From Gemmatimonadales bacterium (GTDB lineage: Bacteria > Gemmatimonadota > Gemmatimonadetes > Gemmatimonadales > GWC2-71-9), in assembly GCA_037189525.1 (NCBI GenBank), contig JBBCJC010000005.1, positions 352,001 to 416,000 of the forward strand: DNA of 64,000 bases. Reading direction: 5' to 3'. The stretch's first letter is position 1. Each line of letters opens with the position of its first letter. The notes below the pieces were generated by a model that saw only the letters and a list, made by a program, of their open reading frames with translations, had not been told where the DNA came from and did not search any database. This document shows, one piece after another, positions 1 through 64,000 of this stretch. The position numbers and the translations under genes are program-made.

Positions 1-133
1 TTGCGTCCTATGTAGACCTGCGCAAAAACTGACCCGCTCGGCCTGGGGCGTCCCGGAACAGGGGCGCTCCGGGAACCAACCTGCCCTCGCGGCCCGCTTC
101 CCAGCGGGCCGCGGCTCCGACTAGCTTTCCGGC

Positions 134-397
134 ATGACGTCTCGATCAGAAACGCCCGGGACTGCCTTGATTGCAGCGGATGAGCTCTATGAACCGGAAT
201 GGGTTGCGTGGTTTGCGCTCTCGCCGGCCGAGCGGTGGATCGAGAGCCAGCGAATCCTCGAGCTGTTCCTCGCGCTGGGAGGCACCCTTGAACCGGAACC
301 CGACCTCCAGAGTCCTTTCTTCGATGCGCACGCATGGCGTCCAGTCCCTCTTGATGGGCGGCCAGGCGTGCGTGTTATACGGCGCTCTGGAGTTTAG
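134..397 (+). CDS. Small hypothetical protein (87 aa), partner of the overlapping nucleotidyltransferase
   Basis: ORF MTSRSETPG...GGTLEPEPDLQSPFFD...RVIRRSGV; -10-like TAGCTT 7 nt before ATG; overlaps next gene by 110 nt. Confidence 0.65.
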   Translation: MTSRSETPGTALIAADELYEPEWVAWFALSPAERWIESQRILELFLALGGTLEPEPDLQSPFFDAHAWRPVPLDGRPGVRVIRRSGV

Positions 398-1036
398 TCG
401 GGACACCGATCTCGTCGTCCTGGCATCATCGGACAATCTCGATCGCTTGCGCCGCGCCCTCGATGCGATAGGTGCGAAGACGATCGCAGTCCCCCCGTTC
501 GAACGCGAGTATCTCGACCGCGGCCATGCCGTCCATTTCGCGGCCGGCGATGCCGGGCCGTCTCGCGTGCGGATTGACATTATGGCCAAGATGCGCAATG
601 TCGATGCCTTCCCGGACCTCTGGACCCGTCGGACGACCATTGAGCTCGATGGGGAGACCATCGACGTTGTGTCGCTGCCGGATCTGGTACTCGCGAAAAA
701 GACGCAGCGAGACAAGGATTGGCCAGTCATTCGGCGATTGGTCGACAATCACTACCTGACCTATCGCACCGAGCCGACCGACGAGCGGATCCGCTGGTGG
801 CTCGAGGAGCTGCGCACGCCGACGCTGCTCGAAGAGGCGGCCCGGACCTATCCCCACGCGGCGCAATCGCTCCACGAGAAGCGGCCCCTGCTTCGTCTGA
901 TCGACCAGGAGGCCGAATCGGTACTACAGATCGGGAGGAAGCGAGCGAGCGCGAGGCGGATCGAGCGTACTGGGCGCCGCTTCGGGCCGAGTTGGAGACG
1001 CTGCGGCGTCAGCGCCGCACGGGTCAAGGGACCTAG
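288..1036 (+). pseudogene. Nucleotidyltransferase-fold protein with an apparent frameshift near 929
   Basis: TTG at 288 preceded by GGGAGG; GG..[x]..SRDTD motif (LMGGQACVLYGALEFSRDTD) and DLVLAKKTQRDKD; the plausible helical C-terminus DREEASEREADRAYWAPLRAELETLRR* lies in the -1 frame ending at 1036. Confidence 0.65.
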
Positions 1037-1100
1037 CGAACCGCAGCCCTTCGGTATCACCAACCAGATCGAAAGGCTCGGCCATGAAGGCGAGCCACGC

Positions 1101-1595
1101 CTAACGTCTCGGGAACCGCTCGCGATAGAGATCCACGAACTGGCCGGCCAGGTCGCGCGCCGCGAACCGGAGCGCTTCATCGAGCTCGGCGCGCTCCACG
1201 ATATTCGACCGCGAGGGCCCCTGCCAGATCACGGTCCAGGCCGGCACGCGACCGAATTGGTCCCGATATCCGAGTTCCAGATTCATGGCAAAGCCGACCC
1301 CGAACCGGGCCCGCCCCGCCCCGGTCGCGAGCCGGACATCCAGCCGCAGCACACAGCAGTCATCGGCCCGCGGGTCCGACAATTCGTACAGTACGTCGGC
1401 GCGGCGGAGTTCCTGGCGAATCACCTCTTCCAGCAACCGCGCGGAGCGACCGTTGTCACCGGCCCCCGCGACGTCGACCCGAACCGAAAGCGATTGTAAC
1501 TCCTCGACCGCATCGCGCGAAAAATTGACCTGCGCGTCGAGCAGCCCCGGGCCCGCCAGGCAGGCGATCAGTCCGAAAATCAGTCGAGTATGCAT
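1101..1595 (-). CDS. Hypothetical secreted protein (164 aa)
   Basis: Sec-type signal peptide MHTRLIFGLIACLAGPGLLDA-Q; protein-like composition. Confidence 0.75.
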   Translation of the reverse strand: MHTRLIFGLIACLAGPGLLDAQVNFSRDAVEELQSLSVRVDVAGAGDNGRSARLLEEVIRQELRRADVLYELSDPRADDCCVLRLDVRLATGAGRARFGVGFAMNLELGYRDQFGRVPAWTVIWQGPSRSNIVERAELDEALRFAARDLAGQFVDLYRERFPRR

Positions 1596-1627
1596 ACTCT
1601 GAGTATCGGCACGAACGCCCCTCGCGG

Positions 1628-3049
1628 TTAGCGAACGCCCACCATGCCCCGGACCGACTCGATCAGCTTGGCGGAGTCGTAGCCGATGCCCTCCTTGAAC
1701 ACCGTGACCACCCGCCGGATCTGGCTCGGATCGGCGGTCGGATCGCCCTGAACCACGACCAGGTCGGCGATTTTCCCGACGGTGATGGTTCCGAGCTCCG
1801 CGTCGACGCCCAATACCTTGGCGCCGTTGGCCGACATGATGCGCACCACCTCGACCGGGGCAAACCCGGCCTCGGCCAGGAGCTCGAAGTTCCGCTGATC
1901 GCCGTAGCCGGGAAGCGCGCCGCCGTTGCCGGTCGGGTCGACGCCCGCCGCCAGCAGACCGCCGGCACGGACGAAGGCCCGCTCATAAGCCATGGCTTTC
2001 TGGAGGCTCTCCAGGGTCCGTCCCTGTCCCGGTTGCTTGGCAAGCCGTTCGCGGGTGTCGAGGTACTCGCCCTTCACGTCCGGGCTCATGGCGTCGAGAA
2101 CCCGCTGATCGAGCGGCGGCCGGTTGGGAACGGAGATCTCATACACGGCAAGGGTTGATGTCATCGGCACGCCCTTGTCGATCATCGCCTTGAAGGTGGC
2201 GCGTGCCTCGGCGCCGTCGGGATCGAACGCACCCGTCACCGCCAGGTTCCGCGCCGGACACCGGTCGGGTTGCTTGGAGGGATCGTACTCGAAGTTGGCC
2301 ATCAGGCCATGCTCGAGCGCATCGATCCCGGCCTCGACGGCTTCCCGGTAGCCGACCGAACAGAGATGCCCGGTGACTTTGACGCCCCGTGCATGCGCAG
2401 CTTCCGCGACCGCCCGTAGGTTCTCACGGCTGATCTCGGTGTAGACCTTGAACCAGGTGGCCCCTTCGTCGGCCCAGTAATCGACCACCCGCTTGGCCTG
2501 CTCGGGCGTCGTGATGTGCTTCCGCTCGACCACCTGATCCGGCCCGGTGATGTACGGCCCGCTCACATGCATCCGCGGCCCCGGCACATCGCCCGCCTCG
2601 ATCTGGCGCTTGAGCGAGATCTCGGCGTACGGCACGATGCTGCCTGTAGTGCGGATCGTGGTCACCCCCGACGCGAGATAGAGGCGCGGGGCGCTGACCG
2701 ACAGCTGCGCACGCCGGCCCGCCGAGGTGGTGTAGAAGGTGTGGTTGTGCATCCCGACCAGGCCGGGAATGACGGTATGTCCCGACAGATCGAGCACCCG
2801 AGCCCCGGCCGGAATCGCGACCGAGCCGGTGGGGCCGACGGCGCTGATCCTCCCCTTGGCAAGGACGACGGTCTGATCAGTCCGGGCGGCGGCACCGGTA
2901 CCATCGACGACGCGCACCCGCGTCAGCGCAACCACCGGCGCATCGACGGACACGAACGCCCGGGTTGTCTCAGACAGGGACGGACGATTCTGGGCCAGTA
3001 ACGGCGCGGCCAGGGCGACACTCGAGGCCGCGAGCAGCAGACGGATCAT
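1628..3049 (-). CDS. Secreted metal-dependent amidohydrolase family protein
   Basis: Signal peptide; DLSGHTVIPGLVGMHNH (HxH), SGVTTIR, LEHG, GTITVGKIADLVVVQGDP motifs. Confidence 0.9.
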   Translation of the reverse strand: MIRLLLAASSVALAAPLLAQNRPSLSETTRAFVSVDAPVVALTRVRVVDGTGAAARTDQTVVLAKGRISAVGPTGSVAIPAGARVLDLSGHTVIPGLVGMHNHTFYTTSAGRRAQLSVSAPRLYLASGVTTIRTTGSIVPYAEISLKRQIEAGDVPGPRMHVSGPYITGPDQVVERKHITTPEQAKRVVDYWADEGATWFKVYTEISRENLRAVAEAAHARGVKVTGHLCSVGYREAVEAGIDALEHGLMANFEYDPSKQPDRCPARNLAVTGAFDPDGAEARATFKAMIDKGVPMTSTLAVYEISVPNRPPLDQRVLDAMSPDVKGEYLDTRERLAKQPGQGRTLESLQKAMAYERAFVRAGGLLAAGVDPTGNGGALPGYGDQRNFELLAEAGFAPVEVVRIMSANGAKVLGVDAELGTITVGKIADLVVVQGDPTADPSQIRRVVTVFKEGIGYDSAKLIESVRGMVGVR

Positions 3050-3199
3050 GGATCACTCGTTCGGAGGGTCCCGGAATTCTACGCGATGGCCGCCCCATGG
3101 CGATAGGGCCACCCGAGCATAATGCGCAATAATGAACCGTATTGCGTCGGTACGGTTATTACCTTCTCACCGGCATGTCCAGCTTGCGGACATGACACC

Positions 3200-3229
3200 T
3201 TGCACATTCACCCCGGCCGAGCGTAGCGT
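3200..3229 (+). promoter_or_regulatory. Putative sigma70 promoter for the Uma2 gene (probably leaderless)
   Basis: TTGCAC-18 nt-TAGCGT; second ATG at 3236 lies 6 nt downstream. Confidence 0.4.
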
Positions 3230-3793
3230 ATGGTTATGCCAGCACTTGCACGCAGATGGACGCGAGAGGAAGTCCTCGCCCTCCCCGACGACGGAAACCG
3301 CTACGAGCTCATCGACGGGACGCTGCTCGTGAGCCCGAGCCCGCGCTATCTACATCAGCGCGCGATCATCAGTCTGCTCATGCTGCTCGAGCCGTACGTC
3401 AGGACGCATCGGATCGGGAGCCTGGTCATCTCGCCGGCGGATCTCGATTTCAAGTCCCGGCAGGTTCTGCAACCTGATCTGTTCGTCGGCGCACTGGTCG
3501 ACGGTCGTGAGCCGGCCGAATGGAAGGACGTAGGCATTCCGTTCCTGGTGGTCGAGATCCTCTCGCCCTCGACCGAGCGGTACGATCGCTTTACCAAGCG
3601 GCACTTCTATCAGCGTTCCGGTGTCGCAGCGTACTGGATCGTCGATCTCGATGCCGGTGCAGTCGAGGTGTGGACACCGGCGGACATGGACCCGACCGTC
3701 GTGCGGGACACGCTCACCTGGCATCCGGATCGGTCGGTACCGCCGCTCGCAATCGATCTCCACGAATACTTCGACACGCTGATCCGGACCTAG
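3230..3793 (+). CDS. Uma2 family (DUF820) PD-(D/E)XK-like endonuclease
   Basis: RYELIDGTLLVSPSP, QPDLFV, LVVEILSPST..YDR..K...Y...GV..YWIVD motifs. Confidence 0.92.
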   Translation: MVMPALARRWTREEVLALPDDGNRYELIDGTLLVSPSPRYLHQRAIISLLMLLEPYVRTHRIGSLVISPADLDFKSRQVLQPDLFVGALVDGREPAEWKDVGIPFLVVEILSPSTERYDRFTKRHFYQRSGVAAYWIVDLDAGAVEVWTPADMDPTVVRDTLTWHPDRSVPPLAIDLHEYFDTLIRT

Positions 3794-3816
3794 TCTGGCT
3801 CGAGTACCTGACTCCC

Positions 3817-3849
3817 GGTGATCGGTGCCCTCTCGGAGCACCGATCACC
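3817..3849. terminator. 12-bp-stem hairpin between convergent genes
   Basis: GGTGATCGGTGC-N9-GCACCGATCACC; no clear U tract. Confidence 0.45.
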
Positions 3850-3919
3850 TCGGTCAAGCAAACGGCGTGGCCCCGACGACAGGGAAACATCGCTTCCTGG
3901 CGACACCGCGGGCAGACGC

Positions 3920-6166
3920 TTACAGGATCCCATCCAGGTAGAGATCGAACCGCCACCCCGTCGGGCCCCGGAGACCGCGCGCCAGGTCCGCACGGATCAG
4001 CCCGTCGAGAAAACTGGCCCCGACCCCGGCGCTCAAGAGCGGCCGCCCCGACCAGAACTCGTCGCGCGCGCCGGCCCATCCGATATCGGAGAACAGCGAC
4101 AGGCGGACCGCAGGAAAGCTGTTGGCAACCTCGGCGCGACCGGTCCAGAACGCAGGCCCCGCCATCACGCCCCCATCATAGCCACGCAGCGTTACCGGGC
4201 CGCCGAGGTAGAACCAACTCTGCACCGGCGAGGTCCCCTCGGTGGCTCCCGCCGATACGGAGGCGCCAAAGGCCAGCGGGCCGCGCGGCGTAACCCAACT
4301 GCGGAGGGTCATCGAGCCACGACCGAACTTGTAGTCGCCGGTGGCGCCCTCGACGAACGCTTCGCCTCCGATGCCGACTGACCGGGACAACGCCCGAGTG
4401 CCGCGAACTTTGAGGCTGCCGCCGAACTGATCCGCACCATTCGCAGCAATGTTCGGACGATATGCCGCGTCGGACCCCAGCAGGTGCGCAATCGAAAAAT
4501 CGGTTTCCACCCGGGCTGCGCGTTGACGTTCGTAGTAGATCCGGCTTTCCAGCCATCCCGAACCGACGGTTTGCGTCCCCTCGATGCCCTCGGTACGGTA
4601 GTACTGGCCGTCGTCACGATGGGTAAAGAGGCCCGCCAGGCTGTTCATGACGCCAAAGGGCCGAGTCTCGGGATTGGCCGCAACCAGCCGGCGATAGACG
4701 GCTACCCGGCTGTTGTCGCCCAGCGTCGACCCGGTGCTTACCCCCACCTCGGCGTTGAGCCACCCATCGGCCAGGCCGATCCGCGCCCGCCCGTCCACCG
4801 CAAACTTGCCGAAGTCGGCCCGCGCCCCGGTGCCGAGCGACAACGCCTCGATCCGGTTGAAACGCGCGTGCCGGAGCACCTCGGTTGCTCCGTAGGGAAG
4901 TTCCAGACGCGAGGCCCAGACCGGTCCCGGCAACTGGCCGATCGACGAGGCCAGGCCGCGTAACTCGTCTTCGCTGATCAGGTCGCCCATCGAGAGGATC
5001 GGTTCGCCGAGTGCGGGACTGGTGATCAGTTGGAGCGTATCATCAGGTACCGCGACGACCAGCACCGAGTCGGCGGTGTAGCGGTGCCGGCAGTCGGCGA
5101 CTTTCTGCCGATAGGCCCGGCGACCCTCTTCGGTCCGCATCGAACGATCGTCCCGCGCCTCATCGACACACTCGCGAACTACTCGACGCACGCTGTCGGA
5201 GCGGGCCCGCCGCATGGCGGAGTCGATCGGAATACCTGCTGCAGTCGTATCGGGCTGCCGCCTGGTGCCGGCCGGGCGGAAGGTACTGGCCGGATCGGGA
5301 GGCGTACCGCCTTCGACCTCGTAGTCGGCATAGACCTGCTCCATCCGGATCGGCATGTTGAGCCACGACCCCATAGTGCCGACCGCGTCGATAGCCGCGT
5401 AGCGCAACATCCACCAGCGCTCTTCGTACAAGCCGTATTCGAGCGTGACGTACTTGACCTCGCCCTTGGGATTGACCCAGCGGGGCACGTCCTCCCGATC
5501 TTCGGCCGAGATGTCCCGGCGGAACTCGAAGGGACGGGCTGGCCGAAAAATCATGCGCACCAGGCCATGCGTGTCGCCGTCGAACCAGAGCGCGCCCGAC
5601 ATCAACCGCCAGTCGGAACGGCGCGGAATGACACGGAGTTCGAGCAGCCGGATCCGTTTGCCGGAGGGGAGTGCAATCACGGTGGAATCGCCGACGGCAA
5701 AGCGGTAGTCGCGTTCCCCGCCCTCGCGCAGAGGATAGATGAACCCCTCGTCGTCCTCGCCCAGCCCGGCAAAGCGGAGCACGTCCTCGGCCGGATTGAT
5801 GACGAGGTCCCGGAGCCCGCTCTGCAGATCCTCGGGTACCTGATCGCCGCGCAAGGCAATCGGAACCCCCTGCCGGGCCCCGATGACTTCGATTCGGCTC
5901 GGCCGGTCACGGTACCATTCGATGTTGGCCGCGACTTCCTGGCGGAACAGCATCCGATCCCGGCCAACGGCCCGCACCCCGACCCCGATCCGCTGCGATA
6001 CAGAGGCGCGGTAGGAGGTGACCAGTCGCTCGTTCCGGTCCCGCGCCGCCCGGGCTCGCGCAACCAACTCGGCCGTCGCCGCATTGGCGTAGCTGTCGGA
6101 CGGCAGATTGGCGCGAACCGTGTCTTGAACGAGAAGGACAGAAAGGAGGGCGACTGCGACGACCAT
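3920..6166 (-). CDS. Putative outer-membrane protein with C-terminal beta-barrel (DUF5686/surface-antigen-like)
   Basis: Signal peptide; RFNRIEALSLG motif; YLGGPVTLRGY and alternating beta-strand C-terminus WRFDLYLDGIL. Confidence 0.7.
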   Translation of the reverse strand: MVVAVALLSVLLVQDTVRANLPSDSYANAATAELVARARAARDRNERLVTSYRASVSQRIGVGVRAVGRDRMLFRQEVAANIEWYRDRPSRIEVIGARQGVPIALRGDQVPEDLQSGLRDLVINPAEDVLRFAGLGEDDEGFIYPLREGGERDYRFAVGDSTVIALPSGKRIRLLELRVIPRRSDWRLMSGALWFDGDTHGLVRMIFRPARPFEFRRDISAEDREDVPRWVNPKGEVKYVTLEYGLYEERWWMLRYAAIDAVGTMGSWLNMPIRMEQVYADYEVEGGTPPDPASTFRPAGTRRQPDTTAAGIPIDSAMRRARSDSVRRVVRECVDEARDDRSMRTEEGRRAYRQKVADCRHRYTADSVLVVAVPDDTLQLITSPALGEPILSMGDLISEDELRGLASSIGQLPGPVWASRLELPYGATEVLRHARFNRIEALSLGTGARADFGKFAVDGRARIGLADGWLNAEVGVSTGSTLGDNSRVAVYRRLVAANPETRPFGVMNSLAGLFTHRDDGQYYRTEGIEGTQTVGSGWLESRIYYERQRAARVETDFSIAHLLGSDAAYRPNIAANGADQFGGSLKVRGTRALSRSVGIGGEAFVEGATGDYKFGRGSMTLRSWVTPRGPLAFGASVSAGATEGTSPVQSWFYLGGPVTLRGYDGGVMAGPAFWTGRAEVANSFPAVRLSLFSDIGWAGARDEFWSGRPLLSAGVGASFLDGLIRADLARGLRGPTGWRFDLYLDGIL

Positions 6167-6262
6167 TATTTCAATCCGGCAGGGACCCCACCCCTACGGC
6201 GGGGCCTTCTCCCGGGTTTCGTTTCGGAACAAGTCCGGTGACCGTATTCCACTCAGGGCGCG

Positions 6263-7822
6263 TTACACATATTTGACCTCGAGCGCCATCCCGGCCACGT
6301 GGTGATACTGATTGTGGCAGTGAAGCATCCACCGAGGCCCCGGGTTGTCCGCCACGAACTCGAGTACGTGACGATCGACGTTGTGCAAAGTCAGGGTGTC
6401 CTTCCGGAGCGGCGCCCTCAGATCCTCGGTGGCGCCATAGGGGCGGACCAGATCGAAGAAATGGCCGTGGAAGTGCACCGGGTGCCCGACGACCGTCCCA
6501 TTCCGAATCGACAGCCGAACCCGTTCGCCGCGCTTGACCTCGAGCGGTTCACCCGCCGGATAGATCCGCCCGCTGATGGCCCAGAGAAATCCGTTGTGCC
6601 CCATTTCGAAGAGCAGATCGTACTCGCGATCGACGGGCTGGGGTGTCCGCGGCTCGATGCCCACCAGGCCATCGTAGGGCCGCCATTCGTACGACTCGAG
6701 CGGCGGCGGACGATCGACGGCCTCGGTACCGCGCACCCCGTGATAGCGGACATCGATCCCAAAGCCCCGATCACGATACAGGGGCTCCATCGAACCAAGC
6801 CGCCAGACGCCAGGTTGATCGGCTTCGACGATGACATCGAACCGTTCTCCCATGCCCACCGAAAGGACCTCGACGGTCTTGGGCGACACCGGCTGTCCAT
6901 CGGTGTGAGTGATGGTCATCCGGTGCCCTGAGAGATAGATCGGGAAGACCGCCGCCGTCCCGACGTTGATGAAACGGAGCCGAATCCGTTCACCCTCGCG
7001 AAAGACCAGCGGCGGATTCGCGCGGGCGACCCGTCCGTTGACCGTGAACGCGTCGAAGACCGGCTCCATGATCGGCAGCCCGTGGCCGCCGCCGTGATGG
7101 CCGACTCGCGCCGCAGCCAGCGAATCGGCCTGCCTCCGCATCCGGGCAAGCGACGGTCCCTTCGCGGCCACGCCGGGGAATCCGTTGAGACGGTACCGCA
7201 CCGAATCGGTCGTAAAATCCCGACTGCCGAGCACTTTGCCGCCCAGCACGAAATTGTGATACGCCTCGGCAAAGACGGGATCGTCCGGTTGATGGAGCCA
7301 GTCGTCGAGCAGGATCGTGTACTCCCGATCGTAGGCCAGCTCCTCCCGACGGGGACGCACGATGATGCCCCCGAAGAGTCCCCGCTCGTACTGAAAGGCG
7401 TAGTGCGAGTGGTACCAGTAAGTGCCGGCATGGTCGACCGGAAATTCGTACACGAAGCGCTCGCCCGGCGCGATCGGTTCCTGGGTAAGCTCCGGCACAC
7501 CGTCCATGGCAAACGGCACCGGCAAGCCATGCCAATGCGCCGTGATCGGCTCGCTGAGCGCGTTATCGACCACGATTCGGGCCGTCTGCCCGACCTCGAA
7601 CTCGAGCATCGGGCCCGGCACCGTTCCATTGAACGTATACGCCGGAACGATTCGTCCGTCGCCAACATCCCACGGGGCCTGCTGGGCCTTGAGGTGATAC
7701 TCCCGGATCTGGCGACCAGCGACCGGGTCCGTCAATTCGCGCACCAGCCACGGCAGAGCCGCGGCACTGGCCGCAGCTCCGCTCAGTCGGCGAATGAACG
7801 CTCTACGAGTTTCATCACGCAT
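6263..7822 (-). CDS. Tat-exported multicopper oxidase
   Basis: RRAFI Tat motif; all four Cu motifs HWHG, WYHSH, HPVHFHG, HCHNQYHHVAGM. Confidence 0.95.
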   Translation of the reverse strand: MRDETRRAFIRRLSGAAASAAALPWLVRELTDPVAGRQIREYHLKAQQAPWDVGDGRIVPAYTFNGTVPGPMLEFEVGQTARIVVDNALSEPITAHWHGLPVPFAMDGVPELTQEPIAPGERFVYEFPVDHAGTYWYHSHYAFQYERGLFGGIIVRPRREELAYDREYTILLDDWLHQPDDPVFAEAYHNFVLGGKVLGSRDFTTDSVRYRLNGFPGVAAKGPSLARMRRQADSLAAARVGHHGGGHGLPIMEPVFDAFTVNGRVARANPPLVFREGERIRLRFINVGTAAVFPIYLSGHRMTITHTDGQPVSPKTVEVLSVGMGERFDVIVEADQPGVWRLGSMEPLYRDRGFGIDVRYHGVRGTEAVDRPPPLESYEWRPYDGLVGIEPRTPQPVDREYDLLFEMGHNGFLWAISGRIYPAGEPLEVKRGERVRLSIRNGTVVGHPVHFHGHFFDLVRPYGATEDLRAPLRKDTLTLHNVDRHVLEFVADNPGPRWMLHCHNQYHHVAGMALEVKYV

Positions 7823-7831
7823 GGTTGAAAC

Positions 7832-9352
7832 CTATGCTCGCGTTGGATCGCACGCGACAAAATTCGGGTTGTTCTCCTCGGCCTTGGGAATCGGCAGCGC
7901 GACATGATTCCCGTAGGTGCCGTTGGTCGGATTCTGCCGCACGATGGCGCCACCACTGACCCGTTCGACGAAGTAGGGCCGGTTACCGCCACCGGGATAG
8001 GTAGCGGCCTCGGTCCGGCCGTACGGCGCGCGGAGCAAGCGCCGCAGATCCGCGAGGCGATGACCCGTTCCCCACAGCCAAAAGGCCCGTTCCCGGAAGA
8101 GCAAGTCGACATCCTCGGTCGTGATCTGCCCGGGTGTCGGAGCCGCCAGCGGAGGCAGCGGGGTGGTGACCGGCGCGGGGTTCGTCGCGGACGCGCCCGT
8201 CGCGAACGGATCGGCGGGATAGAGCGTCAGGTCGGCGCGCAGCGCGTTGAGAATATCGAGGTAACCCGCCTCGTCGCCGGCACGCTGCCTGGCTTCCGCG
8301 ATGATCAGCTGCGCCTCCAGATAGTCCGCCAGGACGATCGGCGTTACCAGCGTCGGGTACTTGCCACCGAAGAAAAACGGCAGCGCCCCGTCGAACGACA
8401 GGGCCGAGGCGCCCGTGCCCCGCCGCGACGTCACCCGAGGATCACCGGCGCCGCGGAAGTCGAGACCGACACCGCCCGGAATCGGGCCGGTCGTCTCAGC
8501 GGGTGCGGCGGCTTCCCGATCGGCAATCGAGTAGCGTCGGGTATTCCAGTTCATCGGGAAGAACCCGTTGGTCTGCCGGGTCGTCGTGGTCGAGTGCGTC
8601 GAGGTAAACCGGAAGCCTCGCGGCACGCCGGCAACCGTCGTCGCTGCCGCCGCGGCATCACCCAGGCCGAGTTGCGCTCGCGCTTTGCCCACGGTGGCGA
8701 AATGAACCAGGTTGGCCGCATTGGCTCCGATCGGCGTCAGCGCAGCCACCGCCGAGTCAAACTTCGCGATGGCGCGGCCGACGATCGCTTCTCGCGTCAC
8801 CAGCGAGCTGTAGATCTCCGTGCCTGTGGCGGCATCGAACTCACTGATCGGTTGGGGAGCGCAGAAGTTCTCCGCCAGCCAGAGATAGGTATAGCCGGCA
8901 TAGGCCAGCAGTTCGCCGTGACGAACATCGGTCGCCGGCGTCGGCGACAGCCGGCGGACGGCGGCGGCCGCCTGCTCCGTAGCGCGCCGCGCCCGATGGA
9001 TATTGCGGTAGACGCCGAGGACGGTGCCGTTGTCGGGCGTCACGGCGCGCGCATCGATCTCCTGACGCGACGCAGCGGGGTCGCCGATCGGGACCTCGTC
9101 GGAAAAGAGCGCGGTAATCTGCAGCACCCCTTCACTGTTCCCGCTCCCGACGGCCGAGTTGGCCACCATCCATTCACCGATGGCGCCGGCCCAGAGTGGA
9201 CCGATCCCGTTGGGCGACTCGAGCCGGTCGGGCGTGAAGACGTTGGGCGTATCGACATCGACGATGTCGGACGGCGAGCACGCGCTCAGCGCCGCGAGCA
9301 CGATGCCCCAGACGGCCGATGAGCGGAGTGGATATCGGATTGAGATTCGCAT
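7832..9352 (-). CDS. SusD/RagB-like outer-membrane lipoprotein
   Basis: ATG at 9352, 5 nt after SusC stop; lipobox LSAC; EAQLIIAEA, LFRERAFWLWGTGHRLADLRR, ALPIPKAEENNPN motifs. Confidence 0.88.
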   Translation of the reverse strand: MRISIRYPLRSSAVWGIVLAALSACSPSDIVDVDTPNVFTPDRLESPNGIGPLWAGAIGEWMVANSAVGSGNSEGVLQITALFSDEVPIGDPAASRQEIDARAVTPDNGTVLGVYRNIHRARRATEQAAAAVRRLSPTPATDVRHGELLAYAGYTYLWLAENFCAPQPISEFDAATGTEIYSSLVTREAIVGRAIAKFDSAVAALTPIGANAANLVHFATVGKARAQLGLGDAAAAATTVAGVPRGFRFTSTHSTTTTRQTNGFFPMNWNTRRYSIADREAAAPAETTGPIPGGVGLDFRGAGDPRVTSRRGTGASALSFDGALPFFFGGKYPTLVTPIVLADYLEAQLIIAEARQRAGDEAGYLDILNALRADLTLYPADPFATGASATNPAPVTTPLPPLAAPTPGQITTEDVDLLFRERAFWLWGTGHRLADLRRLLRAPYGRTEAATYPGGGNRPYFVERVSGGAIVRQNPTNGTYGNHVALPIPKAEENNPNFVACDPTRA

Positions 9353-9357
9353 AGTGA

Positions 9358-12300
9358 TCAGAGCCCCAGGCTGGCGCGAACGATGAAGCTGCGCGTCGGC
9401 GGCTGCGTAAAATTGTCGCGGGTCAGTGTCTCGATGATGCCGCCAAAACCGTTGACCTCCGGGTCGGAGCCGGAGTACCCCGTCAGGATCCCGAGATTGC
9501 GGACCGCGAACAGCAGCGTCGCGCTCTGCGCACCGACCAGACGGGCTACCCGGGTCGGCGCCAGGTAACTCACCGACAACTCGCGGAATCGGACGAAGTC
9601 GCCCTTCTCGATGAAGCCGTACGGCGTACTGCCGAGCGCCGCCGTTACCCGAGCCACGGCCGCGGCCTGGACATCGAGCGGCGCGGACGGATCGTTGACA
9701 CCCCGGCAGTTGAGCGCGGTGGCGCACCGGGAGGCCTCGGTGCCGTTCTGCACCTTGTGGCCGCCCCGATAGTCGACCTGCCCCGCAATCCGCACCCGGT
9801 GTTTGAACGTGATCGAGGTATTGAAGGCCAGTTCCCGGGTCGGGAACGCCGAGCCGGCGTACACGGCGGTATCACCGACGGTGATTTCGGACGCGGCCAG
9901 CAAGCCGTCGCCGTTGACATCGCCGTAGCTCACGATCGGACGGGCCCAGAATCCGTACAGCGGATATCCGATCGCGATGCGCTGCTCGGTCGAATTGCCA
10001 TGATAGAAGGGCGGGATCGGGTTCCCCTGCGGATCGGTGCCTAGATCGCGCACCCTATTGCGCAGCAGGTTGCCCGTGAAGGTCGCGTCCCACGCCACGC
10101 CGTCGCTCCGGAACGGACGGAGCACCAGCGCAACCTCGAGGCCTTCGTTGCGGGTACTGCCGAGGTTGTACAACTGCGTCGCGGCGACACCGAGCGAGGG
10201 GGCCAGGGTCCGGAAGATCAGCGCGTCGCGGGTCGTCTTCTGGAAGAAGGTCGCCTCGAGCCCGATCGCTCCGCTGGTGGTCGCGAAGTCCAGACCGGCT
10301 TCGATTTCGCTCGACGTTTCCGGGCGCAGATTGCCGTTGCCGGCATTGTTGAGGATTACACCGGGATAGTCGGTGCCTCCGACCGTGGCCGTGACCAGCG
10401 AGAGCGTCTGCAGCGCAGCCGTGATGTTCGAGCCGGTCGGCAGCACACTCGCTTCGCCCCACGCCGCCCGAAGCCGCAAGGTGCCCAGCCAGTCGGGGCG
10501 CGGGAACCAGCTTTCTTCCGACACGAGATAGGACGCATTGAACCGCGGCTGGATCGACGGGGTGAAGTTGGTCCCGACCGACGAAGCCCGGTCGATCCGG
10601 CCGGCCGCCGTTAGAAACAACCGATCGCGAATCGCGACCTGCTGCTCGACCAGCGCACCGACCGTGACCGACGCGATCCGCGACTCGGACGCGGACAGCG
10701 TCCCCGAGCCGGTGATGATCTCGGAGCCGGGAATGAAGTTGGAGCCTTGCGAGGTCTGGCTCTGGAACGAATTGCGGAAGTACTGGAGGCCGGCCGTGGT
10801 GCGAGCCGTGATGCGCTGCCCCAACGGATACGACGCGGTCGCATCGACCGTTCCGGTATACTGCCGGATCGTGGCCAGATCCTTGGCGCGGTTGCCGGTG
10901 GCCTGCCCTGTGGGGCACTCGCCGATCTGGCAGAACTCCTGGTCGGCCCGCTGGGTCAGGTCATAACCGAAGACGCCGCGAACCGACAGTCCGCCAAACG
11001 GACTCCAGGTTCCGGACAGACTCGAGGTGAAGCGTTCGATCCCCTGGGTCAGTCGATCCGAAAAGATTTCGCCGGGTCGATAGGTGCGCCACCCCCCGTT
11101 GGCCTGCGCATCGCCGAAACTGCCCGGACCAAGCAGCGCGTTGTACAGGAGGCCGGTGCCGTTCCCGTCGTTGAGCGGCCGGCGCCAGTTGCTCGACAAA
11201 TACCCGACGCTCGCATTGAGCTCGCCGTTGGCTGCCACCTTGGCCGCCACATTCGATCGGAAACTGTAGCGCCCGTAGAACCCGGGGCGGCGAATCAGAT
11301 CCGGCACACCGTCCTGGTACCCTCGCTCGGCGATGATCCGATCCGCCTCGACCTGAGGCAGCCGGTAAGGACCTTCATCGCTCTCGTACTCCCCGGACAC
11401 GTAGTACCGGACCGCGTCGGTCCCGCCGGATACGTTGGCTCCGTACTGCTGGCGTCGTCCTGACGCGATCGGACTCCGCTCGACGTCGAAGAGCACGCTG
11501 AAGGTGGTCACGCTGTCGATGCTGCAGGTGCCGAGCGCCGCTGCGTAGGTGTAGCAGTTGTGAACCGCGGTACCCGAAGCGTTCCGTCCGTAGCTAGCGT
11601 AGTTGGGCTGGTACCGCTTGGGGTCGGTAATGACGCCCTGCTCGACCGAAAATGTCCAGCGCGGCCCCGACGCCTTGCCGCGTCGGGTGGTCACCAACAG
11701 CACCCCGTTGGCGGCTTCGGGTCCGTAGAGCGTGGAGGCCGACGGCCCCTTGATGACCTGGACGTTCTCGATGTCGTCCGGATTGATATCGTTGAGCCGG
11801 GACGGCGTCTGTGTAAAGGTGGCCCGGGTCGCGGAAATAGTGCTGCTCTCGACTCGCACCCCGTCGACGAACAGGAGTGGCGCGTTGGTGAGCGACACGG
11901 ATGAGATCCCGCGAATGCGGACGATCGCTCCCGATCCCGGCGCACCGGAGGTCGGCGCGATGGCCAAACCGGGCACCCGACCTTGCAGCAGGTCGGACAA
12001 GGTTCGGATCGGCGCTTCGCCCACCAGCGAATCGGCCCCGATCCGTCCGATCGTGTGGCCTAACGCCAGGCGCCGCTGCTCTCCGGTCGCCGTCACGACG
12101 AGTTCACCAAGGTTGTAGGGCAGCGCCACGAGCGCGATGTCGAGCACCGTGGAGCCGCCATCCGTGACGGTAACCGACTGACGACGACTCTGATATCCGA
12201 TGGCCGTGACCTGGACTTCCCGAAGTCCCGGCTCGACCTCGCTCAACCGATACGCTCCGTTCTCGTCGGTAACGGCCTGTTCTCTGGACCCGACGAGGCT

Positions 12301-12501
12301 GACCCGGCCTCCCGCCACCGGCCGTTCCGTTGCCGCATCCCGGACCGTTCCCGAAATCACCGCCGCGGCTCGACGCTGCTGCTGCGCGACTACACCCGCG
12401 GGGCCGCCCTGCGCTGACCCGATGTCCACCCCGCCTATGCCAACCAGGAGCATCAGTGCTCCAAGCGTTCGCGGGATTCGTTTCCCTGCTGAACCGACCA
12501 C
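9358..12501 (-). CDS. SusC/RagA-family TonB-dependent outer-membrane transporter
   Basis: GTG at 12501 with GGAGG 5 nt upstream; carboxypeptidase-regulatory-like N-domain; plug motif SRLNDINPDDIENVQVIKGPSASTLYGPEAANGVLLVTTRRG; YSGSDPEVN near C-terminus. Confidence 0.93.
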   Translation of the reverse strand: MVGSAGKRIPRTLGALMLLVGIGGVDIGSAQGGPAGVVAQQQRRAAAVISGTVRDAATERPVAGGRVSLVGSREQAVTDENGAYRLSEVEPGLREVQVTAIGYQSRRQSVTVTDGGSTVLDIALVALPYNLGELVVTATGEQRRLALGHTIGRIGADSLVGEAPIRTLSDLLQGRVPGLAIAPTSGAPGSGAIVRIRGISSVSLTNAPLLFVDGVRVESSTISATRATFTQTPSRLNDINPDDIENVQVIKGPSASTLYGPEAANGVLLVTTRRGKASGPRWTFSVEQGVITDPKRYQPNYASYGRNASGTAVHNCYTYAAALGTCSIDSVTTFSVLFDVERSPIASGRRQQYGANVSGGTDAVRYYVSGEYESDEGPYRLPQVEADRIIAERGYQDGVPDLIRRPGFYGRYSFRSNVAAKVAANGELNASVGYLSSNWRRPLNDGNGTGLLYNALLGPGSFGDAQANGGWRTYRPGEIFSDRLTQGIERFTSSLSGTWSPFGGLSVRGVFGYDLTQRADQEFCQIGECPTGQATGNRAKDLATIRQYTGTVDATASYPLGQRITARTTAGLQYFRNSFQSQTSQGSNFIPGSEIITGSGTLSASESRIASVTVGALVEQQVAIRDRLFLTAAGRIDRASSVGTNFTPSIQPRFNASYLVSEESWFPRPDWLGTLRLRAAWGEASVLPTGSNITAALQTLSLVTATVGGTDYPGVILNNAGNGNLRPETSSEIEAGLDFATTSGAIGLEATFFQKTTRDALIFRTLAPSLGVAATQLYNLGSTRNEGLEVALVLRPFRSDGVAWDATFTGNLLRNRVRDLGTDPQGNPIPPFYHGNSTEQRIAIGYPLYGFWARPIVSYGDVNGDGLLAASEITVGDTAVYAGSAFPTRELAFNTSITFKHRVRIAGQVDYRGGHKVQNGTEASRCATALNCRGVNDPSAPLDVQAAAVARVTAALGSTPYGFIEKGDFVRFRELSVSYLAPTRVARLVGAQSATLLFAVRNLGILTGYSGSDPEVNGFGGIIETLTRDNFTQPPTRSFIVRASLGL

Positions 12502-12661
12502 AACGTCCTCCAAACCATGAACGTCACGACGCGTCCCCGATCGAGGGGCCTGAGATGGTCCTCGTCGGATCAACGTCCAATTGAGGGAGTTTCCCGTCTG
12601 ACGTCGGCGTCAGCGGTTTCCCTTTATGGTTGATGCGAGATCTGTTCGCTCCACACCGGCT

Positions 12662-12721
12662 TCGATTCCGTGAGCGGAATCGACGGACGCCACGCGATAC
12701 GCCCCGCTGTGCCGGGGCGTA
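12662..12721 (-). promoter_or_regulatory. Two perfect 9-bp hairpins in the leader between the uORF and susC
   Basis: TCGATTCCG-tgag-CGGAATCGA (12662-12683) and TACGCCCCG-ctgtgc-CGGGGCGTA (12698-12721). Confidence 0.55.
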
Positions 12722-12753
12722 CTACGGTGCGCCACTTGCGTCGATGCAGCGGT

Positions 12754-13128
12754 CTACACGACGGGTGGAGCGTGCGACGGAGGCAGGAGGTAACGAGGAC
12801 GGGTCAGTGCGTCGTCCGGCGCCGCGGCGCCGGCGCCGATCACCAGCGTGATCGGCAGATTGCCCAACATGACCTGGCCCGGCGGTACCGTCCCTACGAC
12901 CGCCGCGCCGGTACATGATCCGACACAATGACAGGCAGAGTGACCTTTGTGCTGATGGTCATCCTCTGTTGCGCAATGATGCTCGTTCTGATCGGCCTCG
13001 TGGCTGGTGACGAGCCAAGGCGCATCGACCGGGCAGGGATGGACGATCGGCGCGATGATCCCTGCCAGCAGTGGGGACACCACTAGCAGGTAGGCCAACC
13101 ATCGCATGCGCCGAAGCCGAGCCATCAT
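12754..13128 (-). CDS. DUF2946/CruR/CutF-like His/Cys-rich uORF with Pro-rich C-terminus
   Basis: Hydrophobic N-terminus, EHHCATEDDHQHKGHSACHCVGSC, C-terminal YLLPPSHAPPVV*; directly upstream of a TonB-dependent transporter; TTGGCC-18-TATTTT promoter 6 nt before ATG. Confidence 0.75.
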   Translation of the reverse strand: MMARLRRMRWLAYLLVVSPLLAGIIAPIVHPCPVDAPWLVTSHEADQNEHHCATEDDHQHKGHSACHCVGSCTGAAVVGTVPPGQVMLGNLPITLVIGAGAAAPDDALTRPRYLLPPSHAPPVV

Positions 13129-13185
13129 GAAGCCAAAATAGTCACACCGCGTGCGGCTGGCCAAGCAGCCGGGCAACACCCCCGG

Positions 13186-15405
13186 CTACTTCACCTCGAA
13201 GACCCCCATCATCCCCGCTTCCATGTGCTCGGCGATGTGGCAGTGCATCATCCATTTGCCCGGATTCGACATCTCCACCAGCAGGTCGACCGTGCCACCC
13301 ACCGGAATCAGCGCCGTATCCTTCCAGACCAGATTGGTGCTGGGCACGTCGTTGTGGGTCAGAATCAGGAAACGCTGCCCGTGCAGATGGATCGGGTGCG
13401 ACATCGGGTGCAGCGAGGTGCGGTCGTTCCCGATCCGGATCTTGACCAGGTCGCCGACCCGGAACTTCCAGTCGACCGCCATGTTCTCGTTACCGGTCTT
13501 GGCGTCCCGAAGGACCCACTCGACCTGCTTCGCCGTCGGGAGCCAGTCCATCATCGGCATGGTGCCGGCCCACTCCACCGGATGCGAATACATCACGTCC
13601 CGCCGAAGCATCTGGAGCAGGCCGAACGGCAGTTCACCCAACCGCAGAGTGAGCAGGATTTCGCGATCGGGCGCCTTGTCGATCCAGGCCCGATAGGGCG
13701 CCACCTCAGTCACCACATCCCGGTTGGTCCGCAGCGTTCGGTATTCCTGCTCGTAACTCGGAGCAGCCGGCGCCCCGGCGACCTGCACCACACCGAGCGT
13801 GTCGTGCTCGGGGAAGAAAGCCCCGATGTTGTGATCGATCCCCTGCACCTGGTTCATCATCGCGTACCGGCCGGCCGCGGGGAACCGGACATCGACGATG
13901 TAGCGTTGCGCCGGCGCCAGCGGCACGCTCTCAGTCCAGCTTTCCCGCTCGTACCGGCCGATGTCGGCGCCGACTAACTTCATGGTCGCGCCGGGAATGG
14001 TCCAGTTGAAGGTGCGGGTATTGGACGCATTGGTGAGATAGAAGCGAACGATCTCGCCGGGCCGCGCCTCGAAGCGGTAGTCGGTTTCGCCGTTGACGAG
14101 AAAGACGTTGCCGAACCGGCCCATCAGTGCGTGGGTCGCATGCTCCGCCCCGAACGGCACCAGACCCTGGTCGCCGAGCAGGAGGTCGTCGAGCAGGAGC
14201 GTCTCTTCCCGGTGGACCGGACCGAACGCATCGGGCCGCTTGGGATGCACCAGTATATTGCCGTAGAGCCCCAGATCCTGCTGGATGTCTTCCCGGAAAT
14301 GCGAGTGATACCAGTAGATCCCCGCGTCCTTGAAATGGACCCGGTAGAGATACTCGCCGCCCGCGGGCACCGGGTCCTGAGTGACACCGGGCACCCCGTC
14401 ACTTCGGTTTTCCAGCCGGATCCCGTGCCAGTGCACCGCGCTCGGCTGATCGAGCGCATTCCGGAAGCGCACGGTGACCGTGGCGTTCTCGGCGACCTGC
14501 AACAGCGGGCCGGGATACTGCCCGTTGTAGGCAAACATCACCAGCGTCCTGCCGTTGATGGTCCGGCGGACCAGCGATGCGGTCATCGTGAGCGTGTCGC
14601 CGTCGGCGAGTTTGAGCAGCTCCCGCGGCCGCGCTTCCGGCAGCAGGCGCGCATTCAATCCGGTGCCCGGGAGATACGGCGTTGCCGGAGGCACCAGTTC
14701 ATCGACACCCGGCATCGGCATCATCGGAATGCGGGGATTGTCCGGCGGCATGAACCACTGGGCCGGCGGAACCGTATCCCCACCAACCGCCTGGCCGTGA
14801 CCGTGCGCGCCGTGGCCATGATGCGCCATGCCGGCCGAATCGGCCGTTCCCGCCAGCATCATCATCGAATGCTGCTGCATCCGAATACTGGGTGACATCC
14901 CGCGCAGTACCAGCCGGCCGGCCCGTTCGGTCACATCGGCGGATGCTTCGGCCGTGATGAAGACCAGGAACTTGTCGTCGTTGATCTCACCGATCGGAGT
15001 GCGGCCGTTCTTGACGATGCCCACCTTGCGCATCGGGTCGAGCGAAGGCGGGGTGACCCACGCCACATACGCCGTGTACGGACCGAGCGACGACGGCGGC
15101 GGCAGGTTCTCGACGACGATCGTGGCGTCGTAGCGCTGATTGCCCGCCGCCGTGACCGCCACATCATAGGGAGAGTCCGGACGGCCCAGTTCGACCACAC
15201 CTTTGAGGTCGGGCACCTCGGGACGGGGAATCAGGTCGAGACAGTAGAGGTCGGTGCTGGGGCGAAGTCCGGCCGCCCCGTTCTCTTCACATAGCGGGCG
15301 AGTTCCCGGTACCGGTACGCCGCCCAGGGCCAGCACACAGACACCGAGCGCGACGGCTCGTAACCACCGCCTGGGCCTTCGCATCATTGCATACTCCGGT
15401 CGCAC
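13186..15405 (-). CDS. Multicopper oxidase with extra N-terminal domain and His/Met-rich linker
   Basis: HWHG, WYHSH, HPIHLHG, HCHIAEHMEAGM; linker QQHSMMM...MAHHGHGAHGHG; start could be 15387. Confidence 0.93.
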   Translation of the reverse strand: MRPEYAMMRRPRRWLRAVALGVCVLALGGVPVPGTRPLCEENGAAGLRPSTDLYCLDLIPRPEVPDLKGVVELGRPDSPYDVAVTAAGNQRYDATIVVENLPPPSSLGPYTAYVAWVTPPSLDPMRKVGIVKNGRTPIGEINDDKFLVFITAEASADVTERAGRLVLRGMSPSIRMQQHSMMMLAGTADSAGMAHHGHGAHGHGQAVGGDTVPPAQWFMPPDNPRIPMMPMPGVDELVPPATPYLPGTGLNARLLPEARPRELLKLADGDTLTMTASLVRRTINGRTLVMFAYNGQYPGPLLQVAENATVTVRFRNALDQPSAVHWHGIRLENRSDGVPGVTQDPVPAGGEYLYRVHFKDAGIYWYHSHFREDIQQDLGLYGNILVHPKRPDAFGPVHREETLLLDDLLLGDQGLVPFGAEHATHALMGRFGNVFLVNGETDYRFEARPGEIVRFYLTNASNTRTFNWTIPGATMKLVGADIGRYERESWTESVPLAPAQRYIVDVRFPAAGRYAMMNQVQGIDHNIGAFFPEHDTLGVVQVAGAPAAPSYEQEYRTLRTNRDVVTEVAPYRAWIDKAPDREILLTLRLGELPFGLLQMLRRDVMYSHPVEWAGTMPMMDWLPTAKQVEWVLRDAKTGNENMAVDWKFRVGDLVKIRIGNDRTSLHPMSHPIHLHGQRFLILTHNDVPSTNLVWKDTALIPVGGTVDLLVEMSNPGKWMMHCHIAEHMEAGMMGVFEVK

Positions 15406-15420
15406 GTCGTCAAGCCGGCG

Positions 15421-15987
15421 TCAGTGCGCCCGATTGAGGTATTTGGCGGGAATCGGATTGGTCGCCGTCTCGCTGTCCCAGAAAATGCTGACGATGTAGT
15501 ACCGGGTTCCGTCGGTCATCATCTGGATACTGTTGATGCCCCGCGAAAACGGCTTCTCGTCCTGCAGGGTCCGCTTCGAGTCGTAGCTGCTGAAGGCGTG
15601 CACCACGTTGCCGAAACGCTCTTCGACGCGTCCGATTTCCCGCTCGAAGAACCCGCTTTCCTCCAGGCGCCTGCCGACGGAGGTCGCATACTCATCGGGC
15701 GACCAGTTGGCCGCGATCCGCCCCTTACCCTGCTGATCGCGCCCGGTCGGAACCATTCGGGCCCCCGGCGCAAACAGCGACCGGAACCGGTCCCAGTCAC
15801 GCGCCTGGCCTGCCGGTCCCGAGATCACGTCATACAAGGCCTTGATGATGGCATCGACCGACTCGACGTCTCCCGCCTTGGCCGGCGGAGGTGGCGGCGC
15901 GGCGGGCGCGGCCTGGCCCACCCCGGTGTCCGGTGCCATCGTAGCCAAGGCCACCACACTCATCAGCGAATAGACGAAGGTTCTCAT
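15421..15987 (-). CDS. Secreted hypothetical protein, probable NTF2-like fold
   Basis: Signal peptide; SVDAIIKALYDVISGPAG..RDWDRFRSLF, GFFEREI, RGINSIQ, IVSIFWD. Confidence 0.8.
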   Translation of the reverse strand: MRTFVYSLMSVVALATMAPDTGVGQAAPAAPPPPPAKAGDVESVDAIIKALYDVISGPAGQARDWDRFRSLFAPGARMVPTGRDQQGKGRIAANWSPDEYATSVGRRLEESGFFEREIGRVEERFGNVVHAFSSYDSKRTLQDEKPFSRGINSIQMMTDGTRYYIVSIFWDSETATNPIPAKYLNRAH

Positions 15988-16129
15988 CGGTTCCGACGCT
16001 CCTCACAGACCCAGGAAACCCGCCCCGCCGGCATCAGGCCGCGGGGGACGCCGGCGCAATCTGCCCGATTCCTCCACGGGACGCCAGAGCCGGTCCGCTG
16101 TTATTCTTCGGACCTCGGATCCATCCCCG

Positions 16130-17017
16130 GTGACCGCCATTCGTACCGACGTACGCGACGAAATTCTGGGCGCCGAAGCCGGCAGCCTGTGGACCAAGTT
16201 CCGCCAACCCGGCGGGATGCGGGCGTTGCTGCGTCTGCTCGCCGCGGCTGGCTGGACCGTGTTCCTGTTGCCCGTTCTGATCGTCGGCATGGCTCTCGCC
16301 AGCCCGCGCGCCATCTGGCGGCGCCGGGCTCGCAACCGGGTCGTCCGGCTCTGGGCCCGGGGCCTCGCCTGGATTGCCGGGATGCGGATTCGCGTCTACG
16401 GCACCCCGCCCGCCCCGCCGTTTTTCCTGGTCGCCAACCACGTCAGCTACGTCGATATCCTGCTCCTCCTGGCCACCACCGAAACGACCGTCTTCGTCGC
16501 CAAGCGGGAATTGGCCGAATGGCCCTTTCTCGGCTATCTCACCCGCTTGGTCGGCACGATCTACCTCGATCGCGCGAGCCGCCGGGATGCCCGGCGGGCG
16601 GTGACCGCCATCGAGCACTGCACCCGATCGGGCGACGGCGCCATCGCGTTTCCCGAAGGAACCAGTTCCGACGGCGCGACCATCTATCCGATGAAGGCCG
16701 CGCTGTTCGAATGGGCCGTGGCCGAGTCGCGTCCGGTCCGCACCGCAACGCTGTACTATCAGACGCCGGTCGATGCGCCGCCCGCGCGCACCGCCATCTG
16801 CTGGTGGGGCACGGCGACGTTTCTGCCGCACCTGATCGATCTCTGCCGGCTCCACGGTTTTGCCGGCACCGTGCATTTTCATTCCGACCCGATCCACGGC
16901 GACGATCGCACCGCGCTCGCGACGCTCGCCCGGCAACGTATTGCAGCGTCCTTCGTCCCGCATCTCGAACCTTTGTCTCCAGCGGAAAGCGTCCAGTATG
17001 TCCACTCCTCGCCGTGA
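16130..17017 (+). CDS. Lysophospholipid acyltransferase family protein (PlsC/OlsA-like)
   Basis: NHVSYVD (HX4D), FVAKRE, FPEGT motifs. Confidence 0.9.
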   Translation: MTAIRTDVRDEILGAEAGSLWTKFRQPGGMRALLRLLAAAGWTVFLLPVLIVGMALASPRAIWRRRARNRVVRLWARGLAWIAGMRIRVYGTPPAPPFFLVANHVSYVDILLLLATTETTVFVAKRELAEWPFLGYLTRLVGTIYLDRASRRDARRAVTAIEHCTRSGDGAIAFPEGTSSDGATIYPMKAALFEWAVAESRPVRTATLYYQTPVDAPPARTAICWWGTATFLPHLIDLCRLHGFAGTVHFHSDPIHGDDRTALATLARQRIAASFVPHLEPLSPAESVQYVHSSP

Positions 17018-17660
17018 GTTCCTCGAACGCCTGGCCACCGGCGCCGTCTTTGCCGCCGGCCTGGGCGCCCTCGATCCCGAAACGACCCACGCGCAAGCCG
17101 CGCAAACCACGGAGTGGGACACCCGGTGGCCCGATCGGATCAAAGGGAAACACCGCGCCGTATTCGATGCGCCGGAAATGGAAGCCGGCTTCGGCGTGCT
17201 GCGCGCCGTCATCTGGCGCCGGCAGTACATGGCCGCGCTGGGGGTCGACGGCTCCGACCTGACGGCGGTCGCCGTGATTCGCCATTCGGCCATTCCGCTG
17301 GCGATGAGCCAGGCCTTCTGGGATCGCTACCAGCTCGGGAAAAAGCTCAAGATCAAGGACGAAGAGACCAACAAGATCACGAATCTCAATCCGGTGCTGA
17401 CCTCGGACGATCAGCTCCCGGCGAGCTGGAAGGGGCTCAACCTCGACGGCTTTTTCGCGACCGGCGGGATCGCGCTGGCCTGCGACCTCGCACTTGGCTC
17501 GCTGATCTCGATCGTGGCCAAGGAGGACAAACTGGAGCGGCCCGCCGCGCGGGCTCGGGTCGTCGAGCATCTGTACCCGGGCGTCATCCTGCAGCCGTCA
17601 GGCGTCTTTGCCGTGATCCGCGCGCAGGAAGCGGGCTGCCACTACATCCGGTCGAGCTGA
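16998..17660 (+). CDS. Tat-exported hypothetical protein, possibly DsrE-like fold
   Basis: MSTPRREFL Tat motif; HRAVFD, VIRH, IALACDLAL, PGVILQPSGVFAVIRAQEAGCHY. Confidence 0.75.
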   Translation: MSTPRREFLERLATGAVFAAGLGALDPETTHAQAAQTTEWDTRWPDRIKGKHRAVFDAPEMEAGFGVLRAVIWRRQYMAALGVDGSDLTAVAVIRHSAIPLAMSQAFWDRYQLGKKLKIKDEETNKITNLNPVLTSDDQLPASWKGLNLDGFFATGGIALACDLALGSLISIVAKEDKLERPAARARVVEHLYPGVILQPSGVFAVIRAQEAGCHYIRSS

Positions 17661-17674
17661 CGCCGACACCACTC

Positions 17675-17719
17675 ACGAAAACGGGGGACCCGGCAACCTG
17701 CCGAGTCCCCCGTTTTCGT
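17675..17719. terminator. Bidirectional intrinsic terminator
   Basis: ACGAAAACGGGGGAC...GTCCCCCGTTTTCGT inverted repeat between convergent genes. Confidence 0.8.
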
Positions 17720-17731
17720 TTCGAACAACCC

Positions 17732-18739
17732 TCAGCGACCGGGATTGAAGAGGAAGAAGTCGTAGGCGGCCCGCGCTGCCTGCGCAATGGCGCGTTCCTG
17801 CACCGGCGTCTCGCGGGTCGAGCGCTTGACGAAGGCGCTCACGACGACATGACCGCCGTTGTTCGGCAGTTCGATGATCCCGACATCGGCTGCTACACCC
17901 AGGCCGAGCGTTCCGGTCTTGTGAGCCACGCGGATATCGGGAGGCAGCAGGCCCTTGATCCGGGCGTCGCCGGTTTCGCAGCGATACATGATGTCGAGCA
18001 GGAGCGCCGTGCTGGCCGGGCTCAGCGCCTCGCCTTTGAAGATCTTCCGAAGCAGCGTCGTCATCCCTTCCGGGGTCGCCGTATCCCGCTTGTCGGCATA
18101 GAATCGGTCGACCGCCGCCTTCCGCTCCTCGTCGGTCCGAGGCCGAGGCAGGCTCCGGAACAGGCCGGGGCTCCACTGCCCTTCCGGAGGCAGATTGGTG
18201 ATCCCGACGGCATCGGCAATCAGATTGAGGGTCGGACGATCGGCCGAGACGCCGCGGACACCGAGCGCCGCCATCCGTGCATTGACGCGCTCCCCGCCGC
18301 CCACGACCCTAAACAGAATATCGGTCGCCGAGTTGTCGCTGATCAGCAGCATCAGCTCGAGCAGATTCCGAATCGAGAGCGCCACACCCGGATCGTCGAA
18401 CAGCCGCGTCAAGGTCCCGCTGCCCGGATGCAGGTCACTCGGTTCCAAGGTGATCATGCTGTCGAGCCGGAGCCGGCCTTGGTCGACCTGATGCAACAAT
18501 TCCACCGCGAGCGGGACTTTGACCGAACTGGCCATCGGGAAATGATCACCGGAGCCCACGAAGACTTCACGTCCGGTTTCGATGTGATGAATGCCGACCC
18601 CCAGCACACCGCCCGAGATCGGCGCCACCCGTTCGATTTCGGCTTTGAGGAGATCGAGTCGGCCACCTTGGGCAGCGACGGGCGTGGCGGCAACGCCGAG
18701 GGCGACTGCCACGCCGACAGTTCGGAGGAGAGTCCGCAT
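17732..18739 (-). CDS. Class A beta-lactamase-like serine hydrolase
   Basis: Signal peptide; FPMASSVK (SxxK), SDN, RDTATP, HKTG; Omega loop atypical. Confidence 0.88.
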   Translation of the reverse strand: MRTLLRTVGVAVALGVAATPVAAQGGRLDLLKAEIERVAPISGGVLGVGIHHIETGREVFVGSGDHFPMASSVKVPLAVELLHQVDQGRLRLDSMITLEPSDLHPGSGTLTRLFDDPGVALSIRNLLELMLLISDNSATDILFRVVGGGERVNARMAALGVRGVSADRPTLNLIADAVGITNLPPEGQWSPGLFRSLPRPRTDEERKAAVDRFYADKRDTATPEGMTTLLRKIFKGEALSPASTALLLDIMYRCETGDARIKGLLPPDIRVAHKTGTLGLGVAADVGIIELPNNGGHVVVSAFVKRSTRETPVQERAIAQAARAAYDFFLFNPGR

Positions 18740-18829
18740 AGGGAGCTTCCTTAAAGAGAGATTTCAGAGGAGAATCGACCCGGCGGTCGAACGGTGCCGA
18801 AAAGTAACCTCCGCCCCGGTGGGGCTGCC

Positions 18830-21220
18830 CTAGGGGGTCACGAACAGCGTGGCCCAGTCCCGACCCTGACGTGCCATGGCCTTGAGATGCAGGACCTTGG
18901 CGGCGGCATCGTAGAAATAGCGGTCGCCGGTGCTGGTATCGAGTTCCGCCAGCGACGCGGCAGCCGGGATTGTCGTAGTCGTGCTGTAGTCCCGATAGAC
19001 TCGGATGCCGGCGCCCTGATACGGCAACGCCAGCCGGACCCAGTCGCCCTGCGCGAGGCCGTTGGCGTAGAACTGTGGCTTGGTGGGCAACGCCGTCCGG
19101 TGGACGACCCGGTAGGTGCGCCCGGCGGGTACCGTCGCCGAGACGTTGTACGCCTGTCCCGGCACGCCGACATATCCGGTCGTCGCGCCGTCGTCGCGCA
19201 CCAGGTCGAGCGGTGCCACCGCCGCCTGGTCGGCCGAGCGGATCCGGATGTTGACGTAGCGCCCGCCGCAAATGTGGGCGTTCCAGGTCGCGTCGAGCCG
19301 GCAGCCGGGCGTCACCATCACGTTGGCGCGCGACACGACGAACTGCCCGGCAACCCCGGTCAGGCTGCCGTCCGTATCGAGCACGGCCGAGGCCTTGTCG
19401 CCGTCTTTGTCGTCCCGGGGATTCTCGAAGTAGAGCCGGTTGGCGTTCACGAACGACAGCTGCGCAGCAAAGTTGCGGGGGTTGACCGGGAACCCGTTGG
19501 CCCGATTGTACCCCAGCGCGCTCATGTAGTTCGACCCGCTGGGTATGAAGTTCACGAACGTCACCCGTTCCGCGCCGACTCGGCCGTCGTAGAACTCGTA
19601 GCCGCGGACCGGGAAGTTGGCCGTGAACGCCGTGGCCGAATTGTCGGTGCGCCCCACGATCAGGGCGGCTTCGAGGAACGACTCGCTCGATGCGAAGGTG
19701 GCGCCGATGTGGTTGTCGCTCAGCACGGCGCCGATCAGCTTGTGGCCCGTGCCCCGAAGCCAGACGGCGCGGCCGCTGTGCTTGTAGCCGACGAAATTGC
19801 GGAAGACCGTTGGCACCACGGCCGAGCTGGTGTTACCGGGCGTTTCGCGGGCGGTATGATGCGCGGTTTCGATGGTGCCGTCGGGTCTCGGTCCATGATC
19901 GACGTTGAGCCCTGTGTTCCGGTTCGAATGCGCCACGTTGTCCGAGAACTCGCCTAACGCCGTCTGCCTGGGCAGCGCCGGATGCCCCGCCGACATTCCC
20001 GTCGGCGAAACCGGCAGGGCATACCAGAACCCGAAGCCCCTGGAGCCCGCCGCCACGTTGCGCCGAAGGACGTTATCGGGATTGGTAATCCAGAACGTGG
20101 CGGGGTCGTTGTCCGACGGAAGCACCCGGTCGGCCACGTCGGGCCGCCGGGTGACCAGGCCGAGATTGTCTTCCAGGATGTTGCCGGTCTCGGCGCCATC
20201 CTCGAGAAAGTAGGCGTGTCCCAGGTTGTCGTAGCAGACGTTCCGCGCCACCGCGAGGCGCTGAGTACCGTGGATCGTTAGGCAGCGGTTGAACGTCTTC
20301 CAGACGCTGTTGTTCCGGAAGTACTGCCCCTCGACCGAGCCCGCCATGTGCCAATGCATCGGGTAGCGGGCCAGCTTGCCCTTCTGCCCCATCCGGGTGA
20401 ATTCGACGCCCTGCACTCGCGCCTCCGCCCCGGCGTTGACGACGACCTGTCCACCGGACCCGGTCGTGAGACTGGTCGAGTCTCCCCGAATCACGATGTT
20501 GCGGCTCAGGAGCCCAATCTCGCCGCGCTGATCGACCGGCCGTCCCTCGATCTGCTGGACCACGCCCCAATGGCGATACCGGAGCGCCGGCTGGAATGAC
20601 ACCGTATTCCCCTGCACCGCTGTGACGACGACTTCCTCAGCCTGAAACGGATCGAAATCGGTCGAAGCCAGCACGATGCGTTCACCGGCGCGCCAGTCGA
20701 CCGAACCGGCCAGCGAAAGCTGGGTAGCGCCCGGCTCGGCGGTGGCGCTCAACTTCGTCCACGTAGTCCGCAACTCGCCATGCAGATCGAGGGTTCCGCT
20801 CAGGACCGCCAGGACCCGGCCACCCATGCCCTGCACGTCCTCGGTATCGGAACCGGTCAGGGTGATCGACGCGCGATGGGTATAGGGCGCATCGGCCGTC
20901 CCGATGCGAAGCCCGCCGCGGACCACGATCCAATCGGCGGTCAGATCGAGATCCTGCCGATCGAAATGCAGCTGACCGTCGATCGTCAGATTGCGCAGCG
21001 CAGGAGGCGATACGTCGAGCACCACCACCCGATCCGCGGGGATGGTCACCGATTCACCCGCAGCCGGGACTCGATTCCCGGGCCAGATCGAAGGGTCGGA
21101 CCAGCGGAGGGCGCCCGGCGGCGAGCCGGGGGGCGGTTCGAGGTGCTCCCGCTCGGTAATGCAGGCACCCGTCAGGGTAACCAAAAGGACGGCGTGACGA
21201 ACAGCAGATGACCGTACCAT
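18830..21220 (-). CDS. G8-domain, CEMIP/TMEM2-like beta-helix lipoprotein
   Basis: Lipobox LTGAC; G8-like WSDPSIW..VP..G..VTIP; RYPMHWH, RCLTIHGT, GHAYFLEDG, FWITNPDN, NVAAGS.GFGFWY; start ATG 21220 or TTG 21235. Confidence 0.85.
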   Translation of the reverse strand: MVRSSAVRHAVLLVTLTGACITEREHLEPPPGSPPGALRWSDPSIWPGNRVPAAGESVTIPADRVVVLDVSPPALRNLTIDGQLHFDRQDLDLTADWIVVRGGLRIGTADAPYTHRASITLTGSDTEDVQGMGGRVLAVLSGTLDLHGELRTTWTKLSATAEPGATQLSLAGSVDWRAGERIVLASTDFDPFQAEEVVVTAVQGNTVSFQPALRYRHWGVVQQIEGRPVDQRGEIGLLSRNIVIRGDSTSLTTGSGGQVVVNAGAEARVQGVEFTRMGQKGKLARYPMHWHMAGSVEGQYFRNNSVWKTFNRCLTIHGTQRLAVARNVCYDNLGHAYFLEDGAETGNILEDNLGLVTRRPDVADRVLPSDNDPATFWITNPDNVLRRNVAAGSRGFGFWYALPVSPTGMSAGHPALPRQTALGEFSDNVAHSNRNTGLNVDHGPRPDGTIETAHHTARETPGNTSSAVVPTVFRNFVGYKHSGRAVWLRGTGHKLIGAVLSDNHIGATFASSESFLEAALIVGRTDNSATAFTANFPVRGYEFYDGRVGAERVTFVNFIPSGSNYMSALGYNRANGFPVNPRNFAAQLSFVNANRLYFENPRDDKDGDKASAVLDTDGSLTGVAGQFVVSRANVMVTPGCRLDATWNAHICGGRYVNIRIRSADQAAVAPLDLVRDDGATTGYVGVPGQAYNVSATVPAGRTYRVVHRTALPTKPQFYANGLAQGDWVRLALPYQGAGIRVYRDYSTTTTIPAAASLAELDTSTGDRYFYDAAAKVLHLKAMARQGRDWATLFVTP

Positions 21221-21660
21221 CGACCACTCCGGCAAACGAACGGAATCAGACCGGAATCGAGTCTCACTGCGGAGTCCGATTCCGACCGATGAAATTCAGA
21301 TATGCCGATGTGGTCGCACATTCCACGCCGCCCCAATGCCCGGACGGCGGTTGCACGCGCCGAGCTAGATCGGGTCTCCCGACCGGCGATCCGCGCAATC
21401 TTTCGCAGCCGGTGGCTCGAATCCGCGCTCGGCCGTCAAAGCATCGGCTTCGGACTCGGACGGGGCCCACCAGGCATATAGCACGATGCGAGGCCGCTCC
21501 GCGCGGGAACGGGCCCGCGCCAGCGGCGGCAGGTCGAAAGGCAGAGGAATCGAGGTCATTTGCGAAGTCCTTTGTGGATGTCTACGTTCCAGACAATCGT
21601 CCCCCCCCGTTACCCCGTCGTGACTGCTATCGTTTCTCGCTTCGTGACACCTTTACCGGC

Positions 21661-24279
21661 ATGATCGAGCTTCGCACTCTGGGAGCGGTCGACCTTCGTT
21701 CCTCGGACGGGGCCGAGCTTCGGGCCGTGCTCCAGCAGCCCAAACGGCTGGCGCTCCTGGTCTATCTGGTTTCGGCCAAACCCGGCAAGCTGATCCGGCG
21801 CGACTCGCTCCTGGCCCTGTTCTGGCCCGAGTTGGATCAGGACCACGCCCGGGCCGCCCTGCGCCGCGCCCTCTACTTCCTGCGCCAGGCGGGCGGATCC
21901 GATCTGGTCGTAAGTCGGGGCGACGAAGAGGTCGGGGTGGCCAGCGACCGGATCTGGTGCGACGCCAACGCATTCGACCAGGCCATCGACGAGAACCAGC
22001 TGGAGCAGGCGCTGGAAGCCTACCGGGGGGATTTTCTCGACGGCTTCTACGTCCAGGGCGCGCCGGAAGCCGAGGCGTGGCTCGACCGGGAGCGGATTCG
22101 GCGCCGGTACGACGCGGCCCTGGCCTCCTGGCGCCTGGCTCGGACCGCCCTGCCCGACTTGTCCGCCGCTGCCCGCTGGGCCCAGCGGGCCATCGAGCTG
22201 GCGCCGCAGGACGAGGACGCCATCCTGGCCTACCTCCTGGAGTTGGAGCGGCGGGGCGAACGCAGCCTGGCCCTCCGCCTCTATGCCCAGGCCGCCGAAC
22301 GGATCCAGACCGAGTTGGGCACGGCGCCCCACGCCAAGCTGACCTCGGCGGCCGAGCGAATTCGCAACGCCGGACCGGCGGCAGCGGCGACCACGGCCAC
22401 CACCACGCGCGACGAATGGCTGGTGGCCGTCTGTCCGTTCGTGGTCCGCGGCGATCCCGCCTTTGCCTATCTCGCCGAAGGCATGGTCGATCTGCTCAGC
22501 ACCAAGCTCGACGGCACCGGCGCGCTGCGCACCACCGACCCCCGCACCGTGGTGCAACTCGCCGGACCAACCGCCTCAACCGGCGCCGATCTCGCCACCG
22601 GGGCGCGAATTGCCGACCAGCTGGGAGCCGGGTTGTTCGTCATCGGCACCATTGTCGAGAGCGGCGGACGGCTCGAAGCCAGTGTCAGCCTGCATCAGGC
22701 GGATCGGACATTACGTGCCAGGGTCGAGGGACGCACCGAAACGGAAAGCGGCCTCTTCGACCTGGTCGACGAACTGATCCGTCGCCTGGTGGCCGACTTC
22801 GATCAATCCGCTGCGGGCCGGTTGAGCCGGCTCGCCGCCCTGACGACGAGTTCGCTCCCCGCCCTGCGCGCCTACCTGCAGGGCGAACACGAGTTCCGGC
22901 TGGGCCGCCACCTCCAGGCGCTCGACCTGTTCCGGCGTTCGACGGTCGAGGATCGCTCGTTTGCGCTGGCCTACTATCGGCTGGCCTCATCGCTCGCGGC
23001 CAATGCGCTGATCGGCCCGGCCCGGCAGGCATCGGCCGATGCCTACCGCCATCGCGACCGGCTTTCGGACCACGACCGTCTGCTCCTCGAAGCCCAGCAC
23101 GCCTGGCTCCATGGCCACACCGGCGAGGCGGAGCGCCGTTACGTCAGCCTCACCATGGCCTTTCCCGAGCACGTCGAGCCCTGGTACCTGCTCGGCGATC
23201 TGCTGCTCCACGCCAATCCGTACCGGGGCCGCTCGATCGCGGAGGCGCGGGAACCGCTGGAGCGTGCGCTACGCATCGATGGTGCGCATGTCGGCGCGCT
23301 GACCCAGTTGGCCCGGATTGCGGCCATGGAAGGACGTGGCGACGATCTGGCCCGCCTGGTCGAGCGCGTCCTCCAGCTGAGTCCCACTGCGGACCAGGCG
23401 TTGGGGCTCGAAGTGCTGCGGGCGTTCGCGCTCGGCTCACTTGCTGAGCAGGATGCGGTGGTCGAGTCGGTGGCCAAGGCGTCGGGGCTCGTGATCGCGC
23501 GCGCATTTACGGATATCGCGCTCTACGTCCGCGATCTGGAAGGCGCCGAGCGCCTTGCCGCCGCCGTGCTTCCCGCGGCTCGGTCGACCGACTTTGCGGC
23601 CTTGGGCAATATCATCCTGGCGCATCTCGAGCTGGCGCTGGGCCGCGACGAGGCCGTCACCACCCGGCTGACGACCGCGAGCCGTCTCGAACCGGTCTGG
23701 GGCCTCGAACTGCGCGCCTATTTCGCCGCGCTGCCGTTTGCCGAGGTGGCGGCCGAGGTCCGCGATCAGGTCCAGGCCGAGCTCGAGGTCTGGAACCCCG
23801 ATGATCTGCCCGCGAGCATCGCGCCGCCGTTCGTATTTCACGACGGGCTGCATCCGCACCTGCGGAGCTACCTGCTCGGTCTCCTGGCCGCCCGCCGCAA
23901 CGACTCGGCCGCCGTACGTCTGGCTGCGGAAGCCCTCTCCGAGTTGGCGGTCCCAGCCGGCGCCGAAGCCATGGCCGAACAGTTGGGACGCACGCTGGAT
24001 GCGCTGGCGTGGCGGCTCGAAGGCCGCCCCGGTGACGCGCTAGCCGCGCTGGAACGGTTGAAAACCGATGTCTGGTTTCAGTACGCCGTCGGATCGCCGT
24101 TCTTTGCCGGTACCTACCAGCGCTATCTCCGCGCCGAGTTGCTGGAGCAGGTCGGTCGCGTCGATGAAGCCATCCGATGGTGGGAGACCATTGCCCAGCG
24201 GTCGCCGTTCGAACTGGCGTTTGCCCCGGCCGCGGCCCGCCGTATCAAACACGCTGCCTCACCCCAGGTGTCATCATGA
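21661..24279 (+). CDS. SARP-like wHTH-BTAD transcriptional regulator with TolB-like and TPR C-terminal module
   Basis: ELRTLGAVDL, QPKRLALLVYL, RRDSLLALFWPE, WCDA..F, YRGDFLDGF; VAVCPF...AEGMVDLL; TPR-like helices. Confidence 0.88.
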   Translation: MIELRTLGAVDLRSSDGAELRAVLQQPKRLALLVYLVSAKPGKLIRRDSLLALFWPELDQDHARAALRRALYFLRQAGGSDLVVSRGDEEVGVASDRIWCDANAFDQAIDENQLEQALEAYRGDFLDGFYVQGAPEAEAWLDRERIRRRYDAALASWRLARTALPDLSAAARWAQRAIELAPQDEDAILAYLLELERRGERSLALRLYAQAAERIQTELGTAPHAKLTSAAERIRNAGPAAAATTATTTRDEWLVAVCPFVVRGDPAFAYLAEGMVDLLSTKLDGTGALRTTDPRTVVQLAGPTASTGADLATGARIADQLGAGLFVIGTIVESGGRLEASVSLHQADRTLRARVEGRTETESGLFDLVDELIRRLVADFDQSAAGRLSRLAALTTSSLPALRAYLQGEHEFRLGRHLQALDLFRRSTVEDRSFALAYYRLASSLAANALIGPARQASADAYRHRDRLSDHDRLLLEAQHAWLHGHTGEAERRYVSLTMAFPEHVEPWYLLGDLLLHANPYRGRSIAEAREPLERALRIDGAHVGALTQLARIAAMEGRGDDLARLVERVLQLSPTADQALGLEVLRAFALGSLAEQDAVVESVAKASGLVIARAFTDIALYVRDLEGAERLAAAVLPAARSTDFAALGNIILAHLELALGRDEAVTTRLTTASRLEPVWGLELRAYFAALPFAEVAAEVRDQVQAELEVWNPDDLPASIAPPFVFHDGLHPHLRSYLLGLLAARRNDSAAVRLAAEALSELAVPAGAEAMAEQLGRTLDALAWRLEGRPGDALAALERLKTDVWFQYAVGSPFFAGTYQRYLRAELLEQVGRVDEAIRWWETIAQRSPFELAFAPAAARRIKHAASPQVSS

Positions 24280-24638
24280 AAGCAACCATGCGACGAACGA
24301 CCTCAGGCCTCCTGATCGTGGGCACACTGAGCGGATGCACCGCGTGGCGCACCCAGAACGTGCCGGTCACGGAAGTGCTGGCCAGGAACCCCGAGGTCGT
24401 TCGAGTCAGCACCGCCGACTCCTCGGGCATCACGGTCTTCAGTCCGAAGATTCAGAACGACACCCTGACGGGGTTCCCGACCGATCTCGCAATTCAGCGG
24501 GTCAACGTCCCGGTCCGTGACATCACCGGCGTCTCGACCCGCTACAAGCACATCGGCAAAACCCTCCTGGCCGGACTCGCGATCCTGGGAGGGGTTGCGG
24601 TGTATGGACTGCTCCAGACCCTCAACGCCGTCCAGTAG
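24276..24638 (+). CDS. Small lipoprotein with C-terminal hydrophobic helix
   Basis: ATGA overlap with BTAD gene; lipobox LSGC; C-terminal GKTLLAGLAILGGVAVYGLL. Confidence 0.75.
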   Translation: MKATMRRTTSGLLIVGTLSGCTAWRTQNVPVTEVLARNPEVVRVSTADSSGITVFSPKIQNDTLTGFPTDLAIQRVNVPVRDITGVSTRYKHIGKTLLAGLAILGGVAVYGLLQTLNAVQ

Positions 24639-24669
24639 CTCGGCATAACGGCGCCGCGCACCTGCCAGG

Positions 24670-27336
24670 TCAGCGCGCGTCGTCGGCCCGGAGCACGGTG
24701 GCCGGATCGACCGCGAGCGCGCGCCGGATCGGCCCGATACACGCGACAGCGGCGGTGGTCAGCACGAGCGCGGCCGCGCCGGCAAAGACGACCGGATTGC
24801 CCGGCGAAACCTCGAAGAGAAAACCGCGCACCACCTGTCCTACTCCGAGCGCCACGGCCGCGCCGGCCAGGAGACCGAGCAGCACCGGACGGAGCGCGTG
24901 CCCGAACGCCGCCCCCGCGACGTTGGTCCGCGGCGCACCGAGCGCGAGGCGGACGCCGATCTCCCGGGTCCGTCGCAGCACGATGAAGCCGACAACGCCG
25001 AAGAGTCCGACGCCCGCCAGCAGGAGCGCCGCCGAGGCAAAAACGCCAAGCACGATGGTGCGTAGCTTGGGTACGGCGACGACGTCGTTCAGGGCATGGG
25101 CGAGCAAGATTCCGTCGAACGGCATCTCCGGATCCAGCCTGGCGAGTTCGGCCTGCGCCGCGCGCAGGACGGGACCGGGAGAACCGTCGACCCGGGCGAC
25201 CGCGCTCACCAACCGAAACTGGGGCCGCTGGCCGAGCGGGAAGTACATGGTCGGCGCCGGCTCCGCTCCGGGGCCATCCTGGCGCACATCGCCGACGACG
25301 CCGACGATCGCGGCCCAGTCCTCCCCCGTTGGAACGATGTCCATCCCGGGCATGCGGACCAACCGACCGAGCGGATCACCGCCCGGCAGGTAGGTCCGAA
25401 CGAACGCATCGTTCACGATTGCGACGCGCTGAGCGCCGGCGCGGTCGTGCGCGGTAAAGTCGCGCCCGCGGCTCACCGGAATGCCCAGCACCTCGAAGAA
25501 CCCCGGGCTCACCACCCGGAAGTCGGCGGTAGCCCCCGGCCCGCCAGTGCTGGAGGGCTCACCCTGGATCATGCCGCCACCGTTAGGCGACCCGCCCTGA
25601 AGCGGGACGGCGGTGGTCAGCGCGACGGACGCGACGCCGGGAATCGCCGCCAGCCGCTCACGCGCCGTTTCGAGCACGAGCCCGCGTCGTGCGAGATCGC
25701 CGGCCAGATTACCCGCATCGACCGGGAGCGGCAGCGGGATCACCACCCGTCCTTCGCTCCGGAAGCCAAGATCCTGATCCAGCATCCGCGTCAGGCTCCG
25801 GCTCAGGAGACCGGCCCCGGCCAGCAGCACGAACGTCGCCGCAACCTCGACCCCGATCAGCGTCTGGAGCACCCGGCTCGGCCCGACGATCCGATGGCTG
25901 GGACGCGCCGCGGAGCCGTGTTCGACCGACCGCGCGGCCCAGAGCGCGGGCACCACGCCCGCGACGATGCCAACCACCACGACGAGCCCACTGATGAACG
26001 CCAGGAACGGGAGGTCGATTGGCAATGTGCGCACGAAGGGGACGATCCGGTCGATGGCCCGGACGAGCGCCGCCCGAAGGGGAAGCCAGGCGGCGACCCC
26101 GAGCGCCACGCCGGCGGCCGTGAGCAGCAGGCTCTCGACCACGAAACGGCGAATCAGATCGACGCGAGTTGCCCCGAGCGTCCGGAGCATCACCAGTTCG
26201 CCCTGACGCTTGGCGGCCCGCGCCAGCAGGAGGGCTGTGAGATTGAGCACGGCGATCAGCAGCAGCAGGCCGACCGCGCCTTGCAGAAACCGGAGCACCC
26301 GAGGGGACTGCCCGAGCAGGGTCTGCCGAAATGGGGTGACCCTGGCCCCGTCGGCAAGAAAATCGCTGTCGCCTTCACCCGCGACGATCTGCCTGGTGAG
26401 CACGGAAAGCGACCGGGTGGCTTCTTCCGGACCGACACCGGCGCGGAGCCGGCCGATGACGCGCCAGTTGTGGGCCGTCCGGCTCGGGCCGTCGTCCCAC
26501 CGCTCGGCCGGCATCCAGATCTGCGCACCGACCGGGAAATCGACGCGGCGCGGCATCACGCCCACGACGGTCGCGGCCAGGCCGTCGACCCGGACCTGCC
26601 TGCCGAGCACGTCCGGATCGGCGCCGAAACGATCGCGCCAGTATCCTTCGCTGAGCACCACGGCGGGAGCGCCGCCGGCGACCGCCTCCTCCGCATCGAA
26701 CCACCGGCCCAGCATCGGATCGATGCCCAGCACGGCAGGAAACGTTCGCGAGGCCACGGCCGTGGCAATCGTCTCCGGAGCGCCGGCCCCCGTCAGCACC
26801 GTATTGGTGATATAGTAGCCCGCCAGGTGGGTAAAGTCGTTGGCCGAGCGCTGCCAGTCGCGGAGATTGGGACCCGCCACCGACATCCCTCGCCCCTGCC
26901 GCGTCTCCACCACCGTGACGATCCGATCCGCATCCGGATAAGGCAGCGCGCGTACGAAGGCGGCGTTCAGGATGCTGAAGACCGCGATATTGGCGCCGAC
27001 GCCAAGCGCGACGAGCAGAACGGCCGCCGCGGTGAACCAGGGATCGCGGCGGAAACCGCGCCTGGCGAGCCGCAGGTCACTCTGCCACTTGCCGATCACC
27101 TCGGCGCGGCGCATCCGGCGTTCCCGCACCCGGTCGATGGCAAGCACCTGCCGCGAGAGCGTTGCCCGGTCGCCCAGCTCATCGGCGGCCAGGCGGGCCG
27201 CTTCTTCCGGAGCAACGCCCTGGCGAAGCAGCTCTTCCTCGGCAAGCGTGCGGTGCAGCTCGAGCTCGTCCGCGACGTCCGCCTCGACCCGGCTTCTGCC
27301 GGTCGCCAGCCGAAAGAGGGATCGGAGTGTACCCAT
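24670..27336 (-). CDS. ADOP-type duplicated ABC permease (MacB/FtsX-like)
   Basis: DVADELELH prefix, ALGVGANIAVFS, duplicated MacB_PCD/FtsX halves, RRTREIGVRLALGA, VDPATVLR. Confidence 0.92.
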   Translation of the reverse strand: MGTLRSLFRLATGRSRVEADVADELELHRTLAEEELLRQGVAPEEAARLAADELGDRATLSRQVLAIDRVRERRMRRAEVIGKWQSDLRLARRGFRRDPWFTAAAVLLVALGVGANIAVFSILNAAFVRALPYPDADRIVTVVETRQGRGMSVAGPNLRDWQRSANDFTHLAGYYITNTVLTGAGAPETIATAVASRTFPAVLGIDPMLGRWFDAEEAVAGGAPAVVLSEGYWRDRFGADPDVLGRQVRVDGLAATVVGVMPRRVDFPVGAQIWMPAERWDDGPSRTAHNWRVIGRLRAGVGPEEATRSLSVLTRQIVAGEGDSDFLADGARVTPFRQTLLGQSPRVLRFLQGAVGLLLLIAVLNLTALLLARAAKRQGELVMLRTLGATRVDLIRRFVVESLLLTAAGVALGVAAWLPLRAALVRAIDRIVPFVRTLPIDLPFLAFISGLVVVVGIVAGVVPALWAARSVEHGSAARPSHRIVGPSRVLQTLIGVEVAATFVLLAGAGLLSRSLTRMLDQDLGFRSEGRVVIPLPLPVDAGNLAGDLARRGLVLETARERLAAIPGVASVALTTAVPLQGGSPNGGGMIQGEPSSTGGPGATADFRVVSPGFFEVLGIPVSRGRDFTAHDRAGAQRVAIVNDAFVRTYLPGGDPLGRLVRMPGMDIVPTGEDWAAIVGVVGDVRQDGPGAEPAPTMYFPLGQRPQFRLVSAVARVDGSPGPVLRAAQAELARLDPEMPFDGILLAHALNDVVAVPKLRTIVLGVFASAALLLAGVGLFGVVGFIVLRRTREIGVRLALGAPRTNVAGAAFGHALRPVLLGLLAGAAVALGVGQVVRGFLFEVSPGNPVVFAGAAALVLTTAAVACIGPIRRALAVDPATVLRADDAR

Positions 27337-27338
27337 GA

Positions 27339-27674
27339 TCAACTCCTGGCCGCGGCGAGGATCTTCCCTACCGCCGCCACGTAGCGGCGCCAGTCGGCGT
27401 CCTGCGTCTGCAACTGTTTCCGGCCGAGCCGGGTGAGCCGGTAGTACTTGGCGCGGCGCCGGTGCTCGGTAATGGCCCACTCGGCCTCGAGCCAGCCGCG
27501 CTGCTCCATCCGATGCAACGCCGGATAGAGCGCTCCCTGCTCAATGGTGAGCGCCTGATCGGTGGTGTCCCGAATCCAGCGGGAGACTTCGAAGCCGTGC
27601 TTCGGGCCCCAGGTCAGCGCTTTCAAGATCAGAAAATCGAGGGTTCCCTGCAGCAGATCGACGGAACCGGCCAT
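27339..27674 (-). CDS. PadR family transcriptional regulator (ADOP-associated)
   Basis: LLQGTLDFLILKAL.WGPKHG, GALYPALHRME..GW, RRAKYYRLT. Confidence 0.95.
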   Translation of the reverse strand: MAGSVDLLQGTLDFLILKALTWGPKHGFEVSRWIRDTTDQALTIEQGALYPALHRMEQRGWLEAEWAITEHRRRAKYYRLTRLGRKQLQTQDADWRRYVAAVGKILAAARS

Positions 27675-27694
27675 GGGTGCTCCTGACGGTGTTG

Positions 27695-27727
27695 CCTCAA
27701 TCTCTTAGCCTAAGCTATTTAGGTCAA
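27695..27727 (-). promoter_or_regulatory. padR promoter with palindromic operator
   Basis: Minus strand TTGACC-17-GAGATT; palindrome CCTAA-N5-TTAGG at 27709-27723 overlapping -35 and spacer. Confidence 0.6.
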
Positions 27728-27734
27728 CGGCCAC

Positions 27735-27778
27735 AAAAAAGCGCCGCCTTACAGGATCAGATCCCGGCAAGGCGGCGT
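27735..27778 (-). terminator. Intrinsic terminator after the acylase gene
   Basis: Minus strand ACGCCGCCTT...AAGGCGGCGC followed by T6. Confidence 0.85.
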
Positions 27779-27795
27779 TCGTTGCAATGACCGGT

Positions 27796-30198
27796 TCAGT
27801 TGCCCTGGCAGCTCCGGCCCGCAGCCGTCCGGCAGAGCTCGACGACCTTGAGCGTGGGATCGGCCTCGATGTCTTTCCGATCGAAGAGGATCGGTTTCGA
27901 CTCCTTGCGCGAAAAGAGCAACGTCTGGTCGCCGTGATGGGGCGAATCGGGATCGTCCGACTGCGACGAAGCCAGCAACGATCGTCCGACCGGGCCCCGG
28001 TCGGTATACTGCACCCAGGCCACGTAGCTGGTGGCATGCATGATCGTGTTCCACCCCTTCCCCGGCACCCACCCCGAACCGTTCATGATGAGGTTGTACT
28101 GCCCGGTCTGCCCCGGACCACCATGGATGGGAATCCGCTGGCCGGAACGCTCCTCGATCTGATAGTCGCGCAGTTTGGCGGCGAGCGGCATGCCCGAATC
28201 CCGCAGGTTGCTGATCGCCGCAGCCAGCGCGCGGCCGACCCGAGGATTGGCCGCATTGAGCCCCCGCGGCGTAGAGACCGGGTCCTTGGGATCGAACGGG
28301 ACGGTAAAGAGGTCAGCCTCGGGCTGCGCGGCTTGCGTGAGGTTCTCCATGAAACGGCGCCAGAGCACCGCGCCCGGACTATCCAGGTTGTCCGTCATGT
28401 CCCACGCGGCGAGTACGTCGCAGGCTTCCGGAATGCCCTTCTGAATCGGCAGAGTCCGGCAGTACGCGACCAACGGATCGCGCCAGAGTTCCGCCGAGTA
28501 GACGCGGTTGTCCATGGTGATCGCTTCGAGATCCGCGAGTGAGAAACGATTACCCGGCCGGCCATCGGTGCCGCGGAGACGGCCTGCGATCTTATGGAGC
28601 CCGTTCCGGGTCCGGAGGCTCCGGGGCGTCTGCTCGTCGCCGACGATGGCGTCGAACCCTTCGAGCAGATTGCCGGCATGGTTGGCCCAATGGCTGTCGT
28701 TCGAGTTGGTGGCGTAGTCCCACCGATCGAGCATCGGCAGGCGCTTGGGACCGAAGATCCCCGGCACTGGTGCGTCCGGATCGGTGCCCCATTCACAGTC
28801 ATTGCGCCAGCCGTCGAACACCAGCAGTTGCTGCCGGCTCCAGAGTTCCTTGCCGAGATCCGAGGTCACGCATGCGGTGCGCATCGCATCGGTCACATGG
28901 GGAACCGATGAGCGATCCGCATAGATAACCCGTCCCTGATCATCCGCAGCAACCGTATTGAGCCAGCCGAGCCCCATGTAGCGGCGTCCGGCAAGGTCGA
29001 GAGCCTCGGCCGAGCGGGCCACGTTCATCTCGTAGTGCTGATTGAGCCACCGGAAGCTGGTCGAGACGGTCCGCACGGCATAGGCTGTCGTCGAAGTCCA
29101 GACGAAATTGGCATTGGTAACGACCGGCCCCAGATGGGTTTCCCAGAAGGTGTGGCTCCGCCGAGCCAGCTTTCCGTCTTCGCCCAGGACCTCGACCGAC
29201 ACCACGCGCGGAGTCATGCGCCGAGTGGTTCTCTCGTACTGATAGGCGGTGGGATCGCCCGGAGTGAGGCGGAGCTGATAGATCGTTTCTCGCTTGGGCA
29301 CGCTGGCAGTATGGCTCCACGCGACGTTCCGGTTGAAGCCGAGCAGCACGAGCGGAATACCGGAGAAAGTCCCGCCATAGACATCGAGCACACCCGGGAC
29401 GGTGAGATGGACTTCGAAAAACCGCTCCGGCTCGTGCCAGCGCCAGTGCGGGTTGATAAAGACCATACCTTTCCCGTTGTTGGTACCGTCGCGGCCGAGT
29501 GCAATCACATTGCTCATGGTCAGGCGCGGCTCGGCCTCGCCCTCCGGCGAGGGCGTCCGGGGTCCGCTGGCGCTGTCACCCGGTCGCACCGCATCGACGA
29601 CGGGACCGATCCAACTGGCGTTGAGGATCATCGCGGTGTGCAGCGCGCGGAGATAGACGTCTCGTTCCGTGATCGGCCGAACCCAGACCTGGCCACGGCA
29701 ACGGCTGTCGGGCAGGTTGGCAACGCCGACTTCCTCGAGATAGTGGTTGTACCCCGCGACGTAGCCGCGCACGATCTCTCGAACTTCGGGAATGGGTCCT
29801 GACGGCGGCGGCTGCCGCAACTCCTGGCCGACGACATCGCGATCGATCAACCATTGCCAGTACAGGTCGCTCTGGAGATTCGTCACCGTCTGGCGACCGT
29901 CTCGTTTGCCTTCGATACCGAAGAACCGGGATCGCTCCGCGCGCACGGTCACCCAACGATCGGCAATGGTGCAGAGATCCGCGGCCGCGATGGCATAGCC
30001 GTGGCCGAAGCCGACCCCGGCTAGACTGGCGGCCTCGACGTGCGGCACGCCGTACGCCGTGGTGCTGATACGTGCGCGCAGGTCTCCGCCGCGCGCCACC
30101 GCTTGGGCCGACACATCGCTCCACGTCACCAGCACGCTCAACGCAACCAGCCACGCCGTACCCCGGCGGGATACGGAACTTCGAATCTGCCACGACAT
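27796..30198 (-). CDS. Penicillin acylase family Ntn-hydrolase (PvdQ/AHL-acylase-like)
   Basis: YGVPHVEA, GFGHGYA; beta-chain start SNVIALG; INPHWRW, GFNRNVAWSHT, NSNDSHW, SQSDDPDSPH. Confidence 0.92.
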   Translation of the reverse strand: MSWQIRSSVSRRGTAWLVALSVLVTWSDVSAQAVARGGDLRARISTTAYGVPHVEAASLAGVGFGHGYAIAAADLCTIADRWVTVRAERSRFFGIEGKRDGRQTVTNLQSDLYWQWLIDRDVVGQELRQPPPSGPIPEVREIVRGYVAGYNHYLEEVGVANLPDSRCRGQVWVRPITERDVYLRALHTAMILNASWIGPVVDAVRPGDSASGPRTPSPEGEAEPRLTMSNVIALGRDGTNNGKGMVFINPHWRWHEPERFFEVHLTVPGVLDVYGGTFSGIPLVLLGFNRNVAWSHTASVPKRETIYQLRLTPGDPTAYQYERTTRRMTPRVVSVEVLGEDGKLARRSHTFWETHLGPVVTNANFVWTSTTAYAVRTVSTSFRWLNQHYEMNVARSAEALDLAGRRYMGLGWLNTVAADDQGRVIYADRSSVPHVTDAMRTACVTSDLGKELWSRQQLLVFDGWRNDCEWGTDPDAPVPGIFGPKRLPMLDRWDYATNSNDSHWANHAGNLLEGFDAIVGDEQTPRSLRTRNGLHKIAGRLRGTDGRPGNRFSLADLEAITMDNRVYSAELWRDPLVAYCRTLPIQKGIPEACDVLAAWDMTDNLDSPGAVLWRRFMENLTQAAQPEADLFTVPFDPKDPVSTPRGLNAANPRVGRALAAAISNLRDSGMPLAAKLRDYQIEERSGQRIPIHGGPGQTGQYNLIMNGSGWVPGKGWNTIMHATSYVAWVQYTDRGPVGRSLLASSQSDDPDSPHHGDQTLLFSRKESKPILFDRKDIEADPTLKVVELCRTAAGRSCQGN

Positions 30199-30547
30199 CA
30201 GCCTGGCTCCGGCAGGAGGGTTGAAAGACGAATCTCTGAAATGATACGAGATCAGATCGGGGGCGCAATCAGGGCCGGCGGGATGCGGCGGAGGCCAGCC
30301 GCAGCCTTGTTCACGCAGCGCTCGACCAGTGTTCAGCCTCAGGCACTAGGCTCCGATCGTTTCCTCCGCCAATCGCGGCGAAAGTCGTCCAGCCGGTTGC
30401 ACACCACGGGATCGCCGATCAGGAAACGATCGGGGCGCGCTCGCGGCCTTGAACCCCGCCGTCTCCTCAGCCGTCGACCCGCCTCACCGCTCGGCAGGCA
30501 GCGGCTGAATCGCTTCTCGGCCGCCGACCAGCAGGTCCCTGGCGATG

Positions 30548-32929
30548 TCAGCGGAAAAAGCCGAATCCGATGGACCAGCGTTTGGTCGGATATGAGGAAA
30601 GCTGGCGCGTGATTGCGACGGTCAAGTCGAACGGCGCCAGGAATGGCGTGAGCCCGTCGAACCGCACGCCGACTTCACTGTACATCCGATCGGTCGCATC
30701 CTGCGCACCAGCCGGGCGCGTTCCCGAGCTGCGGTGCCATGCCGTCCGGAACACTCCGCCATGAACGCTCACCCGCACCGGCAGATCACGCACGACCGGG
30801 ATGCCGCTCGCCGCAAACGGCAGGCGTCCGAATTCATGGCTGGCCGTCAGCGCCCAGATCCGATTCCCGGCAAAGAGGGTGTCGCCCAGGTTGTTGAAGC
30901 CGATCCGTTCGAGCCCGAAGAGATCGGTGCCATGGTCGACCCCGAACTGACGTTGCAGCGGCAGCGCCCCGGTACCCCAGCCGGCCATTCCCAGCAGCGT
31001 CAGCGTCCCGATCGTTCCGACGCGCCGCCGATGGATCGCGTCCAACTGAAGCCGGCGATAGGAAAAATCCGAATCGATCCAATCCGGATCAGACCACTCC
31101 GCGCTGAACTGTACTCGGCTCCAGGACGGTACCGGCAGCGGGTAGTCGCCGCTCTTGCCGCGAACGACCGGCCGGGTATCGAGACTCAACCGACCGGTGA
31201 GCGACCGGAGCCGGCCTTCCTGAATCGGGCCATTCTCCCTGACGACGCGATCGCCCCGCCGCACCGTGAAATCGGAGGATACCGGCAGGCTGGTCTGCCG
31301 CGCATCCCGATAGTCGCCCCCGAGACGGACCTTGCCGACCAAGCGGGAATCGACCGACACGATCAAGCCGCGTTCCCGGTAGTAGTCGAACGGGTCACGA
31401 GCCACCAGCGCTTTGAGGGTGGCGTCCCGACCCTGCGAAGGCAGCGTCGGCCGAGCCAGCGTTTCGTCGTGAAAACGCCAGCCGACCCAGAGATCCCGCG
31501 CGGGAAGGACTCGGACATCGGTGCCGAAGCGATACTGCACCCGATCGTCGCCGGTACCGTAGCCGAGTTTGGCGACGGCCCGCACATCGTTGCCGATCGG
31601 TTGGATGATGCTGCCGCCGAGATAGACACCGTCGACTCGATTGAAGTGCAGGAAGTCGGCGCCTCGCGCATCGACCATCCCGTCGAGTATCAGCCGCGCA
31701 ATCTGCCGCAGCGGTCCGCGCCGCCGATCGGCAATCGAGTCGATGCGCACCCAGGCCCGCGCCTCCACCGGCGTGAGGGATGGACCGGGAACGTCGCGCC
31801 AACGGGACGAATCCGCGCGATCCGCATCCGGCGCCACCACGACCCGATAGTGGAAGTCCCGATCGATGCCGCGATCGACCCCAAACGGTCCCATGGTGGC
31901 GATGTGTTCGACGCCCAGTCGTTTGGGCAGGCCCGGCAGCGGGACCTTGAAAGCCAGCTCCGCAGTAAAGCGGATTTCCCGCGGCCACCAGAGACCGCCC
32001 TCCTGCTCCGCCAGCAGTTGCCGATAGCGCACGTTGACGAGCGGACTCAGCTGCGCGCTCGCGTTGAGCCCGACATCGATGGCATGCACCCGATAAGTCG
32101 AGTCGATGATGTCGATGACGCCGACAAAGGCCGGAGCCACCTCCGAACGCGGTTCGAGGGCCAGGCGATAAGTCAGCCCTCGCTCCAGACGCAGCGTGTC
32201 GAGCACCCGGTAGCGATAGTGGCGCAGCGCATCGTCGGCAATCGGCGACGGCAGCAGATGAGGCCCGAACTCGATCCGATTGCGACCGAAGTTGAGCAAC
32301 TCGCCAACGGTGATGACGTTGTTGTCCGCCGGCACATTGCCCGATTGGCGCCGCGCAACGATCCGTTCCTGGTATCGATCGGGCCGTTGCCAGCTGGCGT
32401 CGATCCGGGATTCGGTGATTGCCAGAATCGATTCGGCCGAGTCTGCCGATTTGGTGAGGTCACGAATCAGGAGCCGCACGAAGGCCTGGTGCTCGTAATC
32501 GCGCAGGCCGTCGAGCGCGTCCCGTTTGGCGGCAATGGCGCGGCGAATGATCCGCTCGGCCGGGTCCTCCTCCGCCGTGACGGTGAGTTCCTCCAGTTCG
32601 AGGGGACGCGCCGCGAGCCGGACCACGAGGTGTAACGAGTCCGATCCGACCGACAGCGGAATCGACACCGGACGGTAGCCGACTCGGCGCACATCCACGG
32701 TCCAGCGGCCGGGTACGAGCTCGAGCCGGAACCTCCCGGCATCCGTGCTCAGCTGTGAATTGCCGGACTCCGCCACCCGCACCACCGCGAGGCGAATCGG
32801 CTCACCCGAGAGCGAGTCGACGACCGTACCCGTGACGGCCACCGGCGGACGTGGCTGCGCCGCTCCGGACACCGGCATCGCCAGGATCAGACCGAGCAGC
32901 CATCGGCTGCGCCACACCACGCCGCTCAT
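30548..32929 (-). CDS. Carboxypeptidase-regulatory-like domain plus DUF5686-like outer-membrane protein
   Basis: Signal peptide; VTGTVVDSLSGEPI..., EDPAERIIRRAIA, PSPIADDALRHYRY, HFNRVDGVYLG; aromatic C-terminus. Confidence 0.8.
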   Translation of the reverse strand: MSGVVWRSRWLLGLILAMPVSGAAQPRPPVAVTGTVVDSLSGEPIRLAVVRVAESGNSQLSTDAGRFRLELVPGRWTVDVRRVGYRPVSIPLSVGSDSLHLVVRLAARPLELEELTVTAEEDPAERIIRRAIAAKRDALDGLRDYEHQAFVRLLIRDLTKSADSAESILAITESRIDASWQRPDRYQERIVARRQSGNVPADNNVITVGELLNFGRNRIEFGPHLLPSPIADDALRHYRYRVLDTLRLERGLTYRLALEPRSEVAPAFVGVIDIIDSTYRVHAIDVGLNASAQLSPLVNVRYRQLLAEQEGGLWWPREIRFTAELAFKVPLPGLPKRLGVEHIATMGPFGVDRGIDRDFHYRVVVAPDADRADSSRWRDVPGPSLTPVEARAWVRIDSIADRRRGPLRQIARLILDGMVDARGADFLHFNRVDGVYLGGSIIQPIGNDVRAVAKLGYGTGDDRVQYRFGTDVRVLPARDLWVGWRFHDETLARPTLPSQGRDATLKALVARDPFDYYRERGLIVSVDSRLVGKVRLGGDYRDARQTSLPVSSDFTVRRGDRVVRENGPIQEGRLRSLTGRLSLDTRPVVRGKSGDYPLPVPSWSRVQFSAEWSDPDWIDSDFSYRRLQLDAIHRRRVGTIGTLTLLGMAGWGTGALPLQRQFGVDHGTDLFGLERIGFNNLGDTLFAGNRIWALTASHEFGRLPFAASGIPVVRDLPVRVSVHGGVFRTAWHRSSGTRPAGAQDATDRMYSEVGVRFDGLTPFLAPFDLTVAITRQLSSYPTKRWSIGFGFFR

Positions 32930-33056
32930 GGTGTGCCAGCACCCCCGGACGCTGCGCAGATACTGGCCGGATCACCCGAGCCCGCAGCAGTTTCTCCTCC
33001 GGAGCGACGCATCATGACCCCTCGGACGCGCAAGATCGCCGAAGCGATACAACAAG

Positions 33057-33081
33057 ACGCCCCCGCACGTTGCGGAGGCGT
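33057..33081 (-). terminator. Terminator downstream of tRNA-Met
   Basis: Minus strand ACGCCTCCGCA-acg-TGCGGGGGCGT then CTTGTTGT. Confidence 0.6.
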
Positions 33082-33110
33082 AAAGTGTTACACAACAACA
33101 GCTTGAACGA

Positions 33111-33184
33111 TAGCAGGGGCGGGACTCGAACCCGCGACCCCGGCATTATGAGTGCCGTGCTCTAACCACCTGAGCTACCCTGCC
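33111..33184 (-). tRNA. tRNA-Met (CAT), elongator type, CCA not encoded
   Basis: GGCAGGGTAGCTCAGGTGGTTAGAGCACGGCACTCATAATGCCGGGGTCGCGGGTTCGAGTCCCGCCCCTGCTA; cloverleaf; no initiator features; Ile2 not fully excluded. Confidence 0.93.
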
Positions 33185-33248
33185 GCAGGGGTGCCAATCC
33201 TATCCGTACGGCAGTTCACGGTCAAGGTTCCGAGACGGCCCTGGCCCC

Positions 33249-34157
33249 TCACCCCGCGACCGATTCGACGACCTCCCATCGATACGGCATCGCGATTCCC
33301 GCCCCGGGGCGCCCGACGCACAGTGCGGCCGCGGCATTGGCCGTCTCGAGAGCGGCGGCCAACGAAACACCGGCAGCCAAGTCCGCAGCCATTGCACCGA
33401 CGAAGCAGTCTCCCGCGCCGGTGGTATCGACGACGGGAACCGATCGCGCCGCTACCTCGATGATTCCATCCTCGACCACCGCGAGACTGCCGCGACCGCC
33501 TAACGTCACGACCACACTCTGCCCCGCGCGCCGGCAGAGCGACTGGGCTGCCGGCACCAGGTCCGAGTCCGCGAGGGTTTCGCACCCGGCCAGCATTGCC
33601 AGTTCGATCTCGTTGACGACCAGCACGTCCGTATCGGCCAGGAGCCCGATCGCTCCTCGGCGGGCCGGCGCCGCGTTGAGGATCGTGGTCACACCCCGGG
33701 TCCGGGCCGCGGCCAACGCTGCGGCCACTGCTGCATCGGGCACCTCGAGTTGCGCCACGACGACATCGCCAGACGTGCCGATGTCCGCGCTGGCATCGGC
33801 GGGGTGAAGCGCCTGGTTCGCGCCGGGTACCACCAGGATCGCGTTGTCCCCATCGTCCTGGACGACCACGACGGCGACACCGGTCGCCAGATCGGGGGCG
33901 GTTCCGATCTGTCCGGTCTCCACGCCCTGCTCGCGCAGGAAAGCCACCATCTGCTCCCCGAATCCATCGGCGCCAACCCGTCCGATCATTCTCGTCGAGG
34001 CTCCCATCCGAGCGGCGGCAACGGCCTGATTGGCGCCTTTGCCGCCGGGCAGGAAACGCACCGCGGACCCCGCAATGGTCTCGCCGATCCGCGGCAAGCG
34101 CGGCGCCGTGGTCACGATGTCCATGTTGATACTGCCGACGACCGTTACCCGTCCCAT
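33249..34157 (-). CDS. rbsK: Ribokinase (PfkB family)
   Basis: VVGSINMD, PGGKGANQAVAAAR, VNEIE, VDTTGAGDCF. Confidence 0.92.
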   Translation of the reverse strand: MGRVTVVGSINMDIVTTAPRLPRIGETIAGSAVRFLPGGKGANQAVAAARMGASTRMIGRVGADGFGEQMVAFLREQGVETGQIGTAPDLATGVAVVVVQDDGDNAILVVPGANQALHPADASADIGTSGDVVVAQLEVPDAAVAAALAAARTRGVTTILNAAPARRGAIGLLADTDVLVVNEIELAMLAGCETLADSDLVPAAQSLCRRAGQSVVVTLGGRGSLAVVEDGIIEVAARSVPVVDTTGAGDCFVGAMAADLAAGVSLAAALETANAAAALCVGRPGAGIAMPYRWEVVESVAG

Positions 34158-34229
34158 CGGCAGTCCTTCTCCTGCCGGGGAAACGCGTCAAGACACGCGT
34201 CGATCACGGCCCGCAAGCTCCGCTGCACC

Positions 34230-36626
34230 TCAGGACCCCGACTTTGGTCCGAGCAGATGCCGATCGAAAAATTCGACCGTCCGCCAGACGTAGTCCCGCC
34301 GGCTCGCCTCGGTCTGGATGGTATGTGGTTCGGTCGGATACACCATGACTTCGAAACGCTTCCGATCTTCGATCAGCTTCTGGATCAGACGCGCCGCATC
34401 CTGGAACTGCACATTGTCGTCGACCAGGCCGTGGACGATCAGCAGCGGATCCGCGAGCCCCGCGGTATGGTTGATCGGGCTCGACACCTGGTACGCCGGC
34501 GAGTCCTCTGCCGGCACGCCGAGAATCCGGCTGGTCCAGTCGTGGGAATAGTGAGCCCAATCGGATACGGCGGCATTCGCGATGCCGGCGGCGAATACAC
34601 CCGGGTGGCGGAACAACCCCATCAGCGTGAAGAAGCCGCCGTACGACACGCCATACACTCCGATGCGGCGGCGATCGACACCGAGCTGCTGCACCACATA
34701 GTCGATGGCGGGCAACGCGCCGTCGACATCCTTCTGCCCCATCGATCGATAGATATCGGTTCGATAGTCCCGCCCGTACCCCGCCCCGCCGCGATAGTCG
34801 AAGTCGACGATGGTGTAGCCGCGTTCCAGCAGATGATGAATCAGCCCGACGTGCAGGCCGTACCCGTAGACCGACCAGCCATTGTGACTGAACTGCCGAT
34901 AGCCGCCCCCATGGATATGGAAGATCGCCGCCCGTTCGGCGTTAGGCTTGGCGGGGCGATACAGGGCAAACCAGACCGGCTTGCCGTCCGGATGCGTGAC
35001 GGACACCATCTCGGGCCGGACCAGACGACGGCGGAAATATTCATCGGTACCGCTGACCGTAACCCGGCGTTCGGGGGCGCCGCGCGCGGCGTCACGCAGG
35101 AAGAGATCGGGCAGCTGCGTAGTCGACCCGAAGAGGACCGCCAGCCGCTTTCCATCCGGAGCAAGCGCGCCGACGTGACGCCCATCCTGTTCGGTGAGAC
35201 GCGTCAGTTCTCCGCCGGCTGCCGGGAGCAGATACAGATGATCGTTGCTGTGACCATCGCGGCCGGCGCCCAGCAGCCAGGTGGTTCGATCCCTGGAGAG
35301 CTCGGCGGTCCGCACTTCCCAGTCACCCGTCGTGAGCGGCCGAACCTGGCCCGTCGGCTCGAGCAGATACAGATGGCTCCATCCCGACCGCTCCGAGGCG
35401 AACACCAGTCGCCCGCCGGGCAACCATTCGAGCAGAGTTGGCGAACCACGATTCGGCTGAATGGCCGGCCCGCCGAGCCAGGCGTCATCGTGGTCGTGCG
35501 CCACGACCCGGGCACGCCCCGTAGCCGGATCGAATTCCGCGATCCAGAGATCGCGCCAATCGGCGGAGGAGAACTGCACGACGGCGCGATTGCCCTCGAC
35601 ACTCCAGTACGGCCCCGCCGGGATCAGCTCACGACCGCCGGCCTCCGGAAGCTCGACCCAGGTGATGCGAATGCTGTCGGGGTCGACCGTCGGATCGATT
35701 GCGACCACGCCGAATCGGAAACGATCCTGCGGCTCACCGACCTTGGCGCGCGCCGTCTCGACTTCGGCGTGCCCCGAATGCGCCACATAATCCATGAAGC
35801 GGGTCACCGGCCTCGGCGCAGCCGGCGTCCGCGCGACGAAGGTGATGAACCGCCGATCGGGGGAAAGACGGAGTTGCTCCAGGACGACGCCCGGCAGCAC
35901 GGGAATGGCCTGTGCCGCGCCGGGAGCGAGGCGCAGCCGAGCGGCCGCTCCGGCGCGCCGCGCGACACTGTCGCGGACCCGTTCGAACAGGTCCTGTTGC
36001 TGCGCAACCAGCCAGCGCGCGCCCTCACGCGATTCCGGCGACAACTGGTGGCGGCGCGAGACCTGGCGGACCTCGCCCGATTGCAGTTCGTAGCTGAAGA
36101 GGTCGCCGGCGTAGGTGAATTGGACCCAGAGTCCGTCGGCGCTGACGAGCGGACGACCCAGCCGTCCACCGAAGGTGAGGACCCGACGCACGCCATCGGC
36201 CGGTCGCCCCGCATGATAGACCAGCAAGGACCCGTCCTCGCTCCATACCGCCACCCGCCCATCTCGGCTCCAGCTCGGGGCCCGATCCGGCACCGCTTCC
36301 GAACTTGGTACTTCGCGCACGGTCGCCCCGTCGCGTGTCACCAGAAACCACGGGTCCTGCTCGGGATACTGTCCCGGGACCGGCTTGCGATGCCAGCGGA
36401 AATAGACGCCCGAGCCGTCGACCGCCCAGCGGGCATCACGGGCTTCGAGGCCCAGCCAGCGGTCGTCTCGCGCGGCGTCGTCCTCCCCGAACGGCAACGG
36501 GGCTGCCACCGAGACCCCTCGCGACGAGGACTGATAGAGCGGGGTCCGTTCCTGCGCATCGAGCACAGCGCCCGGAATCGCCTGCCCCAATACCACCGAT
36601 ACGAACGCAACTCGAAGGAGATACAT
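34230..36626 (-). CDS. S9 family peptidase (DPP IV-like), secreted
   Basis: Signal peptide from 36626; beta-propeller region; GVSYGG, HGLVDDNV, YPTEPH catalytic triad. Confidence 0.92.
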   Translation of the reverse strand: MYLLRVAFVSVVLGQAIPGAVLDAQERTPLYQSSSRGVSVAAPLPFGEDDAARDDRWLGLEARDARWAVDGSGVYFRWHRKPVPGQYPEQDPWFLVTRDGATVREVPSSEAVPDRAPSWSRDGRVAVWSEDGSLLVYHAGRPADGVRRVLTFGGRLGRPLVSADGLWVQFTYAGDLFSYELQSGEVRQVSRRHQLSPESREGARWLVAQQQDLFERVRDSVARRAGAAARLRLAPGAAQAIPVLPGVVLEQLRLSPDRRFITFVARTPAAPRPVTRFMDYVAHSGHAEVETARAKVGEPQDRFRFGVVAIDPTVDPDSIRITWVELPEAGGRELIPAGPYWSVEGNRAVVQFSSADWRDLWIAEFDPATGRARVVAHDHDDAWLGGPAIQPNRGSPTLLEWLPGGRLVFASERSGWSHLYLLEPTGQVRPLTTGDWEVRTAELSRDRTTWLLGAGRDGHSNDHLYLLPAAGGELTRLTEQDGRHVGALAPDGKRLAVLFGSTTQLPDLFLRDAARGAPERRVTVSGTDEYFRRRLVRPEMVSVTHPDGKPVWFALYRPAKPNAERAAIFHIHGGGYRQFSHNGWSVYGYGLHVGLIHHLLERGYTIVDFDYRGGAGYGRDYRTDIYRSMGQKDVDGALPAIDYVVQQLGVDRRRIGVYGVSYGGFFTLMGLFRHPGVFAAGIANAAVSDWAHYSHDWTSRILGVPAEDSPAYQVSSPINHTAGLADPLLIVHGLVDDNVQFQDAARLIQKLIEDRKRFEVMVYPTEPHTIQTEASRRDYVWRTVEFFDRHLLGPKSGS

Positions 36627-36702
36627 ATCGACTCCCTGCCCTGACGGCCGGACCAGTGGCGGATCTGAACTCAAATGAGGGCGGCGGTACAACCCGCTTG
36701 TA

Positions 36703-37755
36703 TCAGGTCGCACCTCGACCGGAGAGGCGATGCACAGCAAGCACCCCGGCGGTCAGCGCAGCAACCCCGACCAGCTGATGCAGCGCACCGAGTAACACCG
36801 GCACCACCAGCAGCAGCGTCACGATCCCGATCAGCACCTGCAGCACGACGACGCCTCCGAGATGGCGGACCGCCTTGATCGCCCCGGTCGACAGCGTACT
36901 GCGACCGGCCCGCCATGCCAGCACCAGGGCGAGCGCACCCGTCGTGAGCGCCAGCATCCGATGGTGGAACTGCGCAGCAATCGGATTCTCCAACGCGTTG
37001 ACCCACCAGGGCGACATCAGACCGTACCCCAGCGGGACGAACGTCGTCCCCATCAGCGGGAAGGTGTTGTACATGAATCCGGCCCGCAGTCCGGCGACGA
37101 ACGCCCCGGAGATGACCGTCACACCGATCAGGAGGGTGACCGCGAGCACCGAACGACGCCAGCCATGGCTGGCCGGCGGATCGGCCCGTCGGGGGCGCAG
37201 ATCGGCCCAGGTCCAGAGGGCCACAATCAGGATCGCGAGCGCAAGGGCGAGATGGGCAGCCAGACGGTACGCGCTGACCTCAGTGCGCCCCACCAGGCCG
37301 CTTTGCACCATGTACCAGCCCAGCACGCCCTGCCCCAGCGTCAGGATCGGTAAAAGGGCCAGACGGAGCCGCAGATGCCGCGGAATCATGCCGCGCAGCA
37401 GGTAGACGACATATGGAACCGCAAAGACGAGTCCCACGCCACGCGCGACGATCCGGTGCAGCCACTCCCACCAGTAAATGAACTTGAAGCCGGTGAGGGT
37501 AATGCCCTGATGGGTACTCTGCGCCTGCGGAATGGCCTGGAACGCGGCGAACGCATCCGCCCAGCCCTGATCGGTCAGTGGCGGGAATATTCCGGAGACC
37601 GGTTTCCACTCGGTGATGGAGAGCCCGCTCTCGGTCAGGCGGGTAATCCCCCCCACGACGATTGCGAGATAGACAGCGACGATACACCAGAAGAGCCAGC
37701 GCCGGAGCGCATGGTCACTGGATGCCGCGACAGAGGAGGTCGTTGAGGAATCCAT
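36703..37755 (-). CDS. ctaA: Heme A synthase (COX15/CtaA)
   Basis: GGITRLTESGLSITEWKP, FKFIYWWEWLHR, GWYMVQSGL, RLAAHL, QFHHR, LHQ. Confidence 0.95.
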   Translation of the reverse strand: MDSSTTSSVAASSDHALRRWLFWCIVAVYLAIVVGGITRLTESGLSITEWKPVSGIFPPLTDQGWADAFAAFQAIPQAQSTHQGITLTGFKFIYWWEWLHRIVARGVGLVFAVPYVVYLLRGMIPRHLRLRLALLPILTLGQGVLGWYMVQSGLVGRTEVSAYRLAAHLALALAILIVALWTWADLRPRRADPPASHGWRRSVLAVTLLIGVTVISGAFVAGLRAGFMYNTFPLMGTTFVPLGYGLMSPWWVNALENPIAAQFHHRMLALTTGALALVLAWRAGRSTLSTGAIKAVRHLGGVVVLQVLIGIVTLLLVVPVLLGALHQLVGVAALTAGVLAVHRLSGRGAT

Positions 37756-37931
37756 CCCTCAAATCTGTCGGGGAATCGCCCCCGATCCAATCCTCCGCGC
37801 CAGCCGGACGCCCGCCAGCCCCTGGCTCTCGCGCCGGCAAATACGTTCCAACCGCGCTCGGGATTCAAGACAAAGACGGCCTGCCTGCCGAGGTTGTCTC
37901 CATCCCAAATCTCGCGACCAGGAACACGACG

Positions 37932-39122
37932 ATGCACCTCGATTCAACCACGCTGGCAACCCGGGCCGTCTGGGCCGGCGAACACGCCGACGCAGAGACT
38001 CTCGCGCATGCCTCACAGATTCCGCTGGTACGGAGCGCTTCATTCAGTTATTCGGACTACGACGAATGGCTGGCCGTGGCCCAGGGAACCCGCCCCGGAC
38101 ACATCTACAGTCGCAATACCAACCCGACGGTGGCCGCGTTCGAAGAGAAGATCCGGTCGCTGGAATGCGCCGAGGCGGCCATCGGCTTTGCCAGCGGGAT
38201 GGCGGCCATCAGCAACACCCTCTTTACGCTCCTGGCCCCCGGCGACCGCGTCGTGTCCATCAAGGACTCCTATGGCGCCACCAGCCGCCTGTTCCTCGAA
38301 TTGCTGCCGAGGATCGGGGTCGAGGCAACCCTCTGCGACAGCACCGATCATGCACAGATCGAAGCCGAAGTCGCCAAGGGGTGCCGGGTGCTCTACTTCG
38401 AAACCCCGACCAACCCGACGCTCAAGGTGCTCGACATTGCCCGGCTCGCGAAGGCAGGCCACGCCGCTGGCGCCATCGTGGTGGTCGACAACACCTTTGC
38501 CACGCCGATCAATTGCCGGCCGATCACGCTCGGTGCGGATCTGGTGGTCCACAGCGCAACCAAGTTCCTGGGGGGCCATGAAGACGCCGTCGGCGGAACC
38601 CTCTGCGGCTCGCGTTCACTGGTACAACGGGTCTTTCAATACCGCGAAATCACCGGCGCCTGCCTGAGCCCCGATACGGCGTACCTCCTGCTCCGCGGCA
38701 TGAAGACGCTGGCGCTCCGGGTCGAGCGACAGAATGCATCGGCGCAGTTGGTGGCGGAGTTTCTCCGCTCGCATCCCGCCGTCGGATCGGTCCACTATCC
38801 CGGACTGACCGACGATCCGGGACACGAGATTGCTCGGAAACAGATGAGCGGATTTGGCGGCCTGGTGAGCTTCAGCCTCGCGGCAGGCACCGCGAGGGTC
38901 GGACCGTTTCTCAAAGCCATCCGCCTGGCCCATTGTGCCGCCAGCCTAGGCGGCGTGCAGTCGTTCATCGGACCGCCCGAGACCACCAGCCACGTCGAGT
39001 GCACGCCCGCGCAGCGCGCCGCACTCGGTATTCCAGCCGGGCTGCTCCGGTATTCGATCGGCATCGAAGCCCCGCTGGACCTGATTGCCGATCTGACGCA
39101 GGCCCTCGACAAACCGGCCTGA
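37932..39122 (+). CDS. Cystathionine gamma-synthase/lyase family PLP enzyme
   Basis: YSRNTNPT, FASGMAAI, YFETPTNP, VDNTFATP, HSATKFLGGH. Confidence 0.92.
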   Translation: MHLDSTTLATRAVWAGEHADAETLAHASQIPLVRSASFSYSDYDEWLAVAQGTRPGHIYSRNTNPTVAAFEEKIRSLECAEAAIGFASGMAAISNTLFTLLAPGDRVVSIKDSYGATSRLFLELLPRIGVEATLCDSTDHAQIEAEVAKGCRVLYFETPTNPTLKVLDIARLAKAGHAAGAIVVVDNTFATPINCRPITLGADLVVHSATKFLGGHEDAVGGTLCGSRSLVQRVFQYREITGACLSPDTAYLLLRGMKTLALRVERQNASAQLVAEFLRSHPAVGSVHYPGLTDDPGHEIARKQMSGFGGLVSFSLAAGTARVGPFLKAIRLAHCAASLGGVQSFIGPPETTSHVECTPAQRAALGIPAGLLRYSIGIEAPLDLIADLTQALDKPA

Positions 39123-39158
39123 TCCGGTCGATACTCCGGCCCTCACGCATGACGGAGT

Positions 39159-40025
39159 GTGCCCGTGTCGCAACCATCGGAATCGCCCCGTTCTCCTCGG
39201 CCGGATCTACTGCCGGCCGGGGCGTTCTTCGGCGAGACGCTGCGCACCGCCCGACTCGACAGTTTCGTCGTTACCGAAGTGCAGACGCCGGCCGGACTGA
39301 AGACCGCATTCCACGCCCACGAACGCGCCTATTTCGAACTGGTGCTCGAAGGTCGCTGGTTCGAACAATGCGGCCGGCACGAACGAGCGCTCGAACCCTG
39401 GCTGGTCATCTATCACCCTCCGGGCGAGCGGCATCGCAACCGATTTCCCGGCCTTCCGGGGCGTTCCCTCCACGTCGAAATCAGCGATACCTGGGTACGG
39501 CAACTCGGTGCGCACGATTTTGCCATCGATCGGTCGCTGGAATCCCGAAGCCGCGAGGTCGTGACGCCCCTGCTCCGCCTGGTCCACGAGGTGCGCCAGC
39601 CGGATCGGTGGTCCGAGCTCTCCGTGGCGGGGTCGGTACTGGAGGTTGCCTCACTGCTGGGCCGCGACGTCGACCGGCAGCGCACCGGGACGATCCCGGC
39701 ATGGGTGGACCAGCTGGAGGAGATTCTGCGCAGCGAATATGCCGGAGTATTCTCGCTGACCGAGGTGGCACGTCGTCTGGGGGTTCGCCCCTTCACCCTG
39801 ACGCGGGGTTTTCGTCAGCGATTCGGATGCGTTCCCAGCGAGTACCTGCGGCGGTTACGCGTGGAGCATGTGGCCCGCGCGCTCCGTACGGGAGACCATC
39901 CGCTCAGCGTCATTGCCGCATCCAGCGGCTTTGCCGACCAGAGCCACATGACACGCGTCTTCCGGGCCTACACCGGACACACGCCCGGTGCATTCCGCCG
40001 TCGCGAATCTCGGCACGCGCACTGA
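39159..40025 (+). CDS. AraC family transcriptional regulator
   Basis: Cupin HAHE motif; C-terminal LSVIAASSGFADQSHMTRVFRAYTGHTPGAFR. Confidence 0.92.
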   Translation: MPVSQPSESPRSPRPDLLPAGAFFGETLRTARLDSFVVTEVQTPAGLKTAFHAHERAYFELVLEGRWFEQCGRHERALEPWLVIYHPPGERHRNRFPGLPGRSLHVEISDTWVRQLGAHDFAIDRSLESRSREVVTPLLRLVHEVRQPDRWSELSVAGSVLEVASLLGRDVDRQRTGTIPAWVDQLEEILRSEYAGVFSLTEVARRLGVRPFTLTRGFRQRFGCVPSEYLRRLRVEHVARALRTGDHPLSVIAASSGFADQSHMTRVFRAYTGHTPGAFRRRESRHAH

Positions 40026-40045
40026 TTGTCGTACGGAATACGAAG

Positions 40046-41637
<1,592 letters not shown>

Positions 41638-41694
41638 TCAAAGACAAATCGATGCCGGGGCTAAGGATAGGCGTCCCCGGCACGCTCCGCCAAC

Positions 41695-42414
41695 TCAGGG
41701 CCGGGCCCCGAGCCTGAGCAGGGTTTCCCGGGTCCGATCGGCCAGCCCATCCCGTTCTGCATAATCGAGGCCGTCCGTGGCAATCGGGGTCCCGAGCCGG
41801 ACCGTGACGACCCCCGGCCGCGGCGCCACACTCCCCTTGGGAAGCCGCTCGTAGGTCTCACAGTAGACCGGCACGACGGGTACCTGCGCAGAGATCGCCA
41901 GGACGAACGGCCCCTTCTTGAACGACTGGAGGCTGCCGTTCGGACTCCGGGTCCCCTCGGCAAAGACGATGGCGGAGACACCGCCCCGAATCTGCTCCGC
42001 AGCATGGTCATACGATGCGAAGGCCGACCCCCGGTTGCCCCGATCGATCGAAACGTGTCCCAAGGCGTTGATGGCCCAGCCGAGAAACGGGACCCGGGAA
42101 AGTTCCTTCTTGAAGACGAACCGGAGCACGCCAGGCAACGCAACCAGCAGCGCCCAGATATCGACCCACGACTGATGGTTCGAGATGAACACGACCGGCT
42201 GCCCCGGCGGCATCCGCTCCAGCCCTTCCACCTGCACCGAGATTCCCGTCGATGCCAGCATGGCGCGCCCGTACGACCGCTGAATCCGATCGTAGACTCC
42301 GCCCGGCACCGGTTGGATCCGAAAGATCAGCGCGACCAGGATGCGAGCGGCATAGTACACCGTGAACACCGCGCTCGCGATGAAGTACCGCGTCGCATAG
42401 AAGAAAAGCATCAT
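41695..42414 (-). CDS. plsC: 1-acyl-sn-glycerol-3-phosphate acyltransferase
   Basis: NHQSWVD, FAEGTRS, FKKGPF. Confidence 0.9.
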   Translation of the reverse strand: MMLFFYATRYFIASAVFTVYYAARILVALIFRIQPVPGGVYDRIQRSYGRAMLASTGISVQVEGLERMPPGQPVVFISNHQSWVDIWALLVALPGVLRFVFKKELSRVPFLGWAINALGHVSIDRGNRGSAFASYDHAAEQIRGGVSAIVFAEGTRSPNGSLQSFKKGPFVLAISAQVPVVPVYCETYERLPKGSVAPRPGVVTVRLGTPIATDGLDYAERDGLADRTRETLLRLGARP

Positions 42415-43355
42415 CGAAAATGATCGAAGCCGTTGAGGCGGACAGGCTGACCGGCAAATCGCAGCGAGATCCCCGCCCCCTCCACCACGCGGCCGATGCG
42501 CGTCAACGGAAGGCCGTCCGGCAGCCCCTCCGCGAGGTCGACATCTGCCGGCAAGGTCACGAGCAACTCGTAATCCTCCCCACCCACCGCCGCAAACAGC
42601 TGGGGAGCTTCACCGACCAGCGCAGCAACCGCCGGCAGGGCCGGATCGATCGGCACGTCGTCCAGATCGACCTCCAGCCGGACCGCACTGGCGGCCGCCA
42701 GGTGGCCGAGATCGCCTGCGAGGCCGTCGCTCAGGTCGAGCATGGCGGTGGCTCGGTGCGCGGCAAGCCACTGCCCTGCTTCGACGCGGGGCGCCGGCCG
42801 CGCAAATCGGCGGCGATGCTCCGGCTCAGGAGCGCGATGACGGCGCCACGACTCGAGCGCCGCGCGGGCACCGCCCAAGGTGCCGGTCACCCAGATCGCG
42901 TCGCCCACGCGGGCGCCTGATCGGCGGACAGGATGGTCCGTTCGGCCCAGCACCGTGACCGTCACGGCCAATTGCGTTCCTCGGCTCAGGTCGCCTCCCA
43001 CCACCTGCGCACCGACCGAATGGGCCGCGGCGCCGGCTCCCCGCATCAGCGCCGCCAGCAGGTCGGTCGGATCGGACTCCGGCAACACGACCGCCACGAG
43101 GGCCGCATCCGCCGACGCGCCTACCGCGGCCAGGTCGGACAGCCCGGCTGCCGTCGCCCGCCAGCCGATTTCCTCCGGATCGAGCCAGGCGCGCCGGAAA
43201 TGGACCTCGTCGACACTCACATCCGTGCTGGCGCACCAGCCGCCGGGCAGAAAGGCGCAGTCGTCGCCCAGATGCCGGGCGTCGTCGCCCAAGGCCTCGG
43301 CGATGGCCCGGACCCGATCGAACTCGCCACCGCTGCCGAGCCGCGTGCCCGTCAC
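42411..43355 (-). CDS. thiL: Thiamine-monophosphate kinase
   Basis: GTG at 43355; GEF, LGDDCA, VHF, LSDLAAVGA, GGDL, DLSDGL, GGEDYELL. Confidence 0.93.
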   Translation of the reverse strand: MTGTRLGSGGEFDRVRAIAEALGDDARHLGDDCAFLPGGWCASTDVSVDEVHFRRAWLDPEEIGWRATAAGLSDLAAVGASADAALVAVVLPESDPTDLLAALMRGAGAAAHSVGAQVVGGDLSRGTQLAVTVTVLGRTDHPVRRSGARVGDAIWVTGTLGGARAALESWRRHRAPEPEHRRRFARPAPRVEAGQWLAAHRATAMLDLSDGLAGDLGHLAAASAVRLEVDLDDVPIDPALPAVAALVGEAPQLFAAVGGEDYELLVTLPADVDLAEGLPDGLPLTRIGRVVEGAGISLRFAGQPVRLNGFDHFR

Positions 43356-43356
43356 C

Positions 43357-44910
43357 TCAGACTCCGACCGGCGCGGGGAGGGTGTGCAGCACCGGCGCCG
43401 GTGCCGCCGAGACCTCGCGCCGGACCTGATCCCACCGCCGCCAGACATCGGGCAGCGCAGCGATCACGTCCATCGGGCGCACCGAGCGCGCGGTCAGGCG
43501 GCGCGCGGCGTGATCCGCAGCTTCGCCCATTGCATGCGCAGCTGCCGCTGCAGTCAGTCCGGGTTCCCCTCGCTGCGCCAGCCAGGCGCCGATCACACCG
43601 CTCAGGGTGTCCCCGCTCCCGCCGGTTGCCAAGCCGGGATTGCCGGCTGCCACGGTGATTGCGGCATGACCCGGCCCGGCCACCACGGTCGGGACCCCTT
43701 TGAGCAGCACCGTCGCGCCCAACAGCGCGGCCGCCTCGGTTGCGGCAGCCCAGGGATCGACGCCAAGGGATGAAGCGAGTTCAGGAAAGAGGGCGCGAAA
43801 CTCTCCGGCGTGCGGGGTCAGGACCGCGGTACGCCCGGCGAGGATCTCGGCCAAGCGGACCGGACTGCCCTGAAAGGCCATCAGCGCATCCGCGTCAACG
43901 ACGAGCGGCGCCTGGCCAATAGCCGCCAGCGCGCCGACGAAATCGGCCCGGTCGCCTTGGCGGCCAAGCCCGGGGCCGATCACCAGAGCATCGGCCTTGG
44001 ACGCAAGCTCCGCAAGGGCGTCGCTTGGCCGATCGAATCCCGTGGCCACGGTCTGCAGATCGGGCTCGGCTCCTGCCAGCACGGCCAACGCTTCGGGCGG
44101 CGCCGCCACGTGAACCAGACCAGCCCCCGCCGCAAACGCCGCCCGCGCTGCAAGCCGCGCAGCCCCGGTCATCCCGACGTCGCCGCCGACGATGACCACC
44201 CGGCCCCGGGTTCCCTTGTGGCTGGACGCCGCCAACCGGGTCGCCGCTTTGACCGCATCGCGCTCGCGTAGCACGGTCGGCCACTCGGCGGGCGCCGGCA
44301 CGAACCCGATATCGAGGACCATGACGTCGCCGACCTCATCCCGGGCCAGCAGATGCCCGCGACGGTAACCGCCGAACGTGAGCGTGAGATCGGCCGGGAG
44401 CGCATCGCGGGAGACGCCGGTATCGAGATCGAGCCCGGTCGGGCCGTCGATGGCTGCTATGGGAAGGTCGAGTTCGGCCAGGCGGGCCAGGAGCGAGGTC
44501 ATCGGCGGACGGGGACGGCCCGAGGCGCCGGTTCCGAGCAGCGCGTCGACCACCAGGCCGACCGCGGGCCAGGGTCCGTCGGCCTCGAGCGCCCGAACCG
44601 AGGCGACCTCCGCTAGCTGCGCTTGCAGCCGATTGAGCGGTGAGGTGTTCCCGGCAACTGGCACGACCCAGACGGGCCACCCCAGTTGATGCAGCGTACG
44701 AGCTATCACCCAGCCGTCGCCGCCGTTGTTTCCGGGGCCGGCTGCAATCAAGGTGCCCCGCCCCATCGCCGCGCCGTATCGGGCGGTAAGAACGGCCGCC
44801 GCCGCGCGACCGGCGTTTTCCATCAGCGCCGCGGCCGGCAGACCCGCATCGACCGTCAATCGATCCCAGGCAGATGCTTGCTGAGCAGAAACGACGGGAA
44901 GTGCCGACAT
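43357..44910 (-). CDS. nnr: Bifunctional NAD(P)H-hydrate epimerase/dehydratase
   Basis: LMENAG, GPGNNGGDG, DALLGTG, HKGTRG, VDADAL, LTPHAGEF, LATGGSGDTLSG. Confidence 0.95.
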   Translation of the reverse strand: MSALPVVSAQQASAWDRLTVDAGLPAAALMENAGRAAAAVLTARYGAAMGRGTLIAAGPGNNGGDGWVIARTLHQLGWPVWVVPVAGNTSPLNRLQAQLAEVASVRALEADGPWPAVGLVVDALLGTGASGRPRPPMTSLLARLAELDLPIAAIDGPTGLDLDTGVSRDALPADLTLTFGGYRRGHLLARDEVGDVMVLDIGFVPAPAEWPTVLRERDAVKAATRLAASSHKGTRGRVVIVGGDVGMTGAARLAARAAFAAGAGLVHVAAPPEALAVLAGAEPDLQTVATGFDRPSDALAELASKADALVIGPGLGRQGDRADFVGALAAIGQAPLVVDADALMAFQGSPVRLAEILAGRTAVLTPHAGEFRALFPELASSLGVDPWAAATEAAALLGATVLLKGVPTVVAGPGHAAITVAAGNPGLATGGSGDTLSGVIGAWLAQRGEPGLTAAAAAHAMGEAADHAARRLTARSVRPMDVIAALPDVWRRWDQVRREVSAAPAPVLHTLPAPVGV

Positions 44911-44937
44911 GCCGATCGCCCTCCTCCAGCGTTTCCG

Positions 44938-45366
44938 CTAGGCTCCGCGCTCGGAAGTCTCGCCCCGGCTCCGACGGCAGGCGTTGCGCGGTACCCCGCG
45001 CCACAGGTACGACTCGGAAAAGACCTGATCGAAATCGTAGACCGCATGAAAGTCTTCGACCCGATCGTCCGGCTGCGTGATCAGCAGACCGACCTCCACC
45101 AGCGCAAAGACGATCCGCCCGATATCGCCGGTGCGCCGAATGCCCCAATGGCTCAGCACCTGCTGAGCCATCAGGCCATACTGTTCGAGCGCATGATCAC
45201 GACAGGCCCGGGCCAGTTCCTGCCCGGTCACATGGCGCCGGATGGTCAGCCGGTTCTGGATGTACTCGATGCTTTCGAGCACGAACAGATACGCCTGCTC
45301 ATCGTAGTGGCTTTCCGACCGACGGAGTCGATCGACCAGCTCGGGCGCCAGGCGGATCTCGATCAC
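44938..45366 (-). CDS. Minf_1886-like conserved protein
   Basis: [44 protein letters not shown]. Confidence 0.8.
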
Positions 45367-46703
45367 GATCGCTTCCGCGCTCCGGTGGCAACGCCGACCG
45401 AACGCCGGCCGGTCGGATGCCCATTGCCGCTCGCAGCCTGCGCGGCAGTCGGGCCCGGCGGATAGAGCGGATATCCCGACGCCAGACTGCGTACCTTACG
45501 ACCAACCCTGGCAATCGTCGCCTCGTCGGGCGAGGTCAGCACCTGGTCGATCAGTTCGGCAATCGTGTCCATCTCCACCTCTCCCATCCCGCGGGTAGTG
45601 ACGGCCGGAGTGCCGAGACGGATTCCGCTCGTCACGAACGGGGAGGCAGGATCGTTCGGAATCGTATTGCGATTGACCGTGATGCCGGCATGCTCCAGCG
45701 CCGTCTCGGCCGCTTTGCCCGTGATATTCCGGCTCCGCACATCGACCAGCATGACGTGCGAATCGGTGCCGTCGGCAATGATCCGGAAGCCCCGATCCAT
45801 CAGGCCGGCCGCCAGTCGCTTGGCATTGGCCACGACCTGCGCCGCATAGACCCGGAACTCCGGCAGCTGCGCTTCACCGAAGGAGACGGCTTTGGCCGCA
45901 ATGACGTGCTCGAGCGGACCACCCTGCGTCCCCGGGAACACCGACCGATCGATGGCGCGGCCCAGATCGGCCTGTGCCAGGATCAGCCCGCCCCGCGGTC
46001 CGCGCAGCGTCTTGTGCGTCGTCGTGGTAACCACCTGCGCATGCGGCACCGGCGACGGATAGACCCCGCCGGCCACCAGCCCGGCAAAGTGCGCCATGTC
46101 GACCAGCAGCCTGGCACCGACCTCGTCGGCGATGGCCCGGAATCCGGCAAAATCGATGATCCGCGAATAGGCGCTGCCGCCGCAGACGATCAGCTTGGGC
46201 TGCTCCCGGAGCGCAATGGCCCGCACCTCGTCGAGTTCGATCAGACCGGTGTCCGGATTGACCCCGTAGTGCACCGCGCGCCAGATGGTCCCGCTGTGAT
46301 TGACATTGTGCCCGTGCGACAGATGCCCACCATGCGACAGCGACATGCCGAGCAGAGTTTCGCCGGGCGGAATCAGCGCCATGAAGGCCGCGAAATTCGC
46401 CTGCGCACCCGAATGTGGCTGGACGTTGGCGTACTCGGCACCGAACAGCGCCTTGGCCCGATCGATGGCCAGCTGCTCGACTTCGTCGATGACCTGATTG
46501 CCACCGTAGTAGCGCTTGCCCGGATACCCTTCGGAATATTTGTTGGTCAGCGGGGTGCCCATCGCATCGATCACCGCCCGCGACGCGAAGTTCTCGCTCG
46601 CAATCAGTTCGAGCCCGTCCCGCTGCCGGGTGAGCTCCCGATCGACCATCGCCGCCACCACCGGATCGGCAACGCGTAACGCTGCCGCATGATCGTACGT
46701 CAT
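45363..46703 (-). CDS. glyA: Serine hydroxymethyltransferase
   Basis: [34 protein letters not shown]. Confidence 0.99.
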
Positions 46704-47143
46704 TCGTTCTCCACTTCGATTTTGGCGACCCGGCGCTCATGGCGTCCGCCTTCGAACGGCGTGTCCAGCCAGGTACGCAGGATCTCGAGTCCCTGGTCTT
46801 CGGTCACGAATCGCGCCGGAAGAACCAGGACATTGGCATCATTGTGTTCGCGCGCCAGCGCGGCGATATCCGGCGCCCAGGCCACCGCCGCCCGCACGCC
46901 GTGGTGCCGATTGGCCGCGTAGGACATCCCGAGCCCGGTTCCGCAGAGGAGTACGCCGCGTTTGGCATTGCCCCGCGCCACCCGATCGGCCACGATGTGG
47001 GCATAGTCGGGATAGTCGGTCGAATCGGTCGAGTGTGTTCCGACATCCTCCGGGGCGTAGCCCAGGCGCTTCAACTCCTCGACGATGCGCTCCTTGAGCG
47101 CAAAGCCGGCGTGATCGGCCCCGATCGGAATGGTCTCGGCCAT
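46700..47143 (-). CDS. rpiB: Ribose 5-phosphate isomerase B
   Basis: [32 protein letters not shown]. Confidence 0.97.
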
Positions 47144-47152
47144 CGGAATACC

Positions 47153-47995
47153 TCAGTAGGTGTAGAAGCCTTTTTTCGACTTCCGGCCCAGATAGCCGGC
47201 CGCCACCATCCGGCGCAGCAGCGGACAGGGACGATACTTGGGATCGCCCAGCCCCTTGTGCATCACCTCGAGGATGGCGAGGCAGACATCGAGCCCGATG
47301 AAATCCGCCAACGCGAGCGGCCCCATCGGGTGCGCCATGCCCAGCTTCATCACCGTGTCGACCGACTCGGGCGTCGCGACGCCCTCCATCACCGTGTAGA
47401 TCGCTTCGTTGATCATCGGCATCAGGATCCGGTTGGCCACGAAGCCCGGATAGTCCTGCACTTCGACCGGCGTCTTACCCAGCGCCTTCGAAATCTCGAG
47501 GACGGTGGTGGTGGTCTGGTCGCTGGTGGCATGACCCCGGATCACTTCGACCAGCTGCATCACCGGCACCGGATTCATGAAGTGCATCCCGATGACATTT
47601 TCGGGACGCCGCGTCCGGGCCGCGATCTCGGTGATCGAAATGGAACTGGTGTTGGTCGCCAGAATGGCATCGTCGGCCGCGATCCGGTCGAGCGACTCGA
47701 AGATCGAAAACTTGAGCGGCGGTTGCTCCGTAGCCGCTTCGATGATGATGTTGGCCGACGCGGCCCCCTCGAGCGCCGTCGACGTCTGAATCCGCCCGAG
47801 AATCTGCGGGAGAGCGTCGGTCGGAATGGCGCCCTTCTTGGCCTGCCGATCGAGATTGGACTGGATCGTGGTCCGGGCGCGGTCGAGCGCCTGCTGGGAC
47901 ACGTCGATCAGAGTCACGCTCCAGCCATATTGTGCAAACACGTGGGCGATGCCATTCCCCATCGTCCCCGCGCCGATTACCGCTGCCTGCTTCAT
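47153..47995 (-). CDS. hbd: 3-hydroxybutyryl-CoA dehydrogenase
   Basis: VIGAGTMGNGIA, TNTSSI, GMHFMNP, HPMGPL, YLGRKS. Confidence 0.93.
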   Translation of the reverse strand: MKQAAVIGAGTMGNGIAHVFAQYGWSVTLIDVSQQALDRARTTIQSNLDRQAKKGAIPTDALPQILGRIQTSTALEGAASANIIIEAATEQPPLKFSIFESLDRIAADDAILATNTSSISITEIAARTRRPENVIGMHFMNPVPVMQLVEVIRGHATSDQTTTTVLEISKALGKTPVEVQDYPGFVANRILMPMINEAIYTVMEGVATPESVDTVMKLGMAHPMGPLALADFIGLDVCLAILEVMHKGLGDPKYRPCPLLRRMVAAGYLGRKSKKGFYTY

Positions 47996-48861
47996 GATAC
48001 CTCCCGAAAGTCTCGCCACCGAACCACGAACAGGATTCCGACCGTCAACGCCACGGTCGCCAGTATTCCACCTTCCGGACCGAAAGGTCCTCCGGTTACC
48101 CACGCCGGCTCACCGGGCACGAAATCGATCCACGGGATCTCGAACGGCAATCCGCTCACCGGCGCCGCCAGCGCCGCCAGGGCAACATTCCACCCGAGAT
48201 GCGCGCCCGTGGCCGTCCAGAGCCCGCCTCGAGCGAAAAACGTAAGCCCGAGCAGCACCCCGGCAAGGGCAATGTTTCCGAGCGCGAGGGCCGTCACGCT
48301 CGGATTGGTCCGATGCGCAGCGGCAAAGAGGACGGCCGTTACGACGACCGCCGATGCGCGCCCAATGCCCCGCGCCATCCCGGCCACCGCCACGCCCCGA
48401 AAGGCCAGCTCTTCCATGAATGCCGCCGGCAGCAACATCAGCGCGAGCAAGACCACTCGGCCGAGATAGGCGCCGAAGCTGCCGCCGTCGGGCATCCACT
48501 CGGAGCCGGCTCCCAGACTCAGGCCCAGCGCGCCGATTCCCACCAGCGCACCTACCGCAAATCCCTTCCCGAACCCCGGCACACCTTCGCCGGCACGTAC
48601 GAAGCCCAAAGTGCGCCAGTCGAGTCGGAGCGCCTTGCGACCGATCAGCCACGTCAACGCGCCGAAGACCAGGAGACCGACCGAGGTCTGGATCACCGCG
48701 GCGCCGCTGTACCCGACGGCCCCTGCCGGCAGCCGTTCGAGCAGGAGCCAGTAGATCGTTGCTCCCAGCAAGCCGGTGGCGCTATACCCCACCAGTATGA
48801 AGCCGAGCGACCAGGCAACGGCCCCGATCCGGGACCGCGCACTGGTCGCTTGCGATTCCAC
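47992..48861 (-). CDS. CPBP (Abi/CAAX) intramembrane glutamic endopeptidase
   Basis: EELAFRG, FAAAH, HLGWN, GGPFGPEGG; multiple TM helices. Confidence 0.9.
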   Translation of the reverse strand: MESQATSARSRIGAVAWSLGFILVGYSATGLLGATIYWLLLERLPAGAVGYSGAAVIQTSVGLLVFGALTWLIGRKALRLDWRTLGFVRAGEGVPGFGKGFAVGALVGIGALGLSLGAGSEWMPDGGSFGAYLGRVVLLALMLLPAAFMEELAFRGVAVAGMARGIGRASAVVVTAVLFAAAHRTNPSVTALALGNIALAGVLLGLTFFARGGLWTATGAHLGWNVALAALAAPVSGLPFEIPWIDFVPGEPAWVTGGPFGPEGGILATVALTVGILFVVRWRDFREVS

Positions 48862-48866
48862 GAACG

Positions 48867-50054
48867 TCAGACCGCTTCGACGGACAGCGCGACGGCGTTC
48901 CCTCCACCCAGACAGAGCGTGGCCAATCCGGTCGCCACCCCGCGCGACTTCATGGCGTAGAGCAGCGTGGTCAGGACCCGCGCCCCGCTGGCGCCGATCG
49001 GATGACCCAGCGCAATCGCGCCGCCATGCACGTTGACCCGATCCCAATCCCAACCGAGCGCGCGCCCATCGGCCAGCGCCTGGACCGCAAACGCCTCGTT
49101 GGCTTCGATCAGGCCGTAGTCGCCGATGGTCGTACCGGCCTTCTTCATCAGGTTCTGGACCGCGAAAATTGGCGCGAAGAAGAGATCCTTGGGCTCCCCG
49201 CCGCCGGTGGCGTACCCGGTAATGCGGGCCAACGGCGTCAGACCATGCGCCTTGGCATAGGCGAGCGACGCAACGACCAACGCCGACGAGCCGTCATTGA
49301 GGCCCGGCGCGTTGCCGGCCGTAACGCTGCCCTCTTTGTCGAACGACGGTCTCAGCTTAGCCAGCGATTCGATCGAGGTATCCTTGCGGGGCGATTCGTC
49401 GGTGTCGACGGTCGTGCTGCCCCCCTTGGTGGGCACCGTGACCGGCACGATCTCGGCGTTGAAGATGCCTCCCTCGATCGACGCCACCGCTTTGCGATGG
49501 CTGTCGAATGCATAGCGATCCTGATCGGCCCGCGAGACATCCGCTTTCTTGGCGGTGTACTCGGCCAGATTGCCCATGTGGACGTTACCGAACGAGTCCC
49601 AGAGGCCGTCATGAATCATCCCGTCGACCATGGTCTGATTGCCGGCCTTGATGCCGCTCCGCATCCCGTAGACATAGTGCGGCGACGACGACATCGACTC
49701 CATCCCGCCGGCCACGACCAGCTGGTTGTCGCCCGCTTTGATCGACTGGGCAGCCAGCATCACGGCCTTGAGACCGGAACCGCAAACCTTGTTGATGGTC
49801 AGCGCGGGAATCACGCCGTTCAAGCCCGCCTTGATCATCGCCTGGCGCCCGGAGGCCTGCCCGGAACCGCCCTGCAACACGTGGCCCATGATGACTTCAT
49901 CGATCGCACCGGCGTCGATCCCGGCCCGATGAACGGCTTCTTTGATGGCAATGGCGCCGAGTGCCGGCGCGTTGAACGAAGACAGGCCGCCCAGGTACTT
50001 CCCGATCGGGGTACGGCAGGCCGAGAGAATGACGGGGGTAGTCGCGTCGGACAT
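48867..50054 (-). CDS. Acetyl-CoA C-acetyltransferase (thiolase)
   Basis: NKVCGSG, NEAFA, GHPIGASG, CLGGG. Confidence 0.97.
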   Translation of the reverse strand: MSDATTPVILSACRTPIGKYLGGLSSFNAPALGAIAIKEAVHRAGIDAGAIDEVIMGHVLQGGSGQASGRQAMIKAGLNGVIPALTINKVCGSGLKAVMLAAQSIKAGDNQLVVAGGMESMSSSPHYVYGMRSGIKAGNQTMVDGMIHDGLWDSFGNVHMGNLAEYTAKKADVSRADQDRYAFDSHRKAVASIEGGIFNAEIVPVTVPTKGGSTTVDTDESPRKDTSIESLAKLRPSFDKEGSVTAGNAPGLNDGSSALVVASLAYAKAHGLTPLARITGYATGGGEPKDLFFAPIFAVQNLMKKAGTTIGDYGLIEANEAFAVQALADGRALGWDWDRVNVHGGAIALGHPIGASGARVLTTLLYAMKSRGVATGLATLCLGGGNAVALSVEAV

Positions 50055-50133
50055 GGAACTCTCGATGTCGAAGAATGTACGGCCTAAAAGATAGGCAATC
50101 CGCGGGGTGCCCTGAAGGGGCCGGGATGCGCTG

Positions 50134-52992
50134 TCAGCGAACCGGTGAAGGCTCCCCGGTCAGTCGCCCGACGGCCGTGCGAGCCTCGGCGGCCCAGCCG
50201 TCGTCCGCCGACCAGAGCCGGAGGAATCGCCCGTAAGCGGTCACGGCATCCTCGCGCTGACCTGCGGCCTCGAGTGCCCGGCCCAGCAAGAGTTGCGTCA
50301 CCGGCATGACGCCGACATCGCCCTCGAACCCATACTGCAGCCGCAGCAGCCCGAGCGCCCGGGTTTCCGGACGCATGGCCAGCACCGTCGCCAGTTCGAG
50401 TCGGGCCGCGACCGACATGAAGGCAGGAATGGTCCCCGCCGTCCCGTCGAGCGCGCTGCCTAACAATCGAATCCCGCCCAGCGTATCGCCGCGCGCGAGG
50501 ACGACCCGGCCCTTGGCCGCCGCCACCAGCGACCGGACCGTGCCGCCGACGGCGACCGTGTCGCGCGCCAACAAGCTGTCCGCGAGGCGGCCGGCCAGGT
50601 TCAGGTCGCCCCGCACCAGCGCGAGTTGGATGATGGTATGGACTTGAAACGGATTGACCCGCTTGGCCGCCAGCACCCGCGTGGCAAGATCTCCAGCGAA
50701 GCCGGACGGCGCGATTCCAAGCGTGATCGGATAGAGTAACGCCGAGAAGCGCAGTTCCGGATTGATGGCCTGCAGGGAATCGGCAATCGCCTCTGCCAAC
50801 TCGAAGCGACCCAACCCCGCCGCCATCACACTGCGGGCAAGTCCCCGCTCCGACGGCGCGCCGCCCGACCCCGAGAAGGTGAGCCCGACCAACGACCAGA
50901 CCCGCTCCGCATCGGCGTCCGGCGCGAGCTCCGCGGCGCGGATTGCCGCCTGGTACGCACCACGCCTGCCGCCGATCAATGCCACGGTGGTGGAATCGAC
51001 TCCGCGCCGACCCCAGCCGAGATCCGCCGCCGCGCGGTAGGCACGAGCCTCTTCGTCTGATCCCGCCTGGCGCATCACGCCCACATAACGTTCGAGCAAC
51101 GCGCTGTCACGATAGGCAATGGCCATCTCAGCCGGATGCAGCGCAGCGGGCGTCAGCGAGGAATCGAGCGCGATCACCCGGTCGAACGGCGCCCGCACCT
51201 CCTCGGGAGGCCGGGGATCGACCGCCCGATTGTGATAGTAGGTCTCGCCCAGAACGAACCAGCCTTCGACGTCGTTCGGATACTGGGCGACATACTGCCG
51301 GGCCGAGTCGGCCGCGGCGCGATTGCCGCGGGAAAAGAGATTGTAGGTGACGACCAGCGAACGTTCCCGGGGCGGCAGACGATCGGCAAACCGGCGCGCC
51401 GCATCGCTGGCCTCGATTGCCCGCGGGGAGCCATAGCCACCGACCCAGCCGATCGATGAACTGAGCCGGAGATACGCCAGACTGAAGGTGGAATCGAGCT
51501 CGATCGCGCGCTGAAAGGCGAGTTGCGCCGAATCCCAGACCGAGCGGCGGTAGAGCCGTTCGCCGTCGAGGAAGGCGCGCATGGCCTCCATCGAATTGGT
51601 CGTGATCCCGCTGACCCGGAGCGACGGCAGCGGCTCGTTGGATTGCCAGATGCTGCGCACCAGATCCGCGCTCAGGCGATCGACCAGAACCAGGACGCTG
51701 TCGGGCGCGCCGTCGACCTGCGCCATCGCCAGCTCCGCACCGTCGAGCCCGTGGAGCGTTGCCGAAATCCGGACCCGGTTACCGGCGCTGACCAGACTGC
51801 CCACCAGCACGCTGTTGGCCTTGAGCCCCCGGGCCAGCGCCCGATCGGCATCCAGATCCGCCGCCCCGCCCCGCCGGTGCCATTGCGCCAGCACCAGACG
51901 CGGCTCGACGGCACGAATCCCGCCGACCGTGTTGAGATTGGCCGAGAGCAGATCGACCATACCCTCGCCCAGCGTCTCCACGCCGGGACCCGAGGTCATG
52001 AACGGCACCACCGCAATGACCTCGGCCTCCTTGCGCACCAGGCTGGCCGGTTCGCGCGGCCAGAAGATGAGTGCCAGCAGGCTGGCGACAAACGCAACCG
52101 AGAAGAACGCCACGGCGCCGAGCAAGCGACGCTGCTTGGCCAGAACGGCCTGCCCACCGCCGCCCGACCGCACCAGATCGTCGCCAAACGCCGTGATCGT
52201 GGGATAGCGCTCGGCCGGATCGCTCGCGAGCGCCCGCGCCACCACCGCGTCGGCCTCGGGCGGAACGGTCCGGACCAACTTGGTGAGCTTGGGCCGCGGC
52301 CCGGTCAGGCTTCGGGCCAGCGCGGCCTGTACGGTGGGGCCGGAAAACGGCACCTCGCCGCTCACCATCTCGTAGAACACCGCGGCCAGACTGTACTGAT
52401 CGGTCCGGGCATCGAGCTCCGAGGCGGTGGCCTGCTCGGGACTCATGTAACCGGGAGTGCCAACCGCGAACCCCAACCCGGTATGCCGCTGCCCTTGCTG
52501 CGCAATGCCCAAGGCGCGCGCAATCCCGAAGTCGGCGACCATGGCATGGCCGCCGGTCAGCAGGATGTTTTCCGGCTTGATGTCTCGATGGATCAGGCCC
52601 TGCCCGTGCGCATAGGCCAGCGCGCTGGCAATCTCGCGGGTCAGCTCGACCGCTTCGTCGAAGGGCACCTGCTTGTCGCGATCGAGCCGGTCCCGCAACG
52701 ATTCGCCCTCGACGAATGGCATCACGAAGTAGACGATGCCGCCCGCCACGCCCGAATCGTAGAGCGGAACGATGTGGGGATGCTGGAGCCGGGCCGAGAG
52801 TTCGATCTCGTGAAAAAACCGATCGGTCCCCATGGTGGCCGCCAGCTCCGGACGGAACACCTTGATGGCCACCCGGCGATCATGCTTGAGGTCGCGCGCC
52901 AGGAAGACGGTGGCCATCCCGCCTTCCCCGATCTGGCGTTCGATCTGATACCGGTCGCCGAGCCCGGCGCGGAGCTGCTCCTCGACGTTCAT
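50134..52992 (-). CDS. Membrane-anchored Ser/Thr protein kinase with C-terminal TolB-like/TPR module
   Basis: GEGGMATV, VAIK, HRDIKPEN, DFG, GTPGYMSPEQ; TM LLGAVAFFSVAFVASLLALIFW. Confidence 0.93.
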   Translation of the reverse strand: MNVEEQLRAGLGDRYQIERQIGEGGMATVFLARDLKHDRRVAIKVFRPELAATMGTDRFFHEIELSARLQHPHIVPLYDSGVAGGIVYFVMPFVEGESLRDRLDRDKQVPFDEAVELTREIASALAYAHGQGLIHRDIKPENILLTGGHAMVADFGIARALGIAQQGQRHTGLGFAVGTPGYMSPEQATASELDARTDQYSLAAVFYEMVSGEVPFSGPTVQAALARSLTGPRPKLTKLVRTVPPEADAVVARALASDPAERYPTITAFGDDLVRSGGGGQAVLAKQRRLLGAVAFFSVAFVASLLALIFWPREPASLVRKEAEVIAVVPFMTSGPGVETLGEGMVDLLSANLNTVGGIRAVEPRLVLAQWHRRGGAADLDADRALARGLKANSVLVGSLVSAGNRVRISATLHGLDGAELAMAQVDGAPDSVLVLVDRLSADLVRSIWQSNEPLPSLRVSGITTNSMEAMRAFLDGERLYRRSVWDSAQLAFQRAIELDSTFSLAYLRLSSSIGWVGGYGSPRAIEASDAARRFADRLPPRERSLVVTYNLFSRGNRAAADSARQYVAQYPNDVEGWFVLGETYYHNRAVDPRPPEEVRAPFDRVIALDSSLTPAALHPAEMAIAYRDSALLERYVGVMRQAGSDEEARAYRAAADLGWGRRGVDSTTVALIGGRRGAYQAAIRAAELAPDADAERVWSLVGLTFSGSGGAPSERGLARSVMAAGLGRFELAEAIADSLQAINPELRFSALLYPITLGIAPSGFAGDLATRVLAAKRVNPFQVHTIIQLALVRGDLNLAGRLADSLLARDTVAVGGTVRSLVAAAKGRVVLARGDTLGGIRLLGSALDGTAGTIPAFMSVAARLELATVLAMRPETRALGLLRLQYGFEGDVGVMPVTQLLLGRALEAAGQREDAVTAYGRFLRLWSADDGWAAEARTAVGRLTGEPSPVR

Positions 52993-53022
52993 TGCGCTCC
53001 TCGGGCTCGAAACCAGGGCAGC

Positions 53023-54945
53023 CTACGGAACCAGGCGCCGGCGGGCAATGTCGTCCACCAGACGGGCTTGGAACGCCTCCAGCGGCATCACATCCTGCTT
53101 GGACCCCGCTCCCCGGGTCCGCACCGCCACCGTGCCCGCCTCGGCCTCACGCTGACCGACCACGGCCAGATACGGCACCTTGGCCACCTCGCCGGCCCGG
53201 ACCCGGTAGTTGAGCGTATCGTTGCCGGCATCGAGCGTGGCGCGGATGCCCGCCTTGCGCAGCGCCGAGGTCACCTGCTGGGCCGCGTCTCGCTGCGCAT
53301 CGGAAATCGGCAGCACCCGGACCTGTTCCGGCGCGAGCCAGAGCGGAAAGGCGCCCGCAAAGTGCTCGATCAGGATCGCCATGAACCGCTCGAACGATCC
53401 GCTCACGGCCCGGTGAATCACGACCGGCCGATGGGCATGGTTGTCTTCGCCCACGTAGCTCAGATCGAAGCGTTCAGGCGCGGCGTAGTCGAGCTGGATC
53501 GTGCCCAGCTGCCAGGTCCGTCCGATCGAGTCCTCGACATGGAAGTCGATCTTCGGTCCGTAGAAGGCGCCGTCGCCCGGGTTGACCTGATAGGCGTGCC
53601 CGGTCGACTCGAGCGCGCTCCGTAGAGCGCCTTCGGCCTTGTCCCACAGTTCGTCCGAACCGATCCGCTCTTCGGGACGGGTCGAGAACTTGAGCTGCGC
53701 CGTGAGCCCGAAGGTCTCGTAGTACCCCAGAATCAGCCGGGTCAGCCGCTGCACCTCATCGCGGATCTGCTCCTCGGTGAGGAAGATGTGGCAGTCGTCC
53801 TGCTGGAACTGCCGCACCCGCGTCAAGCCCGACAGCGCGCCTGAGACCTCGTTCCGATGCAGTACGTCGTAGGTGCAGTAGCGGATCGGAAGCTCGCGAT
53901 AGGAATGCTTCTTCGACCCGTAGAGCAGATAGTGCGACGGGCAGTTCATCGGCTTGAGCGAGATATCGTGTTCTCCCGTCTCGTTGTCGAGGACGAGGAA
54001 CATGTTCTCCTTGTACTTGCCCCAGTGCCCCGACATCTCCCAGAGCGCTTTGTTGAAGAGCAGCGGGGTTTTGACTTCCTGGTAGTCGTCGCGCTGCAGC
54101 TCGCGCAGATAGTCGTTCAGCACGTTGATCATGGTGGTGCCACGATCGGTCCAGAAAGCTGCGCCAGGTGCGAACGGGTGAAACAGGAAGAGATCCAGTT
54201 CCCGTCCGACCCGCCGGTGATCCCGCTTCCGGGCTTCCTCCAGCCGGTGGAGGTACCCCTCGAGATCGTCTTTCTTGAACCAGGCGGTGCCGTAGATCCG
54301 CTGCAGCATCTGCCGCTTCTCGTCGCCGCGCCAGTACGCCCCGGCCGTCGAGAGCAGTTTGAAGTGCTTGAGCCGCGAGGTCGAGGGCACGTGCGGGCCG
54401 CGGCACAGATCGACGAACGGCCCATCGGTGTAGATGGTGATGGTCTCGTCCTCGCCCAACTCCGCGATCCGCTCGAGCTTGAGCGGATCGTCGGCAAAGC
54501 GGCGCCGGGCTTCCTCCCGATCGACCACTTCGCGCACGAAGGGGAAATCCTTGGCGGCCACGTCGCGCATCACCGCTTCGATTTTGTCGAGGTCCTCGGG
54601 CGTGAACGGGCGAGGCACTTCGAAATCGTAGTAAAAGCCGTCGTCGATAGCCGGCCCGAAACCGATCCCCGCTTTCGGGAAGATGGTGCGTACGGCCGTC
54701 GCGAGTACATGCGCCGCCGAATGCCGCAGCAGACCGAGGGCGTCAGGGTCACGATCGGTGATGATCGACACCGTGGCGTCCGATTCGATCGGCCGCTCGA
54801 GGTCCCAGGTCTGATCGCCGACGCGAATGGCCAGCGCCGCCTTGGCCAGCCCGGGACCGATCTGGCGAGCCAGGTCATGCCCGGTGGCACCGTGGGGCAA
54901 CTCCCGAACGCTACCGTCGGGCAGGGTCAATCGAACCACACTCAT
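53023..54945 (-). CDS. thrS: Threonine--tRNA ligase
   Basis: TGS domain, RHSAAH, DLCRGPH, RDHR, LKPMNCP, YGPKID. Confidence 0.99.
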   Translation of the reverse strand: MSVVRLTLPDGSVRELPHGATGHDLARQIGPGLAKAALAIRVGDQTWDLERPIESDATVSIITDRDPDALGLLRHSAAHVLATAVRTIFPKAGIGFGPAIDDGFYYDFEVPRPFTPEDLDKIEAVMRDVAAKDFPFVREVVDREEARRRFADDPLKLERIAELGEDETITIYTDGPFVDLCRGPHVPSTSRLKHFKLLSTAGAYWRGDEKRQMLQRIYGTAWFKKDDLEGYLHRLEEARKRDHRRVGRELDLFLFHPFAPGAAFWTDRGTTMINVLNDYLRELQRDDYQEVKTPLLFNKALWEMSGHWGKYKENMFLVLDNETGEHDISLKPMNCPSHYLLYGSKKHSYRELPIRYCTYDVLHRNEVSGALSGLTRVRQFQQDDCHIFLTEEQIRDEVQRLTRLILGYYETFGLTAQLKFSTRPEERIGSDELWDKAEGALRSALESTGHAYQVNPGDGAFYGPKIDFHVEDSIGRTWQLGTIQLDYAAPERFDLSYVGEDNHAHRPVVIHRAVSGSFERFMAILIEHFAGAFPLWLAPEQVRVLPISDAQRDAAQQVTSALRKAGIRATLDAGNDTLNYRVRAGEVAKVPYLAVVGQREAEAGTVAVRTRGAGSKQDVMPLEAFQARLVDDIARRRLVP

Positions 54946-55073
54946 GGGGCAGACTCCATCGCGGCCGGTCGCACCATTACGGGCGAGGCGGGCGCGAGCC
55001 AGAAGAACAGGCCCAAACCGACCGCGATGAGCACACCGAGGAAGAACAAGCGGACAACCGGTCGTTTGGCCAT
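54942..55073 (-). CDS. Small single-pass membrane protein (43 aa)
   Basis: MAKRPVVRLFFLGVLIAVGLGLFFWLAPAS...; stop overlaps thrS start (ATGA). Confidence 0.6.
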   Translation of the reverse strand: MAKRPVVRLFFLGVLIAVGLGLFFWLAPASPVMVRPAAMESAP

Positions 55074-55115
55074 GATTGCTTCGTGAAAATTCCCGAAACG
55101 TATTAAGTTAACTGT

Positions 55116-55574
55116 ATGCCGCAGCGACGTATACGTCCCGAGGGCAGTTCCAGCCTCCTCCCGACCGTACTGACCGGTCTCGGGATCGGTTTGGCCATCG
55201 GGCTCCTGGCCGGCGAACTGCTGGCCGGACGGGGCCGGAAGGTCCTGATTCCCTGGCGCCGAAAGCGCGCCGCGCCACCTTCCCAGGCTGATTTGACGAG
55301 CCGGGTTCGCCAGAGCCTCCAGGCACTCCTGGGCGCCGAGGCCAACGGACTCACCGTGGTGCCGATCGGGCGGAATGGCCTCGAACTGCACGGCTGGGTG
55401 GCCTCCCGCTCGAGCCGGAGCCGCGCCATCCGCGCGGTCCGCGAACTCCTGGGCGGCGACCTCACCCTGGTCGACCGGCTGCTGGTCTGGGGCGAGGACG
55501 ACGCGCCGTTGCCGCCCCGCACGCCCCCCAATCGACCCACCATCGTTCGGGACGAAGAGCCCGAGGTTGCATGA
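55116..55574 (+). CDS. Membrane-anchored protein with BON-like domain
   Basis: TM GLGIGLAIGLLAG; LELHGWVAS...RA..AV...VDRLLV resembles BON; ATGA overlap with valS. Confidence 0.6.
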   Translation: MPQRRIRPEGSSSLLPTVLTGLGIGLAIGLLAGELLAGRGRKVLIPWRRKRAAPPSQADLTSRVRQSLQALLGAEANGLTVVPIGRNGLELHGWVASRSSRSRAIRAVRELLGGDLTLVDRLLVWGEDDAPLPPRTPPNRPTIVRDEEPEVA

Positions 55575-58258
55575 CCGAGCCGTTGGCACCGCAGTACGAC
55601 CCGAAAACCGTCGAAGCCCCTTTGTACCGGTGGTGGCAGGACCGCCACCTGTTCACACCGCGCGGCGACCGTTCCCCCTACGTCATCATGATGCCGCCAC
55701 CCAACGTGACGGCGCAACTGCACATGGGGCACGGCCTCAACCTGAGCGTCCAGGACGTGATGATCCGGTTCGAGCGGATGCGCGGCCGCGATGCGCTCTG
55801 GATGCCGGGCACCGACCACGCCGGGATCGCCACGCAGAACGTGGTGGAAAAGCTGCTGGCCAAAGAGGGCAAGACCCGATTCGACCTGGGACGTGAGGCG
55901 TTCATCCAGCGGGTCGAAGCCTTCGTGGCCGAGACCGGATCGACCATCCTGGAGCAGATCCGGAGCCTGGGCGCCAGCTGCGATTGGGAGCACACCTACT
56001 ACACCCTGAGCCCCGAACTCTCGGCGGCGGTGCGCGAGGTCTTCGTCTCGCTCTATGAAAAGGGCCTGATCTACCGCGGCAAATACATCATCAACTGGTG
56101 CCCCCGCTGCCTCACCGCCCTCTCCAACGAGGAGGCGGAAAAGGAAGAGGTCGACGGGCAGATCTGGCGGCTGCGCTATCCGCTGGCCGATGGATCGGGA
56201 CAGATCATCGTCGCCACCACCCGCCCCGAAACGATGTTGGGCGACACCGCGGTTGCCGTGCATCCCGACGACGAGCGCTACGCCGGCCTGGTCGGCAAGA
56301 TGATCCGCCTGCCGGTGGTCGATCGCCTGGTGCCGATCGTGGCCGACGCGGCGGTTGACCCGGCCTTCGGCACGGGCGCCGTGAAGCTGACTCCGGCCCA
56401 CGATCCGCTCGATTTCGAGATCGCCTCGCGACATGGCCTCCCGGCCATCGATGTGATGACCCCCGACGCCCGGATCAATGAAGCCGGGCCCGAGCGGTTC
56501 CAGGGGCTCGATCGCTTCGACGCACGGAAGCGGGTGGTCGCCGAGTTCGAGGCAGCTGGTCTACTCGACAAGGTCGAACCGCACCGGCATGCGGTCGGTC
56601 ATTGCTACCGCTGCGACACCGTGGTCGAACCGCGGCTGTCCGATCAGTGGTTCGTCAAGATGGCGCCGCTTGCGAAGCCAGCGTTGGAGGCCTATCGCGA
56701 CGGCACCCTGAACTTCGTGCCGGAACGCCGCGGCACCGAGTACGCCCTCTGGATGGAGAACATCCGGGACTGGTGTATCTCGCGGCAGATCTGGTGGGGA
56801 CACCGGATTCCCGTCTGGTATTGTGACAACGGCAGCTGCGGAGCCATGACGGCGAGTCGCGTCGATCTGACGTCCTGCCCGAGCTGCGGCGGCGCCGTGC
56901 GACAGGACGAAGACGTACTCGACACCTGGTTCTCCTCGCAGCTGGTGCCGTTTACCTCGCTCGGCTGGCCCGACGACGACGGCAGCCTGAGCCGGTTCTA
57001 TCCGGGCCATGCGCTGGTGACCGCGCCCGAGATCCTGTTCTTCTGGGTCGCGCGGATGATCATGTCGGGCCTCGAGTTCAAGGGACAGGTCCCGTTCACC
57101 ACGATCTATCTCCACGGCACCGTGCGCGACACCCAGCATCGGAAGATGTCCAAGTCGCTGGGCAACGGAATCGATCCGCTGGACGTGGTCGAGCAGTATG
57201 GAGCCGACGCGCTCCGCTTCACGGTCATTGCCGGGCTCGCCGTCGGCACCGACGTCATCCTCGACCCCGACGATCTCGAAAGCTCGTTCTCGACCGGCCG
57301 GAACTTTGCCAACAAGCTCTGGAACGTCGGCCGCTTCATCCTGTCCAACCTGGACGGCGAGGTCCGCCCGATCGGCAGCTCCGCAGCGAATGCGGTCATC
57401 CGGGATGAACTCTCGGTGGCCGATCGCTGGATCCTGGCGCGCGCCGAGGCCACCATCCGCGAAGCGACCGACGGTTACGAACGGCTCCGGCTCAACGATG
57501 CCGCCAACGCCGTCTACCGTTTCCTCTGGAACGATCTGGCCGACTGGTACCTGGAAGCGATCAAGCCGCGCCTCTACGGCGATCAGCCCGGCGGCGACGT
57601 CGCGCGCGCCGTGGCGGTCCGCGTCTTCGACCAGGCGCTTCGCCTGCTCCACCCGGTGATGCCCTTCATCACCGAAACGCTCTGGCAACGCTTGCCGGGC
57701 AGAACGGACGGCGAAAGCCTGATGGTGGCCGCCTGGCCCGTCCCCGACCCGGCCGATGCCGATTCGGTCGCGCTGTCCGAGTTCGGAGCGGCACAGGATG
57801 TCATCACCGCGATCCGTTCGATCCGGGCCGAGTATCAGGTTCCGCCGGGCCAGACCGTCCGGGCCGCGCTGACCCGATGCGGCCCCGTCGTAACGGCGGC
57901 GTTCCAGTCGCTCGGCCCGATGATGCATCGCCTGGCCAAGGCCAGCGAGATCACCCTGGCCGGCGAAGACGCCGGAAACGGTGCGGCGGCTGCGCATGCC
58001 GTTCTCACCGACGGCAGCAGCGTGACCGTCCCCCTCGGCGATCTGGTCGACACGGCCAAGGAATGCGCCCGGCTCGGCCAGGAAGCGGCCCGGCTGACTC
58101 AGGCCATCGTGACACTCGAACAGAAACTCGGTAACGAGCAGTTCGTGAGCCGGGCGCCGGCGGCAGTGGTCCAGAAGGAACGGGAAAAATTGGCCAGTTG
58201 GCAGGACCAGCGCGCCGTCCTCGACGACAAGCGAACCCGGCTGGGATGTCCGTCCTGA
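55571..58258 (+). CDS. valS: Valine--tRNA ligase
   Basis: PPPNVT.LHMGH, DHAGIATQ, DWCISRQ, KMSKS. Confidence 0.99.
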   Translation: MTEPLAPQYDPKTVEAPLYRWWQDRHLFTPRGDRSPYVIMMPPPNVTAQLHMGHGLNLSVQDVMIRFERMRGRDALWMPGTDHAGIATQNVVEKLLAKEGKTRFDLGREAFIQRVEAFVAETGSTILEQIRSLGASCDWEHTYYTLSPELSAAVREVFVSLYEKGLIYRGKYIINWCPRCLTALSNEEAEKEEVDGQIWRLRYPLADGSGQIIVATTRPETMLGDTAVAVHPDDERYAGLVGKMIRLPVVDRLVPIVADAAVDPAFGTGAVKLTPAHDPLDFEIASRHGLPAIDVMTPDARINEAGPERFQGLDRFDARKRVVAEFEAAGLLDKVEPHRHAVGHCYRCDTVVEPRLSDQWFVKMAPLAKPALEAYRDGTLNFVPERRGTEYALWMENIRDWCISRQIWWGHRIPVWYCDNGSCGAMTASRVDLTSCPSCGGAVRQDEDVLDTWFSSQLVPFTSLGWPDDDGSLSRFYPGHALVTAPEILFFWVARMIMSGLEFKGQVPFTTIYLHGTVRDTQHRKMSKSLGNGIDPLDVVEQYGADALRFTVIAGLAVGTDVILDPDDLESSFSTGRNFANKLWNVGRFILSNLDGEVRPIGSSAANAVIRDELSVADRWILARAEATIREATDGYERLRLNDAANAVYRFLWNDLADWYLEAIKPRLYGDQPGGDVARAVAVRVFDQALRLLHPVMPFITETLWQRLPGRTDGESLMVAAWPVPDPADADSVALSEFGAAQDVITAIRSIRAEYQVPPGQTVRAALTRCGPVVTAAFQSLGPMMHRLAKASEITLAGEDAGNGAAAAHAVLTDGSSVTVPLGDLVDTAKECARLGQEAARLTQAIVTLEQKLGNEQFVSRAPAAVVQKEREKLASWQDQRAVLDDKRTRLGCPS

Positions 58259-59697
58259 TCCGGGGAGCAGCGCTGATCTGCCTCGTGGCAGGCTGTTCCC
58301 GCATTGCGGAGCCGCCGGGCGGCCCGCCCGACGCCAATCCGCCCAAGCTGCTCGGTACCCTGCCCGATTCGATCTCGGTGCAGCCCGGCTTCCGGAGCGA
58401 CGCCGAGTTCCGGTTCGATGAGGTGGTCAGCGAAGGAACCAGTCCCAATTTCGGCCTGGGCAGTGGCGACCTCGAAAAACTGATCATTCTCTCGCCCAGC
58501 CCGAACGTGCCGCGGGTCAGTTGGAAGCGCCGCCGGATCACGGTCAAGCCGCGCGAGGGCTGGCAGCCCAACCGCACCTATCGGATCGAACTGCTGCCGG
58601 GGCTGGTCGATCTGCGCAACAACCGAAGCGAGAACGGCCAGGTCATCACCTTCACGACCGGGTCGCCGTTGCCGGCCCACTTTCTCGAAGGCCGCGTCGT
58701 CGACTGGACTACCGCCAAAGGCCAGGCACTCGGCCTGGTCGTGGCGACCCTGTTGCCCGACAGCCTCGAGTATCGCACGCTGGCGGATTCGACGGGGCGT
58801 TTCCGGTTCGGGCCTCTTCCCGACGGCGAATACCTGGTGGCCGGGGTGCTCGACCAGAACCGGAACTCCCGTCGCGATCTCCGCGAATCGTTCGACACCA
58901 CCCGGGTCGCGATGGGCCGCGATTCCGTCGGCGAGATCTGGGCCTTCCGGCACGATACGGTCCCGGCCCGGATCCAGGCCATCGCCAAGAACGACTCGCT
59001 CTCCCTGACCGTCACGTTTACGCAGCAACTGAACCCGTACCAGGAACTGCCGTCTTCCGCGGCCCGGGTCCGCCTGCTGCCCGACTCGACCGACATCGGA
59101 GTCGACTCGATCCTGCCCAAGGCGAAGTACGACTCGGCCTACGCGCCCCGCGCCCCGGTCGATACCACTCCGCCCAGCGACAGCGCCCTGGTTGCCGACA
59201 GCTTGGCCCGGCTCCGGGCCGACTCCGTTGCCCACGCCGATTCCGTGCTGCGCGCCCGCGAGGCGGCCCGCCGCCGGGCACGCGGCATCGAAGAACCGCG
59301 GCCTCCCGAGCCGCCGCTCACCACCAAGCCGCCGCTCGACGACAAACTCGTCATTCGGGTCCGCGAACCGTTGCGGGCGGGCGCACGCTATGTGGTCGAA
59401 GTCGACGGGGTCGAAAATGTCAGCCGGGTGCCCGGCCGAGCGGTCCTCGGCTTCCAGATCCCGGAAGATCCGAAACCCGCGGCCGATACCTCCGCAGCGG
59501 ATTCCACCCGGGCCCCGGGTGATAGCGTCCCCCCCGATTCGCTGCCGGCCCGCCCCGACACCGCCGGCAGTTGGCTCGGCGCCTGGTCAGGCTCGGCAAC
59601 CCGTCCTCGATCTGGCCAGCCGGTGCCCCATCCGGCCCCTCGGCGCGAGTCGATCACCGCGGCCGTCCGACCGGCCACGCCGCCCCGGCCCCGATGA
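58246..59697 (+). CDS. Ig-like (Big_5-type) domain lipoprotein
   Basis: Lipobox VAGC followed by PPGGPPD..PP; FDE, PNRTY, DLRNN, FTTG; D-S/T-rich linkers. Confidence 0.82.
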   Translation: MSVLIRGAALICLVAGCSRIAEPPGGPPDANPPKLLGTLPDSISVQPGFRSDAEFRFDEVVSEGTSPNFGLGSGDLEKLIILSPSPNVPRVSWKRRRITVKPREGWQPNRTYRIELLPGLVDLRNNRSENGQVITFTTGSPLPAHFLEGRVVDWTTAKGQALGLVVATLLPDSLEYRTLADSTGRFRFGPLPDGEYLVAGVLDQNRNSRRDLRESFDTTRVAMGRDSVGEIWAFRHDTVPARIQAIAKNDSLSLTVTFTQQLNPYQELPSSAARVRLLPDSTDIGVDSILPKAKYDSAYAPRAPVDTTPPSDSALVADSLARLRADSVAHADSVLRAREAARRRARGIEEPRPPEPPLTTKPPLDDKLVIRVREPLRAGARYVVEVDGVENVSRVPGRAVLGFQIPEDPKPAADTSAADSTRAPGDSVPPDSLPARPDTAGSWLGAWSGSATRPRSGQPVPHPAPRRESITAAVRPATPPRPR

Positions 59698-60233
59698 CCC
59701 GGACTCGCCACCCGGCAGCGTTTCTCGACCGGGATGGCACCATTATCGAGGACGTCGGCTATCCCGGCGATCCGAACCAGGTCACCCTGCTGCCCGGCGC
59801 ACGCGAGGCCCTCATGGCTCTGGCGCATGCGGGATATCGGCTGGTGGTGGTAACCAATCAGAGTGGGATCGCGCGGGGTTTGATTTCCTGGGACCAGTAC
59901 CGCGCGGTGGCGGAGCGGATGGAGGATCTCCTGCGGCCCGACGTCACGCTGGCCGCGACGTACGTCTGTCCGCACCATCCGGACATCGACGGCCCCTGCG
60001 ATTGCCGCAAACCGGGGCTGGCCCACTACCGCGACGCCATCGACCGATTCGATCTGGACCCGGCCCGGTCCATCTGGATCGGCGACCGGCGCACCGATGT
60101 CGAACCGGCCGAGCACTGGAACGGACGCGGCTATCTGATCCACAGCGGGGCAGCTGATCTCTCGGATCCGCCGCCCCGCAATACCGTCCTCGTCCGCGAC
60201 CTGGCCGACGCGGTAGCGCGCGCGCTCAGCTAG
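59694..60233 (+). CDS. gmhB: HAD-IIIA phosphatase, D,D-heptose 1,7-bisphosphate phosphatase-like
   Basis: FLDRDGTI, VTNQSG, CPHHP...CDCRKP, IGDR..D. Confidence 0.88.
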   Translation: MTRTRHPAAFLDRDGTIIEDVGYPGDPNQVTLLPGAREALMALAHAGYRLVVVTNQSGIARGLISWDQYRAVAERMEDLLRPDVTLAATYVCPHHPDIDGPCDCRKPGLAHYRDAIDRFDLDPARSIWIGDRRTDVEPAEHWNGRGYLIHSGAADLSDPPPRNTVLVRDLADAVARALS

Positions 60234-61227
60234 GGTCGGGTTTGCGCACCAACTCACCGGCGACTGGATCGTAACGCCACTCCGGTTCCGGTCCCATCAG
60301 AAACACTCCGCCCTGCCAGCGCGCGGCGCCGTGAACCTCGAACCAATCGCGCTGCCCGGCAAGCACCGACTTTCCCATCGGGGTGAGCCTGAGCGGCACT
60401 TGTGAGAACTGCTCGTCCCGCAGTTTGATGAGGGGCGGCGCGTGGTACAGCGTCGTTTCCAGCAGCGGCCGCTGACCGTCGGTCAGGCTGCGGAGCGTGG
60501 CATAGAACATCGAGTCGCCCTGGTAGGGAGATGCTTCGCGCTCCTGCACCAGGGGAAATGCTTTGCGGGGCGTTTCGGCGCCGCCCGCAATGGCCTCGAG
60601 ACCCCACTGTTCCGTCCGGCCCAAGCCGGTCTTCGGCTGCGGAAACTCCGCGAGATACCGGGCAATCGCGGCCCGGAGGTAGGGCAATCCCGAGTGATCC
60701 TGGTGGGCCAGCTTGCCGAGCGCCCGCGGATCAGGCGCCGTCATGGCTTTCCAGACTCGCCGGGCGGCCTGGACCTGGTCCATGGTCACCCGCGATCGCT
60801 GCGGATAAAGCGCTGCCAGATCTGCCGGGTCCAACTGGCCGAGACCGATGAACCGTTCCACCCCGGGGTAGCGATCGATCATCACCAGGCTCACCCGCCC
60901 TTCCTCCACCAGCGGAGCGAGCCGGGTCAGCAGGAACGTCAGGATGAACTGATCGAACAGATCGTGCTCGAACCAGAGCACCACCTCCCGATAGGCATCG
61001 GCCTCGGACACCCGCGCGTCCTGATAGCCCAGGTTCCGGAGCGACTGACCATAGGACAGGTGATACCGCATCGACAGGTGAATGGCGCGGTCACGCCAGC
61101 GCTCCCGATCGGAGGCCCAGGGGCGAAGCGGTCCCTCGCAGAGCGGATCGGCCCATTCGAACCGGTCGCCCTCGATGCCGGCGGCGGCCAATTTGTCGAA
61201 AATATCGCTCCCGGGGCGCAGGTGCAT
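60226..61227 (-). CDS. DUF1835-like protein
   Basis: WADPLCEGP, EVVLWFEHDLFDQ, FIGLGQL, GLGRTE, RWQGGV; start may extend to 61260. Confidence 0.75.
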   Translation of the reverse strand: MHLRPGSDIFDKLAAAGIEGDRFEWADPLCEGPLRPWASDRERWRDRAIHLSMRYHLSYGQSLRNLGYQDARVSEADAYREVVLWFEHDLFDQFILTFLLTRLAPLVEEGRVSLVMIDRYPGVERFIGLGQLDPADLAALYPQRSRVTMDQVQAARRVWKAMTAPDPRALGKLAHQDHSGLPYLRAAIARYLAEFPQPKTGLGRTEQWGLEAIAGGAETPRKAFPLVQEREASPYQGDSMFYATLRSLTDGQRPLLETTLYHAPPLIKLRDEQFSQVPLRLTPMGKSVLAGQRDWFEVHGAARWQGGVFLMGPEPEWRYDPVAGELVRKPDPS

Positions 61228-61303
61228 CGGGAGCTCGGCACGGGGGTCGCCGAAGACCAATTCCGACGACAGCGGCCGCGGTCTCCGTGTATATTGGCGG
61301 GCT

Positions 61304-61903
61304 ATGTCCATGCGGGTCGCCGTCTGCGTGTCTGGTCGCGGGAGCAATCTCGCAGCATTGATCGCCGCCCTGCCCGAAGGAAGCCCGGCCACGGTGGCCC
61401 TGGTGATGAGCAATCGGGCAACGGCCGGTGGACTCGAGTTGGCCCGCCAGGCCGGGATTCCGGTCGCGGTCCTCGAAGATAGCACCGACCCCAGTGCCTG
61501 GCGCGCGCTGCTCGATCGCGAGCAGATCGACTTCATCGTCCTGGCCGGGTACTTGAAGCCGGTGCCGTCGGACATCGTGGCGCAGTACGAAGGTCGGATC
61601 GTCAACATTCATCCGGCCCTTCTGCCCGATCACGGCGGCCCCGGGATGTACGGGATCCACGTCCATCGCGCCGTGCTGGCCCGCGGAGACCGCGAGTCGG
61701 GCGCGACGGTGCATGCGGTGACCGAACGATATGATGAAGGACCGATCCTGGCGCAGGTCAGAGTGCCGGTCCTGGCGGACGATACTCCCGAAAGCTTGGC
61801 AGCCCGGGTGCTCACCGTCGAGCATCGCCTGCTGCCGGCTGCCGTCCTCCACGCGGCCCGGACCGGCCGCGCCACGCCTTTACCCGAGACTCTCGAGCTA
61901 TGA
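61304..61903 (+). CDS. purN: Phosphoribosylglycinamide formyltransferase
   Basis: SGRGSNL, LAGYLK, NIHPALLP, SGATVH, YDEGPI. Confidence 0.97.
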   Translation: MSMRVAVCVSGRGSNLAALIAALPEGSPATVALVMSNRATAGGLELARQAGIPVAVLEDSTDPSAWRALLDREQIDFIVLAGYLKPVPSDIVAQYEGRIVNIHPALLPDHGGPGMYGIHVHRAVLARGDRESGATVHAVTERYDEGPILAQVRVPVLADDTPESLAARVLTVEHRLLPAAVLHAARTGRATPLPETLEL

Positions 61904-63426
61904 AGCGGGCTCTCCTTTCCGTCAGCGACAAACGAGGCATCGTCGAACTGAGCCGCGGTCTGATCCGTCTCGGCTTCGAGCTGATCTCGACCGGCGGAAC
62001 GGCCGCGACGCTCAAGAAGGCCGGCCTGCCGGTCACCTCCGTGGATGCCGTGACCGGTTTCCCGGAAATCCTCGACGGACGGGTCAAGACATTGCACCCG
62101 AAGATCCATGCCGGCCTGCTGGCGCAGCAGGACAACGAGCAGCATCGGACGGCCCTCACGGCTCACGGCATCGCGCCCTTTGCCCTGGTGGCCGTCAATC
62201 TCTATCCGTTCCAGGCCACCATCGCGCAATCCGATGTGACGTTCGAGAACGCGGTCGAGAACATCGACGTCGGTGGCCCCTCGATGCTCCGCGCGGCCGC
62301 CAAGAATCATCAGTACGTGCTACCCGTCGTCGACCCGACCGACTACCCGCGGGTCCTCGAACTGCTCGAGCAGGACGGGCTCACCCCCGCGATTCGCCGC
62401 GCCTTTGCCGCCAAGGTCTTTTCGCACACGGCCGACTACGACAACGCGATCGCCGGCTATCTGACCGAGGCCGAGGAAGGGTTGCCTCCGCGTCTCAATC
62501 TGTCGGTCGAGCAGCTGCTCCCGCTTCGCTACGGAGAAAATCCCGAGCAGCGAGCGGCGCTCTACGCCTCGGAGGAGCCGCGCGGGATTCGGGATCTCAA
62601 GCAGCGTCAGGGCAAAGAACTCTCGTTCAATAATCTGCTCGATATCGACAGCGCCACGGCGGCGGTCGCTGCGTGGAAGAACCGGCCGGCCTGCTGCATC
62701 GTGAAGCACACCACGCCGTGCGGCATTGCCGTCGGCCGGACCGCGCTGGACGCTCTCAATAAGGCTCGGGCGACCGATCCGCTGTCGGCGTTCGGCGGCG
62801 TGATTGCCTGTAACACGGTGATCGATCGGACCATTGCCGAATCGCTCCGCGACCTCTTCTTCGAAGTGATCGTGGCTCCGTCGGTGCACGACGACGCTCT
62901 CGAGATCTTTGCCGAGAAGAAGAATTTGCGCGTGGTCGAACTGCCGATCAGCGACGCGCCCGGTCTCGACTGGAAGCGAGTCCGGGGCGGTTTCCTGGTG
63001 CAGGATCGCTTCCGGTTCAATGCCTCCGAACAGGAATGGACCGTACCGACCGGCCGGAAGCCGACGGTCGACGAGATGAATGACCTCCGCTTTGCCTGGA
63101 CGGCCATCGCGACGGTCAAGTCGAACGCGATCCTGATTGCCAAGAACGAGCAGGCCATCGGCATCGGCGCGGGCCAGATGAGCCGGGTCGACGCCGTCTT
63201 CCTTGCTGCGCACAAAACCCGGCAGCAGTCGCACGACCCGGCCGGCTCCGTGCTGGCCTCCGACGGATTCTTTCCCTTCCCCGATGGCGTCGAAGAAGCC
63301 GCCAAAGCGGGGATCACGGCCATCATTCAACCCGGCGGATCGGTTCGAGACGCCGAAGTCATCGCGGCCGCCAATCGGCTCGGCATCGCCATGGTATTCA
63401 CCGGCAAACGGATGTTCCGGCATTGA
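61900..63426 (+). CDS. purH: Bifunctional AICAR transformylase/IMP cyclohydrolase
   Basis: RALLSVSDK, GRVKTLHP, IDVGGPSM, LRYGENP, IIQPGGS, RMFRH. Confidence 0.99.
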   Translation: MKRALLSVSDKRGIVELSRGLIRLGFELISTGGTAATLKKAGLPVTSVDAVTGFPEILDGRVKTLHPKIHAGLLAQQDNEQHRTALTAHGIAPFALVAVNLYPFQATIAQSDVTFENAVENIDVGGPSMLRAAAKNHQYVLPVVDPTDYPRVLELLEQDGLTPAIRRAFAAKVFSHTADYDNAIAGYLTEAEEGLPPRLNLSVEQLLPLRYGENPEQRAALYASEEPRGIRDLKQRQGKELSFNNLLDIDSATAAVAAWKNRPACCIVKHTTPCGIAVGRTALDALNKARATDPLSAFGGVIACNTVIDRTIAESLRDLFFEVIVAPSVHDDALEIFAEKKNLRVVELPISDAPGLDWKRVRGGFLVQDRFRFNASEQEWTVPTGRKPTVDEMNDLRFAWTAIATVKSNAILIAKNEQAIGIGAGQMSRVDAVFLAAHKTRQQSHDPAGSVLASDGFFPFPDGVEEAAKAGITAIIQPGGSVRDAEVIAAANRLGIAMVFTGKRMFRH

Positions 63427-63428
63427 CC

Positions 63429-64000
63429 ATGACTCAAGAGCGACCACCCTATCTCTGGGCTCTCGGCACCGCCATCGCGGTGCTCGTCATCTATCTCTTC
63501 ACGCTGGCGCCGACGACCGCCTTCTGGGATGCGTCGGAGTACATCGCCGCGGCCAAGGTCCTCGGGATCCCGCATCCGCCGGGCAACCCGCTCTTCGTGC
63601 TGCTGGCCCACGTCTTCGGCTTGTTTCCCTTCGTCGAAACGTACGCCGAACGGATCAACCTCTTTGCCGCGGTGACGAGTGCCGGCGCGGCAGGGTTCTG
63701 GTTCCTGGTATCGGAACGCTGGCTGCGCAACATCGTGCCCGCACGGTTGCCGCGACTGGTGGCCTCCGTGGCCGGCGTGCTGGTCGGCGCCACCATGTGG
63801 ACGGTCTGGAATCAGTCGACCGTGAACGAGAAGGTCTACACCGTCTCGCTCTTCTTCATGGCGCTGGTGACCTGGCTGGCCGTGCACTGGGGCGACGACG
63901 AGCCCGGCTCGCACCGCGACCGCTGGCTCATCGTGATTGCCTATCTGCTGGCGCTCACGTCGACCAATCACATGATGGGCGTGCTGGCGGCGCCGGCCGT
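63429..64000 (+). CDS. DUF2723 (TMEM260-like) multi-TM glycosyltransferase candidate, truncated by window end
   Basis: Manual translation: TLAPTTAFWDASEYIAAAKVLGIPHPPGNPLFVLL, WNQSTVNEKVY, TNH. Confidence 0.88.
   Translation, partial: MTQERPPYLWALGTAIAVLVIYLFTLAPTTAFWDASEYIAAAKVLGIPHPPGNPLFVLLAHVFGLFPFVETYAERINLFAAVTSAGAAGFWFLVSERWLRNIVPARLPRLVASVAGVLVGATMWTVWNQSTVNEKVYTVSLFFMALVTWLAVHWGDDEPGSHRDRWLIVIAYLLALTSTNHMMGVLAAPA

Follow-up and report, generated by a model that had tools for sequence, protein, structure and literature searches.

The Locus and the Accessory Cassette

The DNA analysed here, hereafter the window, is a 64,000-nt stretch of contig JBBCJC010000005.1 of a Gemmatimonadales bacterium. 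It carries a small upstream open reading frame (uORF), which starts 57 nt after a multicopper oxidase gene, ahead of susC, and belongs to an accessory cassette. The features discussed below are the following:

6231-13185 (-): accessory cassette of 6,955 bp (promoter, uORF, leader, susC, susD, oxidase), present or absent at the site
6263-7822 (-): multicopper oxidase starting 9 nt after susD; its N-terminus is twin-arginine-like and the four His/Cys motifs are all present
7832-9352 (-): SusD-like lipoprotein (LSAC lipobox), starting 5 nt after the susC stop
9358-12501 (-): SusC/RagA TonB-dependent transporter; likely start GTG at 12501 with GGAGGA at 12511-12506, database start ATG at 12453
12502-12753 (-): structured intergenic leader of 252 nt, with no TAnnnT -10 box and no Rfam family, its distal half unlike other susC leaders
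12647-12657 (-): orphan ribosome-binding site (RBS) GGTGTGGAGCG, for which pairing with the HAPP codons is predicted at P about 0.7
12754-13128 (-): uORF of 124 aa, a CruR/CutF-like leader of an Arg-less Gemmatimonadota family
12763-12786 (-): LPPSHAPP tail; the codons CAC GCT CCA CCC form a C-rich, G-poor tract that is also a predicted anti-Shine-Dalgarno
12913-12933 (-): CxCxxxC (C66, C68, C72), a candidate metal site 46 residues before the His of HAPP; the motif is found in 88 of 103 genome loci
13033-13128 (-): export-signal-like N-terminus, judged by inspection of the sequence, ending in the conserved HPC (C32)
13135-13164 (-): predicted promoter of the leader, TTGGCC (13164-13159), 18 nt, TATTTT (13140-13135), based on sequence and family geometry and below the scan threshold
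13186-15405 (-): upstream multicopper oxidase, which is not part of the cassette but flanks the insertion site; conserved in the genus

Translation of the uORF (12754-13128, minus strand) gives 124 aa, MMARLRRMRW...CHCVGSC...RPRYLLPPSHAPPVV*, and all the features ascribed to it by the original prediction are present: a signal-like N-terminus with 4 basic residues among the first 10 followed by a 15-residue hydrophobic stretch (Kyte-Doolittle mean 2.45), then HPC, a His-rich tract, the C-x-C-xxx-C motif as CHCVGSC, and the C-terminal tail RPRYLLPPSHAPPVV. The HAPP codons, predicted at about 12763-12774, were found at 12774-12763; HAPP ends 2 residues before the stop, with PP at residues 121-122, and the spacer from the Cys motif to the tail is 46 residues. 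An NCBIfam scan of the uORF returned nothing meaningful.

The SusC protein scores above the cut-off of TIGR04056 (373.9 bits) and carries no copper signature, while the SusD-like protein falls below the cut-off of Pfam SusD_RagB. In a search of the representative library the nearest other SusC cluster is 42% identical, and the nearest SusD matches are 46% identical or less. The cassette oxidase has a single match in the 400 other genomes of the phylum at E<=1e-60, and the matches in a plasmid search were all below 60%. None of the 14 loci of the nearest SusCD pairs (0/14) has such a leader or oxidase.

In the four congeners, of five, whose junction was read, the cassette is missing and the gene at 3920-6166 follows the upstream oxidase directly; all five lack the body of the cassette block. 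Among metagenome contigs the filled form occurs in runs X2 and X6 at ~97-98% identity, and an empty junction skipping 6,955 bases (6230 to 13186) in X6 and X7, from two studies. With the empty state in the congeners and both states among the metagenome contigs, the set of promoter, leader, susCD and oxidase is gained or lost as a single block. The empty junction carries 2 other letters, and inspection by eye revealed no duplication at the cassette ends. It is also worth mentioning that the upstream oxidase (13186-15405, minus strand; 739 aa) has a long N-terminal extension and a His/Met-rich linker, and that where the cassette is absent it is located directly before an Omp85/ShlB-like barrel gene (3920-6166), an arrangement conserved in the genus.

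A Family of Arg-Less Leaders in Gemmatimonadota

Homologues of the uORF were found with a 32-sequence profile (E<=1e-4) in at least 133 of 401 genomes of the phylum, a lower bound since at most 10 candidates were scored per genome; a smaller, three-sequence profile had matches in 64 of the 401. The named homologues are hypothetical proteins of Gemmatimonadales/Gemmatimonadota, and the placement of this leader type in a phylum other than that of the known examples holds. Two collections were compared. The protein set comprises 120 of 153 database proteins, one of them the window's own. Because the protein profile had been seeded with TAPP-rich sequences, genomic stretches were added: 100 stretches around the stronger of 165 profile matches, leaving out four at contig ends and the weakest, which together with the window give 106 leader loci.

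Among the 120 of 153 proteins the tails are TAPP (109), HAPP (7), NAPP (1) and HGPP (1), with two lacking x[AG]PP; 103 of the 106 loci end in x[AG]PP, as TAPP (50), QAPP (8), NGPP (8), NAPP (7), VGPP (6), IGPP (6), HAPP (5), LAPP (4) or others (9). Arg at the x position was found in 0 of the 103 loci and 0 of the 120 proteins (120 of 153 examined), and RAPP accordingly 0 times. Counting from the last Cys of CxCxxxC, the x residue lies at a distance of 44-48 in 117 of the 118 tail-motif proteins (from the 120 of 153 examined), with 46 in 80 of them, and of 43-48 in 87 of the 88 genome loci with CxCxxxC; the length of this spacer is fixed, its sequence free. The conserved tail can be written [LHQR]-P-[PFY]-x-x-[AG]-P-P, and the anatomy in common consists of an export signal (retained by 110 of 114 family proteins), HxC, CxCxxxC, the ~46-residue spacer and the P[PFY]xx[AG]PP tail. 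The Cys and xAPP motifs, poor conservation of which had been named as one of the outcomes speaking against the original idea, are thus conserved in the homologues along with the spacer.

The notion of His replacing an Arg does not survive as a family feature, as the position is mostly Thr and variable. In a quick tree, computed without the tail and with many forks unresolved, the window copy and five other HAPP proteins form a group nested among TAPP relatives, and at least three changes are required to account for His at the x position.

The same genome encodes further family members: a HAPP paralogue before a TonB receptor and pyrR-pyrB-pyrC (L113, G000:C5:97173-97583, minus strand) and a TAPP copy with CopC downstream (L114, G000:C3:202519-202908, minus strand). 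A recent duplication of the paralogue at C5:97173 was considered as the origin of the window copy and dismissed at ~50% identity; as this is its nearest paralogue, the window copy has been retained for a long time. Elsewhere, two family leaders occur in one locus, in tandem or each heading its own gene set: L054 (G239), where the order is leader-CopC/D-leader-receptor, L067 (G127), L068 (G108), L121 (G025) and L056 (G243).

Relationship to CruR, CutF and the RQH Peptides

The comparison begins with two exported leaders. In CruR (Bp2923) of Bordetella pertussis, 45 residues separate CXXC from RAPP; over 2000 proteins keep this interval, which regulation requires (PMC9426467). Its arrest has been demonstrated and was abolished by R139A, and the Arg was irreplaceable in three RAPP peptides (PMC12992588); the arrest is relieved by Cu, and the control involves Rho-dependent termination (PMC9426467; PMC12992588). 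CutF of Rhodobacter capsulatus has a Sec signal and a CxxxC motif 45 residues before PEPEGPPPRL; here Cu-induced, export- and EF-P-dependent stalling unmasks the downstream RBS, so that a multicopper oxidase is induced (PMC9973294; bioRxiv 10.1101/2025.02.05.636593). CutF-like proteins, which are not all copper-specific, were surveyed by the rules <150 aa, PP within the last 15 residues, a same-strand neighbour at <1000 nt and a SignalP Sec signal, giving 29 cluster profiles (PMC9973294).

The kinship with the DUF2946-type leaders CruR and CutF that was proposed originally is supported. DUF2946 (PF11162) is the sole Pfam match of the uORF protein and covers it at full length (residues 10-122 over profile positions 2-117), and the 46-residue spacer agrees, but the score of 13.1 bits (E 0.17) lies below the cut-off of 23.7. 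DUF2946 is weakly matched by 12 of 32 homologues, five other families being matched once each; the best DUF2946 E-value of any family member is 0.0055, and in the ESM Atlas neighbour cluster of the uORF protein 26% of the members carry DUF2946. With a sub-threshold score, CxCxxxC in place of CXXC and HAPP in place of RAPP, all three being defining features of DUF2946/CruR, the uORF is not placed as a member, and judged by its sequence the family appears to be a distant, Arg-less offshoot of CruR/CutF.

With CruR the family shares a small exported uORF located first in an operon before a TonB-dependent transporter, a Cys motif 45-46 residues before a C-terminal xAPP, a long intergenic region, and a C-rich 3' end that uses rare Pro codons. 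It differs in having CxCxxxC rather than CxxC, in the absence of Arg (0/103 loci) and the conserved P[PFY]xx before [AG]PP, in scoring below the DUF2946 cut-off, in its occurrence in Gemmatimonadota, in a leaderless start where CruR has a 45-nt leader, and in tail codons predicted to mask the downstream RBS; the window copy, furthermore, stands before SusC/SusD and an oxidase. By analogy with CruR, itself predicted to be so, the uORF protein is probably largely disordered. The likeness to CutF lies in a putative Sec-type signal (in the window by inspection), CxxxC (C68-VGS-C72 in the window), a 45-residue spacer (46 in the window), a proline tail without Arg and a multicopper oxidase in the unit. 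The window uORF also agrees with the size, proline and neighbour rules of the CutF-like survey, with 124 aa, PP at 121-122 and a same-strand neighbour at 252 nt. However, the masking stem-loop of CutF is intergenic, whereas the predicted anti-Shine-Dalgarno of the window lies in the tail codons, and the oxidase that directly follows CutF comes third in the window, behind susCD.

HAPP itself, put forward as a non-canonical motif, is not new: a HAPP peptide arrested B. subtilis ribosomes in vitro (PMC10987492), and the CutF tail PEPEGPPPRL also has no Arg before its prolines. Natural HAPP and QAPP peptides arrest ribosomes in vitro, with weaker arrest in vivo (PMC10987492), which makes HAPP a plausible arrest motif and one that is already on record. 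The window HAPP matches the R/Q/H-[AG]-PP tail pattern of these RQH peptides, and uDF_RQH_Lachnospirales (HAPP) and uA_RQH_Myxococcales (QAPP) are likewise small exported uORFs with a C-terminal HAPP or QAPP (PMC10987492), a likeness of motif. The RQH peptides, however, sit before secA or secDF (yidC) and monitor secretion, whereas the window uORF sits before susC; the commonest tail of the family, TAPP, is absent from the main text of PMC10987492.

The family was not named by any paper in the literature searched (mostly titles and abstract openings), and none there joins SusC, SusD, multicopper oxidase and copper. In the portions of main text available, the string 'Gemmatimonad' was not found in PMC9973294, PMC12992588, PMC10987492, PMC12914433 or PMC9426467, nor was it found in three supplementary files each of the two mBio papers. 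Since the member list and phylum figure of the CutF-like survey lay outside these files, family members may be present in that survey unnoticed.

Other candidate leaders are found in the same genome. A canonical-looking one (L201, G000:C2:1098025-1098435, plus strand; CALC, 45 residues, RAPP) stands before the gene of a TonB receptor that has ZnuD, below cut-off, as its best NCBIfam hit, so Arg-type and Arg-less leaders coexist in one genome. A CopL-family leader (L202, G000:C6:17828-20226, plus strand; NF033807 above cut-off) precedes a 608-aa gene with a twin-arginine-like start that is CopA-like by position; its contig, of 35.9 kb and 62.5% GC, is possibly foreign DNA or bin contamination. 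At L185 (G000:C5:598562-599026, plus strand), a small exported ORF rich in His, which lacks a proline tail and matches DUF2946 weakly, is perhaps another metal-sensing leader.

Genes Downstream of the Family Leaders

The first downstream gene of the 106 loci, with labels carried over from scanned representatives to BLAST clusters, encodes a TonB receptor in 75 (one of them split), MbnP in 8, CopC/CopD, SCO or PCuAC in 5, SusC in 1 (the window) and another protein in 9; in 8 loci there is none within 330 nt. Genes for CopC, CopD, SCO, PCuAC, CtaG, MbnP or MbnH are present among the first six genes in 32 of the 106. This context resembles that of CruR, in whose described neighbourhood PCuAC, SCO, CopC, MbnPH and AhpC/TSA recur (PMC9426467), largely the same neighbour set as that of the family. 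Of eight family receptors scanned, none passed the OprC copper-receptor cut-off. A BNR-repeat protein, usually with CPCC...GCPH, follows the receptor in 22 of the 106 loci (L033-L057 and others) and is a candidate metal-binding partner.

Neither SusC nor an oxidase was found among the called downstream genes of the other family loci, and the oxidase link is not a family trait. Control of both SusC and an oxidase, as originally proposed for the window, would be peculiar to this cassette: the combination occurs in 1 of 106 loci only, and the direct RBS coupling of the family is altered there.

Leaderless Starts and Masking of the Downstream RBS

In the window the -10-like TATTTT ends 6 nt before the uORF ATG, a leaderless-type start with no Shine-Dalgarno sequence. 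A TAnnnT box ending 4-10 nt before the start is present in 63 of 106 family leaders, compared with none of the 92 starts of downstream genes and 1% of positions picked at random. A Shine-Dalgarno-like word precedes 2 of the 106 leader starts and 59 of the 92 downstream starts, which were chosen partly on Shine-Dalgarno strength; start codons of the homologues were picked by a heuristic, and some are visibly wrong. The family starts thus look leaderless, and the claim of the uORF's own, apparently leaderless promoter is borne out by this shared geometry, even though a consensus promoter scan called no site (0) for it.

The codons of the tail, and of this part alone, show a synonymous bias. Third-position G is halved in the family tails (177 observed versus 355 expected in 730 codons), Ala is encoded by GCT or GCA in 46 of 75 cases versus 18% in the leader body, and CTCC occurs in the tail codons of 58 of 103 loci versus 14.5 expected. 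Among the 92 loci with an assignable start, the predicted RBS-tail pairing is 0.46, versus 0.32 after synonymous recoding, and native tail-RBS duplexes average -15.1 kcal/mol versus -13.95 kcal/mol for swapped ones (0 of 5000 permutations, the related genomes not being independent); in two control windows native duplexes were no better than swapped (p 0.21 and 0.69). Plotted along the mRNA, the duplex profile has only shallow relief and rises and falls with G content, and masking the tail lowers predicted RBS pairing no further than from 0.65 to 0.42. The tail codons of the family are predicted to pair with the RBS of the next gene. The same C-rich tract could act as a Rho site, as in CruR; a C>G bubble lies at ~12840-12710 in the window, and the genome encodes Rho and EF-P. 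Besides the main rho, a second Rho-like gene (451 bits, below cut-off) is located at G000:C2:93727-94839 (plus strand).

The Intergenic Leader of the Window Copy

The distance from the uORF stop to the next gene has a median of 106 nt in the 92 loci versus 252 nt in the window. Over its first 100 nt the intergenic region follows the paralogues in layout, including GTGGAGC, which is the receptor RBS in three close paralogues or orthologues (L113, L035 and L151). What comes after the site GGTGTGGAGCG in the window, however, is ATC (12641), which does not share the frame of susC, and no start codon; the susC start is located ~145 nt beyond it. The ATC was rejected as a susC start, being in the wrong frame with a stop after 5 codons, and an assembly error at 12641 is unlikely, as there is no difference in X2, X6 and X7. 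The tail pairs with susC's own RBS no better than average (-14.8 kcal/mol, rank 0.34). Since the ancestral RBS is without a start codon and susC lies 252 nt downstream, control in the window copy is likely indirect, acting through Rho or a relay in the RNA with a polarity that is uncertain, or has been lost; the orphan motif GTGGAGCG is a possible RNA relay element. By eye, an ATC-started 35-codon frame (12634-12527, minus strand) stands behind the orphan RBS and ends ~25 nt short of the susC start, perhaps as what remains of an earlier receptor's 5' end or as a relay ORF.

No TAnnnT -10 box lies between the uORF and susC, and a consensus scan of the leader gave no promoter and no terminator. 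An Rfam scan at E<=5 over 12300-13300 gave only two chance snoRNA hits, so no riboswitch is recognised. The distal leader aligns no better than shuffles do to 14 other susC upstream regions of the genome and 16 in the fetched loci; a BLAST similarity to C1:182218 was dismissed as lying inside a coding gene.

Strains were compared using runs X2, X6 and X7, leaving out X9-X17 (small shares). The orphan site and the HAPP codons are unchanged in all three, and the leader differs at 1-3 positions among strains: 1 (X2) and 2 (X6) of 252 nt versus ~6 and ~8 expected from neighbouring coding pieces (p ~0.02 each). Of the differences within the uORF, 5 of 11 are synonymous and 6 of 11 change an amino acid; no Cys is lost and LPPSHAPP is unaltered.

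A Proposed Mechanism and Its Alternatives

By anatomy and context the window uORF likely works like CruR and CutF, heading a cassette controlled by ribosome stalling, and it is probably a metal-sensing arrest leader that still controls this cassette, whichever the polarity. Transcription would start just before the ATG, and the leaderless mRNA would be translated at once. The ribosome would then pause at LPPSHAPP, which would place the CxCxxxC site at the translocon or immediately beyond the exit tunnel. In the family at large the paused ribosome would cover the C-rich tail codons and so free the RBS of the next gene. Because that RBS has lost its start codon in the window copy, direct unmasking appears to be cut there and the CruR route or an RNA relay is more likely: the stalled ribosome would hide the C-rich tract from Rho across the 252-nt leader, possibly helped by refolding of the latter. 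Copper would relieve the stall and shut expression, a polarity that we infer since the family neighbours are uptake and cuproprotein assembly genes, as for CruR.

Such copper-relieved control, with the cassette on while the ribosome is stalled at HAPP and off once copper releases it, is our tentative choice. It is favoured by the uORF travelling with the cassette, the absence of a -10 box before susC, and a leader conserved beyond neighbouring coding DNA. It is awkward for it that Arg is needed in CruR and the three RAPP peptides while HAPP/QAPP arrest is weaker in vivo than in vitro, and that a four-copper oxidase would be made under copper shortage; the SusC without a copper signature, the average pairing of the tail with the susC RBS and the 6 of 11 amino-acid-changing differences in the uORF also speak against it. 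In a rival reading the same switch has the opposite, CutF-type polarity, copper bound at the periplasmic mouth of SecY prolonging an otherwise weak, EF-P-sensitive pause and turning susC-susD-oxidase on. CutF also has no Arg before its prolines, has CxxxC, the 45-residue spacer and the Sec signal, and induces a multicopper oxidase; the export signal is retained in 110 of 114 family proteins, the cassette ends in one oxidase and sits behind another, and RBS masking is the output mode of CutF. This polarity is nevertheless rather doubtful, as no other of the 106 loci has an oxidase among its called downstream genes, the neighbours being uptake and assembly genes, and as the leader is long (252 nt) and the RBS masked by the tail has no start codon.

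The altered leader also raises the idea, which we regard as unlikely, that the uORF now provides merely a promoter, the original receptor gene having been replaced by susCD-oxidase beyond the reach of metal control. The ancestral RBS followed by ATC and not ATG, with susC ~145 nt further on, the single occurrence of SusC after a leader (1 of 106 loci) and the 6 of 11 non-synonymous strain differences in the uORF would all fit; yet three other runs retain the Cys and tail residues, the leader varies less than the coding DNA next to it, the ~50% identity to the nearest paralogue means that the copy has long been kept, and an oxidase in the same unit fits a copper link. A leader tuned to another metal (Zn, Ni, Co) or to the redox state would accord with the His-rich tract and four to five Cys, with the reported lack of copper specificity of some CutF-like proteins (PMC9973294, as far as its text was available) and with family receptors that are not of OprC type by HMM, but copper-dedicated neighbours in 32 of 106 loci and the separate CxxC/RAPP leader before the receptor with ZnuD as its best hit make it very unlikely. 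Most improbable of all is a secreted metal-binding protein or chaperone acting in trans without translational arrest: the export signal and the many His/Cys ligands would suit it, whereas a spacer of fixed length and free sequence, a synonymous codon bias confined to the tail, and a gene that is first in its unit with a leaderless start would not.

Returning to the leader that still controls its cassette, a bolder and decidedly unlikely version can be formulated, in which an Arg-less leaderless arrest leader was grafted as a portable module onto SusC/SusD and an oxidase. The result would be a mobile copper-responsive cassette and the first SusCD under copper-sensing arrest control; it might take up a copper chelate or a substrate of the oxidase, and the orphan RBS would serve anew as an RNA relay.

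Implications

Since the class of mechanism is known and HAPP arrest is published, the gain lies in breadth, not in a new principle. The window copy contributes an example of a leader placed before new cargo, and were the grafted-module reading true, the filled and empty alleles would offer a natural before and after for the rewiring of such switches. If the family works as proposed, metal-sensing arrest leaders reach a third of the sampled Gemmatimonadota genomes, in a form that escapes the Pfam cut-off and RAPP/RGPP-based surveys. The family would supply some hundred tails from nature, with TAPP, NGPP, QAPP and HAPP among them, for studying stalling without Arg, and would let one ask whether the type of motif sets the on/off polarity that separates CruR from CutF.
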